A stretch of 64,000 bases of DNA, taken from assembly GCA_013360585.1 (NCBI GenBank), contig JABWBH010000001.1:65820-129819 (forward strand), written 5' to 3'. Shown in pieces: positions 1-64,000 of the stretch. This stretch comes from Phycisphaerae bacterium (GTDB lineage: Bacteria; Planctomycetota; Phycisphaerae; UBA1845). Position numbers and translations under genes: made by a program. How positions within the stretch are numbered: position 1 is the first letter of the stretch; each line of letters begins with the position of its first letter. Below the pieces are notes generated by a model. It was not told where the DNA came from. It saw only the letters and a program-made list of their open reading frames with translations, and did not search any database.

Positions 1-35
1 CCGAATATCACAACCAGTGTATTTCGCAGTTGCAT
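1..35 (-). CDS. 5' end of an unidentified CDS continuing beyond the left edge (MQLRNTLVVIF...)
   Basis: ATG at 35-33 on the minus strand with AAGGAGA 5 nt upstream (plus-strand tctcctt 41-47). Only 11 codons are visible, so the product is unknown. Confidence 0.3.
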   Translation of the reverse strand, partial: MQLRNTLVVIF

Positions 36-217
36 GTTGCTCTCCTTGTCGTCAGACGCCGCCGCTCCCACCGAAATCCAGACTTGGCGGAATGAAGGCC
101 AAACCGCACCCCCCCTACCGATCAGATCGTCCCGATATTATTCCGACATACCGGACGTCCGACAACCCGGAAACATGCTCCGCTTACCAGGTTAAAGCCG
201 TGCCCGAATAAAAAACA

Positions 218-2836
218 TCAATCTTCAATCTCATCGGCATTCCCCTCGTCTGTCTCCGTATACGACTCCGGAGAACTTCCCGATGCAGCCCCCGGCGGCG
301 AGATTCCAGGTTCATCCTGATCCTCCTTCGCCAGGCGGGCTACCGCAACAACCGTGTCGCCTTCGTCCAACCGGATCAGCCGCACGCCCTGCGTCGCCCG
401 GCCGATCTCACGCACCGCCTCCAGTCCCGTCCGAAGCATCATCCCCTTGCTCGTGATGATCATCATCTCGTCATCATCCCGGACGGCGTGAAGCGAGACG
501 ACGTCGCCGTTGCGGTCCGTCGTCTTGATGTTGATCACGCCTTTTGCGCCGCGGCGCGTCTTGCGGTATTCCTCGAGGCTGGTCCGCTTGCCGTATCCGT
601 TCTCGCAGATCGTAAGCAGCGAAAGCCCCGCTTCTGCCGCGACAAGCCCCACGATGTAGTCGCCCTCTTCGAGCGTCGCGCCGATGACGCCGCGGGCGTT
701 GCGGCCCATCGCGCGGACCTGATCCTCGTCGAAGCGGATCGCCATCCCCTTGCGCGTCCCCAGCACCACCTCGTTCGCACCCGACGTCCGCACCACGTCC
801 ACCAGCGTGTCATCTTCATCCAGGGTGATCGCCAGAATGCCCGAAGGCCGAGGCCGGCTGAACGCCTGAAGCGGCGTCTTCTTCACCACGCCCTTTTGCG
901 TAGCGAAGAAGATGAACGCTTCCTCCCCGAAGCCCGCGACGGTCAGCACCGCGCAGTGCCTCTCCCCGTCCTTCATGCTCAGCAGGTTCGCCAGCGACCG
1001 TCCGCGCGCCGTCCGGCTCGCCGCCGGAACGTCGAACACACGCAACCAGTACACCCGCCCCCGGTTGGTGAAAAAGAGCATGTGATCGTGCGTGGACACG
1101 ACGAAAAGATGCTCGATGAAGTCCTCGTCCGTCGCCGCTCCTCCTCGGATGCCTTTGCCGCCGCGCCCCTGCTTGCGGTAGGTGTCCGCGTCGACGCGCT
1201 TGATGTAGCCCTGGTGGCTGATCGTGACGACCACCTGTTCATTCGGAATCAGCTCCTCAAGCGTGTACTCGCCGGCTTCCTCGACGATCTCCGTCCGCCG
1301 CGGGTCGGGGAATTTGTCGCGGATCTCGTGAAGATCCTCGCGGATGATGTCGTACACGAGACGCTCGTCGCGCAGGATCGCCTCGTACCCCTCGATCTCC
1401 TCGACAAGCCCGACGTACTCCTTCGCCAGCTTCTCCATCTCCAGCCCGGTGAGACGCTGGAGCTGCATCGACAGGATCGCCGCCGCCTGCACGCCGGTCA
1501 GCGTCGTCGCCTGCGCCCCGGTCCGCTTCACAAACGACTCCGGCAGCAGCTTGCGCAGCGTTGCGGCCTCGCTCAGACGCAGCGGGCGCGCCATCAGGCG
1601 CGCTTTCGCCGTCTCCGGATCCGCGGACTCCTTGATGAGCTGGATGATCGCGTCGATGTCGCCCAGTGCGAGGATCAATCCCTCGAGAAGGTGCGCGCGC
1701 TGACGCGCCCGCCGCAGCAGGAAGCGCGTCCGCCGCCGGATGACGTCCATCCGGTGCTCGACGTAAAGACGCAGCAGATCCTTCAGCGCCAGAATCTTCG
1801 GTTGCTTGCCGACGAGGGCGACGTTCAGCACGTGAAAGTTGGTCTGAAGCGGCGTGTATTGGAAAAGCTGCCGAATGATGACGCCTTCGTTGGCGTCCTT
1901 CTTGAGGTCGATCTCGATCCGCACGTCATGACGCCGGTCCGAGGCGTCGTTGACCGCCTGCACGTCCTTGATCGTCCCGTCGCGGACTTTCTCGGCGATC
2001 TTCTCCGTGATCGTGCTCCGCAGCACCCCGAAGGGAACCTGCGAGATGACCAGCGTCTTCCGCCCGCCCTTGCTCTCCTCGACCTCCACCTTGCCGCGCA
2101 TCGTGATCGCGCCGCGACCGGTCGCGTACGCCTCCACCACGCCGCGCCGCCCGCAGATCTGCCCCCCCGTCGGGAAGTCGGGCCCCGGCAGGATTTTCAA
2201 AAGCTCCGGCAGCGTAATCTCGGGGTTGTCGATGTACGCCAGCAGCGCGTCGCATACTTCGCAGACGTTGTGCGGCGCCATATTCGTCGCCATCCCGACC
2301 GCGATCCCCGTCCCACCGTTGACCAGCAGGTTCGGGAACTTGCCCGGAAGAACCGTCGGCTCCTCCCGGGTGTTGTCGAAGTTCGGGACGTAATCCACCG
2401 TCTCGTGCTCGAGGTCGTCGAGCATCATCGCCGCCGCCGCAGCGAGGCGCGCCTCGGTATAACGCATCGCCGCCGGAGGATCGCCGTCGATCGACCCGAA
2501 GTTGCCCTGCGAGTCCACCAGCACCGTGCGGAAGTTCCACGGCTGCGCCATCCGCACCAGCGTCGGATACACCACCGACTCGCCGTGCGGGTGATAATTG
2601 CCCGAGGTGTCGCCGCAGATCTTCGCGCACTTGCGCGTCTGCGCCCGCGGACCGAGGTTCAGGTCGTTCATCGCCACCAGAATGCGCCGTTGCGACGGTT
2701 TCAGACCGTCGCGGACGTCCGGCAGCGCCCGCGCCATGATGACGCTCATCGAGTACGTCAGGAACGAGTCCTGCATCTCCTCGACGATCGACTGCTCCAC
2801 GATCTTCTCAACGTTTCCCTGAGGCCCTTCCGACAT
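218..2836 (-). CDS. gyrA: DNA gyrase subunit A
   Basis: ORF 218..2866. GyrA motifs ALPDVRDGLKPSQRRIL, GNYHPHGESVVY, active-site AAMRYTEARL, plus C-terminal repeat region. ATG at 2836 has GGGAG 6 nt upstream; GTG at 2866 is the alternative start. Confidence 0.97.
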   Translation of the reverse strand: MSEGPQGNVEKIVEQSIVEEMQDSFLTYSMSVIMARALPDVRDGLKPSQRRILVAMNDLNLGPRAQTRKCAKICGDTSGNYHPHGESVVYPTLVRMAQPWNFRTVLVDSQGNFGSIDGDPPAAMRYTEARLAAAAAMMLDDLEHETVDYVPNFDNTREEPTVLPGKFPNLLVNGGTGIAVGMATNMAPHNVCEVCDALLAYIDNPEITLPELLKILPGPDFPTGGQICGRRGVVEAYATGRGAITMRGKVEVEESKGGRKTLVISQVPFGVLRSTITEKIAEKVRDGTIKDVQAVNDASDRRHDVRIEIDLKKDANEGVIIRQLFQYTPLQTNFHVLNVALVGKQPKILALKDLLRLYVEHRMDVIRRRTRFLLRRARQRAHLLEGLILALGDIDAIIQLIKESADPETAKARLMARPLRLSEAATLRKLLPESFVKRTGAQATTLTGVQAAAILSMQLQRLTGLEMEKLAKEYVGLVEEIEGYEAILRDERLVYDIIREDLHEIRDKFPDPRRTEIVEEAGEYTLEELIPNEQVVVTISHQGYIKRVDADTYRKQGRGGKGIRGGAATDEDFIEHLFVVSTHDHMLFFTNRGRVYWLRVFDVPAASRTARGRSLANLLSMKDGERHCAVLTVAGFGEEAFIFFATQKGVVKKTPLQAFSRPRPSGILAITLDEDDTLVDVVRTSGANEVVLGTRKGMAIRFDEDQVRAMGRNARGVIGATLEEGDYIVGLVAAEAGLSLLTICENGYGKRTSLEEYRKTRRGAKGVINIKTTDRNGDVVSLHAVRDDDEMMIITSKGMMLRTGLEAVREIGRATQGVRLIRLDEGDTVVAVARLAKEDQDEPGISPPGAASGSSPESYTETDEGNADEIED

Positions 2837-3014
2837 CGACGGCTCCCTGATCCTCGGCGATTCCACGGCGCGCGACCGGTTCGGTCGATTCCTGTCGCCG
2901 GACGCCCGACACCCTCGTCACCCGCCCTTCCGCCTCATATACTAACGCGGAAACGCGAGCGCGGCGAGTTGGCGGACGGCGACAAACGCCGCGGGACGGA
3001 CCGTCGAAACCCTC

Positions 3015-4448
3015 ATGATTCACCTACCGATTCTGCGTCAGGGACGGCCTTATGAAAGCGTCGATCAGGTTCAGATCGTTCATCACGCCACCGGCGCGCC
3101 CGTCGCCCGCGTCAGTCAGGCGAACGCCGGATTGATCGCCCGCGACCTGTCTCGGCTGGACGACGCAGTTCTCGAGGGGATGACCGTCGCGGAGTTGATC
3201 GCCGCCTGCCGCGCCGCGGCCGACCTCTTCCTGTCCGCGACGCTTCCCCTCGGTGACGGACGCCAATCCTTCGAGGAATACATCCGCCAGCTTTCCGCGA
3301 CGACCGGCATGCCCGTCGGGTACTGCCGCGGAAACGCCGAGAAGATCGCCTTCGTGCTACGTGAGATTGAGGACGTCCTCGCGGGGTTGACGCGGGGACT
3401 GGATCTGTCGGTCCTCGATCGCGGGGTCGGCGACGCGGACGGGCGGATCGTCAGCTTTTTCCGCGCCGGGCGCGTCTTCGGAGCGGTCCTGCCCAGCAAC
3501 TCCCCCGGCGTTCACTCGTTGTGGATCCCGGCGATTCCGCTCAAGGCGCCCGTCGTGCTCAAGCCCGGGCGCGAGGAGCCCTGGACGCCCTGGCGAATCC
3601 TTCAAGCCTTCCACGCCGCGGGCGTTCCGGGCGACGCCCTGAACTTCTACCCCTGCGATCACGCCGGCGCGGGCGAGATCCTGCGCCGTGCGGATCGCTC
3701 GATGCTCTTCGGCGACGTCTCGACGACGCGACCCTATCTCGGCAACCCGCACATCGAAATCCACGGTCCCGGCTTCAGCAAGGTGCTCCTCGGCGACGAC
3801 GTCGCGGAGAACTGGGAGCAACATATCGAGATCATCGCCTCCTCGATCGAGGCTAACTGCGGTCGCTCATGCATTAACGCCTCCGGAGTCTGGACGCCGC
3901 GCCACGGTCGCGAGATTGCCGACGCGCTCGCCCGCCGGTTCTCGGCGATCGAAGCCCTCCCCGCTGATCACCCCGACGCCCGCGTCGCCGCGTTCGCCAA
4001 CCCCGAGATGGCCCGGCGGATCAGCGCGGTGATCGACGCCGACCTTCGCGTGCCCGGCGCGGAGGACGTGACCGAGCGCGTGCGCGGCGGACCGCGCCTC
4101 GTGATGCGGGACCGCTGCGCCTGGCTGCTGCCGACCGTGGTTCGCTGCGACGCCCGGGAACATCCGCTGGCCAACCGCGAGTTTCTCTTTCCGTATGCTT
4201 CGGTGGTGGAATGTCCGACGGCGGACATGCCCGAGGCGATCGGATCGACGCTGGTCGCGACGGCGATCACCGCGGATTCGCAGTTTCGGTGGCGGCTCAT
4301 GTCCGCGGGGAATATTGACCGCCTGAACGTCGGCGCGATTCCGACGTGGCGGATCAGTTGGAACCAGCCGCACGAGGGCAATCTGTTTGAGCATTTGTAC
4401 CGCCAGCGCGCGTTTCAGGAGGCGCCGTCGGCGGCGTCCGTCGCATGA
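3015..4448 (+). CDS. Aldehyde dehydrogenase superfamily protein (acyl-CoA reductase-like)
   Basis: 477 aa. ALDH-like layout with a Cys-containing catalytic-loop-like segment ANCGRSCINASG and a nucleotide-binding-like segment VLKPGREEPWTP. Confidence 0.7.
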   Translation: MIHLPILRQGRPYESVDQVQIVHHATGAPVARVSQANAGLIARDLSRLDDAVLEGMTVAELIAACRAAADLFLSATLPLGDGRQSFEEYIRQLSATTGMPVGYCRGNAEKIAFVLREIEDVLAGLTRGLDLSVLDRGVGDADGRIVSFFRAGRVFGAVLPSNSPGVHSLWIPAIPLKAPVVLKPGREEPWTPWRILQAFHAAGVPGDALNFYPCDHAGAGEILRRADRSMLFGDVSTTRPYLGNPHIEIHGPGFSKVLLGDDVAENWEQHIEIIASSIEANCGRSCINASGVWTPRHGREIADALARRFSAIEALPADHPDARVAAFANPEMARRISAVIDADLRVPGAEDVTERVRGGPRLVMRDRCAWLLPTVVRCDAREHPLANREFLFPYASVVECPTADMPEAIGSTLVATAITADSQFRWRLMSAGNIDRLNVGAIPTWRISWNQPHEGNLFEHLYRQRAFQEAPSAASVA

Positions 4449-4487
4449 ACGTGGTGTTTCTCTGATCTCGACGGACCCGTCATTGCC

Positions 4488-5648
4488 GTGCAACACGAAT
4501 CCCCGGAATCACTCCTGAGCAGGTCCACCGTCCGGACGGTCTTCGGCGCGGGGTCGCTCGCGCGGCTGGGAGAGTTGGCGCGGCGCGAGCGCATGTCGCG
4601 CGTCCTGCTGGTGACGGATCCGGGGGTCGAGGCGGCGGGACACGCGGACCGCGCGACCTCTGTCCTGCGCGACGCGGGACTTCGCGTCGTCGTGTTCGAC
4701 GGCGCGCGTGAGAACCCGACGGACCGGCACGTCCGCGCCGGCGTGGACGCCGCGCGGGCGGCGGATGCGGAGGGCATCATCGGACTCGGTGGCGGCAGCG
4801 CGATGGACTGCGCCAAGGGGATCAACCTGCTGCTGACCTGCGGCGGAGAAATGTCCGCTTTCCGCGGCGACCCGCCGCCCGAGCAACTCGCCCTGCGCCC
4901 CCCGCTGCTGCCGATGATCCTCATCCCGACCACCGCCGGTACCGGCAGCGAAGCGCAGTCCTTCGCGCTCATCAGTGACAACGTCACGCATGAGAAGATG
5001 CCCTGCGGCGACCGCCGGCCGCCCGAAGCCGGCGGGTTGCGCCCGCGCTGGGCGATCCTCGATCCGGAGCTGACCCGAACGCAACCGGGATCCGTCGCGT
5101 CCGCCGTCGGCATCGACGCGATCGCCCACGCCGTCGAGACCGTCGGAAGCACGGCGGCGACCGACGAGTCGCGGGAGCTTTCCTGTGCGGCCTGGCGTCT
5201 CCTCGAAGGCGCGTTCCCGCCGGCGGTGGCCGACGCCGCCGATGATGACGCCCGCCGCGACATGTTGCTCGGCGCCCACCTCGCCGGCGCCGCGATCGAA
5301 CGCTCGATGCTCGGCGCCGCGCACGCCTGCTCGAATCCGCTGACCACCCGGTTCGGCGTCGTCCACGGCCGGGCGGTGGGCCTGATGCTGCCGCACGTCA
5401 TCCGCTTCAACGCAGCCGGCCGAGAGAACCCTTACCAGCGGCTTCTGCCCGACGCGGAAACGCTCGTCCGGCGCGTCGAGACGTTGCTGGAACTCGGCGG
5501 AATTCCCCGGCGGTTGCCGCACTACGGCGTCCGCGAGCAGGATATCCCAACGCTCGCCGATCACGCCGCCGCGCAGTGGACGGCCCGGTTCAATCCGCGC
5601 CCCCTGCCCGCCGAAGCCGCGCTCGCCCTTTACCGCGCCGCGCTCTAG
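4488..5648 (+). CDS. Iron-containing (group III) alcohol dehydrogenase
   Basis: GTG start. GGGSAMDCAKG motif, His-rich metal-site region (IDAIAHAVE, GAAHACSNPL), 386 aa. Confidence 0.85.
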   Translation: MQHESPESLLSRSTVRTVFGAGSLARLGELARRERMSRVLLVTDPGVEAAGHADRATSVLRDAGLRVVVFDGARENPTDRHVRAGVDAARAADAEGIIGLGGGSAMDCAKGINLLLTCGGEMSAFRGDPPPEQLALRPPLLPMILIPTTAGTGSEAQSFALISDNVTHEKMPCGDRRPPEAGGLRPRWAILDPELTRTQPGSVASAVGIDAIAHAVETVGSTAATDESRELSCAAWRLLEGAFPPAVADAADDDARRDMLLGAHLAGAAIERSMLGAAHACSNPLTTRFGVVHGRAVGLMLPHVIRFNAAGRENPYQRLLPDAETLVRRVETLLELGGIPRRLPHYGVREQDIPTLADHAAAQWTARFNPRPLPAEAALALYRAAL

Positions 5649-5678
5649 TCCCGGGTTGCAAATTCGTTGCTCAATTCG

Positions 5679-5726
5679 GGAGCGCGGACCTCCGGTCCGC
5701 ACGGGCAGAGCAGAACTCCGCGCTCC
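5679..5726. repeat. REP-like palindromic element; possible bidirectional terminator between convergent genes
   Basis: Outer 10-bp inverted repeat GGAGCGCGGA (5679-5688) / TCCGCGCTCC (5717-5726) encloses the 17-mer palindrome GCGGACCTCCGGTCCGC (5684-5700). The same 17-mer recurs at 10453-10469. Confidence 0.55.
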
Positions 5727-5891
5727 TCATCAAAGGCAAAGAACTTATAACTCACCACACCAGGAAAACGACCGAGCCGCGCCCGCAAGGAAGCGTCCCG
5801 TGTCCCGGTTGCGCCGTCGTTCGACGACGCCGCTCCGGTCGGACCGCTTGCTTACGCGCGCGGCTCGGTTCAGCCGCGTGACGCTCTTTCG

Positions 5892-6554
5892 CTACTTCTG
5901 CCGCGTGTGCGTCAGCACCATCATCAGGTATTCCTTCCCCGTCATGTCCGGAGCGAACATCGAGAGCGTGTACTTGTCCTCGCCCTCGATCTTGTACTCC
6001 ATCTTCATCCACGTCTCCTTGTTCATCATCGGATCCATGAATTTCGCGGTGAACGTGACCGTCTTTCCCGAGCTGTCGCATGTGCCCTCGGACATCATGA
6101 TCATCGTTCCCATGTTGTCCACCCACGCGGACACGTACTTCTGCTTCTGATTGTCGTATCCGACGATGCCGTAGCCCTCGAACGGCGTCGGATCGCCGGG
6201 CATCATCGGATCGCCCTTGTAATGCTGGTGCAGGAAGCGACCTCCCAGGATCCACTCCGTCTTGGCCTTGCTGTTGCTCGGCGTCCACGGCGCCTCTTCC
6301 GCCATCCGCCACTTGCCTTCCACGTTCCAGTTTCCGGCCAGCGGTTTCAGATGCTCATGATGCGGTCCCGGCGACGCCAGCTTCGCCCACGCCTCCATCA
6401 TCGCCTGCTCTTCAGGACTCGGTGCAGGCTGACCCTCCTGTCCGCCGGCCGGCTTCGCGCCTTCGGGCTTCTTGTCCTGCGCAATCACCGGCGCCAGCAG
6501 CCCGACGCTCAACAATCCCAGCAACGCGACAATCACTTTCTTCGACATCATCAT
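5892..6554 (-). CDS. DUF1579-like secreted protein
   Basis: Triple ATG at 6554/6551/6548 with GAGG just upstream. Signal peptide MMMSKKVIVALLGLLSVGLLAPVIAQD. The upstream 80 codons of the track ORF (to 6794) look non-coding. Family call is from recollection of DUF1579-type sequences. Confidence 0.7.
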   Translation of the reverse strand: MMMSKKVIVALLGLLSVGLLAPVIAQDKKPEGAKPAGGQEGQPAPSPEEQAMMEAWAKLASPGPHHEHLKPLAGNWNVEGKWRMAEEAPWTPSNSKAKTEWILGGRFLHQHYKGDPMMPGDPTPFEGYGIVGYDNQKQKYVSAWVDNMGTMIMMSEGTCDSSGKTVTFTAKFMDPMMNKETWMKMEYKIEGEDKYTLSMFAPDMTGKEYLMMVLTHTRQK

Positions 6555-6707
6555 TACCTCTTGAAAACGGTGCGGTTGAGGGGGCCGACCCGCATCGACA
6601 TCGCGCGGAGCGCCACGCACCCGGCCCACCGGACGCAACCCCCGCCAATTTCCTAACAAAAGTGTAACCTCGCACAAGGGTTCACACAAGGCGCACAACA
6701 GTTCAAC

Positions 6708-6735
6708 ACAACTCCCGACGAACAACTCCCGACGA
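6708..6735. repeat. Perfect tandem 14-mer (ACAACTCCCGACGA x2) inside a CA-rich leader
   Basis: 6708-6721 and 6722-6735 are identical. Flanked by CACAA-type iterations (6671-6710). Confidence 0.8.
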
Positions 6736-7074
6736 CCGGGCCGCGTCCTCGGCAGGACAAACCTCCCGCCGGATACCAGCGACTCCCTCGGCATGTTTCA
6801 TAACCCAAGCCGTGAAAAAAGCTTACGCCGATATCCACGCTCTCATCCTCGATATATCTTTTCAACGCACTCGGTTGGTCGGACCGCGCCTGCGCCGGCC
6901 TGATTCCGCTCGCCTTGTTCTTTACCACGCCGCCCCGAGATTCTTTATCACGCTGGTTCAAAAAGACGCTGAGTCAAAACCGTGCCGCGCCCGCCGGTCC
7001 TTGACGTTGCGACGTTAAGGTCGAGGAAGCGTTCTTATTCCGCCCCGCCCCGAGGAGTTGAACCAGCGCCTAGG

Positions 7075-7992
7075 TCATTCCGGAAGCACGACCCGGATCG
7101 CCGCCGGAAGCACCCGGATCGTCGCCGGCGCCTCCGCGATCGACTCTCCGTCCGCCCACAATTCGCACGCCCGGTCGGTCTGAATGCGCAGCTCACGTGT
7201 GCGGAGCAGTTCGACGCCGCGCCGTCCCGCGTGCCTCCCTCGGACCGCGCTGATCAGCGTGGCGACGATCTCGGGCAGCGGGCGGTGCTCGATGATGCAG
7301 ATGTCCAGCACGCCGTCGTCCGGGCGCGCGTCCGGCGCGATCGGAATCGCGCCTCCGTAACTCGACGTGTTCGCCGTCGAGATCATGAAGATTCGCCCCT
7401 GCCGACGTCCGAAATCGCCTTCGAGAGTCATGTGCGGGGCGTGGTACCGCGCCAGCACGCGCAGCGCCCCGTAAAGATAGGCCGGCGTCCCCTTCAGCGG
7501 CATCCGCATCCGATCTACGAAGCGCGATACCGCGGCGTCGAAACCCATCGTCGCCACTGTGCAGTAGGTCCGTCCGTTGACGGCCGCCAGATCAAGCGCC
7601 GCCTCCCGTCCCGCTGTCAGCACGCGCGCCGCCAACGTCACGTCGAGCGGTATCCGAAGCGCCCGTGCCAGATCGTTGCACCGTCCCGCGGGGATGACTC
7701 CCAGCGCCGGCGCATCCGCGCCGAGCGACGGACTCAATTCCGCCAGCGCCCGCGCCACCTGCTGGATCGTCCCGTCGCCGCCGCAGGCGATGACGCGACG
7801 CACGCGCCCGCCCTCGCCGGTTACGTACTCCCGCACGAGGCGCTCCGCATCCGCCGGTCCCTTTGTATACGCCAGATCGCACGCGCCCTGCGCCCCCGCC
7901 ACGACGGCGCGGACCTGCTCCGCCGGCGCCTGCGCCAGACCCGCACGACGCCGCCCGGACACCGGGTTGGCGATGATCACGGTCGAACTCAC
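7075..7992 (-). CDS. Diacylglycerol/lipid kinase family protein (YegS/BmrU-like)
   Basis: GTG start with AGGATGAGGG upstream. N-terminal IIANPVSGRRR and ACGGDGT catalytic-domain motifs. Confidence 0.85.
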   Translation of the reverse strand: MSSTVIIANPVSGRRRAGLAQAPAEQVRAVVAGAQGACDLAYTKGPADAERLVREYVTGEGGRVRRVIACGGDGTIQQVARALAELSPSLGADAPALGVIPAGRCNDLARALRIPLDVTLAARVLTAGREAALDLAAVNGRTYCTVATMGFDAAVSRFVDRMRMPLKGTPAYLYGALRVLARYHAPHMTLEGDFGRRQGRIFMISTANTSSYGGAIPIAPDARPDDGVLDICIIEHRPLPEIVATLISAVRGRHAGRRGVELLRTRELRIQTDRACELWADGESIAEAPATIRVLPAAIRVVLPE

Positions 7993-8178
7993 GCCCTCAT
8001 CCTAACCGACCTGCCTCCTTCGATCCCGCGCCACGCTCGGGGGGCTTACGCCGTGAACGCCGTGGCGCCGTTTGCCTGCTGACGAAAGCGTCGCTATCAA
8101 AGCCGGGTCCGCGTCGCGCGACCGGTTGGGTTCCACCTGCCGCGCGACCGGGCTCCCCGATCAGCACAGGGTGGGTCG

Positions 8179-8982
8179 ATGAACCGCTTCACGAGAATGT
8201 TTCAGCAGACGCGAGGCCGCGGCGCGTTCATGCCTTTCTTCATGCTCGGCGACCCGACGCCCGCGCGCAGCCTGAACCTGATCCGCACCGCCCTCGAGGA
8301 AGGCGCGGACGCCCTCGAACTGGGGATCCCTTTTTCCGATCCGATCGCCGACGGCCCGGTCATTCAGGCGTCCGCGCTGCGCGCGCACCGCGCGGGAACG
8401 AACGTGGCGCGCTGCTTTGATCTTCTCGCCGAGGTGCGACGCAACTCCGACGTCCCCGTCGGGCTCCTCGTTTACTGCAACCTGATTCAGAAACGCGGCG
8501 TCGACCAGTTCTGCGCGGACGCGGCGCAGGCCGGCGCAGACGCCCTGCTTGCGGCGGATGTTCCGTTTGACCGGGCCGGCGACCTTCCGCACGCCGCCGA
8601 AGCCGCGGGGCTGGGCAGCGTCTACCTGTGCAGCCCGAACACGCCCGACGACCGCGCCCGGCGGATCCTCGAAACCAGTACCGCGTTCACCTACGCGGTC
8701 GGTGTGATGGGAACGACCGGCGCCCGCGACGCCCTCGGCGACGAGACGACCGCCTTCGTCACGCGACTCCGCGCGCTGAGCGATCGCCCCTTTGTCGTCG
8801 GGTTCGGCATCAGCACCCCGGCGCATGCGGTGGAGGTTCTGCGCCTCGGTGCGGACGGCGTCATTGTCGGCAGTGCGCTCATCCGCATGATCGAAGCCGC
8901 CGGCGACGACGCGGATGCAGCGACCGCGTCCGTCCGCCAGTTTGTGCGAAACACCGCGACCCTGATCCGGCAACACGCTTAA
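8179..8982 (+). CDS. trpA: Tryptophan synthase alpha chain
   Basis: 267 aa. FMPFFMLGDP and ELGIPFSDPIADGPVIQ motifs typical of TrpA. Confidence 0.93.
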   Translation: MNRFTRMFQQTRGRGAFMPFFMLGDPTPARSLNLIRTALEEGADALELGIPFSDPIADGPVIQASALRAHRAGTNVARCFDLLAEVRRNSDVPVGLLVYCNLIQKRGVDQFCADAAQAGADALLAADVPFDRAGDLPHAAEAAGLGSVYLCSPNTPDDRARRILETSTAFTYAVGVMGTTGARDALGDETTAFVTRLRALSDRPFVVGFGISTPAHAVEVLRLGADGVIVGSALIRMIEAAGDDADAATASVRQFVRNTATLIRQHA

Positions 8983-9001
8983 CCGACGAGGAGAACTTCG
9001 C

Positions 9002-10030
9002 ATGCTCGTAGTGATGAACGTGGACGCGACAACCGAGCAGATCGACGCGGTGTGCGCGGCGATCCGCGGGCTCGGATTCACCCCCCACCCGATGCCTGGC
9101 GCCCAGCGCACCGCCGTGTGCGTCACCGGAAACCAGGGTCCGGTCCACCGCGACGTGCTCGCCAGCCTGCCCGGCGTGCGCGAAGTCATCTCCGTCTCGA
9201 AACCTTACAAGCTCGTCTCACGTGAGACACATGCCGAGTCGACCGTCGTCCGCGTCGGCGGACACGCGATCGGCGGCGGAGCGCTGCAGTTCATCGCCGG
9301 TCCGTGCAGCGTCGAAAGCGAGGATCGCATGATGCGCATCGCGGAAGGTGTCGCGGCGCTCGGCGTTCCCTTCCTCCGCGCCGGCGCGTACAAGCCGAGG
9401 ACAAGTCCTTATGCCTTTCAGGGGCTTGAGCAGGAAGGCCTGCGCATTCTTGACGCCGTGCGCCGAAGGTTCGGCCTGCGGATCGTGACGGAGGTGCTGT
9501 CCGAGGAATCCGTCGAGGCGGTGGCGTCCGTCGCGGACGTGCTCCAGATCGGCGCCCGCAACATGCAGAACTTCGCCCTGCTGAAGAAGGTCGCCCGGTG
9601 CGCCAACCCGGTGCTGCTGAAGCGCGGAGCCTCCGCGACCGTCGAGGAGTGGTTGATGGCGGCCGAGTATCTCCTTTCCGGCGGCAATCGCCAGGTGATC
9701 CTCTGCGAGCGCGGGATCCGCACGTTTTCCGATCAGACGCGCAACACGCTTGACGTCAGCGCCATCGCGGCCGTCAAGGCGCTGTCTCACCTGCCGGTCG
9801 TCGCGGATCCGTCACATGCGGCCGGGAGGCGGGAGTTCGTCGCGCCGCTCGCCCGGGCAGCGGTCGCGGCGGGGGCGGACGGCCTGATTATCGAGGCGCA
9901 CTTCGATCCCAACTCGGCGTGGAGCGACGGGGCGCAGACGATCGATCTCGATCATCTCGCCGCCGTCATCGCCCAGGCGAGAGCGTATGAACGCCTGCAC
10001 GTCGAGGAAAACGCGTCGTCCGCGCGATGA
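9002..10030 (+). CDS. aroF: 3-deoxy-7-phosphoheptulonate (DAHP) synthase, type I-beta with N-terminal ferredoxin-like regulatory domain
   Basis: 342 aa. N-terminal ~65-aa domain followed by a KDSA/AroA(I-beta)-type barrel (GPCSVES, RAGAYKPRTSPY, DPSHA). Confidence 0.9.
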   Translation: MLVVMNVDATTEQIDAVCAAIRGLGFTPHPMPGAQRTAVCVTGNQGPVHRDVLASLPGVREVISVSKPYKLVSRETHAESTVVRVGGHAIGGGALQFIAGPCSVESEDRMMRIAEGVAALGVPFLRAGAYKPRTSPYAFQGLEQEGLRILDAVRRRFGLRIVTEVLSEESVEAVASVADVLQIGARNMQNFALLKKVARCANPVLLKRGASATVEEWLMAAEYLLSGGNRQVILCERGIRTFSDQTRNTLDVSAIAAVKALSHLPVVADPSHAAGRREFVAPLARAAVAAGADGLIIEAHFDPNSAWSDGAQTIDLDHLAAVIAQARAYERLHVEENASSAR

Positions 10031-10036
10031 CGCGGA

Positions 10037-10381
10037 TCAGCCGACGCCGCTGCCCGGCGGCACGTCCGTCCACGGACCGACGACGACGACCTGCGACCGG
10101 TCCTCGGTGCTGGCCGCGAGCAACATGCCGTTACTCTCCTCGCCGCGCATCATCCGAGGGGCCAGGTTGGCGACGACGACGATCAGCTTCCCGACCAGAT
10201 CTTCGGGCGCGTAATACGCGCGGATCCCGGCGCAGATCTGCCGCTGCTCCGTCCCGAGATCCACCTTGAGCACCAGCAGCTTGTCCGCGTTGGGATGCGG
10301 TTTCGCCTCCAGTACCTTCGCCACGCGAAGCTGGGCCTTCAGAAAATCGTCGATCGTGATCTGCCCTGCCGGTTCGGACAT
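10037..10381 (-). CDS. tRNA-binding domain protein (CsaA/EMAP-like)
   Basis: ATG at 10381 with GGAAAGG upstream. Sequence ...LRVAKVLEAKPHPNADKLLVLKVDLG...ICAGI... matches the tRNA_bind OB fold. The track ORF extension to 10522 is rejected. Confidence 0.8.
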   Translation of the reverse strand: MSEPAGQITIDDFLKAQLRVAKVLEAKPHPNADKLLVLKVDLGTEQRQICAGIRAYYAPEDLVGKLIVVVANLAPRMMRGEESNGMLLAASTEDRSQVVVVGPWTDVPPGSGVG

Positions 10382-10452
10382 GACCCTTTCCTTTCCCCCG
10401 CGGGAACGCCCCGATCCGCTCATTGCCCGCGTGAGCCTGCCGCGCTCGGACC

Positions 10453-10496
10453 GCGGACCTCCGGTCCGCCTCCCCGAGCCGCGGACCTCGGTCCGC
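10453..10496. repeat. Two further copies of the REP-like palindrome
   Basis: GCGGACCTCCGGTCCGC at 10453-10469 is identical to 5684-5700. GCGGACCTCGGTCCGC at 10481-10496 has a loop 1 nt shorter. Confidence 0.75.
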
Positions 10497-10570
10497 TCTG
10501 CGGGAGCAGCACGTTGCATCATTCCTCACACGACGAACCTGCAACTCAGCGCACGACCGGCGCCTTCGCG

Positions 10571-11281
10571 TCAAAGCCCCAGTTTCACGGCGACGCCGCA
10601 CGCCGCCACCGCCGCCCCCGCGCCCGCGTGCGCAAAGCGCTCCAGTCCCGGAATCCGCACGAACCGCAACCCCCGCGCCGCCGCCATCACAATCAGCAGC
10701 ATCGTTCCCACCGTCGCCGCGCCGAACACCCCCGCCACGCCCGTCGCCGCCCACCACCGGTCCCCTGACGGAACCGCCATCATCAGCGGGATCAGCGGCT
10801 CGCAGGGTCCGAACACAAAGATCGTGAACAAGGTCCACCCGGTCATCGCCGCGCTCCGCCGTGCCGCTGAGGGCGCGCCGCTTCCCGCCAGTCCCGGCTC
10901 GTCCGGTTCACCTGCCGCGTGGTGGTGCGCCGCGTGGCGATCCCGGGCGGCGACGCGCAGCCCCCAGAGCATGTACGCGACGCCGAACCCGACGAGCATC
11001 CAGCCCGCCCAGTCCCCGCGCAGCGCCTCCCACCCGGTCAGTCGTTCCAACGCCACGCGGAACACGATCCCCACCGCGCCCAGCAGGACCGAACTGAGCA
11101 CATGCGCCGCGCCGCACCCGGTCGTGACCCAGAATGTCCGCCGCAAAGACCAGCGTCCCGACCGTGACATCGCGATAAAGGGCACGTAGTGATCCGGACC
11201 CATCACCGTGTGCAGGAAACCCACCGTCGCCGCTGTCAGCAGCAGCGCCCACGTCGTTGTGTCGGTCATCTCCGCAGGCAA
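10571..11281 (-). CDS. Putative Ni/Co-type metal transporter (RcnA/NicO/UreH-like membrane protein) with His-rich loop
   Basis: Polytopic membrane protein. TM1 motif GFLHTVMGPDH, central loop DRHAAHHHAAGEPDE. Family assignment is tentative. Confidence 0.5.
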   Translation of the reverse strand: MPAEMTDTTTWALLLTAATVGFLHTVMGPDHYVPFIAMSRSGRWSLRRTFWVTTGCGAAHVLSSVLLGAVGIVFRVALERLTGWEALRGDWAGWMLVGFGVAYMLWGLRVAARDRHAAHHHAAGEPDEPGLAGSGAPSAARRSAAMTGWTLFTIFVFGPCEPLIPLMMAVPSGDRWWAATGVAGVFGAATVGTMLLIVMAAARGLRFVRIPGLERFAHAGAGAAVAACGVAVKLGL

Positions 11282-11438
11282 GGCAAACTCCCCTCATGAT
11301 TCCCGCCCGGTCGCGCCTGAACCCCGCTCCGTGGCGCGCCCCTACCCAACCGCGGGCGGGCGAGCATAATAAGCACGGGGCAACCGGCGTGCCAGCGGTT
11401 GCCGGAGTTCGAAACCGTCGATCTGAAAGGGGCATCCG

Positions 11439-12164
11439 ATGTCGTCACCGAGTCGCCGTGAAGTGCTGGGATCACTGGGAGCGTTGACCGCGGGGGGTTG
11501 GATTTCGCTCGATGCGCAGGCGATCCCCACGCAGGAGCCGCAAGCCGTCCGACCGCCCAAGGCGTACTCTCTGCCCGAGCTGGGGTACCCCTACGACGCC
11601 CTGGAGCCGCACATTGATGCGAAAACGATGGAGCTGCATCACAGCAAGCATCACGCGGCTTACGTCAAGGGGTTGAACGCGGCGCTCGAAAAACTGGCGC
11701 AGACGCGGGAGGGGGGCAATGTCGACGGCGTGTCGGACGCCACGAACGCCCTTTCGTTTCACGGTTCCGGACACATTCTTCACTGCGTGTTCTGGAAGAA
11801 CATGAAGAAGAACGGCGGCGGCGAGCCGAAGGGCGCCGTCGCGCGGGAGATCGAGCGCGACTTCGGCAGCTTCTCCCGCTTCCAGCAGCATTTCAATAAA
11901 GCCTCGGCCGGCGTGCAGGGCAGCGGCTGGGGCATCCTCGCCTACGAGCCGCTCTCCGGACGCCTCCTCGTGTTCGGGGCGGAGAAACACCAGAATCAGA
12001 CGGTCTGGGGCTGCATTCCGCTCCTGGCGCTGGATGTCTGGGAGCACGCTTACTACCTCAAGCACCAGAACAACCGCGGTGCGTACATCGAGGCGTTCTG
12101 GAACGTCATCGACTGGAGCGACGTCGGCGACCGTCTCGAGGCGGCGAGGAAGCTGGTGTCCTAG
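11439..12164 (+). CDS. Fe/Mn superoxide dismutase with twin-arginine signal peptide
   Basis: SOD_Fe motifs LPELGYPYDALEPHID, ELHHSKHH, DVWEHAYY. N-terminus MSSPSRREVLGSLGALTAGGWISLDAQA is Tat-like. Confidence 0.93.
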   Translation: MSSPSRREVLGSLGALTAGGWISLDAQAIPTQEPQAVRPPKAYSLPELGYPYDALEPHIDAKTMELHHSKHHAAYVKGLNAALEKLAQTREGGNVDGVSDATNALSFHGSGHILHCVFWKNMKKNGGGEPKGAVAREIERDFGSFSRFQQHFNKASAGVQGSGWGILAYEPLSGRLLVFGAEKHQNQTVWGCIPLLALDVWEHAYYLKHQNNRGAYIEAFWNVIDWSDVGDRLEAARKLVS

Positions 12165-12263
12165 GAATACGCCGAGCGCGCGTTGTACCTGGCACGTCAG
12201 TCAGATCAGTTCGTCAAAGCACAACACAGGCTTGAAGGTTCGCCGGCCGTCGAAAGATGACGC

Positions 12264-12581
12264 TCAGCCGGTAATGCTTTCGACTTCGAGGCGCAGGTAC
12301 TGCTGACGGTGACCCGTCTTGCGGCGGTAGTTCTTGCGGCGGCGGAATTTCTGGATCGTGATCTTGTCGCCTTTAAGGCGCTCGAGAATCTTCGCCGTCA
12401 CCTTCGCGCCGGCGACGACCGGCGTGCCCACCTTCGGGGCAGACCCCGTGTCTCCAACGAGAAGAATGCGGTTGAACTCGATCCGGTCCTGCCCGTCGGC
12501 GAGGTCCATCAATTGCACGTCGAAACGGTCGCCCTGAGCGACCTTGTACTGATGACCGCGATCGTCGATGACTGCGTACAC
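12264..12581 (-). CDS. rplU: 50S ribosomal protein L21
   Basis: MYAVI...G.QYKV... and KITIQKFRRRKNYRRKTGHRQ are typical of L21. Confidence 0.95.
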   Translation of the reverse strand: MYAVIDDRGHQYKVAQGDRFDVQLMDLADGQDRIEFNRILLVGDTGSAPKVGTPVVAGAKVTAKILERLKGDKITIQKFRRRKNYRRKTGHRQQYLRLEVESITG

Positions 12582-12706
12582 GTCCGAATCCTCGCCTTCT
12601 GAGGCGTCGCCGGCCCTTCCGCAGGCCGCCCGATGCCGAGTCGGGTATTCTGCGCGAACCTGACCGAGCCGTCAACACGACTGCCGCCTGCCGCGGGAAT
12701 TACCAG

Positions 12707-12735
12707 TTGACATAAAATGTAGCCCAAGATACACT
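12707..12735 (+). promoter_or_regulatory. Sigma-70-type promoter in an AT-rich island upstream of the metal-uptake locus
   Basis: TTGACA (12707-12712), 17 nt, TACACT (12730-12735). Flanked by inverted repeat TGACAT (12708-12713) / ATGTCA (12738-12743), a possible repressor site. Confidence 0.45.
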
Positions 12736-12745
12736 GTATGTCATC

Positions 12746-13747
12746 ATGTTAATCAAGTACCGAACCGATACTACGTCAGAGGCTGCCTGCAAGGGTCTGC
12801 GTCGCACTAGAACAGGGTTCACCCGGATATCTGTGAGAGTCCTCTGGGGAGCGATTCTGACGGCTGGAACGCTTGCCGTGATGGATCAGGGCGGTTCCGC
12901 GAGCGGTCAATCATCGACTGCTGCGGTCGCGCAATCCCCTGAAGACGGAGAAAGGGACGCCGGAGTCCGGAGCGATCAGACCGCGACACGGGAAACTCCC
13001 GGTCCGCTGGTGACGGACAGACCCGACTTCACCGAAAGCACGGAGACCGTCTCGCCGCGCTGGTTTCAACTGGAGGGTGGATACACGTTCACGTACGACC
13101 GCGAGGATGATCAACGTCGGCGCGAGCACGCTGCGCCCGAGTTGCTCCTTCGGGCGGGACTGGCGGAGCGGGTCGAGCTGCGCCTCGGCTGGGCGGGGTA
13201 TGCCTGGACCGAGCTTCATGAGGATGCTGCGCGAGGCGGGGGGCGCACTCGCGGACGCGAGGACTGGTCGCAGGGTGCGGCGGATGTCTCGTTCGGGTTG
13301 AAAGTAAAGCTCGTCGATCAGGCCGGCCTCAGACCTGATTTCGGCGTGATCGTGCAGGCTACGGCGCCGAGCGGCAGCCCGGGTTACTCCTCGGGCGACG
13401 TTGATCCGGAAGTGAAGCTGCTGTGGGCCTACGAACTGACGGAGCGGTTTTCGTTGGCGGGGAACGTCAACCTCGGCGTGCCGACGGAGGAAGCGCACCG
13501 GTTTGTGCAAAGCTCGGCATCCGTGTCGCTGGGAATGTCGGTGGCGGAGCGGATCGGAGCTTACGCGGAGTACTTCGGGTTCTACCCGAACGCCCACGGA
13601 TCGGACTGCGCACATTACCTCAACGGCGGGATGACCTTTCTGATCACCGAGGATTTCCAGCTCGACGTTCGCGCCGGGCTGGGGCTGAACGAAGAGGCGG
13701 ATGATTTTTTCACGGGAGTTGGTTTCGCGTGGAGATTCGGGACATGA
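12746..13747 (+). CDS. Outer-membrane beta-barrel channel (MetA-pathway/transporter-like family)
   Basis: TDRPDFTESTETV...FQLEGGYTFTYD motif and a C-terminal aromatic ending (FAWRFGT). Start uncertain: the ATG at 12746 lies only ~4 nt after the predicted TSS. Confidence 0.6.
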   Translation: MLIKYRTDTTSEAACKGLRRTRTGFTRISVRVLWGAILTAGTLAVMDQGGSASGQSSTAAVAQSPEDGERDAGVRSDQTATRETPGPLVTDRPDFTESTETVSPRWFQLEGGYTFTYDREDDQRRREHAAPELLLRAGLAERVELRLGWAGYAWTELHEDAARGGGRTRGREDWSQGAADVSFGLKVKLVDQAGLRPDFGVIVQATAPSGSPGYSSGDVDPEVKLLWAYELTERFSLAGNVNLGVPTEEAHRFVQSSASVSLGMSVAERIGAYAEYFGFYPNAHGSDCAHYLNGGMTFLITEDFQLDVRAGLGLNEEADDFFTGVGFAWRFGT

Positions 13748-13797
13748 ATGACAGACACGGGGCACGACATCAAGCGGGGCGGAGGCGGAGATCGCAG

Positions 13798-13953
13798 ATG
13801 TGTCGTCCGGCGGGTGCGGCGGCGGCGCTGACGGCGCTGGCGCTGGCGTCCGGCGGCTGCGACGCGGGCAACGCGGTGGCGGACGGTTTGTATATCGGCG
13901 TCAGCGACACGGTCGCGGCGATCGTCATGAGTATTCTTCTGGGGGAGCGGTAG
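13798..13953 (+). CDS. Small hypothetical lipoprotein (51 aa)
   Basis: GGAGGCGGAG RBS at 13781-13790. MCRPAGAAAALTALALASGGC has a lipobox-like end. High GC3. Sits between the OM barrel and the SBP genes. Confidence 0.4.
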   Translation: MCRPAGAAAALTALALASGGCDAGNAVADGLYIGVSDTVAAIVMSILLGER

Positions 13954-13957
13954 GGAC

Positions 13958-14965
13958 ATGATGCGACGGACAGGGATGGGGGCGGCGGCGATCGCGACGA
14001 TCGGCGCGGCGTGGGTCGGGACGTTGTGCTCGCGGGCGTCCACCCCCGCGGCGGCGCGCGTCGAGCGGTACAAGATCACGGCGACGGTGGGGATGGTGGC
14101 GGACATTGTGCGGCAGGTGGCTGGCGATCGGGCGGAGGTGACCAACATCATCGGCGAAGGCGTCGATCCGCACTTGTACAAGCCGACGCGCGGTGACGTG
14201 GCGGCATTGATGTCCGCGGACGCGATCTTCTACAACGGGCTGATGCTCGAGGGGAAGATGGCGGACACGCTGGTGAAGGTTGCGACGTCCGGCAAGAAGG
14301 TCTACGCCGTCACGGAGCTGCTTGACGAGAAAGACCTCCTCGAACCCGAGTCGTTTGCGGGGCACTTCGACCCGCACGTCTGGATGGACGCGTCCGCGTG
14401 GAGCAAGGCCGTCGAGGCGGTTGCGCGCTCGCTGAGCGAGTTTGATCCGCCGAACGCCGCGACCTACCGGGCGAACGCGGATCGCTACCGGAAGGAGCTG
14501 GAGGCGCTTCATGCCTACGTCCGGAAGGTGATCGCCTCGATTCCGCGGGAGCAGCGCGTGCTGATCACGGCGCATGACGCCTTCAACTACTTCGGACGCG
14601 CGTACGACCTCGAGGTGCTGGGGATCCAGGGCATCTCGACGGAGTCCGAGGCCGGTCTGGCGGACATCAACCGGCTGGTGGATCTGATGGTTGCGCGGAA
14701 GGTCCGGGCCGTTTTCGTCGAGACGAGCGTGGCTGACAAGAACGTGCGGGCGCTGGTCGAAGGGGCGAAGGCGAGAGGTCACGAGGTGCGCATCGGCGGG
14801 TCGCTGTTTTCCGACGCGATGGGGAAGCCCGGAACGTATGAAGGCACCTACGTCGGGATGATCGACCACAACGCGACGACGATCGCGCGGGCGCTGGGGG
14901 GCGAGGCGCCGCAACGCGGGATGAGCGGAAAGCTTTCTGAGGCGCTGGGAAGCGATGAAAGGTAA
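13958..14965 (+). CDS. Metal (Mn/Zn/Fe) ABC transporter substrate-binding protein, TroA/ZnuA/MntC family
   Basis: DPHLYKPT, DPHVWMD and ITAHDAFNYF motifs of cluster A-I SBPs. Confidence 0.9.
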   Translation: MMRRTGMGAAAIATIGAAWVGTLCSRASTPAAARVERYKITATVGMVADIVRQVAGDRAEVTNIIGEGVDPHLYKPTRGDVAALMSADAIFYNGLMLEGKMADTLVKVATSGKKVYAVTELLDEKDLLEPESFAGHFDPHVWMDASAWSKAVEAVARSLSEFDPPNAATYRANADRYRKELEALHAYVRKVIASIPREQRVLITAHDAFNYFGRAYDLEVLGIQGISTESEAGLADINRLVDLMVARKVRAVFVETSVADKNVRALVEGAKARGHEVRIGGSLFSDAMGKPGTYEGTYVGMIDHNATTIARALGGEAPQRGMSGKLSEALGSDER

Positions 14966-14971
14966 GGAAAC

Positions 14972-15913
14972 ATGCACCGAAGCCTGAAGGAGGAGGCGTC
15001 GCGTGATGCGCGGTCTCATGAGCGGGCGGAACCGTCGAGCGAGTTCGGCGTCGCGTCTTCGCGGGTCGACGTCCGAGGAACGCAGACCACGGTCACGGCG
15101 GCGTCCGCGGCTTCTCCGCGCATCGCCAGCGGCGAGGAGCATCCGTCCAACTCACCTTTGTCGATTCATGACATGACGGTTGCGTATCACCGCAAACCCG
15201 TCTTGTGGGACGTGGACTTCGACGCTCCGGAAGGCCGGTTGATCGGCATTGTCGGTCCTAACGGCGCGGGGAAGAGCACGTTGTTGAAGGCGGTGCTGGA
15301 GCTGGTTCCGAAGGCGTCGGGACGAGTGACGATCTACGGCGCGCCCTACCGGCGGCAGCGGCGTCTCGTCGGATACGTGCCGCAGCGCGAGAGCGTGGAC
15401 TGGGACTTTCCGGTCAGCGCGCTGGATGTGGTCGCGATGGGGACGTACGCGCGGATCGGCTGGTTAAGACCGGTCACGCGGAAATACAGGGACGCAGCGC
15501 TGGCGGCGCTTTCGCGGGTGGGGATGGCTGACTACGCCGATCGTCAGATCAGCCAGCTTTCCGGCGGACAGCAGCAGCGCGTGTTTCTCGCTCGGGCGCT
15601 GGTTCAGGATGCGAAGGTCTACCTGATGGACGAGCCCTTTGCGGGCGTCGACGCGGCGACGGAGAAGGCGATCGTCCGCATTCTTCACGATCTGCGCGAC
15701 GCGGGGCGGACGGTGCTGGCGGTGCATCACGATCTTCAGACCGTCCCGGAATACTTCGACCACGTGATGCTCCTGAACATGCGGATCGTCGCCAGCGGGC
15801 CGACGCGCGACGTGTTCACGCGCGAGAACCTTCAGAAGACTTACGGCGGGCGTCTCACGCTGCTGGAGCAGGCCGCGCACGCGATGGCGCGGGGAATTGC
15901 GAATTCGGAATAA
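14972..15913 (+). CDS. Metal ABC transporter ATP-binding protein
   Basis: Walker A GPNGAGKST, signature LSGGQQQR, Walker B YLMDEP. The ~60-aa N-terminal extension of the ORF is doubtful and the true start may be further 3'. Confidence 0.9.
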   Translation: MHRSLKEEASRDARSHERAEPSSEFGVASSRVDVRGTQTTVTAASAASPRIASGEEHPSNSPLSIHDMTVAYHRKPVLWDVDFDAPEGRLIGIVGPNGAGKSTLLKAVLELVPKASGRVTIYGAPYRRQRRLVGYVPQRESVDWDFPVSALDVVAMGTYARIGWLRPVTRKYRDAALAALSRVGMADYADRQISQLSGGQQQRVFLARALVQDAKVYLMDEPFAGVDAATEKAIVRILHDLRDAGRTVLAVHHDLQTVPEYFDHVMLLNMRIVASGPTRDVFTRENLQKTYGGRLTLLEQAAHAMARGIANSE

Positions 15914-15920
15914 CGAAGGA

Positions 15921-15974
15921 AATGCAGAATGCAGAATGAAGAATGCAAGATGACTGGCGCAGAATGAAGAATCA
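15921..15974. repeat. AT/purine-rich heptad iteration (AATGCAG AATGCAG AATGAAG AATGCAAG ... AGAATGAAGAATC)
   Basis: AATG recurs with 7-nt period at 15921, 15928, 15935 and 15942, and again at 15963. Lies in the 124-nt gap between the ATPase and permease genes. Confidence 0.7.
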
Positions 15975-16037
15975 AAGAGTGCGGAAAGATGAGCGTGGAT
16001 TGTAAGGATCCAGGGCGCGGAACGGGCGAAGGATCGG

Positions 16038-17537
16038 ATGAGCGCGGGACCGGGGGGTCGTGAAAGCGTGATAGGCGCGGCGTGCTGGAGGGGGCTGGGG
16101 TGCGGGCGCACCAGAGTTGTCGGCTTGCTCGGCGCCCTTGTTATTGTCTGCGCTTCGACTTCGGCGGCAGCGCAGGCGTCGTTCGGACGGTCGAAGTCGC
16201 TTGCGGACACGCGGCTGGAGCTGCCGAGCGCGGCACAGGTGGCAGATGTGCTGCTGCTGCGTGAATACAACACGCGGGTGGTGGTGATCGGAACGATGCT
16301 GCTGGGGCTGGGGGCGGGTGTGATCGGGACGTTTCTGTTGCTGCGGAAGCGGGCGCTGATGGGCGACGCGCTCAGTCATGCGACGCTGCCGGGGATCGCC
16401 CTGGCGTTCATCGTGATGACGCGGTTCGGCGGATCGGGCAAGTCGCTGCCGGGTCTGCTGCTGGGGGCGACGATTTTCGGGGGGATCGGCGTGGCCTGCG
16501 TGCTGCTCATTCGCGGAGCGACGCGGCTGAAGGAGGATACGGCGCTGGGTATCGTGCTGAGCGTGTTCTTCGGTCTGGGGGTGTCGCTGCTGGGGGTGAT
16601 CCAGAAGATGGACACCGGTTCGGCTGCGGGGCTGGAGTCGTTCATCTACGGCAAGACGGCGTCGATGCTGGTGTCGGATGCGAAGCTGATCGCGGGGGCG
16701 GCGGCGCTGACGGTCGTCGGGTGCGTCGTGTTTTACAAGGAGTTCTCGCTGCTGTGCTTTGATGAGAGCTTTGCCCGGTCGCAGGGCTGGCCGCGCTTGC
16801 TGCTGGACGGGGTGATGATGGCGATGGTGGTGATGATCACCGTCATCGGATTGGGTGCGGTGGGGCTGATACTGATGATCGCGCTGCTGGTGATCCCTCC
16901 CGCGGCGGCGCGGTTCTGGTCGCATCGTCTGGGTCCGACGGTGTTGATCGCCGGCGGGATCGGTGCGGTGAGCGGCTGGGTCGGCGCGTCGGTCAGCGCG
17001 TTGGCGGCGCGGTTGCCGGCGGGAGCGATCATTGTGCTGACGGCGGCGTCGGCGTTCGTGTTGAGCATGATCTTCGGCGTGAGGCGGGGGGTGTTGGTGC
17101 GTGCGGTGGAGCAGTGGCGACTTCGGCGATCGGTGGCGCGGCAGCACCTGCTTCGGGCGATGTACGAGGCGGAGGAGTCCGGGGCTGCGGCGGCGGGGGT
17201 GGGAGAGGGCGCATTGCTCCGGGCGCGGACGTGGTCACGGCGGGCGCTGCGCGGGGGATTGCGTCGCGCGCGATCAGCCGGCGAGATCGAGCCTGGCGAT
17301 GCAGGGCGCTGGCGTCTGACGGAGGCGGGGCGTGCTGCGGCGGCCCGCGTCGTTCGTAATCACCGTCTCTGGGAGTTGTACCTGGTGACGCACGCGGACA
17401 TCGCGCCCAGCCACGTCGATCGCGACGCGGACGAACTTGAGCATGTTCTTGGCGCGGCGATGGTTGAGGAGTTGGAGTTGCTGCTGGTGCGTGATGAAAG
17501 CCGGGCGGTCGTTCCGGCCAGCCCTCACGCCTTGTAG
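16038..17537 (+). CDS. Metal ABC transporter permease (ABC-3 family) fused to a C-terminal DtxR/MntR-like domain
   Basis: ABC-3 TM core (LLLRKRALMGDALSHATLPGIA...) followed by ~140 aa ending ...RNHRLWELYLVTHADIAPSHVDRDADELEHVLG, resembling the DtxR wHTH plus dimerisation/metal-binding helix. Confidence 0.85.
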   Translation: MSAGPGGRESVIGAACWRGLGCGRTRVVGLLGALVIVCASTSAAAQASFGRSKSLADTRLELPSAAQVADVLLLREYNTRVVVIGTMLLGLGAGVIGTFLLLRKRALMGDALSHATLPGIALAFIVMTRFGGSGKSLPGLLLGATIFGGIGVACVLLIRGATRLKEDTALGIVLSVFFGLGVSLLGVIQKMDTGSAAGLESFIYGKTASMLVSDAKLIAGAAALTVVGCVVFYKEFSLLCFDESFARSQGWPRLLLDGVMMAMVVMITVIGLGAVGLILMIALLVIPPAAARFWSHRLGPTVLIAGGIGAVSGWVGASVSALAARLPAGAIIVLTAASAFVLSMIFGVRRGVLVRAVEQWRLRRSVARQHLLRAMYEAEESGAAAAGVGEGALLRARTWSRRALRGGLRRARSAGEIEPGDAGRWRLTEAGRAAAARVVRNHRLWELYLVTHADIAPSHVDRDADELEHVLGAAMVEELELLLVRDESRAVVPASPHAL

Positions 17538-17560
17538 GCGAACGAGGACGTTGATGCGTC

Positions 17561-18889
17561 ATGAACTGGTCCTCTTATGACACCTGGATCGTCCTCACTG
17601 GCGCGTTGTGCGCCGGCGCGTGTGCGTTGCCGGGAACGTTTCTTATCCTGCGGCGGATGAGCATGATGGGGGACGCGATCAGTCACGCCGTGCTTCCGGG
17701 GCTTGCGGCGGCGTTCATGCTGACGGGGAGCCGCGGGAGCTGGGTGATGTTCGCCGGGGCGGCCGTGGTCGGCGTGCTGACCGCGTTGTTCACGCAGTGG
17801 GTGAACCGCCTCGGCAAGGTGGAGGAGAGCGCGGCGATGGGGGTCGTCTTCACCGCGTTGTTTGCGCTGGGGCTGGTGATGCTGGTGCAGGCGGCGGACG
17901 ACGTGGATCTCGATCCCGGGTGCGTGCTTTACGGGTCGCTGGAGTTGGCGCCGCTGGATGCGCGGTTGTTTTTTGGAACCCGTGTGCCGCGAGCGGCGCT
18001 GATGCTGGGGGCGGTGTTTCTTGTGAACCTTGTGCTCGTTATCGCGTTTTACAAGGAGCTGCGGATCAGTTCATTCGACCCGGAACTTTCGACCACGCTG
18101 GGGATTCCCGCGGGAATGCTGCACTACGGGCTGATGACGATGGTCGCGGTGACGACGGTGGCGGCGTTCGAGAGCGTCGGGAGCATCCTGGTTATTGCAA
18201 TGCTGATCGTTCCGGCGGCGTCGGCGCGGCTGCTGACGGACCGGTTGTGGCTGACGCTGGCGTTGGCCGTGGTGCTCGGCGCGGGCGGAGCGGCGCTCGG
18301 GCACGTCGGGGCGATCGTCGTTCCTTCCTGGTTCGGATTCGCGGACACAAGCACGGCGGGGATGATGGCGGTGGCGGCGGGAGCGATCTTTGCGTTGTGC
18401 CTGCTCGCGGGTCCGCGGCACGGGTTGGTGAGCCGGGTCGTGCATCGTCTCGGGCTTGCGTTACGGATTGCGCGAGAGGACATCCTGGGGCTGCTTTACC
18501 GGTTGGAGGAAGCGGGTGACCTGCGGCGGGCGCGGGCGGGCGAGGTGGCGTCGCTGATGCGCAGCGCGATCGGCGGAGGACGTGCAGTGACGCGGATTGC
18601 GCTGGCGGATCTCCGACGGCGCGGTCGAGTGACCTTGCGGTCGGGGGAGTTGCGCCTGACGCCGCTGGGGAGGGAGGACGCTCGCAAGCTCGTCCGGTCA
18701 CACCGGTTGTGGGAGACTTACGTCGCCCGACATTTTGCGCTCCCGCCGGATCACCTTCATCCGTCGGCCGGACGAACCGAGCATTATCTTTCGCGGGACA
18801 TGCGGCGGGCGATCGAAGACGAGGCCGACCTTCCGAAGCGCGATCCGCACGGCGCGCCGATCCCAGAGCGGACGAACGAGCCGTCGTGA
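17561..18889 (+). CDS. Second metal ABC transporter permease (ABC-3 family) with a C-terminal DtxR/MntR-like domain
   Basis: ABC-3 core (ILRRMSMMGDAISHAVLPGLA...) followed by ...RSHRLWETYVARHFALPPDHLHPSAGRTEHYLS... . Confidence 0.85.
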   Translation: MNWSSYDTWIVLTGALCAGACALPGTFLILRRMSMMGDAISHAVLPGLAAAFMLTGSRGSWVMFAGAAVVGVLTALFTQWVNRLGKVEESAAMGVVFTALFALGLVMLVQAADDVDLDPGCVLYGSLELAPLDARLFFGTRVPRAALMLGAVFLVNLVLVIAFYKELRISSFDPELSTTLGIPAGMLHYGLMTMVAVTTVAAFESVGSILVIAMLIVPAASARLLTDRLWLTLALAVVLGAGGAALGHVGAIVVPSWFGFADTSTAGMMAVAAGAIFALCLLAGPRHGLVSRVVHRLGLALRIAREDILGLLYRLEEAGDLRRARAGEVASLMRSAIGGGRAVTRIALADLRRRGRVTLRSGELRLTPLGREDARKLVRSHRLWETYVARHFALPPDHLHPSAGRTEHYLSRDMRRAIEDEADLPKRDPHGAPIPERTNEPS

Positions 18890-18956
18890 AAACTCGGAAA
18901 AGGGGGCCTGCGGAGGGGAGGGTGAAGTGCGGAATGATCTGCCAGAAGAAGGCCTG

Positions 18957-19445
18957 ATGAACACGGAACCTGGAGGCAGGTCGGACTCGACTCAGCGATC
19001 GGCCGCGTCGCCGAAGACAGGCGGCGCGCCGGATCCGGCGTTCGCGCAGCGTTTCGCGCGGACCCGGGAGGACCACGCCAGCGAGACGGCGGAGGATTAC
19101 GTCGAGTTGATCGACCAGCTTCACCGCGAGCAGGGCGAGGCTCGCGTCGTGGACATCGCCGCGCGGCTGGGCGTGTCGCACGTGACGGCGAGCCGGACGA
19201 TCGCCCGCCTTCAGAAGGACGGGTTGGTGACGGCGCGGAAATACCGGGCGATCTTTCTGACGGAGTTGGGCGTTGCGCTGGCGCGAGAGAGCCGTCGCCG
19301 TCATGCGGTGGTGCTCGATTTTCTGCGAGCGCTGGGCGTCGGCGACGTGCAGGCCCACCTCGACGCCGAAGGCATCGAACATCACACCAGTCCGGAAACG
19401 CTGGCCGCGATGGAGCGGTTTCTGCGCGGATCGGAAACGCGCTGA
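18957..19445 (+). CDS. mntR: DtxR/MntR-family metal-dependent transcriptional regulator
   Basis: ATG at 18957. EDYVELIDQL..., HTH ARLGVSHVTASRTIARLQKDGLV, and RRHAVVLDFL...DAEGIEHHTSPE metal-site motif. Confidence 0.9.
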   Translation: MNTEPGGRSDSTQRSAASPKTGGAPDPAFAQRFARTREDHASETAEDYVELIDQLHREQGEARVVDIAARLGVSHVTASRTIARLQKDGLVTARKYRAIFLTELGVALARESRRRHAVVLDFLRALGVGDVQAHLDAEGIEHHTSPETLAAMERFLRGSETR

Positions 19446-19474
19446 CCCGCCGTCGTCGCGGTTGCACGCGTCCG

Positions 19475-20617
19475 GTGCAACCCGGATATGATGATGCGGT
19501 GAGAACGGAGGGCGGAAACCGGGGCGGGGGCGTCCGGTCAGGCAAGGGCGTCCGGTCAGACCGAGGCGACGGGGAGCGCGTCTCGTGGTTGCGGCGCTTC
19601 GCTAACGCATTCCGGGTCTGGACCGTCGCGGTCGTCTTCGCCGGAATTTGTGCAGCAGCCTCGGGGTTCGCGGAGTCCGGGGCGGCTCCGGCGTGCGTTC
19701 CCGCCGCCGGTCGGGGAGGGGTTGCGTCGAAGGATGCGCCGGAGCTTTGCATCGACGGTGCGGCGCTGATGCGGCATGTCGAGACGCTGGCCCGTCCGGA
19801 ACTGAAGGGGCGGGACACCGGTTCCCCGGAGGAAAAAGTTGCTGCCGAGTACCTTGCTCGGGAACTGACCGACGCCGGACTGATGCCTCCGCCGGACTGG
19901 ACGTCGCCGATCCAGCCCTTCGATTTCAAAGGAAGCCCCGCGCATAACGTGGTCGTATGTCTTCGAGGGGATGACCCGGTCCTCCGCGAGGAGTGGATCG
20001 TCGTCGGGGCGCATTTCGATCACCTGGGTGAACGCAAAGGCCAAGTGTATCCCGGAGCGGACGATAACGCCTCTGGCGTGGCGGGCGTGATCGAGACCGC
20101 CCGCGCGCTTCGGAAGTGTGCGCCCCCGCTGAAGCGATCGATCCTCTTCTGCTTCTTCACGGGGGAAGAGCGGGGTTTTGTCGGGAGCCGGCATTTTCTG
20201 AACACGTCGCCGGTTCCGAAATCCCGGATCGTGGCGATGTTGAACGCCGACATGATCAGCCGGGATGACACGCGGACGATCCACGTGGTCGGGACGCAGA
20301 CGTGCGACGCCTTTGCCGCGGTGGTGGAGGCTGGGGCGGCGAGGGTGGGGCTGAAAGCGGTGTTCGATCACCCGGAGTGGACCTATCAGAGCGATCATTA
20401 CGTCTTTTTCTCCGAGAAGATTCCTTTCCTTTACTTCGGGGTGGAGGACCACCCGGACTACCACCGCCCGACGGATACCCCTGAAAAGACGAACCAGGAC
20501 CAGATGGAGCGCGTCTCCCGGCTGATGCTGGTGGTCGTGCAGAATCTGGCGGATGCTCCGCGTCGCCCTGCGTGGCGGGAAGGCGGGGTTGAGGCGGCGG
20601 ATAAACCGCGGGAATGA
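19475..20617 (+). CDS. M28-family zinc aminopeptidase, secreted
   Basis: VGAHFDHLG and GADDNASGVAGVIE motifs. Signal-like FRVWTVAVVFAGICAAASGFA. Start uncertain; a TTG at 19589 is possible. Confidence 0.85.
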   Translation: MQPGYDDAVRTEGGNRGGGVRSGKGVRSDRGDGERVSWLRRFANAFRVWTVAVVFAGICAAASGFAESGAAPACVPAAGRGGVASKDAPELCIDGAALMRHVETLARPELKGRDTGSPEEKVAAEYLARELTDAGLMPPPDWTSPIQPFDFKGSPAHNVVVCLRGDDPVLREEWIVVGAHFDHLGERKGQVYPGADDNASGVAGVIETARALRKCAPPLKRSILFCFFTGEERGFVGSRHFLNTSPVPKSRIVAMLNADMISRDDTRTIHVVGTQTCDAFAAVVEAGAARVGLKAVFDHPEWTYQSDHYVFFSEKIPFLYFGVEDHPDYHRPTDTPEKTNQDQMERVSRLMLVVVQNLADAPRRPAWREGGVEAADKPRE

Positions 20618-20947
20618 CTCGGTTGAGTCGGAGCCGGGGAAGCGGGCTTCGAGGGGGCGGCCAGCCAGAAGGGGGCGCGGGGCGGTTCTCGGACAGAGGC
20701 ATCGGGGGCGTGCGGAGGTTGCCGGGAGTCGGGGGCGGCAACGCCTTGCAAGTCGGCGCACCGCGCAGTATACGATCCTTCCGGCGTGTCCGGGGTCGCG
20801 CGAGGCGCGGCGACGGATACGGCGAGAGATACATTGATTCATCGGGTATGAGGCGCGCGTGAAAGTTCCGGGGTCGGAACCGCCGGGGGGTCCGTCGGCG
20901 ATCACGGGCGCGGGTGAGGGCTTCGTCGATTTTGCAGGAGTGAGTCC

Positions 20948-21841
20948 TTGAGCACGTTGACGAAAGTATTCGTGGTCATGCTGGCGATCGGAAGCATCGC
21001 CTTCACGACGGTGGCGGTGTCAATCAGCGCGCAGACGACCAACTGGCGTGCGACAGCGGAGAGCTACCGGAATCAGCTTGCGGTGGCGGAAACCACGTTG
21101 CGTGGGCTGACGGCGGCGCACGCGGCGCAGATCGCGACGCAGCGGGACACGATCAACGGACAGTTGTCCCGGATCGCGGAGCTGGAGGGGCAGCTCGCCA
21201 CGGCGCGGCAGGACGTCGGCCAGAAGGATCTGGCGCTGAAGCAGGCGATCGCGGAGAAGAGCAACCAGGAGGCGATGAACCGCGGACTGCTGGGGCAGCT
21301 TAGCGTCAGCCAGGCGAACGAAGAGTCGTTCCGCAAGCAGCGTGACGACCTGGAAAAGAGCAATCTCGATCTTCAGACGCGGAACATGCATCTGCTGGAG
21401 CGGGTACATGATCAGACGTCGCAGATCGCTGTCCTGGTCGAGCAGCGACGGCAGTTCGAGCAGCAGCTTGAGATCCTGAAGCGCGAGAACACGACGCTGT
21501 CTCGGCAGGCGAGTCGTCCCGGCGCCGCCTTGACGCTCGAGGATCCGAAGGGCGCGGGGCTTTCGCAGGTGACGGCGGTGACGCCGGTGGCGAGTTCGGC
21601 GGTGCGCGGGCGCGTGCTGCGCGTGGACGGGAATATTGTGACGTTGAGCGTGGGCTCCGCCGACGGTGTTGAGCGCGACATGGTGTTCGTCGTCCGCCGG
21701 GCGGGGGAGTACGTCGGCGACGTGACGATCAGTGTGGTGGAGCCGAATCAGTCGGCCGGTCGCCTGACCCGTCACCGGGTCGCGCCCGCGGCGGATGATG
21801 AGGTGATCGATCTGAGTCACCTGGCCTCTTCTCAAGGATAG
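20948..21841 (+). CDS. Membrane-anchored coiled-coil protein with C-terminal beta-rich domain (hypothetical)
   Basis: TTG start. TM LTKVFVVMLAIGSIAFTTVAVSI, ~170-aa heptad-rich Q/E/L region, then C-terminus VRGRVLRVDGNIVTLSVGSADGVERDMVFVV. Confidence 0.6.
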   Translation: MSTLTKVFVVMLAIGSIAFTTVAVSISAQTTNWRATAESYRNQLAVAETTLRGLTAAHAAQIATQRDTINGQLSRIAELEGQLATARQDVGQKDLALKQAIAEKSNQEAMNRGLLGQLSVSQANEESFRKQRDDLEKSNLDLQTRNMHLLERVHDQTSQIAVLVEQRRQFEQQLEILKRENTTLSRQASRPGAALTLEDPKGAGLSQVTAVTPVASSAVRGRVLRVDGNIVTLSVGSADGVERDMVFVVRRAGEYVGDVTISVVEPNQSAGRLTRHRVAPAADDEVIDLSHLASSQG

Positions 21842-21845
21842 CCCG

Positions 21846-21998
21846 ATGAGCGATCGACCGACCTCATTTCGTCCGGAAAGCGACGTGTACAGCGTGCTGC
21901 TGATCGTGGCGACCGTCGTGGTTCTGTCAGGGACGGCGTTTCTCCTGATGCGCTGCCAGCAGCTTTTCGGATCGCTGAATCCGTTCGGCGGGGCCTGA
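21846..21998 (+). CDS. Small membrane protein (50 aa, hypothetical)
   Basis: ATG 4 nt after the preceding stop. MSDRPTSFRPESDVYSVLLIVATVVVLSGTAFLLMRCQQLFGSLNPFGGA has one TM helix. Below the track length cutoff. Confidence 0.4.
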   Translation: MSDRPTSFRPESDVYSVLLIVATVVVLSGTAFLLMRCQQLFGSLNPFGGA

Positions 21999-22159
21999 CC
22001 GGCGTCCCCGGGCTGCGCTGTCCGACCGACGGATCGATCCTGTTGCGGACCGCACGCGAGGCTGCGCCGTTGCGCGCCGGGTTCTGCGTGTTGCGGCGGG
22101 CGGTGCGTCAAGGGGGGCCGTCCGTCCGGTGACGTTCGAGGCGAGGGAAGGAGCTCCGT

Positions 22160-23212
22160 ATGATCGGCGACAGGTTGTGGGGTCTGTTCAGCATCGACAT
22201 GGGCATCGACCTCGGAACCTGCAACACTCTGGTCTGCATCAAGGGCGAGGGGATCGTTCTGAATGAGCCTTCGGTGGTGGCGGTGCGCCGCGGTACGACC
22301 CAGGTGCTTCAGAACGGAAACGCCGTCGGGCTGGTCGCGAAGGAGATGCTCGGCAAGACGCCCGGCTCGATCGTGGCGATCCGCCCGCTGAAAGACGGCG
22401 TGATCGCGGATTTCGACATCACCGAGGCGATGCTCGGCTACTTCATCCGCAAGGTGCACGGGCGCCGGCGGATCGCCCGGCCTCGCGTCGTCATTGCGAT
22501 CCCGTCGGGCATCACCGCGGTCGAGAAGCGCGCGGTGTACAATTCGGCGGAGCGTGCCGGGGCGCGCGAGGTGTATCTGCTCGAGGAACCGATGGCGGCG
22601 GGAATCGGGGCGGGGCTTCCGATCGGGGAATCCACGGCGTCGATGATCGTGGACATCGGCGGCGGGACGACGGAGGTGGCGATCATGTCGCTGGGCGACA
22701 TCGCGGTGTGCGAGAGCATCCGCGTCGCGGGCGATGATCTCGACGAGTCGATCGTCAACTACATGCGGCGGACATACAACCTGTGCATCGGTCCGCAGAC
22801 GGCCGAGGCGATCAAGATCGAGATCGGTTCGGTCGCTCCGCTGGAGCAGGAGCTGACCCGAGAAGTCCGGGGGCGCGACAACGTCAGTGGACTGCCCCGC
22901 GCCTGCACGATCACCAGCGAGGAAATCCGCGAAGCGCTCCGCGAACCGGTGGACCAGATCATTGAGTGCGTAATCCGCACGCTGGAGCGAGCTGAACCGG
23001 AGCTTTCCGCCGACCTGGTGTCCAACGGCATCCACCTCGCCGGAGGCGGGGCGCTGCTGCGCGGACTGGACCGCGTCGTGTCGCAATCGACCGGACTGAC
23101 GGTTCACGTGGCGGATGACCCCCTGACCTGCGTGGCGAGGGGCACGGCCGTGTACCTTGAGAACCTCGCGCAGTGGAAGACGACGCTGGAGTCTGACGCC
23201 GACGGGTATTGA
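22160..23212 (+). CDS. mreB: Rod-shape-determining actin homologue MreB
   Basis: GIDLGTCNTLV, NEPSVVA and DIGGGTTEVA motifs; 350 aa. Confidence 0.95.
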   Translation: MIGDRLWGLFSIDMGIDLGTCNTLVCIKGEGIVLNEPSVVAVRRGTTQVLQNGNAVGLVAKEMLGKTPGSIVAIRPLKDGVIADFDITEAMLGYFIRKVHGRRRIARPRVVIAIPSGITAVEKRAVYNSAERAGAREVYLLEEPMAAGIGAGLPIGESTASMIVDIGGGTTEVAIMSLGDIAVCESIRVAGDDLDESIVNYMRRTYNLCIGPQTAEAIKIEIGSVAPLEQELTREVRGRDNVSGLPRACTITSEEIREALREPVDQIIECVIRTLERAEPELSADLVSNGIHLAGGGALLRGLDRVVSQSTGLTVHVADDPLTCVARGTAVYLENLAQWKTTLESDADGY

Positions 23213-23258
23213 CACCGGGACGGACGACGACGTCGGCGCGGCGAGCACGGGGCGCGGC

Positions 23259-23966
23259 GTGACGCGGATCACCCTTGAGATCGCGGTGGAAAGCGCGAAG
23301 GACGCGGTCGCCGCGGCGACGGCGGGCGCGGACCGGGTCGAGCTTTCGGCGGACCTGGCTTGCGGCGGCGTCACTCCCGCGATCGAAACAACACGGGAAG
23401 CGCGGGCCGGGCTTGACATTCCCCTCCTCGTACTGATCCGGCCCCGGCCGGGGGAGTTCGTGTACTCAGGCGACGAACTCGAGCGCATGCGGCACGACCT
23501 CCGGACCGCGATCGAGTGCGGCGCCGACGGGCTGGTCTTCGGAGCGCTGACGCACCGGGGGCGTCTTGATGCGAAAGCGCTTGCGGCGTGCGTCGAAGTC
23601 TGCGGGTTGCGCGTACCGGTGCTTCATCGGGCGTTCGACGAGACCGCCGATCCGTTTGAGGCGCTGGAGACGGCGATCAGCCTGGGGTTTCGGCGCATTC
23701 TGACTTCGGGTCGTCGCGCGTGCGCCGCGGAGCCCGAGGCGTCTGCATTGCTGCGCGACTTGAGGGATCGCGCCGCAGGCCGGATCGAGATCCTGCCCGG
23801 GGGCGGCGTGCGCCCGCACAACGTCCGGGCGGTGCTGACGGGAACCGGATGCGACCAGGTTCACAGCGCGTGCCGGGTCGGCCTGCCCGGGAACACCTCA
23901 ACGTTCGACGCGGACCTTGTCAGGCGTCTGCGGGCGGAGGCGGACGTGCATGCATCCGGGAGGTAA
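23259..23966 (+). CDS. cutC: Copper homeostasis protein CutC family
   Basis: GTG at 23259, after the mreB stop. LEIAVESAKDAVAAATAGADRVELSADL..GGVTP and LIRPRPGEFVYS motifs. Confidence 0.88.
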   Translation: MTRITLEIAVESAKDAVAAATAGADRVELSADLACGGVTPAIETTREARAGLDIPLLVLIRPRPGEFVYSGDELERMRHDLRTAIECGADGLVFGALTHRGRLDAKALAACVEVCGLRVPVLHRAFDETADPFEALETAISLGFRRILTSGRRACAAEPEASALLRDLRDRAAGRIEILPGGGVRPHNVRAVLTGTGCDQVHSACRVGLPGNTSTFDADLVRRLRAEADVHASGR

Positions 23967-23972
23967 CGACGC

Positions 23973-25145
23973 TCAGCCTCGCGCCAGGGCGCGGATGAGG
24001 CGGCGGGACTGGGCGCGGAGCCACGCGAAAGCGTTGGGCGCGGTCGCTCCCGGATGAAGGTGTCCCGCCCCCGGGAACAGGTGCATGTGCAGATATGCCG
24101 CGCGATCGCGCACGCCCGGAAGGCAGAGCAGATCGACGAAGACGTGGCGCAGCGGGCGGGCGGCGTCGTGCGGCGCCTGGTGGATCGCGATCCGATCCTT
24201 AAGCGAGGGATGCGAAGCCGGAGACGGCTGCAACAGGTCCGCGAACCCCGCAAAGCGCATCGGAAACACCTCCTCGATCCGGCGCACGGCGAGGGACATC
24301 GGGTAGCTCAGCCGCCACGCGGACGCAAGCCGGTTTACGCGATCGAAGTCGATCCGCCCGGCCTCATGCTCGCAGAACCGCACGACGTCGTGCAGCCAGC
24401 GAAGCTGAGACAAGCCGTGCCCGGCGGCGTGGACGCAGAGGTGGATCAGCGTCTCCTCAACCGAAGGGGTCCACGCCGGTTCATCGGCGACCGTGATCCG
24501 GCGCGGCGCCAGCCACATCGCCTCGGCGGGGACGGTCTGGCGGTAATGAACCGGTCTGAAGGGGCGAACGTGCACATCAAGCCGCAGCGCGGGCCGGTCC
24601 GGCGTCAGGTAAGGGCGTTCGTAGTAGAACCGCGGGAAAAGCCCCTCGTGCAGGGGTTCGCTTTCGCGGCAACACCCGAGGGAGTCGAGGATCCGATCCG
24701 CGCGGGCGGAGTCCTCCTGTCGGATGAGCAAGTCGATGTCGGACATGCCGCGAAGATCGTCGGCGGCGTATACCGTGGCGTTCAGGGCCGCGCCTTTCAG
24801 CAGCAACGTCGGGACGCCCGCTTCGCGCAGCGCCCGCAGGATCGGACGCAGGCACGCGGACCGTCGCCGGTGGGAGGCGCCGAGGTGGCGCCGATGCTCG
24901 TCGAGGATGATCTGTGCGGATGCGGGAAGCCGGACGCGGCGAGCGCGAAGCGCCTCATCCAGCGGGCCGCCGACGCCAAGTTCGCAGGCTTCGCAAGCGG
25001 CGCGTTCGATCAGGCCGCTTGCGCCCCAGCGCTCGACGAGGGGCGCGGGGTCGCCGTCGAGGCAGCGCGCCAGACCGTGCTGGATCGACTCCGGCGAACG
25101 CTCCCGGATCTCGTCCTTCCAGCGGTGACGGAGCGAGGTTCTCAC
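23973..25145 (-). CDS. Nucleotidyltransferase family protein (NTP_transf_5-like)
   Basis: GTG at 25145 overlaps the upstream stop (GTGA). LLLKGAALNATVY...LRGMSDIDLLI motif. Confidence 0.8.
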   Translation of the reverse strand: MRTSLRHRWKDEIRERSPESIQHGLARCLDGDPAPLVERWGASGLIERAACEACELGVGGPLDEALRARRVRLPASAQIILDEHRRHLGASHRRRSACLRPILRALREAGVPTLLLKGAALNATVYAADDLRGMSDIDLLIRQEDSARADRILDSLGCCRESEPLHEGLFPRFYYERPYLTPDRPALRLDVHVRPFRPVHYRQTVPAEAMWLAPRRITVADEPAWTPSVEETLIHLCVHAAGHGLSQLRWLHDVVRFCEHEAGRIDFDRVNRLASAWRLSYPMSLAVRRIEEVFPMRFAGFADLLQPSPASHPSLKDRIAIHQAPHDAARPLRHVFVDLLCLPGVRDRAAYLHMHLFPGAGHLHPGATAPNAFAWLRAQSRRLIRALARG

Positions 25146-26176
25146 GCGGCTTCGACTCCGGGGCGGACCGGCTCCTCCGGGTGAGTGAGATCGGCGGGGT
25201 CGGGTCGCCCGGATGTCGGCACGTGCGCCCGCCACGCCGCTTCAAGCACGTCGCAGGTGGCGTCAATTTCGCCGGATTCCAACTGAAAACACGCGGCTCT
25301 TTCGACGACGCCACCGAGCACGTCGAGCGTCGCGGCGCGGTAGCGTCCGAAGGTGAAGCACACGCCGAGGAGTTGAAAGAGCGCCCGCGCACGTGAGAGC
25401 GGGTGCAGAGTCGGGGCGGGTCGGGCCACGTAGCGCGGAAACGCGATCATCCCGACGGGAATCCCCCAGGGCGTCCGGTGCGGGCGAAGCGCCTGCGGAT
25501 CGATCAGGCGGACCCGGCCTTTCCAGCTTTTTTCGTAGGACGGAAGCGCGCCGGCGGCGGGGCAGAAAGCGTCCACGATCTCGAACGAGCCTTCCTTGAT
25601 GCACAGGGCCTTCGGATACGGGTCGAGAGAGAGCGTCTCGGGATCGATCAGGGCGAACTCATCGGAAAGGTAGCTCCAGCCGCGGGAGATCAGTCGGGCG
25701 GTGAGCGTGGACTTCCCGCACTGCGGTTGCGCCGGCAGGACGAGGGCGAACCCGTCGCGGGCGACGACGCCGGCGTGGAGCTGGTGATATCGCGGCAGCG
25801 TTGCGGCGACAGCGGCGTTGATCGCCCACTCCACGTGCGGGAGGACCGCCTGCGGCTTGCGCAGGAGGAAGCGTTCTTCCCCGTCCACGCAGATGCGGAA
25901 GCAGCGACCGAGCGGTCTCACGCGGATTATGCGATCCACGCGGATGTGAACCGCCGAAAGCGTCGGACCGCCGATGTAGTGGCGCTGATAAAGGTGGTGA
26001 AAAGGCTCTCGAAAACGCGCGTCCGCGCTGTGCAGGCAGACCGTCACGGCGCCGATCCGGTAGTACGCGGGAGATTCAAGACCGGGCGGCGCCGGGCATG
26101 AAGCGCGCCGTGCGGGGTTGTATCCGTCAAGGGCGGGGCCGACGTCACGTCTGCCGGTCGTCGAAGCCGTGCTCAT
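25142..26176 (-). CDS. HPr-kinase-related P-loop kinase
   Basis: Walker A PAQPQCGKSTLTARL followed by LSDEF. ATG overlaps the PqqD-like stop (ATGA at 26173-26176). Confidence 0.8.
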   Translation of the reverse strand: MSTASTTGRRDVGPALDGYNPARRASCPAPPGLESPAYYRIGAVTVCLHSADARFREPFHHLYQRHYIGGPTLSAVHIRVDRIIRVRPLGRCFRICVDGEERFLLRKPQAVLPHVEWAINAAVAATLPRYHQLHAGVVARDGFALVLPAQPQCGKSTLTARLISRGWSYLSDEFALIDPETLSLDPYPKALCIKEGSFEIVDAFCPAAGALPSYEKSWKGRVRLIDPQALRPHRTPWGIPVGMIAFPRYVARPAPTLHPLSRARALFQLLGVCFTFGRYRAATLDVLGGVVERAACFQLESGEIDATCDVLEAAWRAHVPTSGRPDPADLTHPEEPVRPGVEAA

Positions 26177-26562
26177 GAAACTTCGTCCGCCCCGAGGATT
26201 CGCCCGATCCAGCCGTGCCGTCGCATCGCGGCGAGTACCGGTGCGAAGCGCGAGGCAACTTCGTCCGTCCTCTCACCGTGTTTCTGCGCCAACTTGAGAA
26301 AGATGGCGGCATCGTCGCGCGTGCCGTCAACCTGCTTGAAGACCTCAAAGGCATCGGCGTCGAGATACAGAACTTCGTGAGCTCCCGGGTCGTACACGAC
26401 GGCCTCGTCGTCGATGCGGTGGACGACGACTTCCCGGCAGATCCGCCAGCGCGTGGCTTCCGGCATGCTGGTCGTCGGAGGCTCCGCGAGCGCCCGCGTC
26501 GATGAAACGGGGCGGCGGCGTCCTTCCGGCGTTTGTTCAGGATGAGACATGGCTTGTGGCAT
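26173..26562 (-). CDS. PqqD-family peptide chaperone (RRE-like)
   Basis: VHRIDDEAVVYDPGAHEVLYLDADAFEVFKQVDG is typical of PqqD/RRE domains. Alternative starts at 26550 and 26466; the latter gives 97 aa, the usual PqqD size. Confidence 0.75.
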   Translation of the reverse strand: MPQAMSHPEQTPEGRRRPVSSTRALAEPPTTSMPEATRWRICREVVVHRIDDEAVVYDPGAHEVLYLDADAFEVFKQVDGTRDDAAIFLKLAQKHGERTDEVASRFAPVLAAMRRHGWIGRILGADEVS

Positions 26563-26746
26563 ACGTCGACTGCGGTTGCAGAAGCAGAATGACCGGGGCC
26601 GCCTTGAGCGCGGTCTTCCCGATCGTGGTCATCAGGGTTCGGCGCGTGGTTCCAGACCGGCCCCTGCCGCGGTCGTTGGCATCCGATGCGACCTGGGTGT
26701 CCTGGCCGTGGAGGGGTGCAGAATCAGAGTCAGGGATGTCTGACAT
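26537..26746 (-). CDS. Candidate precursor/substrate peptide (69 aa) ending in ...STYATSHVSS
   Basis: GGAG 7 nt before the ATG. GC3 about 74% by hand count. Acidic N-terminus, RR basic patch, hydrophobic core, hydroxyl-rich C-terminus. No homology evidence available. Confidence 0.4.
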   Translation of the reverse strand: MSDIPDSDSAPLHGQDTQVASDANDRGRGRSGTTRRTLMTTIGKTALKAAPVILLLQPQSTYATSHVSS

Positions 26747-26860
26747 CGGTGGCTCCGGTGTACGTGCGCCGGGGGACCACCCCGATCCGGCGATGCGGTT
26801 TTATCGGCGGGAACGAGGGGGGAGTCCGAATTCATGTCGGATGGCGGGGTGGTCAGCCAC

Positions 26861-26903
26861 TAAATTAAATTTTAGGAATAAAAGAAAATTTTTAATTTAA
26901 TTA
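26861..26903. promoter_or_regulatory. 43-nt AT island (3 G, 0 C) with a 9-bp inverted repeat in a divergent control region
   Basis: AATTAAATT (26863-26871) / AATTTAATT (26894-26902). The surrounding DNA is GC-rich. Confidence 0.4.
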
Positions 26904-26947
26904 CCCTCAGGCAAGCACTCTGGGTTTGCGTTTTTGCAATCCTCCCC

Positions 26948-26976
26948 TTGCAGCCGGCAGGTTGAGGCCTTATATT
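26948..26976 (+). promoter_or_regulatory. Sigma-70-type promoter for the 27129 gene
   Basis: TTGCAG (26948-26953), 17 nt, TATATT (26971-26976). Confidence 0.4.
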
Positions 26977-27128
26977 ACGTCCTCTTAAAGGTCTGGGAGG
27001 TGTATTTGCTCACTTCTCGGCTTGCGGGTTTTGTCCATAGTGGAAAGCGGACAGCACAGAGACGGGGAAAGTCACGCAATCATTGCTGATTCGTCGTGCA
27101 TCATTTTCGGAGGAGGAGGGGTTCGGAC

Positions 27129-27821
27129 ATGCGTAACGCGAAACTGATGGGTGCGGTTCTTCTTGCGGGAGCGGCCGCCCCGGCGATGGCGGGAGTGATC
27201 GTTCAAACCAAGACGGCCACGTTCCAGAGCGACCTGAACAACGACGTGATCCTGACGTTCGACTCGTTCGACACGCAGGGCGGGACGCTGATTCTGCAAA
27301 GCGTCCGCGTGGATGTTCGTCATGCCGGCGGCGCGATTCTCCGCGCTGACAACGACGACACGTTCCAGGGCGCGACGGTTAACGGCCGCATCATTCGCGC
27401 GTGGACCTTGACGGGTCCGGACGCTTTCGCCGCGGACAACGAAACGGTGACGACGCCGACGGTGGATCTGGGGCCGGATGACGGCGACGGGGCGGCCTTC
27501 GACGCGACGGGTCCGGACGGCACGGATTTCGGGTCGGTTTCTTACGGACCGGATTTCTCGGTGACGTTGAATCCGAATTCCGCCCTGTATGCGACGAACG
27601 GTGCGGGCACGGTGGACTTCACGACGGATGTGCTCCTGATGGTCAATGACCTTCAGTTTGTGGTCGAGCCGGATGTCTGGCAGCTTGAGGTTCAGGCGCC
27701 CTACCTCGATGTTGAGGTGAAGCTGACCTACGAGTTCACGGTTGTGCCGGTTCCGGCGGGAGTCTGGTTGGCTGCGTTCGGGCTTGGCGTTGCCGGCTGG
27801 ATTCGCAAGCGCATCGCCTAA
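27129..27821 (+). CDS. Secreted protein with VPxPA-CTERM (PEP-CTERM variant) sorting signal
   Basis: GGAGGAGGAGGGG RBS. Signal peptide MRNAKLMGAVLLAGAAAPAMA. C-terminus VPVPAGVWLAAFGLGVAGWIRKRIA (motif, TM, basic cluster). Confidence 0.75.
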   Translation: MRNAKLMGAVLLAGAAAPAMAGVIVQTKTATFQSDLNNDVILTFDSFDTQGGTLILQSVRVDVRHAGGAILRADNDDTFQGATVNGRIIRAWTLTGPDAFAADNETVTTPTVDLGPDDGDGAAFDATGPDGTDFGSVSYGPDFSVTLNPNSALYATNGAGTVDFTTDVLLMVNDLQFVVEPDVWQLEVQAPYLDVEVKLTYEFTVVPVPAGVWLAAFGLGVAGWIRKRIA

Positions 27822-27976
27822 GCAGCGGCGCTCTCGGGGGTTCTCTGAAAAGGGCGAGCTCCCGATCAATACACCGTTTCAGACCGCGGGGGGCTTTCCT
27901 CCGCGGTCTTTTCATTTGCCGCGGATGAGTGCGGGTTGCGGATGCAATTCGGCGCGGCGCGGTTACACTTCGGCTC

Positions 27977-28669
27977 ATGAAGTCGCATACACAACGTGGG
28001 TGGCTCCTGCTGCTTGCGGCGGGCGTTTCCGGGGGGGCGGCCGGTTGCGGTCGCGACGCCCGTCTCGCTGGGAAGCACATCCGGGATGTTCAGGTGCGCG
28101 CTGTCGAGCATTTCGGCATTCACCTTGACGCCGCCGCGAGCGTCGAGCAGGTGGTCGAGGTTCTGTTGCGGGCTCTGCACGCGGATGTAAACGCCCCGAC
28201 CCGGGCTGACCGGGACGCCGCGATCGACATCCAACTCGATGTTTGTGCGGCAGAAACACTCAACCGGCGCAAGCACGACGGGCAGACGCGCGAGGAGTGG
28301 TTGTATCAGGTCGTGTCGTCGTGGGCGGCGGCGGTGGCGCATTACCTGCGCGGCGATGAATCCCGCCTGTCCGCGGTGCTCGGTTCGGTGGTCGTGGTTG
28401 AGCATGAGGACGGCGGCGAACCCGTCGCGGAGGCGCGCCTGACCCTTGCGGATCCAGCGGACCCGAGGGGAGGCGTGTATGCGATTGTGCGGCTGGTGCG
28501 CGAGGGCGCCGCGGGCGACTCCGTCGCGGAGGCGGCGAAGTTCTGGCGCGTCTCGGGGATCTACTTTCAACCGGGACGCCGCCCCGCGCCCGCGCTGGAC
28601 GGGATCGCGGCGCGCGATGGCGCTTCCGACGTCCGACCTGCCGACGCCCCGTCGCGTCAAGGCCTGTGA
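27977..28669 (+). CDS. Hypothetical lipoprotein
   Basis: MKSHTQRGWLLLLAAGVSGGAAGC (lipobox AAGC). No recognisable domain. Confidence 0.55.
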   Translation: MKSHTQRGWLLLLAAGVSGGAAGCGRDARLAGKHIRDVQVRAVEHFGIHLDAAASVEQVVEVLLRALHADVNAPTRADRDAAIDIQLDVCAAETLNRRKHDGQTREEWLYQVVSSWAAAVAHYLRGDESRLSAVLGSVVVVEHEDGGEPVAEARLTLADPADPRGGVYAIVRLVREGAAGDSVAEAAKFWRVSGIYFQPGRRPAPALDGIAARDGASDVRPADAPSRQGL

Positions 28670-28818
28670 TCCGCGACAACCTCTCGCCCGGGGCGTCCGG
28701 GCGCTCAAAGACGCGAGCCGGGCTTGCAGGGGGCGCTTTGCCTTACGTGGCGATGACGCCTGCCGCCTGATGAGTCGCGGCGTGCGGCGCCCCTCGGACG
28801 ACCCGAGCACGCGATTGT

Positions 28819-29220
28819 TCAATGTCCCGGGACGATCGCCAGCCCTCCCGCGGTCCAGGCGCATTTGCGCGGCGAGCCTTTCGGGTAATCCACCTTGAGT
28901 CGTCGGCGATCGCGTCCGAGTTCCTCGATCTGACGGAGATCCACCGCCTCGCCCTGGCGAGCCAGGTTTTCCGCCTCCGCCGGGGTCAGCGGGAGGCGGT
29001 CCCAGTACTGCGGGTCGTCGCCGTCGATCCAGTCGACGAACTCGGTGAAGATCGAGACGAACATCTGGTGACAGTCGGGGCAGCGAAAAAGCGCGACGCC
29101 GAAGTGGGAGTCGTCCACGAGGTGGCCGCAGGGATCGAGTTTGTGACCCCACGCGGCTTCGGGGTCCGGTCCGAAGCAGCGCGGGCATCCGAACTCGCCG
29201 GTCGTCCGCGGCTCTGGCAT
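28819..29220 (-). CDS. Hypothetical Cys-rich (zinc-ribbon-like) protein
   Basis: CPRC...C.H...CPDC spacing in the first 55 aa; 133 aa. Confidence 0.5.
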   Translation of the reverse strand: MPEPRTTGEFGCPRCFGPDPEAAWGHKLDPCGHLVDDSHFGVALFRCPDCHQMFVSIFTEFVDWIDGDDPQYWDRLPLTPAEAENLARQGEAVDLRQIEELGRDRRRLKVDYPKGSPRKCAWTAGGLAIVPGH

Positions 29221-29278
29221 GTCTGATGTTCTTTCACGAAGACGTTGTCGTATCAGGGTCGTTGCACTGGAGGGCGCG

Positions 29279-29944
29279 TCATTTTGTGTGTGTTCGGCGG
29301 AGGAGCGCCGCCGCCAGCACCAGCAACGTCAGCGTCGCTGGTTCGGGAGTCAGCACGACCGTGTCCAGTCCGTTCACCTGGTTTCCACCGCGGTAGTCGC
29401 CCCGCAACATCAACTCCTCCAGCCCGCCAAGCACGAAGCGCATATCCGCCTCCGTCGCAGGAAGCCCGGTCTGCTCGTTTTTCCAGCCGGCGGTTTCGCG
29501 CAGGATCACTTCGTAAGAAGTCCAAGACTCGTTCGGCGTCTTCGGGTCATCGAACGAAAGCGTCAACGCCCCGCGCGTCAGCAGGACGTCCTGCTGCGTC
29601 AGATACATGTCGTTGACCGGCATTCCCTCCCCCGGAAGGGAAATCAGGTCGAAAGACAGCGATCCGCCGTATGCGGCTGAGACATCGCCGAGAAAGGCGT
29701 CCGGCGCCGTCCAGAACCACCGCTGCCCGCCGATCCGCTGATCGACGCCGGAAATGTACCCGCCGGGGTTCCCCCCGGTGTTGAGATGCTGCGGAACGAA
29801 AAGGTCTCCGCGAAAGAAAATCCGCCACCCTTCGTCCGTCTCATCGAACGTGCTCGTCGCGATCACGTCCGCCTGAGCGTCCACCGCCGTCGTCCCCGCC
29901 GCCAGCGCGCAGCCCAGCGCGCACGCCAACCCGCGATTCTTCAT
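29279..29944 (-). CDS. PEP-CTERM sorting-domain protein
   Basis: ATG at 29944 with GGAGG upstream. Signal peptide MKNRGLACALGCALAAGTTAVDAQA. C-terminus TPEPATLTLLVLAAALLRRTHTK is the classic PEP motif, TM and Arg cluster. Confidence 0.8.
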   Translation of the reverse strand: MKNRGLACALGCALAAGTTAVDAQADVIATSTFDETDEGWRIFFRGDLFVPQHLNTGGNPGGYISGVDQRIGGQRWFWTAPDAFLGDVSAAYGGSLSFDLISLPGEGMPVNDMYLTQQDVLLTRGALTLSFDDPKTPNESWTSYEVILRETAGWKNEQTGLPATEADMRFVLGGLEELMLRGDYRGGNQVNGLDTVVLTPEPATLTLLVLAAALLRRTHTK

Positions 29945-30193
29945 CGTTCCCGCCTCCGGTGGATCCGGTTCGACCGCGCCGACGCAACCCGCCTGAAACT
30001 TGGCGCGCGTCTGCCACGTGCGCCAAGCCGCCGGCGTCGTCCCGGCTCCTTGTAAGAAAGATCGGTCCGACACTTGCCGGGCATTCAGCGGATTCTTAGA
30101 GGATTCTCATCGGCTGATTGTGAAATTCACAGCGGGAGGCGAAGTTCCCGGCATTCAAGCCTCGGCGGCGCAGCAGGTTGCGCCCCGCCGAAG

Positions 30194-30940
30194 TCAGGAC
30201 GGTCGCATTCGGCGTTCGTGAAGCAGTTGGTAGAATGAATTCGCCGCGTCCAGCAGCGTCTGGTACTGAACCGGAAGTGCTTCCGTCCGCGGGCGATATG
30301 CCTCGAACCCGGTGGATTTTTCGACCGCCGCGTACCAATACTTCGCCCAGATTCCGTCCGTCGGGCGCGGTCCGGCAGGCCAGGTCAGCATCTCTTGTGT
30401 AAACGCGACCCCCAGCCGGTCGCACAGCGTGGACAGCATTTCCCGGGGATGCTCCAGCACATCTCGGGCGTCAAGGATCACCGGAGTCTGCCCGGTGCGT
30501 TGCTCCTGCCGACGCAGGATTTCGACCTGCTGAACCAGCCCCGTGTCCGCCAGCGTGATGTCGGGCGTGACCTTCACCAGCGAAAGCAGCATCTCCCGCG
30601 GGTCACGGATGAGAAACGCGTGGGTTAAGTGATCGAGCCAGGCGTCGTCCATCCCTGGCAGAAGGTGATGCGCCATGTGTTTCTGGAAAAAGATCGCCTT
30701 CCCCTGCGGGACAGGTCCGGTGAGCCAGGCGACGACCTTCCGCCAGTCCGTCTCGTGATGAGCGATCACCTCATCCCGTCCGGGATGGGGCAGCCCCGTC
30801 ACGGCGAGGTAGTGCGCGTAAAGGGGTTCATCGCAGACGAACGTGTCGGGGCGATTTCCCCAGGCGCGCATCATCGCGGTCGAGATGTTGCGGGGTCCGG
30901 ACCACATGGCGAGACGCAGGTTTTCAGATTTGTGGGACAC
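30194..30940 (-). CDS. Sulfotransferase-like P-loop protein
   Basis: N-terminal WSGPRNISTAMMRA resembles a PAPS 5'-phosphosulfate-binding loop; 248 aa. Family call is from recollection only. Confidence 0.5.
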   Translation of the reverse strand: MSHKSENLRLAMWSGPRNISTAMMRAWGNRPDTFVCDEPLYAHYLAVTGLPHPGRDEVIAHHETDWRKVVAWLTGPVPQGKAIFFQKHMAHHLLPGMDDAWLDHLTHAFLIRDPREMLLSLVKVTPDITLADTGLVQQVEILRRQEQRTGQTPVILDARDVLEHPREMLSTLCDRLGVAFTQEMLTWPAGPRPTDGIWAKYWYAAVEKSTGFEAYRPRTEALPVQYQTLLDAANSFYQLLHERRMRPS

Positions 30941-31095
30941 TTCGGGAGCATGTCGCGTTCTTCGGACGCTGGCAAGTCCTCTAACGGCGGCGGGTTAGGG
31001 GGCATTCCCTTCCCGCGGTCCAGGCCCGGGCTTCAGGGGTCCGACTCAGGGTCAATTCGGACGTTCCTGCTGATGCGGGGAGGATGCGTTGAGGA

Positions 31096-31125
31096 TTGAC
31101 GCAGCCGGTATCATCGCGGTATAAT
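31096..31125 (+). promoter_or_regulatory. Near-consensus sigma-70 promoter for the protease gene
   Basis: TTGACG (31096-31101), 18 nt, TATAAT (31120-31125), 110 nt before the ATG at 31236. Confidence 0.55.
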
Positions 31126-31235
31126 CCGCGCTGTCGTATTTCGGGCCGGTGTGACCGCAGAGGGGACGCGGTCTTCTCCTACCCCGCCGGTCCGGGGGCA
31201 TCTTCGGGGTCTTCTGTTCAGCGAGGAGAGGTAAA

Positions 31236-32594
31236 ATGAGGCATTGGGTGAAGGGAAAGGCGCTGCTGGTTGCGGTGCTGGCGGTGGTCGCGGGAACGGC
31301 GCAGGCGGACGATCTGAGTCATCCGACGGCGCCGCTGCCGCATGATGATGTCGATTATCGCGTGGACTCGGGGAATCAGGGCAACCCGAGCGATCAGGTG
31401 GAGATGGTCTGGTCGCACGTGGTCAACCTGCCCTCGTACGTTTCGATGCGGCTGCACTTCAGCCTTGTGTCTCTCGAGTCCGGCAGCGTCGTCCGCGTGG
31501 TGTCCGCGTTCGACAACGACGATCAGGTGTTCGATGGCGAGTTGTTCTCGGAGTGGTTCAACACGACCGCATACTTCAACGGCGACACGCTGACGATCGA
31601 GTTGTGGGCGGCGCCGGGGACGACGAACAACCGGATCGTTCTCAGTCACGTCGAAGCGGCCAAGTCACCGCACCCGATCGATGACGGGATGGGTCTGGGC
31701 GGCGGCGGACAGTGCGGGATTTGCGGAGCGGATGATCGGGCGCCGTCGGCGGTGGACTGGTCGGGCCGCATCATGAACATCGGCTGCACCGGTTCGGTCT
31801 ACAACACCGACTCCTGCGTGGTTTCGGCGGGTCACTGCCGCACGAGCGGGGTCATTCAGTTCCGCGTGCCGAACTCGAACAGCAACTGCTCGACGAACAA
31901 CCCGCCGGCGCTGGATCAGTTTCCGATCAGCGGCGGACAGTCGCGCAACAGTGGTGTCGGCGCCGACTGGTGGGTGACGACGACGGGGACGAACGGCGCC
32001 GGTCAGCGTCCGTATGATCGTTACGGCGTGTTCATGCCGATCGCGACCGCCGCGGCGAACACCGGACAACCCTGCACGATCAACGGTTACGGCGTGGATC
32101 AGACCTGCACGCGCAGTCAGACGCAGCAGCTCAGCACGGGCTCGATCACGTTCCGCAGCGGGTCGCACTACGAATACAACGCGGACGTCCGCGGCGGGAA
32201 CTCCGGCTCGGGTCTGATCGTCAACAACGCGATCGTCGGTATTGTGACGCACTGCAGCACGGGCTGCCCGAACTACGGGACGCGCCACGACAACGCCGAT
32301 TTCGCGGCGGCGCGTGACGCGGTGTGCCCGGACAGCGGCGGCGTCGAGTGCTCGAACGTGAAGCGTCTGAAGGCCCGCTGCCGCGACAACGGCGCGATCA
32401 AGGGCACGGTCATTCTGCTGGACAACAGCAACAACGGCGACACGGTGACGGTCAGCATCGACAACACGCTGGATCTCGTCATCACGGTGGTGGACAACAA
32501 GGCGAAGTTCAACGTCTGCTGCTACTCCGGAACGCATAACGTGTCCTTGAAGGATCCGTCCAACTGCGCGTCGACGAACGTGACCTGCCCGTAA
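31236..32594 (+). CDS. Secreted trypsin-like (S1 family) serine peptidase with N-terminal pro-region and Cys-rich C-terminal domain
   Basis: Signal peptide MRHWVKGKALLVAVLAVVAGTAQA. Catalytic-His context VVSAGHC and catalytic-Ser context GGNSGSG. Confidence 0.8.
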   Translation: MRHWVKGKALLVAVLAVVAGTAQADDLSHPTAPLPHDDVDYRVDSGNQGNPSDQVEMVWSHVVNLPSYVSMRLHFSLVSLESGSVVRVVSAFDNDDQVFDGELFSEWFNTTAYFNGDTLTIELWAAPGTTNNRIVLSHVEAAKSPHPIDDGMGLGGGGQCGICGADDRAPSAVDWSGRIMNIGCTGSVYNTDSCVVSAGHCRTSGVIQFRVPNSNSNCSTNNPPALDQFPISGGQSRNSGVGADWWVTTTGTNGAGQRPYDRYGVFMPIATAAANTGQPCTINGYGVDQTCTRSQTQQLSTGSITFRSGSHYEYNADVRGGNSGSGLIVNNAIVGIVTHCSTGCPNYGTRHDNADFAAARDAVCPDSGGVECSNVKRLKARCRDNGAIKGTVILLDNSNNGDTVTVSIDNTLDLVITVVDNKAKFNVCCYSGTHNVSLKDPSNCASTNVTCP

Positions 32595-32640
32595 TTCGGG
32601 GATCGCGGCGTCGCCCGACAAGGGCGGTCTGCATGAGATC

Positions 32641-32687
32641 GCGGCCCGGCTGATCCTTGTGTCAGCCGGGCCGCTCTTGTTCGCTTG
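32641..32687 (+). terminator. Intrinsic terminator after the protease gene
   Basis: Perfect 13-bp stem GCGGCCCGGCTGA (32641-32653) / TCAGCCGGGCCGC (32662-32674), 8-nt loop, T-rich tail TCTTGTTCGCTTG. Confidence 0.7.
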
Positions 32688-32853
32688 CGAAGCCAGGGCG
32701 GAACCGCAGAATGCTCAACTCGCCCGAGCGGCGCGGTTCATCGCGGCGAGCGATCGTGCGGGCTGAAGCCGCGCGGCTCGGAGGCGCGGTTCAGAAAGAA
32801 AAGGTTCGTCTTTCCGCGTTCCCCATCCTTGTCGATCGCGAGTTCGAGGAGGT

Positions 32854-33138
32854 TTGATTGTGCCGGTTGCACGCTTCACGCCGCACTTGCACCGCTTTTT
32901 TCCGTCGCTGCCGCGCGAGGGAGTCCGGGTAGACGGGGTGACGGTGCGCGAGGTTCTGAACGAACTCGATCGTCGTTTCCCCGGGCTGGCTGGATACCTC
33001 GTCGATGACGCCGGCGCGGTCCGGAAGCACGTCAACATCTTTGTCGGGAACGCACTGATCCGCGATCGCGTCGCCCTCTCGGATCCGGTTTCCGAAACAG
33101 CGGAAATCTTCTTCTTTCAAGCGTTGTCGGGCGGCTGA
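32854..33138 (+). CDS. MoaD/ThiS-family ubiquitin-like protein ending in Gly-Gly
   Basis: C-terminus ...FFFQALSGG. ~92 aa. GAGGAGG RBS at 32846-32852 favours the GTG start at 32860 over TTG at 32854. Confidence 0.6.
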   Translation: MIVPVARFTPHLHRFFPSLPREGVRVDGVTVREVLNELDRRFPGLAGYLVDDAGAVRKHVNIFVGNALIRDRVALSDPVSETAEIFFFQALSGG

Positions 33139-33152
33139 CGATCCGGCGCTGC

Positions 33153-34418
33153 TTAGGTTTTGACGCGGCGGATGTCAGCGCCGACGGCGCGAAGCTTCTC
33201 CTCGATGCGTTCGTATCCGCGGTCGATGTGGTAGACGCGCTGGACGACGGTTCGCCCTTTTGCGATCAGACCCGCGAGGACCAGGGCGGCGGAGGCGCGG
33301 AGGTCGGACGCCATCACCGGTGCGCCGACGAGTTGCTTGACGCCCTCGATAATGACGGTGGGACCTTCCTTGCGGAGGTGCGCGCCCATCCGGTTCAGCT
33401 CAGCGACGTGCAGGAAGCGGTCGGGGTAGATCTTCTCGGTGAGGATGCTGTTGCCGTCGGCGAGGGCCAGGAGGGCCATCATCTGCGCCTGAAGGTCAGT
33501 CGGGAAACCGGGGTAGGGCTGGGTGGTGATCTCGATCGGTTCGAGGCGGCGGGCGGCGGAGACGTTGACGCCCGTCTCGGTCCGCTTCACGAGGACGCCG
33601 ACGCGGCGCAGGGCGTCGACAGCGGCGACGAGGTGATCGAGGCGGGCGCCGGCGAGCTCGAGTTCTCCGTTGGTGATGCCGGCGGCGATCATGAACGTTC
33701 CGGTTTCGATGCGGTCCGGGATGATCGTGTGGTCGACGCCGCGCAGGGCGTCCACGCCTTCGATGACGATGCGCGGGGTTCCGTGACCGCTGATGCGGGC
33801 GCCGCAGGCATTGAGGTAGACGGCGAGGTCTGTGACTTCGGGTTCGCAGGCGGCGGATTCGATCACGGTGGCGCCCTCGGCGAGGACGGCGGCCATCATG
33901 ACGTTGGCCGTGGCCGTGACGGACGAGCCGAAGGGCCCTCCGAGGAAAACCTCGGTTCCGGTGAGCCGCTTGGTCTTGAGGACGACGTCGCCGTTGGCGA
34001 GGTCATAATCGGCGCCGAGCGCCTGACAGCCGCGGACGTGCAGGTCGATCGGACGGAACCCGATGGCGCATCCGCCGGGCATGGCGACGCGGGCGGTTTT
34101 TCGTTTGCCCAGCAGGGGGCCGAGGACGCAGACGCTGGCGCGCATCTGGCTGACCAGTTCGTAGCGCGCGTGGCTGTTGCTTTCATCCTCGACCCTGAGG
34201 CGCAGGATGCCAGGCTCGATGCGCCGGACGGCGACACCGAGCTGCGCAAGCAGTTCGCCCATCAACTCGACGTCCTTGAGGTCGGGGACGTTCCGGAGGA
34301 TCGTTTCACCTTCGGTGAGCAGGACCGCCGCCATCAGGGGGAGCGCGGCGTTTTTGGATCCGCCGATCTGGATGGTTCCGCGAAGCCGATTCCCGCCGTG
34401 TATCTCGAAGACGTCCAT
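33153..34418 (-). CDS. murA: UDP-N-acetylglucosamine 1-carboxyvinyltransferase
   Basis: 421 aa. GGSKNAALPLMAA and the active-site loop region are typical of MurA. Confidence 0.96.
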   Translation of the reverse strand: MDVFEIHGGNRLRGTIQIGGSKNAALPLMAAVLLTEGETILRNVPDLKDVELMGELLAQLGVAVRRIEPGILRLRVEDESNSHARYELVSQMRASVCVLGPLLGKRKTARVAMPGGCAIGFRPIDLHVRGCQALGADYDLANGDVVLKTKRLTGTEVFLGGPFGSSVTATANVMMAAVLAEGATVIESAACEPEVTDLAVYLNACGARISGHGTPRIVIEGVDALRGVDHTIIPDRIETGTFMIAAGITNGELELAGARLDHLVAAVDALRRVGVLVKRTETGVNVSAARRLEPIEITTQPYPGFPTDLQAQMMALLALADGNSILTEKIYPDRFLHVAELNRMGAHLRKEGPTVIIEGVKQLVGAPVMASDLRASAALVLAGLIAKGRTVVQRVYHIDRGYERIEEKLRAVGADIRRVKT

Positions 34419-34537
34419 GTCAGCGCTCCGGGAGAAAGACAGGTTCGCGGCGCGGGCCGCGCATCGCCGACGGCTCCGCGCGTTTCCCTTTCCGCGAGAG
34501 TGCGCGCCCGCCGCGCATCCCGATCGCCTCGTGTCGA

Positions 34538-35443
34538 TTACTTACGCTCATCGAAGACGAAATGCAAGACGCGTTCGCGTCCGGTGGTGCGATCACGTCC
34601 TGAGGCGACGCGACGGAACCCGACGGGCGTGAATATTTCCGCCACGGCGTCAGCCTGATGATCGCCGACTTCGACGAAGATCGCGCCGCGGTCGCAGAGC
34701 ACGTCTGCGGCGCCGGCGGCGGTGCGGCGGTAGAAATCCAGACCGTCCGCACCGTCGGTGAGCGCCTGGCGAGGTTCGAAGTCACGAATGCACGAGGCCA
34801 GATTCGCCACGGCGTCGGCGGCGATGTAAGGCGGGTTGGCGACGAGGACGTCAAACCCCTCTGGCGGGATGGCGTCCGGCGGAAGCGCGAGCCAGTCCGC
34901 GACGGCGGTCTTAAGCCGATCGCCGACGCCGAGTCGTCGGGCGTTCTCCTGAGCGACGAGGGTGGCTGCGGCGCTGATGTCGACGCCGACGCCGGTCGCT
35001 GCGGGCATGTGCTTGAGGATGCTGATGATGATGCAGCCGCTGCCGACGCCGAGTTCGAGGATCCGTGGGTTGGGGTGGGAGGCGCGGGCACGGTCATCGA
35101 GAACGGATTCGACGAGGAGTTCCGTCTCCGGTCTGGGGATGAGGACGTCGGGGGTGACATGAAATTCGAGGGAGAAGAACTCGCGTTGGCCGGTCAGGTA
35201 GGCGACAGGCTCGGACGCCGCCGCGCGTTTAACCAGTTCGCGGAGGCGGGTTCGCTGGTCGTCGTCGGGGATGCGGTCAAACCGGGCGTAAAGCTCAATG
35301 CGTCGGCACTGGAGTACGTGGGCGAGGAGGACTTCGGCGCAGAGGCGGGCGTCGTCCACCCCTTTTTCGGCGAGGAAATCGCGGGAAGAGGTGAGAAGGC
35401 GTTGCACGGTCCAAGGCGTGGCGAGATCGGGCGAAGACGACAT
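34538..35443 (-). CDS. prmC: Peptide chain release factor N5-glutamine methyltransferase
   Basis: LELGVGSGCI SAM motif and NPPY motif (VANPPYI). Confidence 0.9.
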   Translation of the reverse strand: MSSSPDLATPWTVQRLLTSSRDFLAEKGVDDARLCAEVLLAHVLQCRRIELYARFDRIPDDDQRTRLRELVKRAAASEPVAYLTGQREFFSLEFHVTPDVLIPRPETELLVESVLDDRARASHPNPRILELGVGSGCIIISILKHMPAATGVGVDISAAATLVAQENARRLGVGDRLKTAVADWLALPPDAIPPEGFDVLVANPPYIAADAVANLASCIRDFEPRQALTDGADGLDFYRRTAAGAADVLCDRGAIFVEVGDHQADAVAEIFTPVGFRRVASGRDRTTGRERVLHFVFDERK

Positions 35444-35494
35444 TGAGGCAATCTAGCGGGACGAGTCGTAGAGGCAAACAAATCCGCGGTGCGG

Positions 35495-35700
35495 GGTTAG
35501 CCGCCCGTTGAAGAACCCGGGATCGGTCTTTGTGATGCTGGTTTTCCCGATGAAATTCGCCTCCCGGAGGTAGGCGCACCCCTTTTTCAACGGGCGGTTA
35601 GCGCTGGTTGAAGCGCTGGCGATCGGCCTTTGTGATCGCGGTTTTCGCGGTGAAAATCGAGTTCCGGAGGGACGCACCCGCCGTTTTGAACGGCTGTCAG
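35495..35700. repeat. Two imperfect ~100-bp tandem repeats (about 75% identity by eye)
   Basis: Landmarks recur with a 100-101 nt period: GGTTAG 35495/35596, GTTGAAG 35507/35607, GATCGG.CTTTGTGAT, GGTTTTC, TCCGGAGG, AACGG. A third unit starts (CTGTCAG 35694-35700) but decays. Confidence 0.7.
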
Positions 35701-35873
35701 GTGCGGAGCAGGGGCACGGACATGGGCGTCGCTGGTCGGGGTGTCGGCCAGTGTGATCGCCACGCAATGTTTTATTATTTAATAAGTTACGTATATTTCC
35801 CCGGAACAAGTTCTTGTTGTTGATTCTCGGGTCGGACCGCGGTGCGGCGTATGCGTGATGGGCTTGGGTTGGT

Positions 35874-35901
35874 TTGACACGAGGTTGGTGGGGTTTATAA
35901 T
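35874..35901 (+). promoter_or_regulatory. Consensus sigma-70 promoter
   Basis: TTGACA (35874-35879), 16 nt, TATAAT (35896-35901). This is the best promoter match in the window. Confidence 0.6.
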
Positions 35902-35907
35902 CCGCCT

Positions 35908-36228
35908 TGCGGGAAATTAAGGTTTCGACCGATAGAAGCGCGGTCGGATCAGATTATTGGACGCGGCATCGGCGGGTTGGGCCGGCATGCGGTATTTGCG
36001 TGCGCCGAGCCGGGGCGTGCAGGGCAGGAACATGTGCGCGACGTGTGTGGGATGTGGAGTGATTAACCGTGCGAGTTGATCGTTCGGGTCATCGCGCGCG
36101 GTATTGCGCCGGGCAGGTTCCACACCAGGAACGGGGGGAAGGCACCATGTAGGCTGCGCCAGGACATGGTGGAAGCGGTCGCGTTCAAGTGGGCCTGCGG
36201 CGACGCCGCCCACTTTTTTTGTTTTTTT
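35908..36228 (+). ncRNA. ~310-nt structured leader or independent sRNA between the consensus promoter and the terminator upstream of nusA
   Basis: No credible ORF. Perfect hairpins CGACCG/CGGTCG (35926-35946) and CACCATGT/ACATGGTG (36143-36171). Bounded by a promoter and an intrinsic terminator. RNA class not identified. Confidence 0.4.
36189..36228 (+). terminator. Intrinsic terminator/attenuator 33 nt upstream of the nusA ATG
   Basis: GTGGGC (36189-36194) / GCCCAC (36208-36213) stem followed by TTTTTTTGTTTTTTT (36214-36228). Confidence 0.65.
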
Positions 36229-36260
36229 GGCGGTCGACGGAGTCGGCCGGTGGGATCGAC

Positions 36261-37664
36261 ATGAGTTCAGACCTGCTGCACATGGTGGATGCGATCAGCC
36301 GGGAGAAGAACATTGATAAAGAGAACATCTTTATCGACATCGAGACGGGGATCGCGTCGGCGATGCGCCGGGCTTACGGCGAGGCGCAGGAGATCGTGGT
36401 GAAGATTCATCGCGGGTCGGGGAAGATCGAGGCGACACTGGACGGTCGTCCGGTTTCGATGGTCGAGCTGGGGCGGATCGCGGCGCAGACGTTCAAACAG
36501 GTGATGATCCAGAAGCTGCGTGAGGACGAGCGCAGTTCGCTGTTTGAGGAGTATTCGAAGCGGGTGGGGACGCTGATCACGGGGGTGGCGTCGCGGATGG
36601 AGGGGGGGACGCTGGTGGTGAACCTCGGGCGCGGGGAGGCGATCATTCCGCGCAGCGAGCAGCTTCCCGGCGAGACGCATCATCCGGGCGATCGGGTGCG
36701 GGCGATGATCCTCGACGTGCGGGAGTCGGCCAGCCAGATCCGGATCGTGCTGTCGCGGACACATCCGGATTTCATCAAGCGTTTGTTCGAGGCGGAGGTT
36801 CCCGAGGTGGCGGAGCGGATCATCGAGATTCGGGCGTTGGCGCGGGAGCCGGGGTATCGGACGAAAGTTGCGGTGTCGTCGATCGACATGAAGGTGGATG
36901 CGGTCGGGGCGTGCGTGGGGGTGCGTGGGAGCCGGATCAAGAACATCGTCGAGGAGATCAACAACGAGAAGATCGACATCGTGCGGTGGAACGAGTCGTC
37001 GCAGATCCTGATCACGAATGCGCTGAAGCCCGCGGAGATCAAGGAAGTCTTCCTGTGTTTTGAGCTGGGTCACGCGGTGGTGGTGGTGGCGGACGACCAG
37101 TTGTCGTTGGCGATCGGGAAGCGCGGACAGAACGTGCGGTTGGCGTCGCGGTTGACGGGGTGGGACATCGACATTCTGACGCCGGTGGAATACGACCGAT
37201 CGCTGGATCTGATGGAGAGCACGTTGCGGGCGGTCGCGGGGGTGGACGACGTGTTGCTGGATAAGATTCTGGCGATCGGAATCATCTCGGTCGGGGATTT
37301 GGCGCTGGTGGGCGCGGAACCGCTGGTGCAGGAGCTTGAGGTTCCGCAGGATCTGGCGGAGCGGATCGTCGCGGCGTCGGAAGAAGCGGCGAAGCGAGCG
37401 GCGGTGACGGAGGCGGCGCGCCTGGCGTCTCAGGACGGCGCGGGCGCGACGGAGACGGTCGAGGCGGCGGCGGGAACCGGGGAACTCGGTGGTTCCCTGG
37501 CCAGGGAGGGGATCGGCGACGATCGATCGGACCTTTCCGCGGTCGGCGGGCCGGGCGAGGCGGACCGAGGGGACGGACCGGAAGGAACGACGATTGACGT
37601 TACGCCGTCGGCGAGCGGCGTTGTGGAAGAGGATTCTGAGGGGCGGAACGTACGCATCGAGTAA
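36261..37664 (+). CDS. nusA: Transcription termination/antitermination factor NusA
   Basis: ATG at 36261. LLHMVDAISREKNIDKE N-terminus, S1 and two KH domains, acidic C-terminal tail. Confidence 0.96.
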   Translation: MSSDLLHMVDAISREKNIDKENIFIDIETGIASAMRRAYGEAQEIVVKIHRGSGKIEATLDGRPVSMVELGRIAAQTFKQVMIQKLREDERSSLFEEYSKRVGTLITGVASRMEGGTLVVNLGRGEAIIPRSEQLPGETHHPGDRVRAMILDVRESASQIRIVLSRTHPDFIKRLFEAEVPEVAERIIEIRALAREPGYRTKVAVSSIDMKVDAVGACVGVRGSRIKNIVEEINNEKIDIVRWNESSQILITNALKPAEIKEVFLCFELGHAVVVVADDQLSLAIGKRGQNVRLASRLTGWDIDILTPVEYDRSLDLMESTLRAVAGVDDVLLDKILAIGIISVGDLALVGAEPLVQELEVPQDLAERIVAASEEAAKRAAVTEAARLASQDGAGATETVEAAAGTGELGGSLAREGIGDDRSDLSAVGGPGEADRGDGPEGTTIDVTPSASGVVEEDSEGRNVRIE

Positions 37665-37719
37665 CACGAGGGCGGTTCGGGAGATCTGAAACCGGTCGCG
37701 GCAAGGGGAGGCAGCTTTT

Positions 37720-40497
37720 TTGGAGAAGATGCGGGTACACATCCTGGCGAACGAACTTTCCGTAACGAGCAAGGCCATCCTCGAGAAATGCCGGGCGGAG
37801 GGGCTGGGCGACGTGGTGAAGAACCACATGTCGACGCTCAGCGCCGGTCTGGAAGCGACGATTCGGGAGTGGTTTTCCGGGGCGCACAGCGACACGGCGG
37901 TGGAGACGGCGGAGCAGATCGACCTGAACAAGGTTCGCGTGCGTCGTCGCAAGCGGAAAGGGGAATCCGAGGCGGACAGCGGCGGAGTGGCGGTCGGCGT
38001 TGAGGAGGAGGAGGAGGAGGAGGAGACGGTCGAGGCGCCGAACGAGGCGGAGCTGCCGGTCGTGGCGTCTCCGGTCATCCCCGCGGCGGCGGAGTCTGCT
38101 CCTGTTGCGGAAGCGCCGGCGCCAGCAGCGCCTGCCGCGGGATCTGTGGAGGAGCATTCTGCACCGAAGTCGGCGCTGGGTCCGGTTGCCGCGCCGGTAG
38201 TAGAGGAACTGCATCCGGTCATTCCTCGGGAGTCGTCGGAGTCGTCAGGTCCGGCGGCAGCTCCCGCACCCGCGTCGCCGCCTGAAGTGCCGTCGAAGGC
38301 GGAGCCCTCGCCGGGCGCGGGTCGCGCGGCGGCGGAGTCGCCGCAGCCGGTGACGCCGATCGGACCGCAGAACGTTCCTGCGCCTGCGCGGATCACGGGG
38401 CCTCGGGTTGTGCGATATGAGGCGCCGGAGCGTGAGGCGTACACGCCTCGGCCTCGTGCGGCGCCGCCGGGTCGAGATGCGGGAACCGCCCCGGCAGATC
38501 CGAGTCGAGTGCGCCCGGCGCGACGGACGGACCGTGCGGAGGAAGCTGCGCGAATCCGTCAGAACGCGCGTCGGTCGATCCGGGTGGATTCGTCGACGAG
38601 CGAGAAACTTCAGGAGTGGCGTGATCAGGATCTTGCGGAGCGGCGCGAGCGGCTTCGGGTGGCGACGGGTCGGAAGATTCATCGGCGCCGGGGCGAGGAG
38701 GAGAACCGCCCGACGGCGGGCGGTCCGAAACTGACGGCGAAGCTGCACGAGCCTGCGACGGTCCGGGACTTCTGCGCGGCGACGGGGATCAATCAGATTC
38801 TGGTGTGCAAGACGCTGCTTCAGAAGCTGGAGATTCTTGCGAACATCAACACGACGCTGACCGCGGAGACCGCGCAATTGCTGGGGCTGGAGTTCGGTCT
38901 GGACGTCGAGGTGATGCCGGCGAAGACGTCGCTGGATGTTCTGGAAGAGGAGTTCGCGGCGCGTCCACGTCCGAAGCTAGCGCCGAGGCCTCCGGTAGTG
39001 ACGATCATGGGTCACGTGGATCACGGGAAGACGAGCCTGCTGGACCGGATCCGGCGTGCGCGGGTGGTGGACGTGGAGGATGGGGGCATCACGCAGCACA
39101 TCGGGTCTTATCACTTCGAGCGGGACCACGTGAAGGTGACGTTTCTGGACACACCGGGTCACGCGGCGTTCACGTCGATGCGGGAGCGTGGGGCGAACCT
39201 GACGGATATCGTGGTGCTGGTGGTGGCGGCGAACGACGGGGTGATGCCTCAGACGCTGGAGGCGCTGAACCACGCGAAGGCGGCGAAAGTTCCGATTCTG
39301 GTGGCGTTAAACAAGATCGACATGGGTCGGGACAACGTGCTGCGGATCTACGGTCAATTGGCGGAGCACGGGTTGTCGCCGGTGGCGTGGGGCGGTGAAA
39401 CGGAGGTGGTGGAGACGTCGGCGACGACGGGGGAGGGGATCGACCATCTTCTGGAGACGATCATGACGATGGCGGAACTGATGGATCTGAAGGCGGATCC
39501 GACGGTTCCGGCGGTGGGGACGGTGGTGGAGGCGGAAACGAAGCCCGGCGTCGGCGCGGTGGTTCGGACGCTGGTGCAGGAGGGGACGCTGAAGGTCGGG
39601 GACGTGGTGTTGTGCGGGACGGCGAGCGGAAAAGTCCGAGCGCTGATGAACGATCTGGGGAAGAAGGTGACCTCTGTGGGTCCGGGCATGCCCGTGGAGA
39701 TCTGGGGTCTGGATGAAGCTCCGCAGGCGGGCGACCGGTTGTACCAGTTGGACTCGGCGGCGCGTGCGAAGCAGATCGCAGAGGAAGTTCGTCAGACGCG
39801 GATCCGGGAAGCCCGGACGAGCATCCGGAAGGCGCGATCGCTGGCGGAGATCTTCGCGCGGCGTGACGCGGAGGAGGTTCCGGAACTGAATGTGATTCTT
39901 CGTGCGGATGTTCAGGGAAGCGTGGACGCGCTGCATCACCTGCTGGGCGAGCTTCCGACGGAAAAGGTGAAGCTGTCGATCCGTCACTCGGGGATCGGCG
40001 CGGTGACGGAGAACGACGTGCTGCTGGCGGCGGCGTCAGACGCAGTGATCATCGGTTTCCGGGTGGAGCCGACGGCGGGCGCGAAACGGCTGATTGACGA
40101 GAAGGGGGTGGACGTCCGGACGCACCGAGTGATCTACGAGGTGAGCGACGAGATCCGCCGCGCGATGGAAGGGTTATTGACGCCGGAGGAGCATCTGGAG
40201 GCGCGGGGCACGGTGGAGGTCCGCAACCTGTTCCGGGTTACGAAGGTGGGTCTGGTGGCGGGGTGCTACGTGACGAGCGGCGTGGTGGCACGGAATCATC
40301 GGGTGAAGGTGGTGCGGGACGGCGTGGTGATCCGCGAGGGTTGCCCGATCGAGTCGTTGAAACACTTCAAAGATGACGTCAAGGAAGTCCGTGCGGGCAA
40401 GGAATGCGGTCTGATGCTGGAGGGATTCACGGACCTTCACGTGGGAGACATCCTCGAGACGTTCGATCTCGTGCAGGTTGCGCAGACCCTTACGTAA
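37720..40497 (+). CDS. infB: Translation initiation factor IF-2
   Basis: GTPase motifs GHVDHGKTSLLD, DTPGH, NKID. Long Pro/Ala/Glu-rich N-terminal region. TTG at 37720 or ATG at 37729 as start. Confidence 0.96.
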   Translation: MEKMRVHILANELSVTSKAILEKCRAEGLGDVVKNHMSTLSAGLEATIREWFSGAHSDTAVETAEQIDLNKVRVRRRKRKGESEADSGGVAVGVEEEEEEEETVEAPNEAELPVVASPVIPAAAESAPVAEAPAPAAPAAGSVEEHSAPKSALGPVAAPVVEELHPVIPRESSESSGPAAAPAPASPPEVPSKAEPSPGAGRAAAESPQPVTPIGPQNVPAPARITGPRVVRYEAPEREAYTPRPRAAPPGRDAGTAPADPSRVRPARRTDRAEEAARIRQNARRSIRVDSSTSEKLQEWRDQDLAERRERLRVATGRKIHRRRGEEENRPTAGGPKLTAKLHEPATVRDFCAATGINQILVCKTLLQKLEILANINTTLTAETAQLLGLEFGLDVEVMPAKTSLDVLEEEFAARPRPKLAPRPPVVTIMGHVDHGKTSLLDRIRRARVVDVEDGGITQHIGSYHFERDHVKVTFLDTPGHAAFTSMRERGANLTDIVVLVVAANDGVMPQTLEALNHAKAAKVPILVALNKIDMGRDNVLRIYGQLAEHGLSPVAWGGETEVVETSATTGEGIDHLLETIMTMAELMDLKADPTVPAVGTVVEAETKPGVGAVVRTLVQEGTLKVGDVVLCGTASGKVRALMNDLGKKVTSVGPGMPVEIWGLDEAPQAGDRLYQLDSAARAKQIAEEVRQTRIREARTSIRKARSLAEIFARRDAEEVPELNVILRADVQGSVDALHHLLGELPTEKVKLSIRHSGIGAVTENDVLLAAASDAVIIGFRVEPTAGAKRLIDEKGVDVRTHRVIYEVSDEIRRAMEGLLTPEEHLEARGTVEVRNLFRVTKVGLVAGCYVTSGVVARNHRVKVVRDGVVIREGCPIESLKHFKDDVKEVRAGKECGLMLEGFTDLHVGDILETFDLVQVAQTLT

Positions 40498-40515
40498 CCG
40501 GGAGCTTCATCGGAG

Positions 40516-41637
40516 ATGATCGAGTTCAAATCCCCCTGCGGTCATACGGTGCGTGCCCGGGATGAGGATGCGGGTCGTGAGGTCAAGTGCAACTACTGCG
40601 GCAAGGAGGTGCGGGTTCCGTCGGATCGCGCCGACGATCTGGACTTCCTGATGTCGGAGGTCAGCGCGACGACGTCCGCTGTGGCTTCGCCGCCGCGGAA
40701 GGCGCGGAGCGGCGGTCCTTTTTCAGGGGGGCGGCGTTCGGGGGAGTCCGGTCCGCGTGAGGTGATCCTGAAGCTGACGTACGCGGCGGCGGCGATCACG
40801 GCGGTGGTGGTTGTGACGCGGAATTACGTGCTTCCGGCGTTGGCGCCGGGGGAAGCGCCGGAGCAGGCGTCAGCGGCGCATCAACCGTCGCCCGAGCCGA
40901 AGCCCCGGCGGGTGACGTTCGGGCTGGCCGACCTGAGCGGCGAGGGCGGATTGTATGTGTCAGCCGTTCCGGCTGAGGCGGACATCTACATTGTCGACGA
41001 GAAGACGTGGACGGTGGGACAGCGGATCGCGGCGGCGCCGGGATCGAAGCGGATGACGTCCGGGGAGACGTTCTGCGGCACGGAGGGCGTATTCATCGTC
41101 GAGGCGGCGCTGCCGTGGAACGACAAGAGTCTGAAGGCGTACCCGGAGTACAACTCGACGTTTCGGCGGGCGCTGGAATCGGCCGAGAAAGGCGAGGCGA
41201 GCAACGCGCTGGCGCGCCAGTACTTTCTGCCGGACGGAGCGACGTCGGTGTTCGTCACGAAAGAGACGGATCAGACGTACCTGGTGCGTCAGTACAAGGT
41301 CGAGTTGCGGAAGGATGGGTGGGAGTCGGTGACGGCGTTCTTCGTTCCGGTGAGCCTGAAGGTCGGCGATCTGGTGACGCGTTATCTTCCGTCGAGACAG
41401 CGGTTCGGATTCGATGAGGAACACGTGCGCGGAGAGCTGGAGTACTACGGCGTGTCCCTGCATGACCGGACGTACGTGATGGACGCACTGGCGCGGATCG
41501 GAGCGGTGCCTTATGACACGTCGGGCGGAAGCGGCGGGGTCGAGACCCGCGTCGTGCGGATGTTTCGGATCGACGTGGGGACGGGGCAGTTCCGGACGCA
41601 GGTGCTCGGCGCGACGGGATCGACGGGGGGAAATTAG
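40516..41637 (+). CDS. Hypothetical membrane protein: N-terminal zinc ribbon, one TM, PEGA-like extracytoplasmic domain
   Basis: CGH...CNYCG ribbon, TM LTYAAAAITAVVVVT, and GGLYVSAVPAEADIYIVDE resembling a PEGA motif. Confidence 0.55.
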   Translation: MIEFKSPCGHTVRARDEDAGREVKCNYCGKEVRVPSDRADDLDFLMSEVSATTSAVASPPRKARSGGPFSGGRRSGESGPREVILKLTYAAAAITAVVVVTRNYVLPALAPGEAPEQASAAHQPSPEPKPRRVTFGLADLSGEGGLYVSAVPAEADIYIVDEKTWTVGQRIAAAPGSKRMTSGETFCGTEGVFIVEAALPWNDKSLKAYPEYNSTFRRALESAEKGEASNALARQYFLPDGATSVFVTKETDQTYLVRQYKVELRKDGWESVTAFFVPVSLKVGDLVTRYLPSRQRFGFDEEHVRGELEYYGVSLHDRTYVMDALARIGAVPYDTSGGSGGVETRVVRMFRIDVGTGQFRTQVLGATGSTGGN

Positions 41638-41831
41638 CGTGATGCGAGGCAGGTTCCTTGCGGTCGATTCTGATCCGGGCGCCGGGTTCCGCACGGGGGG
41701 ATCGGGGGGCTGCCCTTGCATGCGGGCTGGAGATCTGCGGTTGCAGGCGGAGCGGAAGGCCGCGGTCCGAACGTCGTCGACGAACCTGCGACGGAGGATT
41801 TGAGGCGGGCGCGCATGAAGGTGGAGGGCGG

Positions 41832-42263
41832 GTGAATCCGTATCGACGTGAAAAGATGGCGAGCACGATCCGCACGGTGCTGGCGGGTGCGATCGGACAG
41901 CTCAACGATCCGCGGATTGAACCGCTGACGTCGGTGACGCGGGTGGAGGTGAGCGCGGACCTTCTTGCGGCGCGGGTTTATGTCGTGGTTCACGGAGCGC
42001 GCGGCGTCGTGACGCGGACGCTGGCGGGGTTGCGCAGCGCGTCGGGGCATCTGCAACGGATGCTGGCGTCTGAGTTGCAGGTGCGGCAGTGTCCCCGCGT
42101 GTCGTTCGAGCTGGACGAGGCGTTTATCGAGGCGCAGGAGACGTTGCGCCTGATTGCATCGAACAAGACCCAGGGAGAGGAAAGAGCGCCCGGTGAAGCG
42201 GGGGGAGAGGTGATCGCGGGTGCGGAGGCGGACGATCCTTCAGCGGAGGGTTCGAGCGGATGA
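41832..42263 (+). CDS. rbfA: Ribosome-binding factor A
   Basis: GTG at 41832 with GGTGGAGGG upstream. RREKMASTIRTVLAGAIGQLNDPRI...VTRVEVSADLLAARVYV is typical of RbfA. Confidence 0.85.
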   Translation: MNPYRREKMASTIRTVLAGAIGQLNDPRIEPLTSVTRVEVSADLLAARVYVVVHGARGVVTRTLAGLRSASGHLQRMLASELQVRQCPRVSFELDEAFIEAQETLRLIASNKTQGEERAPGEAGGEVIAGAEADDPSAEGSSG

Positions 42264-43060
42264 AGAACGGCAGCGTCTACGCCGATCGGGTTCGGAAGGC
42301 GTATCTTCGGCTGGCGAAGACTCATCGGAAGTCGGGGGCGGTATGCGCGACGGATCCTCTGCGTCAGGCTGCGGCGGCGGTGCTGGGGCGGCACGACGGA
42401 CTGGCGGCGGGGATGGCGGCGCTGGATCGAATTTTCAAGCGGGTGGTGGATTGGAACGAGGTTCGGGTCTCCACGGCGGAGGAGCTTTCGACCTGGGTGG
42501 GCGGATTGCTGAAACATCCTCGAGAGTCGTGCGAAGATCTGATCCGGATGCTCAACGGTGTGTTTCGGCGTGAGAACGCAATGAGCCTGGACCGCCTGAT
42601 GCAGGGGAAAGTGAAAGACGCCCGGAAGTACCTCGAGAGCCTTCCGGGGTTCGACGCGTACGTGACGGCGTCGGTTCTGTTGTGGAGCCTGGGCGCGCAC
42701 GCGATTCCGGTGAACGACCGTCTTCTGGAGCGAATGAAGCGCGAGGGATGGGTGTCGCCGGAGGCGGAGCGTGAGGAGGTTCAGGGGTTTCTGGAGCGGC
42801 ATGTGAAGGCGCAGGAGGCGCAGACGTTCGCGCAGGTGATGGAATCGGCCTCGCTCCAGCGTTTTTCCGGTTCTTCGCGATCGGGCGTTGCGCCTGCGGC
42901 GAAGTCTGCGGGCAAGTCGAAGTCCGAAGCGAAGACGAAGGCGGACGGGAAGCCTTCCTCGTCGTCCGCGCGTTCCGCGCCGAGGGTCACACGCGCTTCG
43001 AAACCCAGGCAGGCTCAGGCAAGGTCCAAGTCGTCGGTCCGGAACAAGGCGCGCAAGTGA
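42260..43060 (+). CDS. Endonuclease III-like (degenerate HhH-GPD fold) protein with Lys/Ser-rich basic tail
   Basis: ATGA overlap with rbfA. ...ARKYLESLPGFDAYVTASVLLWSLGAHAIPVNDRLLERMKREGWV resembles the EndoIII HhH segment, but the G-x-G hairpin is degenerate. Confidence 0.45.
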   Translation: MKNGSVYADRVRKAYLRLAKTHRKSGAVCATDPLRQAAAAVLGRHDGLAAGMAALDRIFKRVVDWNEVRVSTAEELSTWVGGLLKHPRESCEDLIRMLNGVFRRENAMSLDRLMQGKVKDARKYLESLPGFDAYVTASVLLWSLGAHAIPVNDRLLERMKREGWVSPEAEREEVQGFLERHVKAQEAQTFAQVMESASLQRFSGSSRSGVAPAAKSAGKSKSEAKTKADGKPSSSSARSAPRVTRASKPRQAQARSKSSVRNKARK

Positions 43061-46000
43061 CACACAAGCAAGATACGGTCGGGCGATCTGATCCTTCGAT
43101 CCGCCGGGCGTTGAGAGAAGCGGGGTCAGTGCATCGCGGCGTGAGGATCATCGTTGCGGCGTGGATCGGGTCGATCTTGTGCGCGGGCGGATGCGCACGA
43201 AGCGGCGGGCTGTCGCGCGGTGAACCGGCGGAGGGCGTCGATCGGCAGAAGGCGTATCTGACGCTGTCGGAAGTTCCCCCTCCTTTTTCGCTCCCGACGT
43301 TATCGCCGCCGCGAGTGTTGTCGTCGCGTGCGACGGAGTCGCTCGTCCGCGCGGACGATCTGTCGAAACAACAGCGTTACACGGAAGCTCTCCTCGAGCT
43401 TGAGCGCGGGCTGCGCTACGATCCGAAGCATCCGGCGTTGCTGGAGCGTCAGGCGATGCTTCACGATCTGGCGGGCAATTCGGAGCGTGCCTGCACGTCG
43501 GCTCGGCAAGCGCTGGAAGGCGACGCGGGACTGGCGTCGATGCACGGCATTTTGGGGCGGGCGGCGTTGAAGCAGGGTCGGTTGGCGGAGGGGGTGGAGC
43601 ACCTTCGGCTGGCGGTGCTGCTTGCGGCGCATCGCGGAGAGCGTCCTGCGGCATCGGATCGACACCTGCTGGCGGGCGCGTTGAATCAGCTCGGGTACCT
43701 GACGGCGGCGTTGGAGCAATATGACGCCTTAACGGAGGATGCGGGTCCGGATGTGGAGGCGTTGCTGCGTGAGGATGACGTGGGGGTCAGCGGGCGCGCG
43801 GCGGAGATTCTTGAGCGCCTCGGGCGTCCGGATGAGGCGTTGAAGCGGCTTGAAACGACCGTGAAGCGCGGGGCGGCGACTTCGGCGGAGCGGGGACGAC
43901 ATGTGCGGTTGCTTCTGAAGGCGGGTCGCAGCGAGGAGGCGCGGCGTCTTGCGTCGGGATTGTCGCTTGCGGATCCGGGCACGCTTCCGCTGCTGGAAGA
44001 GGTTTATGAAAAGCTGGGTCAGCCGGAGGGGGTGGTCGCGGACCTGCGGAACCGGCTTGCGGGTGATCCGACCGATGTTGCGGCGGCGACGGCGCTGGTG
44101 GAGATCTGCGCGCGTCGTGGGCGGATCGAAACCTGTTTTGAGGTGTTGCGGGAGTTTGTGCTGCGTGTGCCTGAGGCAAGAGGCGTGCGTGACCGGTTGA
44201 TCTCGGCGCTGCTGACGGCTCGGCGTTATGAGGAGTCGGTGGAGCTTTGTTCGGCTGCGGCGGAGCGAGATTCGAGCTTGCTGGGGTTGTTGTCGGGCGC
44301 GTTCGAGTCGCTGGACGCCGCGGGCGTCGAGGGGGTGCTGGCGACGCGACCGAAGCTGCGCTCGGGCGAGGCGTCGTATTTTCGTGCGGTGGCGGCGCTG
44401 ACGGGGGGGCGTCCGGCGGCGGCACGGGCGGAACTCGCGGAACACTCGGAATTTGTCGAGGCGCATGCCGCGGCGCGGCGCGTCATCGGGCGTGCGGCGC
44501 TTTCGGAATATCGGTGGACGGAGGCGCGTGAGGCGGCAAAGCGGCGGAATCCGGATGTGGCCGAGGACGGAGGGCTGGAGCGGATCAGCGCCGAGGCCGC
44601 GCTGGGGCTGGATGACCTCGCGGCGGCGGAGCTTCATTTCAAGGCGGCGCTGCAGCTCGACCGACGGGACGAGCAGGCGCTGCTGGGTCTGGCGCGTGTG
44701 TACGCGCGGACGGATCGTCGGCTTCAGTATGAACAGCAGCTTCAGGCCGTCCTGGAGGTCAACGCGCTGAACGTGGAAGCGCGGGAACTTCTGACGCTGG
44801 AGTATCTCCGGACGGGCCGGATTGACGAGGTCGCGAGGCAGCTCAAGGAGTTCGACGCGATCGCTCCGGCGTCGTCGGCGTTGGCGCGATGCGTGGCGGA
44901 AGTTCAGCGGCGGCAACAAGGCGATCTTGAGGGGTTTCGAAAAATCCTCGAGCAGGCGGTCGAGCGGAACGGACCGGACGCGAGGACGCTGGTGCTGCTG
45001 GGGGATGCGTGCGCTGTCGCGGAGGATTATGCGGGGGCGCGGGCGCGATATGAGCAGGTGCTGTCGCTGGACGGCGCCAACGAGGAGGCGTTCCTGAGGC
45101 TGGTCGGGCTGGACGCGCTGGAGCTTGCGTTTGAGCGCTCGCTGGAGCGGATGCAGCCGTGGCTGGAGCGTTATCCGAACCGACATGCGTGGCGGCTGGA
45201 ACGAGTGCAGGCGTTGACGGTAGTGCAGCGGTTCGAGGACGCGCTATCGTCAGCGGAGGCGGAGGAGGCGCGTGCGGACCTGGACCCCCTGACGCGCGGC
45301 GTCTACCGGGAAAGGATACTCGAACTGCTGGGGCTGCTGCACCGGGATGAGGAGCGGCTACGGCGGCTGGAGGGGTGGGCGTCGGGAGAGACGGACGGGG
45401 GTCCGTGGACGCGGCGCCTGATCGAGGAGCATCTGTCTGCCGATCGCGCCAAGGAGGCGTCAGAGCTGGCGCGTCGCGTGTTTGAGGCGACGGGCGACCG
45501 GTTGATAGGGGAGATGTATGTGAACGCGTTGGCGGCGGGCGGAGCGTCGGACGCCGCGCTGCGGATTGTTCTGGACTGGCTGGAGGAAGACCCGGCCAGC
45601 GACACGTATTCGATCGTTCTGGCGGGGAAGCTGAATCTTGTGGGCCGTCCGGAAGACGCGCTGGAGGTGCTTCGGAATCTTCTGGAAGTCACGGCCGAGC
45701 GGGATCTTGTCCGGGAGCGGATCAGCAGCGTCCTGCGCCGGGCGGGGCGGCACGACGAGTATATCCGCTTCGTGGAATCGTGGATCGACGAGGTGACGCA
45801 GGCGGCGCGGGAGGCGGAAGGTCAACCGGGGGCGAGGCTCGAGCGGATCGAGGCGGTGGTGTCGGCGCGATTGCACGAGCTTCAGGTGATGATCGTGCAG
45901 GAGCTGCTGCTGGCGAAGCGGTATTCCGACGCTGTGGCGCGGGTTCAATTGTTGCTGGAGGGGACGCTGGACGCGGGCCGGCAGGGCGAGCTGCTGATGC

Positions 46001-46530
46001 TGGCGTACCAGGTATATCACTTTGCGGGACGCGAGGCGGAGGCGTTGGAGGCGCTGGAGCGGTGTTACGCAATGCAGCCGCTTGACGCCGGAATCAACAA
46101 CGATCTGGGATATCTGCTGGCGGAGCGGGGAGAGCGGCTGGAGCAGGCGCTGAAGATGACGCGGTTCGCGGTGGCGCAGTCGCCGCGAAACCCGGCGTAC
46201 CTCGACAGCTACGGCTGGGCATTATACAAGTCCGGCGACTTCGAGGGCGCATACACGTGGATTCTGCGTTCGACGCGCGCCGAGCGCCGCGATGATGAGG
46301 TGGTCCTGGATCACTTGGGAGACGCGGCGTGGCGGACGGGTCGAAAAGACGAGGCGGTGCAGGCGTGGAACCGGGCGGCGGCGGCGGCAGACCGGGCGCT
46401 GGCGGACGCGCCGGATGATGCGGATGCGCGGAAAGTACGGGAGTCCGCGGCGGCGAAGGCGCAAGCGGCAGGCGCCGGGAGCGAGCCGAAGGTCGCGGAC
46501 GTCGCCGCGCAGGAACGACGACGGGCGTAA
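43057..46530 (+). CDS. Large TPR-repeat protein (1157 aa)
   Basis: GTGA overlap with the preceding gene. Repeated A/L/E/R-rich 34-residue-type helical repeats throughout. Confidence 0.8.
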   Translation: MTHKQDTVGRSDPSIRRALREAGSVHRGVRIIVAAWIGSILCAGGCARSGGLSRGEPAEGVDRQKAYLTLSEVPPPFSLPTLSPPRVLSSRATESLVRADDLSKQQRYTEALLELERGLRYDPKHPALLERQAMLHDLAGNSERACTSARQALEGDAGLASMHGILGRAALKQGRLAEGVEHLRLAVLLAAHRGERPAASDRHLLAGALNQLGYLTAALEQYDALTEDAGPDVEALLREDDVGVSGRAAEILERLGRPDEALKRLETTVKRGAATSAERGRHVRLLLKAGRSEEARRLASGLSLADPGTLPLLEEVYEKLGQPEGVVADLRNRLAGDPTDVAAATALVEICARRGRIETCFEVLREFVLRVPEARGVRDRLISALLTARRYEESVELCSAAAERDSSLLGLLSGAFESLDAAGVEGVLATRPKLRSGEASYFRAVAALTGGRPAAARAELAEHSEFVEAHAAARRVIGRAALSEYRWTEAREAAKRRNPDVAEDGGLERISAEAALGLDDLAAAELHFKAALQLDRRDEQALLGLARVYARTDRRLQYEQQLQAVLEVNALNVEARELLTLEYLRTGRIDEVARQLKEFDAIAPASSALARCVAEVQRRQQGDLEGFRKILEQAVERNGPDARTLVLLGDACAVAEDYAGARARYEQVLSLDGANEEAFLRLVGLDALELAFERSLERMQPWLERYPNRHAWRLERVQALTVVQRFEDALSSAEAEEARADLDPLTRGVYRERILELLGLLHRDEERLRRLEGWASGETDGGPWTRRLIEEHLSADRAKEASELARRVFEATGDRLIGEMYVNALAAGGASDAALRIVLDWLEEDPASDTYSIVLAGKLNLVGRPEDALEVLRNLLEVTAERDLVRERISSVLRRAGRHDEYIRFVESWIDEVTQAAREAEGQPGARLERIEAVVSARLHELQVMIVQELLLAKRYSDAVARVQLLLEGTLDAGRQGELLMLAYQVYHFAGREAEALEALERCYAMQPLDAGINNDLGYLLAERGERLEQALKMTRFAVAQSPRNPAYLDSYGWALYKSGDFEGAYTWILRSTRAERRDDEVVLDHLGDAAWRTGRKDEAVQAWNRAAAAADRALADAPDDADARKVRESAAAKAQAAGAGSEPKVADVAAQERRRA

Positions 46531-46581
46531 GCCGGCGAGCGCCTTCGGAGGGGAAGACGGCGAAGCTCGGGGAGTTGCAAC

Positions 46582-47331
46582 GTGGCGGGACATTCACGCT
46601 GGGCGAACATCAAACACAAGAAAGCGGCGTCGGACGCGAAGCGCGGACGGTTGTGGAGCAAGGCGTGCCGTGACGTCATGATGGCCGCAAGAAGCGGGGG
46701 GAACCCGGACGAGAACGCGCGCCTGCGGCTGGCGATCGACAAGGCGAAAGCGGTCAACGTTCCGAAGGATACGATCGACCGCGCGATCAAGAAGGGGACC
46801 GGGGAGTTGGAAGGTGAGTCGTACGAGGAAGTGACGTACGAGGGATACGGCCCCGGGGGCGTGGCGATCCTGTGCCGGGCGCTGACGGACAACCGCACCC
46901 GCACCGCACCGGAGGTCAAGAAGATCTTTGAGCGCGGCGGAGGGAACCTGGGCACGCCGAATTGCGTCGCCTGGATGTTCTCGCTGAAAGGGATCATCAG
47001 CATCGAGGCCGGGAAAGTCGGTGAGGAGCGGTTGATGGAGGTCGCCCTCGAAGCGGGAGCCGACGACGTGGTGGAGGCGGACGGTGGATTCGAAGTGACG
47101 ACGTCGCCGGCAGCGTACGAAAGTGTGAAGTCGGCGATCGAGACGGCCGGGATTCCGGTGGCGTCGTCGGATCTGAGCATGACTGCGGCGACGCCCGTCC
47201 GGCTGGATCTGGAAACCGCCCGGAAGGCGGTCAAGCTGCTCGAGGATCTTGAGGAGCACGACGACATTCAGAGCGTGGCGTCGAATCTTGATATTCCCGA
47301 AGAAATGATGCGCGAGATTGCATCGGCGTAG
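46582..47331 (+). CDS. yebC: YebC/PmpR-family DNA-binding transcriptional regulator
   Basis: GTG start. MAGHSRWANIKHKKAASDAKRG N-terminus is diagnostic. Confidence 0.93.
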   Translation: MAGHSRWANIKHKKAASDAKRGRLWSKACRDVMMAARSGGNPDENARLRLAIDKAKAVNVPKDTIDRAIKKGTGELEGESYEEVTYEGYGPGGVAILCRALTDNRTRTAPEVKKIFERGGGNLGTPNCVAWMFSLKGIISIEAGKVGEERLMEVALEAGADDVVEADGGFEVTTSPAAYESVKSAIETAGIPVASSDLSMTAATPVRLDLETARKAVKLLEDLEEHDDIQSVASNLDIPEEMMREIASA

Positions 47332-47358
47332 GCGTTTTCGCGCAAGTGAAACGGTGCA

Positions 47359-50300
47359 TCAGGAGCCGCCGGTTCCCAGCGGTTCGATGATCGTCCCCAC
47401 CTGATTGACCAGATCCCAGGATAGTCGGCGGGCGGTGAGTCTTTGCGGGATCGATCCCGGGCGGCGAAAGAACAACTCCGCCCCGCGGGGCGCCGCGCCT
47501 TCAAGCAGAAGTTGCTGGGATGGGCGGTTGTACGCGAGATCATCGGCGGTAAGGATCAACTGGGCGTCATTGAGGCGGACGGCGCCTTTCGCGCGGAATT
47601 GCCGGATGCGCCGCGCGTCCATCCCGGCCGGAGCACCCGGACGGACAGGCTCTTCCGCCGCTCCGCGGGCGAAGTCGACGATCATCAGGTCGCAATCCAG
47701 CGTCGTCTCGCGCCCTTCGTCCTCTGCGGCGTCGTTGTCAGGGCGCAGACCGAGTTCCTCCGCAAGCACCATGTAACGCCCGGTCAGGTACTGAAGCTGG
47801 ACGGAGTCGGTGAACGTTGCCCTGTTCTGATCCAGATCGTAGATGAGATTGTTTCGCCAGGTGATGAGCGTCTGCGAGCGATCGTCAGAGGCATCGACGG
47901 CGAGGAAGCGGTCGCCCGCGGCGGGGGGCGTTGCGGAAGCGGTTTCATAATCCTCAAGGGACAGTGTTCCCTCGCCTTCGATCAACAATTGACGCGGGCG
48001 GCCTTCCCGCAGGTCAAGCGTAAGAGCCGGTCCGGCGAGCCGTGAACGACTCAGGAGCGTCGTTCCGCTGTCGTCGTAGTTGGCCAGGATCGCGGCAACG
48101 CGCCCGGTTGCGGTAAGAAAGACCGGCTGCTTGCGCCGGTTGCGGTCGGTCAGGCGGTCTGGGCTCCGGGCGACGGGTCGCTCGACAAGGTCGGAGAGAA
48201 TCCACCAGTTGCGTGGCGGTGCGACGGCGCCTTCCGGCGGCGGCGCGTCGCGGAAGTCGATCGAGAGCTCTTGCGCATCAAACACATGTCTCCCGCTTTC
48301 CGCGTGAACGCCGCCGCTGAACTCGGCGCGATTACGTTCGCCGACAAAGCGCATCGACGTCTTCCAGGCGACGGTCATCGGCGCCGGCTCAGACAGATCG
48401 CGGCCGTCGAGGTCGCGGAGCGACAGAAACGTCAAACGTCCCGGCGCGTCCACGCGGGCGCTTTCCTGGATCACGTCGACGAAGATCGAAGGCCCCTCGA
48501 TCGTGAGATCCTCGATCGTGACCCGGGCCCAGGCCTCCGCGCGGCCGTCGACGGTCGCGGTGACGAGCTGGGAATCCGCGTCGAGGACGCACGTGAGCGA
48601 CTCCGCCTGAAGATCGAGGCCGCGGCGATCGTCCTTCGCCACGACGCCGCGGCGGGCGGAGAGGCTTTGAAGGTATACGTGCGTTTCAGTGCGGTTTCGC
48701 ACGGCGCCGGCACGGCGGAGCGCTTCCCAGTCCAGCGTGGACGGGTCCACCCCCGCTCGGCGGGCTTCGAGGCAGGCGTCGAGCGGATTGAACCCGCTGA
48801 CGATCCGGGTTTCCTTCGCGAACGTGAACGTGACGTGATCCTCGGCGACGAGCGTGCCCGAGCCGTGCGACGCAACGACGTTGCCGAAGGCGCGGGCTTC
48901 GACCGGCTCGATGCGCCCGGCGGCAGGGTTAAAATCCACCTCGAGGCGCTCGCAGGTGATCGATCTAGCCGCATCCGCGCCGAGGCGCGCGTCCACCGCG
49001 GTATCTGCGCGAAGGCTGCGGACGCGCAGCTCCCGGGCGTCCGGGTCAAAGAGGACCGTCATCGTGTTAGCGGCGACGCGGTTGTCGGCGTCGGTCATGC
49101 GCGTGTTGCCGAAGAAGCGAGCCTCGACCGGAATGACCTTGTCTTCGGTGACGGTCTGAAGCGAGGCGACGTCGTAACGGGTGAAGGTGCGACGCGCCAA
49201 GTCGAGTTCGAGCCGGTCGGAGAATTCAATCGTGCCGGGCGGAACGGCGCCGCTCGCGGAGGATACGTCTTCTACCGGCGAGGCTTCGGCATTGTCCGGC
49301 GGTGGTGGATGCACTTCGACGAGTTTTCCGGGCCCCGTAAAGACCGCTGTGTGACGGTCGCCTTCGGCGCTGGTGGAAAGGGAGACAGCCTCAATGCGGC
49401 CTTGCTCGGCGTTGTCGAGGATGATCGGGGACGACGCGGAGCCTTCCAGCCGAATTTTGCGTGCCTCACGTTCGAAGAAGAGGCGGTCGCAGCGGGCTTC
49501 GCCGGTCGGATCCGCGATGATGACGGGGGCGCCGACCGCCGTGACGTGCAGGCGGTCCGCGGCGTCCGACGGCTGCGAGAGCGGATCGACGGCTTCGACT
49601 TTCAGAGGACCGGTCCAGGTCACGGTCAAAGTGTCGGAGGCGGGGGCCGGGGAGTCGCCGGGTTGAGCGTCTTGCTTCGGCGGCGCCGCCGCGCCGCCCC
49701 GAACGAAGTCGCGCAGGATCGTCAGCAATCCGGATTCGAGGCGGCCGATCTCCGCGCCGTCACGTTCATGCGCGACGCGGACATCCTGCTCGAACCGAAC
49801 CTGATAGGTGGTCGTCCGGGCGGGGGCGGATGCTTCGTTGCGCGACGACGAACCCTGAAGGACCAGGGCTCCTTCCTCGTCGAGCTTCAGCGCGTCAGCA
49901 GCCGGTGCGGGTTCGGGTTGCCGGGCCGGTTGCGGTGCGGCCTGCCCGGGACCGGTTGCGGCCAGCCCCGATCGAAGCGCTTCAAGCCAGGAGGTTCGTT
50001 GGGCGGCGGATCCCGCAGACTGAAGTTCCGCGAGGGAAAAGGCCTCGGTGCTGCCGCGCACGACGAGCTTTCGACCGTGCGCGAGCGACAGGGTCTCGAC
50101 GTTCTCGCCGGCCGCATCGAGGCGAACTTCCAGGTCGGCGCCTTCGAGATCGACGTCCTGCGAGGTCAACGAGAACGGACCGTCGATGCGGACGTGATTG
50201 TATTCAAGGTCGAAGGCGATGCTTTCGAGCTGAAGCGTCACAAGGCGCCACGGGGCGAGCAGATCCCGCTCGGTGGCGGGCAGGGCCTCGCGTTCCTTGT

Positions 50301-50862
50301 CGGTGAGGCGGTCGATCTGGACGGTGACGCTTCCGGTCAGCGTGCCGCGGCGCCACTCCGGGCGTTTTCCGCTGCCGGTGATGATCCAGTTGATTTCGAT
50401 GACGCCTTCGTCGCTGCGGACGTTGACACGCTGCCCGGAGCGGGCGCGGAGGCGGATCAGCGGTTTGATGAGCTTGTACTCCTCACCGCCTTCGCGGACG
50501 GGAAACCAGTCCTGCGCCTCGACCTCAGCGATCGCCTGATCGCCGGTGGGCGGGTAGATCGAGAGGACGGCGCCCGCGCCGCGGCCGATGCGCACGTTGG
50601 GCGCGAGTTCGACCGCGCCGCCGGACGGAGGGGGATCGTCGGGCACTGCAGCGCCGTTGAGCGCCGCGGGCTCGATCGCAGCCGCCTGCACGGAAGGCTG
50701 GCGCGGCGCCCGCGGTTTCTGCGCCGACTGATAAATTGCAAAGACGACCATCAACGTGGTCAGCGTTGCGGTGGCGACGACGAGCGTGCGCAGCAGGCTG
50801 GAAGCGCGCCGCAGATGCGGGGGGTGGGGTGTCCGGAACGCAGGTTGTCGAGCCTGTTTCAT
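47359..50862 (-). CDS. Giant membrane-anchored beta-rich envelope protein, LptC/LptA (OstA)-like by synteny and motif
   Basis: N-terminal TM LLRTLVVATATLTTLMVVFAIY. Recurrent OstA-like strands (AEFSGGVHAESGRHVFDAQELSIDF; FRAKGAVRLNDAQLILTADDLAYN). Start overlaps the kdsC stop (TAATG). The CDS is confident; the function is tentative. Confidence 0.5.
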   Translation of the reverse strand: MKQARQPAFRTPHPPHLRRASSLLRTLVVATATLTTLMVVFAIYQSAQKPRAPRQPSVQAAAIEPAALNGAAVPDDPPPSGGAVELAPNVRIGRGAGAVLSIYPPTGDQAIAEVEAQDWFPVREGGEEYKLIKPLIRLRARSGQRVNVRSDEGVIEINWIITGSGKRPEWRRGTLTGSVTVQIDRLTDKEREALPATERDLLAPWRLVTLQLESIAFDLEYNHVRIDGPFSLTSQDVDLEGADLEVRLDAAGENVETLSLAHGRKLVVRGSTEAFSLAELQSAGSAAQRTSWLEALRSGLAATGPGQAAPQPARQPEPAPAADALKLDEEGALVLQGSSSRNEASAPARTTTYQVRFEQDVRVAHERDGAEIGRLESGLLTILRDFVRGGAAAPPKQDAQPGDSPAPASDTLTVTWTGPLKVEAVDPLSQPSDAADRLHVTAVGAPVIIADPTGEARCDRLFFEREARKIRLEGSASSPIILDNAEQGRIEAVSLSTSAEGDRHTAVFTGPGKLVEVHPPPPDNAEASPVEDVSSASGAVPPGTIEFSDRLELDLARRTFTRYDVASLQTVTEDKVIPVEARFFGNTRMTDADNRVAANTMTVLFDPDARELRVRSLRADTAVDARLGADAARSITCERLEVDFNPAAGRIEPVEARAFGNVVASHGSGTLVAEDHVTFTFAKETRIVSGFNPLDACLEARRAGVDPSTLDWEALRRAGAVRNRTETHVYLQSLSARRGVVAKDDRRGLDLQAESLTCVLDADSQLVTATVDGRAEAWARVTIEDLTIEGPSIFVDVIQESARVDAPGRLTFLSLRDLDGRDLSEPAPMTVAWKTSMRFVGERNRAEFSGGVHAESGRHVFDAQELSIDFRDAPPPEGAVAPPRNWWILSDLVERPVARSPDRLTDRNRRKQPVFLTATGRVAAILANYDDSGTTLLSRSRLAGPALTLDLREGRPRQLLIEGEGTLSLEDYETASATPPAAGDRFLAVDASDDRSQTLITWRNNLIYDLDQNRATFTDSVQLQYLTGRYMVLAEELGLRPDNDAAEDEGRETTLDCDLMIVDFARGAAEEPVRPGAPAGMDARRIRQFRAKGAVRLNDAQLILTADDLAYNRPSQQLLLEGAAPRGAELFFRRPGSIPQRLTARRLSWDLVNQVGTIIEPLGTGGS

Positions 50863-51362
50863 TACGCTTGTCTCGCGCCGACGGATTCCTGAAGCAGAAG
50901 GTCAATCACTTCCGCGACGGCGCCATGTCCGCCGGGCCTGCGTGTCACGTAGTTCGCCGCCCGCTTGACCGGGGGCGCCGCATCAGCGACGGCGACGGCG
51001 AATCCGCATTGTGCCATCGCGGGCAGGTCCGGAAGGTCGTCTCCGATGTAGCACACGTCGAGCGCATCAATTCCGGTTTCGGCGAGGAGTCCTTCCAACA
51101 CGGCACCTTTCTCATCCGCCGGGACGCCCTGCCGGACCCGGGCGATCCCCAGTTCGGCGGCGCGAGCTGCGACCGCATCACTTCTCCGCCCGGAGAGGAT
51201 CGCCACGGTTCCGCCGGACGCCCGCCACCGCTGGATCGCCGCTCCGTCATGAACGTGAAACGTCTTGCACGGCTCCTTGCCCTCCCGATCCAGCGTCAAG
51301 CGCCCGTCGGTGAGCACACCGTCCACATCGAGAATCAGAAAGCGGATCGCTGCCCGTGTCAT
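50862..51362 (-). CDS. kdsC: 3-deoxy-D-manno-octulosonate 8-phosphate phosphatase (HAD, KdsC family)
   Basis: LILDVDGVLTDG and YIGDDLPDL motifs; 166 aa. Confidence 0.88.
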   Translation of the reverse strand: MTRAAIRFLILDVDGVLTDGRLTLDREGKEPCKTFHVHDGAAIQRWRASGGTVAILSGRRSDAVAARAAELGIARVRQGVPADEKGAVLEGLLAETGIDALDVCYIGDDLPDLPAMAQCGFAVAVADAAPPVKRAANYVTRRPGGHGAVAEVIDLLLQESVGARQA

Positions 51363-51469
51363 GAGGGTCCGGCGACTCCGAGGAGTGCGGACAAGGCAGT
51401 ATCCCGTCTTCCGGCGGGCGGGTCAAGGCGGGTAGACGCCTTCCGACGGGGCCGCTACGTTCAGGAACG

Positions 51470-53170
51470 ATGGATCGCCTGTCGCATCACGATGTCATGA
51501 TCGTTCTCCTGAGCCTGGGGGTGCTCCTCCTGGTGGCGCGGACGGCTGGCGAGTTGGCGCGACGGTTAAATCAACCGGCGGTCCTGGGCGAGATCCTCGC
51601 GGGGATCGCCTTGGGCGCCACCGGGTTCGGGCGCCTGTTTCCGAACGCCCACGCCGCGCTTTTCCCGAGTTCCGGACCCCCCACCCTGGTTCTCCACGGT
51701 ATCGGCACCGTGGGCGTCGTGCTTTTCCTTCTTGTGGCGGGGATGGAAGTGGACCTCTCGACGATCTGGCGCCAGGGGCGCACCGCGGCCACGGTGAGTC
51801 TGATGGGGATCGTGATTCCCTTCGGAATCGGGTGGGGCGCGGCGCAGGTGATGCCGGAGTTGCTCGGACTGGAGCCCGGAGCGGACCGCTGGGTTTTCTC
51901 CTTGTTTCTGGGGACGGCACTGGCGATCTCCGCGTTGCCGGTCATCGCCCGGACGCTGATGGACCTGGATTTGTATCGCACGGACTTCGGGATGCTGGTT
52001 ATCGCCGCGGCGATCGTCGACGACCTTGTCGGGTGGATGATCTTCGCGCTGTTGCTGGCGATGATCGGTGCACCGGGGCACGGGATGAGCGTCGGGTGGA
52101 CGGTGCTGATGACGCTGGGACTTGCGGCGTTCGTGCTGACGATCGGGCGCTGGGGGGTGAACCGCACGCTGCCGTGGCTTCAGGCGCATACGAGCTGGCC
52201 GGGCGGTGTGCTGGGGTTTGCGCTGTCCTTGGCGCTGTTTTTCGCGGCGCTGACGGAGTGGATCGGGATTCACGCGGTGTTCGGCGCGTTTCTGGTCGGC
52301 GTGGCGCTGGGCGACTCGGTTCACCTTCGCGAGCAGACTCGGGCGACGATCGAGCGCTTCGTGGCGTCGTTCTTCGCGCCGTTGTTCTTCGCCACGATCG
52401 GACTGAGGATTGACTTTATCCGCAATTTTGAGGTGTTTCTGTCTCTTCTGGTGGTTCTGATCGCGTGCGCCGGGAAGGTGCTCGGGTGCGCGCTGGGCGC
52501 GCGGATCACCGGGACGCCGGCGCGGGAGGCGTGGGCGATCGGGTTCGGGCTGAATGCTCGAGGCGCGATGGAGATCATCCTGGGGCTGCTGGCGCTTCAA
52601 GCCGGGTTGATCGGCGAGCGTTTGTTCGTGTCGCTCGTTTTCATGGCGCTGATAACGTCGGTCATCTGCGGACCGGCGGTGCAGAAGATCCTCGGACGGC
52701 GGCGGGTGCGGCGCTTTGTGGATTACCTCGTGCCGAAGGCGTTCGTCCCTCGACTCGTCTCGACGGACCGGCGCGAAGTCATCTCCGAGCTTTGCCGGGC
52801 GATCGCTCCGGCGGCGGGGCGAGACACGGCGCTCGTCGAGGACGCGGTCTGGAACCGGGAGCAGACGATGTCCACCGGGCTGGAGCAGGGGCTGGCGATT
52901 CCGCACGCGCGGATTCCGGGGCTTGCCGCGCCGCTGGTGGGACTCGGGTTGTCCTTCGGCGGCGTGGACTTCGACGCCTACGACGGCGAACCGGCGCGGA
53001 TCATTGTGCTGATTCTCACCCCGGAGGATGATCGCGGCGTGCAGGTCAATCTGCTGGCCGACATCGCCCGGACCTTGAAGGATCCGGAATTGCGGACGAA
53101 GGTGCTCCACGTCACCAACGCGACGGAATTGCTGGCCCTGATCCGGACCGAGGCGCCGCCGCCGGCGTAG
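51470..53170 (+). CDS. Cation:proton antiporter (CPA2/Kef-type) fused to a C-terminal PTS EIIA(Ntr/Fru)-type domain
   Basis: ~400-aa Na_H_exchanger-like TM core. C-terminal ~140 aa with GLAIPHARIPG (EIIA-2 phospho-His context). Confidence 0.85.
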   Translation: MDRLSHHDVMIVLLSLGVLLLVARTAGELARRLNQPAVLGEILAGIALGATGFGRLFPNAHAALFPSSGPPTLVLHGIGTVGVVLFLLVAGMEVDLSTIWRQGRTAATVSLMGIVIPFGIGWGAAQVMPELLGLEPGADRWVFSLFLGTALAISALPVIARTLMDLDLYRTDFGMLVIAAAIVDDLVGWMIFALLLAMIGAPGHGMSVGWTVLMTLGLAAFVLTIGRWGVNRTLPWLQAHTSWPGGVLGFALSLALFFAALTEWIGIHAVFGAFLVGVALGDSVHLREQTRATIERFVASFFAPLFFATIGLRIDFIRNFEVFLSLLVVLIACAGKVLGCALGARITGTPAREAWAIGFGLNARGAMEIILGLLALQAGLIGERLFVSLVFMALITSVICGPAVQKILGRRRVRRFVDYLVPKAFVPRLVSTDRREVISELCRAIAPAAGRDTALVEDAVWNREQTMSTGLEQGLAIPHARIPGLAAPLVGLGLSFGGVDFDAYDGEPARIIVLILTPEDDRGVQVNLLADIARTLKDPELRTKVLHVTNATELLALIRTEAPPPA

Positions 53171-53208
53171 AACCTCCCGGCGCCACGCGCGCCCGGGTTC
53201 ATTCCGCG

Positions 53209-54612
53209 TCAACCGCTGCGCATCGTCGCCAGCGCTTCATCCGCGGCGACCGGCAGCGCGTCACTGAGCGCCTCCGGACCGCCCGCCTCCTTCGTGCGGA
53301 TATGCACGGTCTGCTCAAGACGGATGCCGCCGAAATGACGCGCCAGCAGCGCTTCAACCTGAGGCAGGTTCACCACGTCGCGGAACGGCGAAACCAGATC
53401 CGACCGCTTCCAGATTGCCGGGCTCAGATAAACCCCGGGTTCGATCGTCACGCACATGCCGGGTTCAAGGTCGCGGTCGAGGCGGAGAAACTTCGAGCCG
53501 AACTCCGTCGGACGCTGCCGGCCGGGGGCGTAGCCCGCCAGATCTCCGAAATCCTCCATGTCATGCACGTCCAGCCCGATCAGGTGACCGACGCCGTGCG
53601 TGAAGAAAAGGGTGTGCGCGCGACGGTCGGCCAGCGAGACCGGATCGCCCTTCAGAAGTCCCGCCGCGACGAGACCTTCGCAAAGGACTTTCGCGGTCAG
53701 GAAATGCACGTCGCGATAGCGCGTGCCGACGGTGCAGGCGGCGACGCCGGCGCTCATCGCGCGGTGGACGGCGTCGTAGACCGCGCGCTGCTCCGGCGTG
53801 AACCGCCCCGACACGGGGTACACACGCGTTACGTCACAGGCGTAACCGCCCGGCTCCTCCGACCCGGCGTCGATCAGCAGCAGCGCGCCGTCGTCGAGGC
53901 GGTTCGGATAGCCGCTGCAATGCAGAACCTCGCCGCGGACGCTGATGATCGGGTTGAACGAGGGCTGATGCTGGTGGGCGGTGAGGACGGCGTGAAACGC
54001 GGCGGCGACATCAGCTTCGATCCGTCCGGGGCGGATCGCCCGTGCGGATGCGGCGTGGGCTTCGATCGTGACTTTTGCAGCGCGTCGCATCGCGGCAAGT
54101 TCATGTTCGTCCTTGCGCAGCCGCAGGAGGATGATCGGCAGGAGGTCGTCCGGTCCGGCATCCGCGATCCCGCAGCGCCGAGCCGTTTCTCGGGCATGAG
54201 GACAAACTACCGGCGCGAACACCGCACCTCGACCGGACACCGACGTCATGAGTCTGTCCAGATCGCGGACCGCGGAGACGGGCAACCCTGAATACCCGGC
54301 GAGGTTCGCATCCGTCGGCGTCGGGCCCAGCCAGACCTCGTCGTCCGGACCCGCCGGTTCCCGGAAGAGCACGCAACCGCTCTCACCGTCGTTGTCCGGC
54401 TCGATCAGCATCGCCGCGCCTTCGATCGGCGGACCGCCGAAGTAAAGATAGGTGCTGGCGGCCCGGAAGACGTAGGTGTTGGCCGGGTAGTTGCGCGGCG
54501 CCGCCGATCCGGCGAAGATCGTCATCGGTCTGCGCAGCGACGCTCCGAGGCGGCGGCGACGGTCGCGGTACACGTTCGGCGGGGCGGTCGCGTTGATCAG
54601 ATTCGCACTCAT
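53209..54612 (-). CDS. pepP: Xaa-Pro aminopeptidase (M24B)
   Basis: ATG at 54612 (GAGAGG 9 nt upstream). HGVGHLIGLDVHD, EPGVY and GGIRLEQ motifs. The 190-codon upstream extension in the track is rejected. Confidence 0.88.
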   Translation of the reverse strand: MSANLINATAPPNVYRDRRRRLGASLRRPMTIFAGSAAPRNYPANTYVFRAASTYLYFGGPPIEGAAMLIEPDNDGESGCVLFREPAGPDDEVWLGPTPTDANLAGYSGLPVSAVRDLDRLMTSVSGRGAVFAPVVCPHARETARRCGIADAGPDDLLPIILLRLRKDEHELAAMRRAAKVTIEAHAASARAIRPGRIEADVAAAFHAVLTAHQHQPSFNPIISVRGEVLHCSGYPNRLDDGALLLIDAGSEEPGGYACDVTRVYPVSGRFTPEQRAVYDAVHRAMSAGVAACTVGTRYRDVHFLTAKVLCEGLVAAGLLKGDPVSLADRRAHTLFFTHGVGHLIGLDVHDMEDFGDLAGYAPGRQRPTEFGSKFLRLDRDLEPGMCVTIEPGVYLSPAIWKRSDLVSPFRDVVNLPQVEALLARHFGGIRLEQTVHIRTKEAGGPEALSDALPVAADEALATMRSG

Positions 54613-54686
54613 TGTCGGCATCCTCTCACGTAAACGGACTCGTTTCGGGAAAGCATACCCGCCGGCTGGATGCGCGCACACACGGG

Positions 54687-56714
54687 TCACTCGGCGGGGG
54701 GCGAAAAATGCAGCACGAGGCGGGCGGCGAACTCGTCCGGCGGAGCGGTCCACGTCGAAAACGAGGCGAACTCGACGCCCGCGCCGACCTGAATCATGTT
54801 GCGCATCGCGGGAATCGCGCGATCCAGTCCGGTGGCGGCCTGCGACGGCGTGATCGCAAGCTCCACGTCCGTGATCACGCCGTCGCGCAGGACGCGGAGG
54901 ATCGGTCCGACCGCGCGCCGCGAATGAAGCAGCTTGCGACGCAGGTCGTCGACCGGTTGATCGAGACTGAGCACCTGTCCGTCCACCGCGAGGACGGAGT
55001 CGCCCTCCAGCAGGCGCGAGGCAGCCGGACCGCCCGGCTCGACTTCGACGACTCTCGCCAGCCCCGGAAACTGCTCCGACGCGACGCTGACGCCGATCCG
55101 CGCGAGGCGGGCGCGGGTGTGGCTGCCGATCCACGCACTGGGGTCGAAAGGGGAGGCGCGTCCGGCTTGATACTCGTTGATCCACCTCGCCAGGACGGCG
55201 GCCGCCAGCGCCGGTTGCGCGACGGCGAGCGAGGTCGATCGGACGGGCCGCCCGGCGCCGGCGTTCATCGGCGGCGCCGCGCCCAGCGCGGGGCGCAGAT
55301 CGTGATAGGCTTCGACCAGGGCGCGAAGATGCTCGGACGACAGCGCGATGACCAGCCAGCGGTCGAGCGGGGCGAAACAGGGGGCGAGTTGGATCGGATC
55401 CCCTTCCGGATCGCCCGCTCCGTCATCGAACGCGATCCGCCAGCGCACGCCGGTCACGGGGACGCCGAAATGATCGGTCGTGGAAATTTCCGTCCGAAGG
55501 GACGTGACTCCTGAGGTCGTGTCGTCCGCATCCGTGCCCGGGGCGGTCTCTTCCGCGTGTGCCTGCAGGATCGTCGAGAGCGAAGCGGCGACGGACGCGG
55601 CGTCATCGCATTCAAGAAACGCGGCGAACTGCGGAAAGGAGGGCTGCTCCGCCTCAGGGCGCCCCCACACCAGAACCACCGGGGGCCGCGTCTGCGAGAT
55701 CACCTCCGTCAGCGCGGCGCGCAGCGGCAGCGCGCTTTCGATCCGCTGCATCCCGACGCTGGACGGATCCGCGTCCACCAGTTCAAGCAATCCCTGAACA
55801 TTCTCGCGCCAGTCCGACGTCATCGCCCACGCCGCCAGGGTCGTCGCCGGAAGACGCCGGATCAGGTCGTGCGCCGCACGCGAAGACGGTGCGTGCGACT
55901 GAGGATCGGGCATCTTCGCCCGAAGGTCGATCTCCAGTGCGCCGCCCGACTCATGCACCGAAACCACCGCCATCTCAAAGCCGAACTCCACCCGCATCGG
56001 TTCAACCGCGCCGACCGGCTGGGCCGCGGCCCGGCGAAGCCCCACGCGCAGCAGCGCCGGCGTCTTAAGCGAACCGGAAAGACGCCGGAACACCGGGTCC
56101 GCGGACCACCCCGCCTCCCTGCGGCTGCGCAACTGCGTCACGATGCCGTCAAACAAGGCCTGGGGGGCGCTGTTGCGGACGACGGCGACCAGATCCTCAC
56201 GCGTCGCGACGCGGAAGCGGCCGCTGTCGAAGACGAGGGTCCGCTCTTCCCGCGTCACTTTCGTGCGCCGCGATGGTGGAAACCACGCGGTCAGGAGTTC
56301 GTCGCCCGGAATCCGCACGAGGATCACGGCCCCGTCGAGTTCGCGCCACGACGGCGCCGCCCAGATCGCCGGGCACGACAGGATCCGCTCCAGCAGTTTC
56401 GCATCCGTCACCCCCAGCAGCGCCCCCACGCTTCGGGACAGGTCCGCACCGGGCGCCACCTGGGCGCTGCGCCCCGCGAACAACGAGATCGCGTTCATCA
56501 CGCGCGTGCGGCGAAGCGCCGTGTCCAGCGACGAAAGCCGGGACGTCTCGATGAAGAACTCCGCCGTCGCGGGAACCCACCCGGACAGCGTCGCGTCAGC
56601 AGTCGGCCCAGATTGCACCGGAGTAAGCGGTGCGAGTCCGTGCGACCCCGCGGGATCGATGCAAAGCGAAAGCTGCATCAGGATGTTTGCGCAAACCGCG
56701 GTCACGACAGGCAT
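54687..56714 (-). CDS. Hypothetical secreted protein with C-terminal PDZ domain
   Basis: PDZ-like segment GLARVVEVEPGGPAASRLLEGDSVLAVDGQVL. The rest has no recognised domain. Confidence 0.6.
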   Translation of the reverse strand: MPVVTAVCANILMQLSLCIDPAGSHGLAPLTPVQSGPTADATLSGWVPATAEFFIETSRLSSLDTALRRTRVMNAISLFAGRSAQVAPGADLSRSVGALLGVTDAKLLERILSCPAIWAAPSWRELDGAVILVRIPGDELLTAWFPPSRRTKVTREERTLVFDSGRFRVATREDLVAVVRNSAPQALFDGIVTQLRSRREAGWSADPVFRRLSGSLKTPALLRVGLRRAAAQPVGAVEPMRVEFGFEMAVVSVHESGGALEIDLRAKMPDPQSHAPSSRAAHDLIRRLPATTLAAWAMTSDWRENVQGLLELVDADPSSVGMQRIESALPLRAALTEVISQTRPPVVLVWGRPEAEQPSFPQFAAFLECDDAASVAASLSTILQAHAEETAPGTDADDTTSGVTSLRTEISTTDHFGVPVTGVRWRIAFDDGAGDPEGDPIQLAPCFAPLDRWLVIALSSEHLRALVEAYHDLRPALGAAPPMNAGAGRPVRSTSLAVAQPALAAAVLARWINEYQAGRASPFDPSAWIGSHTRARLARIGVSVASEQFPGLARVVEVEPGGPAASRLLEGDSVLAVDGQVLSLDQPVDDLRRKLLHSRRAVGPILRVLRDGVITDVELAITPSQAATGLDRAIPAMRNMIQVGAGVEFASFSTWTAPPDEFAARLVLHFSPPAE

Positions 56715-56866
56715 TGTAACCGATGATCCGACGGGAGCCTCGACCGCATTCCCGAGGCGTGACCGGACCTTCTTCGGGCGTTGTGGCGCCGGACCGGAAG
56801 CATGAACGCATGAGGGTTAATAAGGGAGGGTCGGTTCTGTCTCGATCCGACCTGGGACGCCGTCTG

Positions 56867-57454
56867 TCAGCGGGATCCGTCGGTGGCGGGATCCGGAACG
56901 GTAACCGGCGCGTCAGGCGGAGGAGTAAACTCGTTGAACAATTCGCGGGCCGTGTCCTCGATCCCCTCGCGAAGCGGACTCGTGCCCCAGCGGGTTCTCT
57001 GCCACTCCGCGTAAATGTCATCGAGCGTCTTCTGCCACAACTCCAGCGGATCTTCGGAATCGCCCTGGGCGGAACTCAAGTCGTCCGGAACGGGCTCACC
57101 GGGCACGACAACGCCGGCGACGACGTGAGCTTTGCCGCGCCCCCACGGACCGTAAACGAGGAACGCCAGCGCCGCCGCCACGGCAAGCCCCCCCGCCAGC
57201 ACCAGCGTCCGGCGCCGCCGGGATCGCGGAGAAGCCGGCAGACACGCCATCAGACGATCTGTGAAGTCGTCGCAAAGCGGTTCAGGCTCATCAATTTCCG
57301 AAACGAGGACATGCTCGACCACCTCGAGAAGGGCAAGCTGCCGACGGCAATCCTCGCACTCAATGCGGTGCGCCGCCAACTCGGTCGCCAGACCGGGCGG
57401 CAGATCGCCGTCCAGGTGGGCGTCAAAAAGATGTTGAGCTTGCTCGCAGTTCAT
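56867..57454 (-). CDS. Anti-sigma factor (zf-HC2 type), single TM
   Basis: ATG at 57454. MNCEQAQHLFDAHLDGDL...HRIECEDCRR (H-x3-C-x2-C). TM LVLAGGLAVAAALAFLVY. Confidence 0.75.
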   Translation of the reverse strand: MNCEQAQHLFDAHLDGDLPPGLATELAAHRIECEDCRRQLALLEVVEHVLVSEIDEPEPLCDDFTDRLMACLPASPRSRRRRTLVLAGGLAVAAALAFLVYGPWGRGKAHVVAGVVVPGEPVPDDLSSAQGDSEDPLELWQKTLDDIYAEWQRTRWGTSPLREGIEDTARELFNEFTPPPDAPVTVPDPATDGSR

Positions 57455-57561
57455 TCCCGACACACACCCCGCGTTTCGAGCCTTCGCACCGCCCTGCCGG
57501 CCGCGGCGCCGCACCGATCCGCCGAACGCTCCCGCGAGGCGCCCCCCGCGCTCGCCCGCCG

Positions 57562-58188
57562 TCACCCCGCGGCGATCCGCATCCGACCTGAAGCGGCCGC
57601 ATCCTGTCCGAATTTCTCCGCCAGCAGATCCTTCAACCGCGCTCGGGCGCGGTGCAGGTGGCTTTTCACGGTCGCCACCGGAACCTGCATGATTTCCGCA
57701 ATTTCCTGACAATTCTGATCCTGCCGGTAAAAGAGCAACACCGCCGCCTTCTGCGGCGTCGTCAACCCGTCGACCGCTTCCCAGACCGCGTGACGGGCCT
57801 CACGAGCGGCTTCGGACTCGGCCAACTGCTCCTCCGGTCCGTCGTCCACGCTGCCCAGGGCGTTGAACTCCAGTTCCGTCGTCACCGTCTTGCGGCGACG
57901 GAGCATGTTCAGGCACACCCGGTAGGCGATCGTGAACAACCACGTGCTGAACCGGTATTGCGTCGAGAACGTGTCCAGCGCTGAAAACGCCCGGAGAAAC
58001 GCCTCCTGACACACTTCCTCGGAGTCGTGATGATGCCCCATCACCCGGTGGACGAACGCATAAAGGCGGTCCTTGTGCAGATCCACCAGAACGCGCGTCG
58101 CCCGACGATCGCCACGTCGAGCCTTCTCGACCAGCGCCGCCTCTTCCGCACGACTCATCCCTTTCGAGGCCTCGGTGAACGTTGTCAT
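57562..58188 (-). CDS. ECF-type RNA polymerase sigma factor
   Basis: Sigma-70 region 2 (DSEEVCQEAFLRAF...FSTWLFTIAYR) and region 4 (QEIAEIMQVPVATVKSHLHRAR). Confidence 0.92.
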   Translation of the reverse strand: MTTFTEASKGMSRAEEAALVEKARRGDRRATRVLVDLHKDRLYAFVHRVMGHHHDSEEVCQEAFLRAFSALDTFSTQYRFSTWLFTIAYRVCLNMLRRRKTVTTELEFNALGSVDDGPEEQLAESEAAREARHAVWEAVDGLTTPQKAAVLLFYRQDQNCQEIAEIMQVPVATVKSHLHRARARLKDLLAEKFGQDAAASGRMRIAAG

Positions 58189-58201
58189 CTCACCATCCTC
58201 A

Positions 58202-58213
58202 CCTTATTATACC
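58202..58213 (-). promoter_or_regulatory. Possible extended -10 promoter (TGGTATAAT) for the ECF sigma operon
   Basis: Minus-strand TGGTATAAT at 58213-58205, 16 nt before the ATG at 58188. No good -35 element. Confidence 0.3.
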
Positions 58214-58338
58214 AGCCCCCCGGACGCGCGCCGCAGGCGGAGGCTCACTCCTGGGTCCGCCGGTTTCGCTCCGGCGGACCCGATCGTCCGTGCGGTAGTT
58301 CGCTTGACCGCACGCAACCCTTTATAAGTTAACGCGTT

Positions 58339-58809
58339 ATGTCGAAAAAACCGGAATCGCCGTCGGCGGTCTGCCGCAACCGAAACGCGGCGTTCAAGTT
58401 CGAAATCCTTGAAAAAACCGAGTGCGGCATTGTGCTCCTGGGCAGCGAGGTCAAGTCGCTGCGAACCGGTCGGGCCTCGCTCGACGAGGCCTTTGCCCGC
58501 TTCCGGGATGGTGCGATCTGGCTTTTCGCCTTTCACATCCCCCCGTATGAGCAGGCCGGTCCCACGAATCATGAGCCCACCCGCCCTCGCAAACTCCTTC
58601 TTAAACGCTCGGAACTCCAACGTATTGAGGCGAAGCTCCAGCAAAAAGGACTAACCCTCATTCCGACGTCGGCCTACTTCAACGAGCGCGGCCTGCTCAA
58701 GATCACCCTCGGGCTTGCCCGGGGGAAAAAGCTGCACGACCGCCGCCAGTCCCTCCGGGAACGCGACGACCGCCGCCAGATGCAGCGCGCCGAGCGTCGT
58801 TCACGCTGA
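58339..58809 (+). CDS. smpB: SsrA-binding protein
   Basis: NRNAAFKFEILEKTECGIVLLGSEVKSLR and the basic C-terminal tail are typical of SmpB. Confidence 0.95.
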   Translation: MSKKPESPSAVCRNRNAAFKFEILEKTECGIVLLGSEVKSLRTGRASLDEAFARFRDGAIWLFAFHIPPYEQAGPTNHEPTRPRKLLLKRSELQRIEAKLQQKGLTLIPTSAYFNERGLLKITLGLARGKKLHDRRQSLRERDDRRQMQRAERRSR

Positions 58810-58840
58810 CCCCCTTCTTTATTATCGGCTGTCAAGAAAA

Positions 58841-58880
58841 GGGGCGTCCAGCATGATCCGCCGGAACGCCCCGCTTCTTA
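58841..58880. terminator. Possible bidirectional terminator between convergent genes
   Basis: GGGGCGT (58841-58847) / ACGCCCC (58866-58872), preceded by AAAA and followed by GCTTCTT. The loop is long (18 nt). Confidence 0.4.
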
Positions 58881-58911
58881 ACGACCTGACCTTGCGAGCC
58901 GCAGGCACCCG

Positions 58912-60750
58912 TTACGGGTTGGTCTTCGACTCCGGGGACGCCTTCGTCTCCGGCGAAGCTTTCGCATCACCGGGCTTGGCGCCGTTGGCGGCGGCCGCCT
59001 TGGTGTCCGTGCCGGGCTTGGCGCCTTCGGCCGGAGGCGCAGGCTTGTCAGCGTCCGTCTTCGGTGCGGACGCCGTCGTCGACAGTCCCAGCAACTGATC
59101 GAGCGTCTTCTTCAGATCGCCTTCGAGCGTTCCGGCGTTTCCGAGAACGCACTTCTCGACGTTGCCGGTCTTGCCGAGCACAAAGAGCGCCGGGTAGCTT
59201 TGCACCTTGAACTCCTTGGCGGCCTTGTTCTCCAGGTCGATGACCAGCTCGGCGTTGAGGTTGTTCGCTTTGACGAACTCCTTGATTTCGTCCTCGGTGA
59301 ACGCCTTGGCGCGCTTCGAGGCGACGTTGACCCAGCGGACGTTCTTGCCGGAGTACTGCTCGTGCAATTTCTCGAGGCGCGGCATCTGGAGCTTGCAGAA
59401 GCCGCAGTCCGCCGCCCAGAAGTTGAGCACGATCGGGCCTTCGCCGGACTTGAGCGTGTCGTTCGACACCGGCTTGCCGTCCGTGGAGACCAGCGAGAAC
59501 GACGGCGCGGGCTTGCCGACGAGCTTTTCCGGCTCGCGGAGCGGCGGCTTCGGCGGCGCCTTGATCGGAACCGTCAGCGTGGGCTGCTCCTTGTCGTCGG
59601 TCTTGAGCGTCAGGGCGATGTCGCTCTCCTCGGGTACAACGAATTCGGACGGGAATTCGACCTCGATGGTGTAGATCTTCCCGGGGGAGGTTTCAGTCAC
59701 CTTGGCGGTGATGCGTTCGTCATTAACCGACGCCTCAGTGACTTTCACCGGCGCATCGCCGTTGTTCGTGAGGCGGACCGGGTACTTCGGAAGGCGCGAA
59801 TTGTAGACGATGCTCGGCGGACGCAGCGCGAGGCGCGGCGGGACGACGGCGTTGATCCGGATCGGGATTTCCTTCTTGTCCTCAAAGTTGGTGGCGAGCT
59901 TGACTTCGCCGTTGTGCGTGCCTTCCTTCAGCGGCGGCACGGTGACGACGCGCAGCTCGTAGAGCTTGCCCGGTTCCTTTTCGACCAGTTCGGTCTTGTA
60001 AGGAAGCTCCTCGTTGACGCCGGTCAGCGTCAGCTCCAGCGGTTTCTCATCGTTGTTCTTGATCGTGATCGTCTTCTCGACCGAGTCGGTGGACTTGAGG
60101 CTGCCGAAGCTGATGCTCGGCGTGCTTAGCTCAATGCGCTGCTTGGCGACGCCCTGGAGGGTCAGCTTGATCTTGCTGTTGTCCTTCTCGTTGGTCGTGA
60201 TGTCGATGCTCTTCGAGAACTTTCCGTTCAGGGTCTCGCTCTTGAGGCTGAAGGGGAACTCGCCGGTTTCGCCGGGCTTGATGACCTTGGGCGACTCGCC
60301 GGCGGCGGTGCAGCCGCACGCGGGTTTAACGCCTCGGATTTCAAGCGGCTCGGTCCCCTGGTTGGTGATTTTGAAAGCGTGCTTCAGGAGCGGTCCGGCC
60401 CAGACCTCGCCGAAGTCGTAGGTCATCGCATCGACGACGGCCTTGACGTTCGACGAAAGCGGACCTGCGGGGACGGCGTCCTTAACCGAGCCGGCGGTCG
60501 CCGGCTTGTCCGCCTTGGGTTCCTTTTCGCCGGCGGCGCGAGCCTCCTCGCGCTCCTTCTTCTTCTTGGCCTTTTCAGCCGGATCCTGCTGGGCCTTCGC
60601 CGGCTGGGCGTGGTCGTGCCCGGCGTGCTCGTCCTGTGCCTGTGCGCGGACCGGCGATCCCAGGAAAAGGGCGCCGATGATCGTCGCGACGATCCCCCCT
60701 CGTTTCAAAAACATCCCTGCGCGGGCTTTTGTGGTAAGCTCCCTCGCCAT
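58912..60750 (-). CDS. DUF1573 / Ig-like repeat protein fused to a C-terminal TlpA-like thioredoxin domain
   Basis: DFGEVWAGPLLKHAFKITNQGTEPLEIRGVKPACGCT (DUF1573). C-terminal GKPAPSFSL...VLNFWAADCGFCK thioredoxin-fold CxxC. Confidence 0.85.
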   Translation of the reverse strand: MARELTTKARAGMFLKRGGIVATIIGALFLGSPVRAQAQDEHAGHDHAQPAKAQQDPAEKAKKKKEREEARAAGEKEPKADKPATAGSVKDAVPAGPLSSNVKAVVDAMTYDFGEVWAGPLLKHAFKITNQGTEPLEIRGVKPACGCTAAGESPKVIKPGETGEFPFSLKSETLNGKFSKSIDITTNEKDNSKIKLTLQGVAKQRIELSTPSISFGSLKSTDSVEKTITIKNNDEKPLELTLTGVNEELPYKTELVEKEPGKLYELRVVTVPPLKEGTHNGEVKLATNFEDKKEIPIRINAVVPPRLALRPPSIVYNSRLPKYPVRLTNNGDAPVKVTEASVNDERITAKVTETSPGKIYTIEVEFPSEFVVPEESDIALTLKTDDKEQPTLTVPIKAPPKPPLREPEKLVGKPAPSFSLVSTDGKPVSNDTLKSGEGPIVLNFWAADCGFCKLQMPRLEKLHEQYSGKNVRWVNVASKRAKAFTEDEIKEFVKANNLNAELVIDLENKAAKEFKVQSYPALFVLGKTGNVEKCVLGNAGTLEGDLKKTLDQLLGLSTTASAPKTDADKPAPPAEGAKPGTDTKAAAANGAKPGDAKASPETKASPESKTNP

Positions 60751-61025
60751 CTTTTGCCTTGCCTTTCGGTTAACCTTTTGAACCAGAATAACTTGTGCCG
60801 ATTCCGCTGAGGGGACGACCTGCCTCCCAAGCTGAGTGTCCGCCAGCGTCCAGCCTTGGACCGCAACCGAACGTGTACCGGAGTTGTATCGGTGGATGAG
60901 GCGTCATTTCAACCCCGAAGCGGGTCATGTTGCGCCCGCGTTACGCGCCCGCTTCAGCGCCCGCCACCCCGTCCGCTGCGCAACATCCTGATTTGTCTCG
61001 TGTTCGGCGCAACCTGAAGGTGGAT

Positions 61026-61053
61026 TGCATCCGCAAGGGAGGTTGTTATGATG
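61026..61053 (+). promoter_or_regulatory. Sigma-70-type promoter for rpmH
   Basis: TTGCAT (61026-61031), 16 nt, TATGAT (61048-61053). Confidence 0.4.
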
Positions 61054-61116
61054 CTCGGCTCGCTCGCGGGAAGGCGTGGCGCCGGATCGGCGCGGGCGAC
61101 GCATGAGGTCGAGATT

Positions 61117-61263
61117 ATGCATTATCCAAGGCGCAACAGCAGAATCAAGCGGAAGAGGACGCACGGTTTCCGGGCGAGAATGCGAACATCGAAGGGGCGT
61201 AAGCTGATTAACCGGAAGCGCCGACACGGTTTTCATCGGGTCACCGTCTCAGCCAAGGGTTGA
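61117..61263 (+). CDS. rpmH: 50S ribosomal protein L34
   Basis: ATG at 61117 (GAGG 8 nt upstream). [38 protein letters not shown] is diagnostic. Confidence 0.93.
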
Positions 61264-61514
61264 GGCGCCCCGGCGTGTCGGGAGCAACGCGGCTTTGGTG
61301 GCGGGGGTCGCTCCTCTCCGGAATCAGCGAGGGCTCGACGACGGGTGCGTCCTTTCGGACGCTCAGGGCTGTCACGGCGCGGAACAGAAGCGGGCGCCGG
61401 CCGGCAGCGGATCAGCAGCGCTTCTGAGCACTCTCCTTCGCGGCGGTTCATTTCCGAACCTCTTTATCCGCGAACGCGGCGACGCCGCACAGCTTCAACG
61501 ACATCAGGGCGAAC

Positions 61515-63260
61515 ATGGTTGACTTCAATCTCATCAACGATCTGGACAAGGGCGGCGACGATCTGGATGCCCAGCTTCGGTCCATCTTCGGCGGCGACGA
61601 CTCGGACAACTCGGTCGGGACGCTGACGTGTCCGGCGGAGACGGAATTCCGCCCCGGAACGATTCTGACCGGGCGCGTCGTCGGTCGGGCGGGCGACGAC
61701 ATCGTGGTCGACGTCGGGCTTAAGAGCGAGGGCATCGTCCCTGCGACGGAGTGGGACGACGCGCGGTCGGTCGAGCCCGGGGCGGAGGTTCAGGTCTGGC
61801 TGGAGGCGGTGGAATCCGAGTCGGACGGCCACATCGTCCTGTCGAAGCGGAAAGCGGATCGGATCATCAACTGGCAGCGGATCGTGGACACCAAGCATGA
61901 GGGCGACCTCGTCGAAGGCACGGTCATGCGGAAGATCAAGGGCGGGCTGCTGGTGGACATCGGCTACCCGGTGTTCCTGCCGGCGTCGCAGGTGGACATC
62001 CGTCGTCCGGGGGACATCGGCGAACTGATCGGGCAGCGGGTCGAGGCCGTCATCCTGAAGGTGGACGTCGAGCGCCGCAACATTGTGATCTCGCGCCGCA
62101 AGCTGATCGAGGAGAGTCGCAACGCCGCGAAGGAGGCGTTGTTCTCCAGTCTGGTCGAGGGACAGGTCCGCAAGGGCATCGTCAAGAACATCGCGGATTT
62201 CGGGGCGTTCGTGGATCTCGGCGGGATCGACGGTCTGCTGCACATCACGGACATGAGCTGGGACCGGATCGGCCACCCCAGCGAACTGCTGCGGATCGAC
62301 GACGAGATCGAGGTGAAGGTTCTGAACATCGATCGGGACCGGGAGAAGATTGCGCTGGGCCTCAAGCAGCTTGCGGCGAATCCGTGGGACCAGATCGAGC
62401 AGAACTACCCCGTGGGTCGGCGGATCAAGGGCGAGGTGGTCAACATCATGAACTACGGCGCCTTCGTGAAGCTCGAGCCGGGCGTCGAGGGGCTGGTGCA
62501 TATCAGCGAGATGAGCTGGACGCGGCGGATCAATCACCCGTCGGAGGTGCTCAATCCCGGCGACGTGATCGACGTGGTGGTGCTGGAGATCAACAAGGAT
62601 AAGCAGGAGATTTCGCTGGGCATCAAGCAGACGCAGGTCAACCCGTGGACCCAGGTGGCGCAGAAGTATCCGCCGAACACGCGGGTCAAGGGGCGCGTCC
62701 GGAACATCACGAACTACGGCGCGTTCATCGAGATCGAGGAGGGCGTGGACGGACTGCTGCACGTTTCGGACCTGAGCTGGACCAAGAAGATCACGCATCC
62801 GTCCGAGATTCTCAAGAAGGGCGAGGAGATCGAATGCGTGGTCCTCAAAGTGGACGAGGACAACCAGCGGATCGCGCTGGGCCTCAAGCAGCTTCACGAG
62901 GATCCGTGGGTCCGCGCCGTGCCCGAGAACTACATTCCGGGGCAGATCGTCGAGGGCACGGTCACGAAGATCACCAACTTCGGGGTGTTCGTGGAACTGG
63001 AAGCGGACCTTGAAGGACTGTTGCACGTCAGCGAGCTGGCCGATCATAAGGTCGAAGACCCGCATCAGGAGGTGAAGCTCGGCGACCGCCTGCAGGTGAA
63101 GATCCTGCGGGTGGACCCGGTGGACCGGAAGATCGGTCTGTCGAAGAAGCGTGCCGAGTGGAGCGCGGATCAGGACCAGGAAAGCGTTCAGGAGCGTCGT
63201 CCGAAACCGCGTCGCGGCGGTCTGCACACGGACGGCGACCAGCAGATGGGCCTGGTCTGA
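61515..63260 (+). CDS. rpsA: 30S ribosomal protein S1 (six S1 domains)
   Basis: Repeated G.V.G.V..I..FGAFV.L..G..GL.H.SE/DLSW modules; 581 aa. Confidence 0.95.
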   Translation: MVDFNLINDLDKGGDDLDAQLRSIFGGDDSDNSVGTLTCPAETEFRPGTILTGRVVGRAGDDIVVDVGLKSEGIVPATEWDDARSVEPGAEVQVWLEAVESESDGHIVLSKRKADRIINWQRIVDTKHEGDLVEGTVMRKIKGGLLVDIGYPVFLPASQVDIRRPGDIGELIGQRVEAVILKVDVERRNIVISRRKLIEESRNAAKEALFSSLVEGQVRKGIVKNIADFGAFVDLGGIDGLLHITDMSWDRIGHPSELLRIDDEIEVKVLNIDRDREKIALGLKQLAANPWDQIEQNYPVGRRIKGEVVNIMNYGAFVKLEPGVEGLVHISEMSWTRRINHPSEVLNPGDVIDVVVLEINKDKQEISLGIKQTQVNPWTQVAQKYPPNTRVKGRVRNITNYGAFIEIEEGVDGLLHVSDLSWTKKITHPSEILKKGEEIECVVLKVDEDNQRIALGLKQLHEDPWVRAVPENYIPGQIVEGTVTKITNFGVFVELEADLEGLLHVSELADHKVEDPHQEVKLGDRLQVKILRVDPVDRKIGLSKKRAEWSADQDQESVQERRPKPRRGGLHTDGDQQMGLV

Positions 63261-63466
63261 AGCCCCGCCGCCAGCGTGGGTCAGACCTGACGAAATCCGG
63301 CGGCGATCCGGCGGGGGGTGCATGCGCATTGCCCGCGGGCGCGCCGTGGGTTTTCGGTCATTTTGCCTCAACTGATCCGCCCGAGGAGGTCGATCCGACG
63401 TGGGGGTTCCAGTGACTTCGTATTGCCCGCGCGGCGGCGTGCCGCCTGCGCCGGTCGAGGGCGCCC

Positions 63467-64000
63467 ATGATCGTCGATTCCGGTCTCCAGACGTATCTGA
63501 AACAGATCAATCAGTCGTACCTGCTCTCCCCTGAGGAGGAGCGAACGCTTGCGGAGCAGGTTCGTTATGCGCGGACGGCCGCAGAGCGCTTCCGTCGGGG
63601 GGAGCTGTCGCTGGCCGAGCGAGACGAAGCGGAGCATCAGGCCAACGTTGCGCGGGAACGGATGGTGCGGGCCAACCTGCGCCTCGTGGTCAACATCGCG
63701 AAGAAATATGCGAAGCGCGGCATGCCGCTGGCGGACGTGATCAACGAGGGGAACCTCGGTCTGATCCGGGCGGTCGAGGGTTATGACCCGGACCAGAACA
63801 CGCGTTTCAGCACCTACGCTTCGTGGTGGATCAAGCAGGCGATCAAGCGCAGCCTGATCAACGGCGACAAAGCCGTGCATATTCCGGCGTACATGGTTGA
63901 ACTGATTTCGCGCTACCGCCGGGCGGTCGAGTCGTTCCGCGATCGGGAAAAGCGTCAGCCGACGACGGCGGAGCTGGCGGAGTTTCTGAAGATGCCGGAG
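63467..64000 (+). CDS. RNA polymerase sigma factor, RpoD/SigA-like group (partial, runs off the right edge)
   Basis: My own translation from the ATG at 63467: MIVDSGLQTYLKQINQSYLLSPEEERTLAEQ...NLRLVVNIAKKY...INEGNLGLIRAVEGYDP...FSTYASWWIKQAI (regions 1.2 and 2). Open to position 64000. Confidence 0.88.
   Translation, partial: MIVDSGLQTYLKQINQSYLLSPEEERTLAEQVRYARTAAERFRRGELSLAERDEAEHQANVARERMVRANLRLVVNIAKKYAKRGMPLADVINEGNLGLIRAVEGYDPDQNTRFSTYASWWIKQAIKRSLINGDKAVHIPAYMVELISRYRRAVESFRDREKRQPTTAELAEFLKMPE

Follow-up and report, generated by a model that had tools for sequence, protein, structure and literature searches.

The locus described here raises the question of what a PqqD-like protein, an HprK-like kinase and a nucleotidyltransferase act on when no genes for building a lasso peptide accompany them. 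We analyzed a 64,000-nucleotide stretch of DNA from a Phycisphaerae bacterium (the window), for which the initial annotation had proposed that these three proteins form a stand-alone trio and that a short upstream open reading frame (sORF) encodes their substrate. The ORFs, gene overlaps, motifs and sORF peptide given in that annotation all hold on re-examination, and the proposal itself is supported by our computational tests. Four minus-strand genes are translationally coupled: the 69-codon sORF, the PqqD-like gene, an HprK-related kinase A-like gene and an NTP_transf_5 nucleotidyltransferase gene (Table 1). A 4-nt overlap, ATGA (26176-26173), joins the PqqD-like ORF to the kinase gene and another, GTGA (25145-25142), joins the kinase gene to the nucleotidyltransferase gene, and the starts of the two downstream genes at these overlaps are the same starts chosen by independent gene callers. 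The longest ORF for the nucleotidyltransferase extends from 25235 to 23973 (420 aa), and for the PqqD-like ORF gene callers also start at 26550, giving 125 aa, or at 26466, giving 97 aa. Upstream of the sORF, the window and the loci L001 and L002 have nearly the same sequence over about 90 nt before the ATG, and the N-terminal coding region diverges. The consensus fold of this 5' leader has an energy of -27 kcal/mol, with no covariation to draw on for the stem-loop, and a comparison with Rfam gave no credible match.

Table 1. Features of the four-gene region, numbered by position in the window (P+n is counted from P51 of the peptide).
Feature	Position	Strand	Basis
Operon 5' leader	26747..26856	-	Conserved; predicted stem-loop; downstream of AT-rich island at ~26858-26905
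Precursor-like sORF, 69 aa: MSDIPDSDSAPLHGQDTQVASDANDRGRGRSGTTRRTLMTTIGKTALKAAPVILLLQPQSTYATSHVSS	26537..26746	-	ORF with upstream GGAG; family HMM E 6.8e-17
Twin arginine R35-R36 within TTRRTLM	26639..26644	-	RR invariant in 34-sequence alignment
Putative RRE-binding strand K48-A-A-P51-V-I53	26588..26605	-	Window version of YxxPx[V/I/L]
AxA-like site T61-Y-A63 (P+10 to P+12), putative signal-peptidase/leader cleavage	26558..26566	-	Family conservation
Core/tail T64-S-H-V-S68-S69	26540..26557	-	S68 at conserved Ser position AxA+5; S69 C-terminal
PqqD-like RRE chaperone, 129 aa from first ATG	26173..26562	-	Pfam PqqD and TIGR04353 matches
HprK-related kinase A-like P-loop kinase, 344 aa	25142..26176	-	TIGR04352 match
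Walker A loop PAQPQCGKST, residues 148-157	25706..25735	-	Aligns to HprK/P P-loop
NTP_transf_5 nucleotidyltransferase, 390 aa from GTG overlapping kinase stop	23973..25145	-	PF14907
Catalytic D-I-D within MSDIDLLI	24732..24740	-	Conservation among nucleotidyltransferase homologues

The genome is 66% GC, spurious ORFs are common at such a composition, and the sORF is uncalled in three NCBI assemblies, so it could be asked whether the frame is open by chance and simply belongs to the 5' UTR of PqqD. Against this, a GGAG lies 6 nt (spacer ccaccg) 5' of its ATG, one ENA record calls it as a 69-aa gene, and related peptides are present in 85 database clusters. Of about 56 informative homologous loci, 54 have a co-oriented ORF within the cassette that is matched by an HMM built on the C-terminal 38 residues of the peptide (E 1e-6 to 1e-18); at most loci this ORF lies directly 5' of PqqD or of a VKOR/DsbA-PqqD pair, and no comparable match occurs outside the cassette in six-frame translations of 80 loci and the window. 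These ORFs have the RR-hydrophobic core that the initial annotation had described and a Ser-rich end, and the RR, the proline, the AxA and the Ser tail are conserved at the protein level in distant taxa. The comparative data effectively refute a chance frame, to which we assign a negligible probability. Judged by its conservation, the sORF is a real gene. We found no curated family or paper describing these precursors, and what is new here is a previously unannotated small peptide paired with lasso-tailoring-type enzymes.

The only genes that all related loci have in common are those for the peptide, PqqD, the kinase and the nucleotidyltransferase, which occur in three orders: peptide-PqqD-kinase-nucleotidyltransferase, nucleotidyltransferase-peptide-PqqD-kinase, and peptide-VKOR/DsbA-PqqD-kinase. 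The link to PEP-CTERM and exosortase genes suggested in the initial annotation did not survive this comparison, as such neighbors are not conserved in other loci. The partnership reaches beyond Planctomycetota: in Sphingomonas, an RR-leader gene lies directly 5' of a bona fide HPr-rel-A system (TIGR04352 235 bits; TIGR04353 64 bits), and loci of gamma- and zetaproteobacteria also contain such genes. Fusions of the PqqD domain to the RR leader and tail occur in Binatia, in one actinobacterium and in Acidobacteria, where they form 423 clusters at 90% identity; in locus L041 the kinase and peptide are in frame, and two proteins (P0085 and P0091) are kinase-PqqD fusions. These data bear on whether the sORF might encode an ordinary secreted mini-protein that merely lies beside an unrelated trio, as the resemblance of its leader to generic Tat or Sec signals and its fast-evolving N-terminal half (14 non-synonymous and 2 synonymous changes relative to its closest orthologues) would allow. 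However, the adjacency survives three gene orders and crosses phyla, the peptide is fused to both PqqD and kinase domains, and peptides with different cargo keep a common leader motif. The synteny and fusions thus disfavor an accidental neighbor, which we consider very unlikely.

The precursors consist of a variable acidic N-region, a leader of the form [S/T]RRxF[L/V]-x4-K-x3-(Y)xxP-x-[V/I/L] that runs to the AxA, and a short Ser-rich core, giving a family motif of [S/T]RRxF[L/V]...KLxYxxPx[V/I/L]...AxA followed by a Ser-rich tail. Of 56 family members, 55 carry RRx[FLVIM][LVIMF]; P51 is invariant in the family alignment, and at P-3 Tyr is more common than any other residue; the window peptide deviates in having Lys at P-3 instead of Tyr and TL after the RR instead of FL. 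In lasso leaders, a YxxPxL motif sits at -17 to -12 (PMC10368454), and the hydrophobic stretch of our peptides reads as containing a lasso-type RRE-binding motif (KLxYxxPxV). The family RKLxYxxPx[VL] resembles SRKLIYKKPQL of the lasso precursor BsfA. The likeness rests on this short motif, because the peptide HMM gives no significant match to BsfA as a whole. The PqqD-like ORF matches Pfam PqqD (E 3.7e-5, 24.4 bits; cutoff 23.4) and scores 24.1 bits against TIGR04353, below the cutoff of 35, and an HMM made from the PqqD proteins of the loci scores the characterized lasso B1 protein BsfB1 at 61.8 bits. In an AlphaFold2 model of a natural PqqD-leader fusion, the segment equivalent to the putative RRE-binding strand is a beta-strand (pLDDT ~78), and the nearest solved folds to a related fusion include TbiB1 with bound leader. 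That the leader strand docks on PqqD is inferred only from the secondary structure and pLDDT of that model.

Both enzymes look active. The kinase matches TIGR04352 HprK_rel_A over its full length (E 4.4e-52, 176.9 bits, below the cutoff of 200) and is covered by Pfam PF27840 'ScmC', and its best PDB sequence matches are HprK/P proteins. Its Walker A loop aligns to the BsfK motif G163-G166-G168-K169-S170 (PMC10368454), it carries an LSDEF motif, and H134, G154, K155, T157, D172 and E173 are invariant. The AlphaFold2 model (pLDDT 86) has a PEPCK or HprK/P-like fold, and the invariant His, P-loop and Asp-Glu together with this fold suggest activity. The nucleotidyltransferase matches PF14907 NTP_transf_5 (E 4.9e-40), and all 55 homologues from related loci keep the K-G, the D-x-D and a third D/E.

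Where the modification would fall is suggested by the end of the peptide. Ala is found at P+10 in 41/53 peptides and at P+12 in 46/53; an exact AxA occurs in 43/56 (P+10 to P+12) and a small residue at -1 in 52/56. Tails beyond this point are 5-9 residues long or form a 6-Cys knottin-like domain. Of 56 peptides, 48 have Ser or Thr at AxA+4 or +5; Ser frequency peaks at P+16 and P+17, and all 35 acidobacterial fusions have Ser at AxA+5. The initial annotation had suggested that the C-terminal Ser is the tagged residue. Among the short tails, 30 of 39 do end in Ser (TSHVSS in the window), in agreement with the C-terminal-Ser specificity of paeninodin-type kinases (PMC8498205). A C-terminal Ser fails as a rule for the whole family, because knottin-type relatives end without Ser, and both these and the proteobacterial relatives have long extensions beyond the conserved Ser. 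What the family conserves is a Ser at a constant spacing from the leader motif (AxA+4/+5; S68 in the window) rather than the C-terminus itself. BsfB1 speeds up BsfK, which phosphorylates Ser3 just past the leader, at P+16 (PMC10368454).

The homology of the three proteins to lasso B1, K and N proteins (PMC8498205) would also fit an ordinary split lasso cluster with its cyclase and B2 peptidase elsewhere in the genome, a possibility that the initial annotation had named. A Pfam scan of the window ORFs selected as likely genes found no Asn-synthetase-like cyclase, transglutaminase-like peptidase or peptide exporter anywhere in the 64 kb, and among 103 flanking ORFs of 53 loci no cyclase or B2 peptidase genes recur and none forms a conserved cluster. 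The junction is AxA, versus the Thr/Ile(-2) of lasso precursors, and a macrolactam ring is impossible since the six-residue core offers neither Asp nor Glu at positions 7-9. We consider a split lasso cluster highly improbable.

The absence of an exporter is explained by the leader if this is a Tat-like signal with an AxA site. The leader looks like one in layout, with [S/T]RRxFL, about 13 hydrophobic residues and AxA, the same arrangement as in the Tat-like SOD leader in the window (SRREVLGSLGALTAGG...AQA). No dedicated exporter, transporter or protease is conserved near the 53 loci. A VKOR-DsbA fusion gene accompanies only the Cys-rich peptides; it is present at 12 of the 16 loci with such peptides and at none of about 38 with short tails. 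On the other side, Tat-signal models did not reach threshold on 34 peptides (TIGR01409 gave E 0.03 for 2/34), the N-region before the RR is unusually long (median ~33 aa, with uncertain assigned starts), and we know of no Tat cargo of 6 residues. The initial annotation had seen the hydrophobic stretch as a Tat/Sec signal or a leader helix; we read this stretch as containing the lasso-type KLxYxxPxV motif, which the fusion model shows as a strand and not a helix, and the leader as a whole has the Tat layout with AxA.

These points allow another reading, in which the leader serves only to bind the RRE, with the RR and hydrophobic features used for enzyme recognition, and the peptide stays in the cytoplasm or uses an unlinked transporter, the AxA being cut by an unlinked peptidase. 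The fixed AxA-to-Pro spacing is typical of an enzyme ruler, whereas ordinary signal h-regions vary in length; YxxPxV resembles the lasso leader (PMC10368454); and the predicted strand, the non-significant Tat HMMs and the internal position of the RR segment in PqqD fusions agree with it. It accounts less well for the Tat-like layout, for the lack of a conserved transporter or protease, and for the embedding in the operon, only beside a Cys-rich peptide, of a periplasmic disulfide-forming VKOR-DsbA. We regard it as possible, if unlikely.

Because the RR segment is internal in the PqqD-leader fusions, there is no classical N-terminal signal there, and a membrane anchor is possible. The small protein might then be a membrane-anchored scaffold, a transmembrane anchor bound to PqqD that brings the kinase and nucleotidyltransferase to the membrane to act on a lipid, a glycan or another protein. 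The acidobacterial fusions, with PqqD, RR, a 19-residue hydrophobic segment and a short tail, do look like an N-in single-pass protein, there is extreme variation in what follows the leader, which may be nothing, a knottin or a ~100-aa domain, and glycosyltransferases lie beside a few loci. However, a pure anchor would not need the fixed-register Ser that is conserved after AxA across phyla and invariant in the fusions, both characterized kinase homologues modify an RRE-bound peptide (PMC8498205, PMC10368454), and the in-frame kinase-peptide arrangement at L041 favors the peptide as substrate. We consider the scaffold unlikely.

The reading that we prefer, with a probability of roughly 0.6, is that the region is a four-gene operon for a lasso-independent, RiPP-like peptide-tagging pathway and that the cassette is related to the 'HPr-rel-A system' but has diverged (Phycisphaerae type). 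The PqqD-like protein would bind the leader (Y)xxPxV as a beta-strand, as lasso B1 does with YxxPxL, and present the core to the HprK-like kinase, which would phosphorylate the fixed-register Ser (S68, or alternatively S65 or the C-terminal S69). The NTP_transf_5 enzyme would then put a further group on the phosphate or serine, a hexose in one studied homologue. The twin-arginine-type leader would direct export, and a cut after AxA would free the modified hexapeptide into the periplasm or medium. Gene identities, their coupling, the conservation and co-variation of the parts, the domain fusions and the lack of lasso genes are direct observations; we infer the binding, modified residue, export and cleavage from the comparisons above, and the proposed chemistry is taken by analogy from homologues. 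The recurrence of the pairing across several bacterial phyla, together with the Tat-like leader, suggests that these are modified, exported peptides of a kind not described before.

Several known systems share parts of this arrangement. The MdcG/CitX holo-ACP synthases, nucleotidyltransferase-fold enzymes that attach phosphoribosyl-dephospho-CoA to Ser, are a precedent for this fold making a Ser-O-phosphodiester on a carrier protein. Their likeness to the window nucleotidyltransferase is distant (TIGR03135 E 6.3e-5; Pfam MdcG E 0.025), far under family cutoffs, so the analogy is mechanistic only, and no malonate or citrate lyase genes lie near it. In SynChlorMet, ScmC (HprK-like) and ScmD (PqqD-like) are paired in a presumed peptide-modification cassette much as in the window, with weak matches (TIGR04249 E 1.3e-4; TIGR04248 E 0.05), but SCM cassettes center on radical-SAM/SPASM enzymes, which the window cassette lacks. 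Bufferins, MNIO-modified RiPPs, acquire their modification in the cytoplasm before signal peptidase cuts them, and a general-secretion signal replaces a dedicated exporter (PMC11626156), as we propose for the window peptide. They differ in their enzymes (MNIO and DUF2063, making thiooxazoles, rather than an RRE, kinase and nucleotidyltransferase) and in their signal, which is Sec and dispensable for modification, whereas the window leader is Tat-like and carries the presumed RRE-binding motif.

The phosphorylated and phosphoglycosylated lasso pathways (paeninodin PadeK, ThcoK and SyanK; Bradymonas BsfA/BsfB1/BsfK/BsfN; pseudomycoidin PsmK/PsmN) share with the window a PqqD-like RRE (B1), an HPr-kinase-like Ser kinase and an NTP_transf_5-type nucleotidyltransferase (PMC8498205, PMC10368454), as well as the YxxPx[L/V] leader motif (PMC10368454). 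Their kinases work on the linear precursor, accelerated by the RRE, and the acceptor Ser is C-terminal or a few residues past the leader (PMC8498205, PMC10368454). In contrast, the window cassette has no cyclase, B2 peptidase or ABC exporter, its core is too short and has no acidic residue, its leader adds a twin-arginine part and an AxA end, and its kinase resembles BsfK only around the P-loop (26.7 bits).

The HPr-rel-A system of NCBIfam/TIGRFAMs, consisting of TIGR04352 (HprK-related kinase A) and TIGR04353 ('HPr-rel-A system PqqD family peptide chaperone'), had been named in the initial annotation. These two models are the best NCBIfam matches of the PqqD-like protein and the kinase of the window, and the adjacent PqqD-kinase pair is common to both systems, although the scores given above lie under the trusted cutoffs. 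We found no substrate for this system named in any curated model or searchable paper. The part after the leader differs, being 5-9 residues or a knottin-like domain in the Phycisphaerae branch and a ~95-aa domain in Sphingomonas. The bona fide HPr-rel-A locus of Sphingomonas (L061) has the same four-gene layout as the window, including the NTP_transf_5 gene and the RR-leader gene.

The four genes of the cassette lie consecutively on the minus strand in the order short ORF (sORF), PqqD-like protein, P-loop kinase and NTP_transf_5 nucleotidyltransferase (NTase), and independent gene callers agree on the cassette gene starts. The window sequence contains both the ATGA and the GTGA overlap, as well as the GGAG ahead of the sORF, as described in the initial annotation. 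The ATGA overlap, at 26176-26173, couples the PqqD gene to the kinase gene directly downstream, and this PqqD-then-kinase order is kept in all informative loci that we compared. The kinase matches the TIGR04352 model, 'HprK-related kinase A', over model positions 3-278 of 280 with 176.9 bits, below the trusted cut-off of 200 bits, and judged from its sequence it is a diverged relative of that family; identical copies are annotated in Phycisphaerae MAGs. It has the features of the HprK/P-type superfamily, namely a preceding His, a P-loop, an acidic pair and a PEPCK-like fold, and the residues H134, G154, K155, T157, D172 and E173 are invariant. The top PDB matches of the kinase family profile are HprK/P, and the AlphaFold2 model of the window kinase (pLDDT 86) has a PEPCK / HprK/P fold, with Foldseek probabilities of 1.0 for PEPCK and 0.97-1.0 for HprK/P. 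The best NCBIfam match of the PqqD-like protein is TIGR04353, 'HPr-rel-A system PqqD family peptide chaperone', at 24.1 bits, which is under the 35-bit cut-off. The NTase scores 138.1 bits against PF14907 (cut-off 31.2), and its KG, DxD and third acidic residue (KG...DxD...D) are invariant in 55/55 homologues. A PDB sequence search with the PqqD and NTase proteins returned nothing useful.

The 69-aa sORF is called by one gene caller but is not annotated as a gene in three NCBI assemblies for this organism. We compared it with 80 loci encoding kinase relatives, one genome per species, using an HMM made from twelve upstream ORFs (the last ~38 residues of each). This HMM was run on every stop-to-stop segment, in six frames, of these loci and the window. 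There were 59 segments with E < 1e-3, every one co-oriented with a cassette, and the sole match in the window was the sORF itself (E 6.8e-17). Such an ORF is conserved upstream of orthologous cassettes, with a match inside the cassette in 54 of the ~56 loci that have sufficient upstream sequence, in most loci directly ahead of PqqD or of VKOR/DsbA-PqqD. On this conservation, a chance ORF is excluded. Compared with its closest orthologues, in loci L001 and L002, the sORF has 31 fast-diverging N-terminal residues followed by 38 that are nearly fixed. Counts of synonymous and non-synonymous changes against these two orthologues (0-3 and 3-4, respectively, in the conserved half) were uninformative as a test: the conserved half holds too few changes, and the N-terminal half simply diverges. 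We noted that the ~90 nt ahead of the sORF start are near-identical in the window, L001 and L002 despite the divergent first 31 codons. The segment just upstream of the start could be a regulatory 5' leader, and ahead of it is an AT-rich island that stands out in a genome of 66% GC, which is also the GC content of the window. Upstream of the sORF, a sigma-70 scan found no promoter-like site, terminator-like sites were at chance level, and an Rfam search found no credible RNA family.

Coordinates of the cassette, its surroundings in the window and selected features of related loci (locus-prefixed coordinates refer to the related loci)
Feature	Coordinates	Strand	Remarks
sORF	26746-26537	minus	69 codons
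PqqD-like protein	26562-26173	minus	Pfam PqqD E 3.7e-5; TIGR04353 ~24 bits
HprK-related P-loop protein	26176-25142	minus	344 aa; TIGR04352 E 4.4e-52
NTP_transf_5 nucleotidyltransferase	25145/25235-23973	minus	PF14907 E 4.9e-40
Possible 5' leader	26747-26856	minus	predicted long stem-loop, -27 kcal/mol
AT-rich island	about 26858-26905		45 nt; just upstream of the possible 5' leader
Secreted protein	27096-27821	plus	PEP-CTERM-like C-terminus ...VPVPAGVWLAAFGLGVAGWIRKRIA
Secreted protein	29279-30073	minus	PEP-CTERM-like C-terminus ...TPEPATLTLLVLAAALLRRTHTK; Laminin_B domain
Sulfotransfer_5 gene	30194-30940	minus	E 6e-55; 3.4 kb from the cassette
Fe/Mn superoxide dismutase	11439-12164	plus	twin-arginine-type leader MSSPSRREVLGSLGALTAGGWISLDAQA; SRREVLGSLGALTAGG...AQA
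ABC-3 permeases, ZnuA-type metal uptake	16038-17537, 17561-18889	plus	both with C-terminal DtxR-type 'Fe_dep_repr_C' metal-binding/dimerisation domain
Separate DtxR-like repressor	18735-19445		after the two permeases
ORF of 1167 aa	47359-50862	minus	coding-like GC3 pattern
Na+/H+ exchanger fused to PTS EIIA-2 domain	51470-53170	plus	
VKOR-DsbA fusion (example)	L053:5202-6626		also in L036, L037, L039, L043, L044, L049, L050, L052, L056, L058, L059
Acidobacterial PqqD-leader fusion	L066:6238-6699		also in L067, L069, L072, L076; proteins P0178-P0297
Acidobacterial PqqD-leader fusion	L068:3565-4089	minus	
Acidobacterial PqqD-leader fusion	L074:6694-8463		
Kinase ORF running into peptide-family sequence	L041:6959-8215		
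Frame of tandem HHKPVP repeats	L050:6376-6852		
GT4-family glycosyltransferase (example)	L031:7892-9451		

We counted the family consensus on 56 peptides. A variable, mostly acidic N-region is followed by the motif [S/T]RRxF[L/V] (RRx[FLVIM][LVIMF] in 55/56 peptides, with Ser or Thr before the RR in 41/56), then by G-K/R-K, by L/A-x-Y-x-x-P-[V/L/A]-[V/I] and by a hydrophobic run; the RR and one Pro are invariant in an alignment of 34 sequences. Counted from this Pro, an AxA site lies at exactly P+10 to P+12, being exact in 43/56 peptides, and 52/56 have a small residue at -1. A Ser or Thr follows at AxA+4 or +5 in 48/56. In the window peptide the corresponding features are R35-R36, K48-A-A-P51-V-I53 and T61-Y-A63, followed by the tail T64-S-H-V-S68-S69, and its KAAPVI has Lys where the family motif YxxPx[VIL] has Tyr. 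What follows the conserved leader is of three types: short and Ser-rich, knottin-like, or a domain of ~100 aa. Tails that are not Cys-rich occur in 39/56 peptides; 36 of these 39 have 5-9 residues, 30 end in Ser, and Ser makes up 33% of their tail residues. The other 17 tails are Cys-rich, with a C-C-CC-C-C domain and weak matches to the conotoxin and spider-toxin knottin families.

As in RiPPs in general, a conserved leader and a variable core are found beside an RRE and modifying enzymes, and here the link between precursor and enzymes comes from synteny and gene fusions. The genes shared by all loci are just four, those for the peptide, PqqD, kinase and NTase, and they come in one of three gene orders: peptide-PqqD-kinase-NTase, NTase-peptide-PqqD-kinase, or peptide-VKOR/DsbA-PqqD-kinase, in which the NTase may stand on either side. 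The VKOR-DsbA fusion (Pfam VKOR and DSBA) is present in 12/16 loci with Cys-rich peptides, in most of them inserted between the peptide gene and PqqD, versus 0 of ~38 loci with short tails. This confinement ties the enzyme set to the peptide and suggests that the peptide may reach the periplasm. It may be that the six-Cys peptides with VKOR-DsbA are knottin-like products that these bacteria secrete and that have an oxidase of their own. Six loci, all of them knottin-type (L031, L043, L049, L053, L054 and L058), have a GT4-family glycosyltransferase gene after the cassette, and this enzyme might help to elaborate the tag. In one of the VKOR-DsbA loci, L050, the frame of tandem HHKPVP repeats overlaps the PqqD gene around its start.

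The family also accompanies a bona fide HPr-rel-A system. In Sphingomonas pseudosanguinis (locus L061), proteins with 235 bits to TIGR04352 and 64.4 bits to TIGR04353 are found together with an NTP_transf_5 protein, preceded by a gene for ...TSRRALMLGALGASTVVAIRPALA/QTTGSVLTCEIP..., which continues for ~95 residues past the leader; three other Sphingomonadales, one gammaproteobacterium and one zetaproteobacterium are similar. In Acidobacteria, Binatia and an actinobacterium, a PqqD domain is fused ahead of the RR-leader and tail. The acidobacterial fusions, laid out as PqqD, RR-hydrophobic segment, AxA and Ser-containing tail, make up 423 database clusters at 90% identity that are annotated only as 'PqqD family protein', and 35 aligned fusions all share the RR, the P, the AxA and the Ser at AxA+5. 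One fusion tail, in L074, carries repeated knottin-like modules and a Pro/Ala-rich region. Kinase-PqqD fusions also exist, and in L041 the kinase ORF runs stop-free into peptide-family sequence with two knottin-like modules, which is either a fusion of kinase and precursor or a precursor that starts internally.

We looked for the genes of an ordinary lasso peptide cluster. In a scan of those window ORFs that we took as likely genes, there is no Asn_synthase-like cyclase (C), no transglutaminase-like peptidase (B2) and no peptide ABC exporter, in agreement with the initial annotation, and no cyclase, B2 or exporter family is recurrent in 103 flanking ORFs from 53 loci. For ring closure a lasso core needs ~13 residues or more, with an acidic one (Asp or Glu) at position 7-9; TSHVSS, the core in the window, has six residues, none of them acidic, and is therefore unable to form a lasso. 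The window neighbours are housekeeping genes (gyrA, trpA, sodA, znu, mreB, cutC, murA, nusA, infB and others), and we found no extra conserved gene family near the loci. The link to PEP-CTERM proteins proposed in the initial annotation is unsupported, as no neighbour family beyond the four cassette genes is common with other loci, and the Pfam PEP-CTERM model does not match the two secreted proteins with PEP-CTERM-like C-termini. We considered the sulfotransferase as a fifth cassette member and rejected it; sulfotransferases are present in some Firmicute lasso clusters, and its proximity here is probably coincidental because it is not a conserved neighbour elsewhere. Elsewhere in the window, the fusion of permeases to an Fe_dep_repr_C domain is unusual, the EIIA-2 domain of the Na+/H+ exchanger is the only PTS-related domain seen, and the 1167-aa ORF has no Pfam match at E <= 1e-5.

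Our boldest reading is tentative, and we give it a probability of roughly 0.3: these peptides would form a new ribosomal peptide class in which the leader is both the recognition element of the cytoplasmic PqqD chaperone and a twin-arginine export signal, giving a Ser-tagged, Tat-exported product. In the mechanism that we propose, PqqD would bind the (Y)xxPxV strand of the leader; in the bolder reading it would also hold the signal, much as the Tat 'proofreading' chaperones TorD and DmsD do, until the modification is built. The kinase would phosphorylate the register-fixed Ser, in the window S68 or alternatively S65 or S69, and the NTase would extend this to a phospho-linked adduct. The leader, with its Tat-like layout, would then direct export, and the product set free by signal peptidase cleavage after AxA would be a peptide of 5-9 residues (TSHVSS, modified, in the window), a knottin or a small protein, in each case tagged. 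The NTase could make an activated phosphodiester, and for this reason the tag might also link the peptide to a polymer of the envelope. By inspection the window peptide has the Tat-like layout TTRRTLM...TYA; the TIGR01409 Tat model gives E 0.03 at best, in 2/34 peptides, which is not significant. Weak points of the mechanism are this Tat result, the long N-region before the RR, and the PqqD fusions, in which the RR segment is internal and may be a membrane anchor. The superoxide dismutase leader in the window offers a useful comparison, from the same genome, for that of the sORF. Bufferins provide a precedent for RiPPs with a general signal peptide (PMC11626156).

The HPr-rel-A cassette was named by curators from its enzymes alone, and the conserved, previously unannotated family of putative precursors described here is its missing piece, with a range covering Planctomycetota, Acidobacteriota, several Proteobacteria, Binatia and Actinobacteria. 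No curated family was matched when we scanned 34 peptides, along with the proteobacterial and fused variants, against Pfam and NCBIfam, and there were only weak conotoxin/Toxin_12 and TAT_signal matches; database copies of the peptides are all 'hypothetical protein', and the fusions 'PqqD family protein'. A full-text literature search for the HPr-rel-A system or such precursors returned lasso-peptide papers only. If the leader is indeed both RRE ligand and Tat signal, RiPP export and quality control would follow a new logic here. The family would also offer access to phospho- or phosphoglycosyl-peptides and to knottin-like peptides of bacterial origin.

The closest known systems are those of lasso tailoring. 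HPr-kinase homologues of lasso clusters phosphorylate the linear precursor, with paeninodin, ThcoK and SyanK on the C-terminal Ser, and in pseudomycoidin an associated nucleotidyltransferase puts a hexose on that phosphate (PMC8498205). In Bradymonas, the target of the kinase BsfK is core Ser3 of the lasso precursor BsfA, whose leader has YxxPxL at -17 to -12, and the reaction is strongly accelerated by the PqqD-like B1 protein BsfB1 (PMC10368454). We translated the published Bsf genes for comparison. BsfA reads ...SRKLIYKKPQLTYHSTLAAIIR/GTSGNEVD..., and the present family reads ...ARKLAYVAPVVLLLRPRPACA/SRIYS or .../ASGVSSTS. The block RKLxYxxPx[L/V] is common to both, and the acceptor Ser of BsfA is at P+16, with Ser peaks at P+16 and P+17 in the present family. 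The PqqD HMM from our loci matches BsfB1 over its full length (61.8 bits), and the kinase HMM matches BsfK around the P-loop only (26.7 bits). The peptide HMM aligns only RKLxY of BsfA, and because the match is not significant as a whole, the case for homologous leaders depends on a short motif and on how it is spaced. As with lasso B1 proteins, whose leaders carry YxxPxL ~12-17 residues before the core, a PqqD-like RRE is paired here with a leader that has YxxPx[VIL]; in the present family an AxA lies at P+10 to P+12. In the AlphaFold2 model of a natural acidobacterial PqqD-leader fusion (pLDDT 72), the PLVVS segment of the leader is predicted as a beta-strand (pLDDT ~78) between disordered linkers, and among the nearest solved structures is the lasso RRE TbiB1 with its bound leader. 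The lasso-tailoring trio of RRE, Ser kinase and nucleotidyltransferase appears at these loci as a self-contained putative pathway as well. The parts are already known; what is new is the stand-alone arrangement and the signal-like leader.
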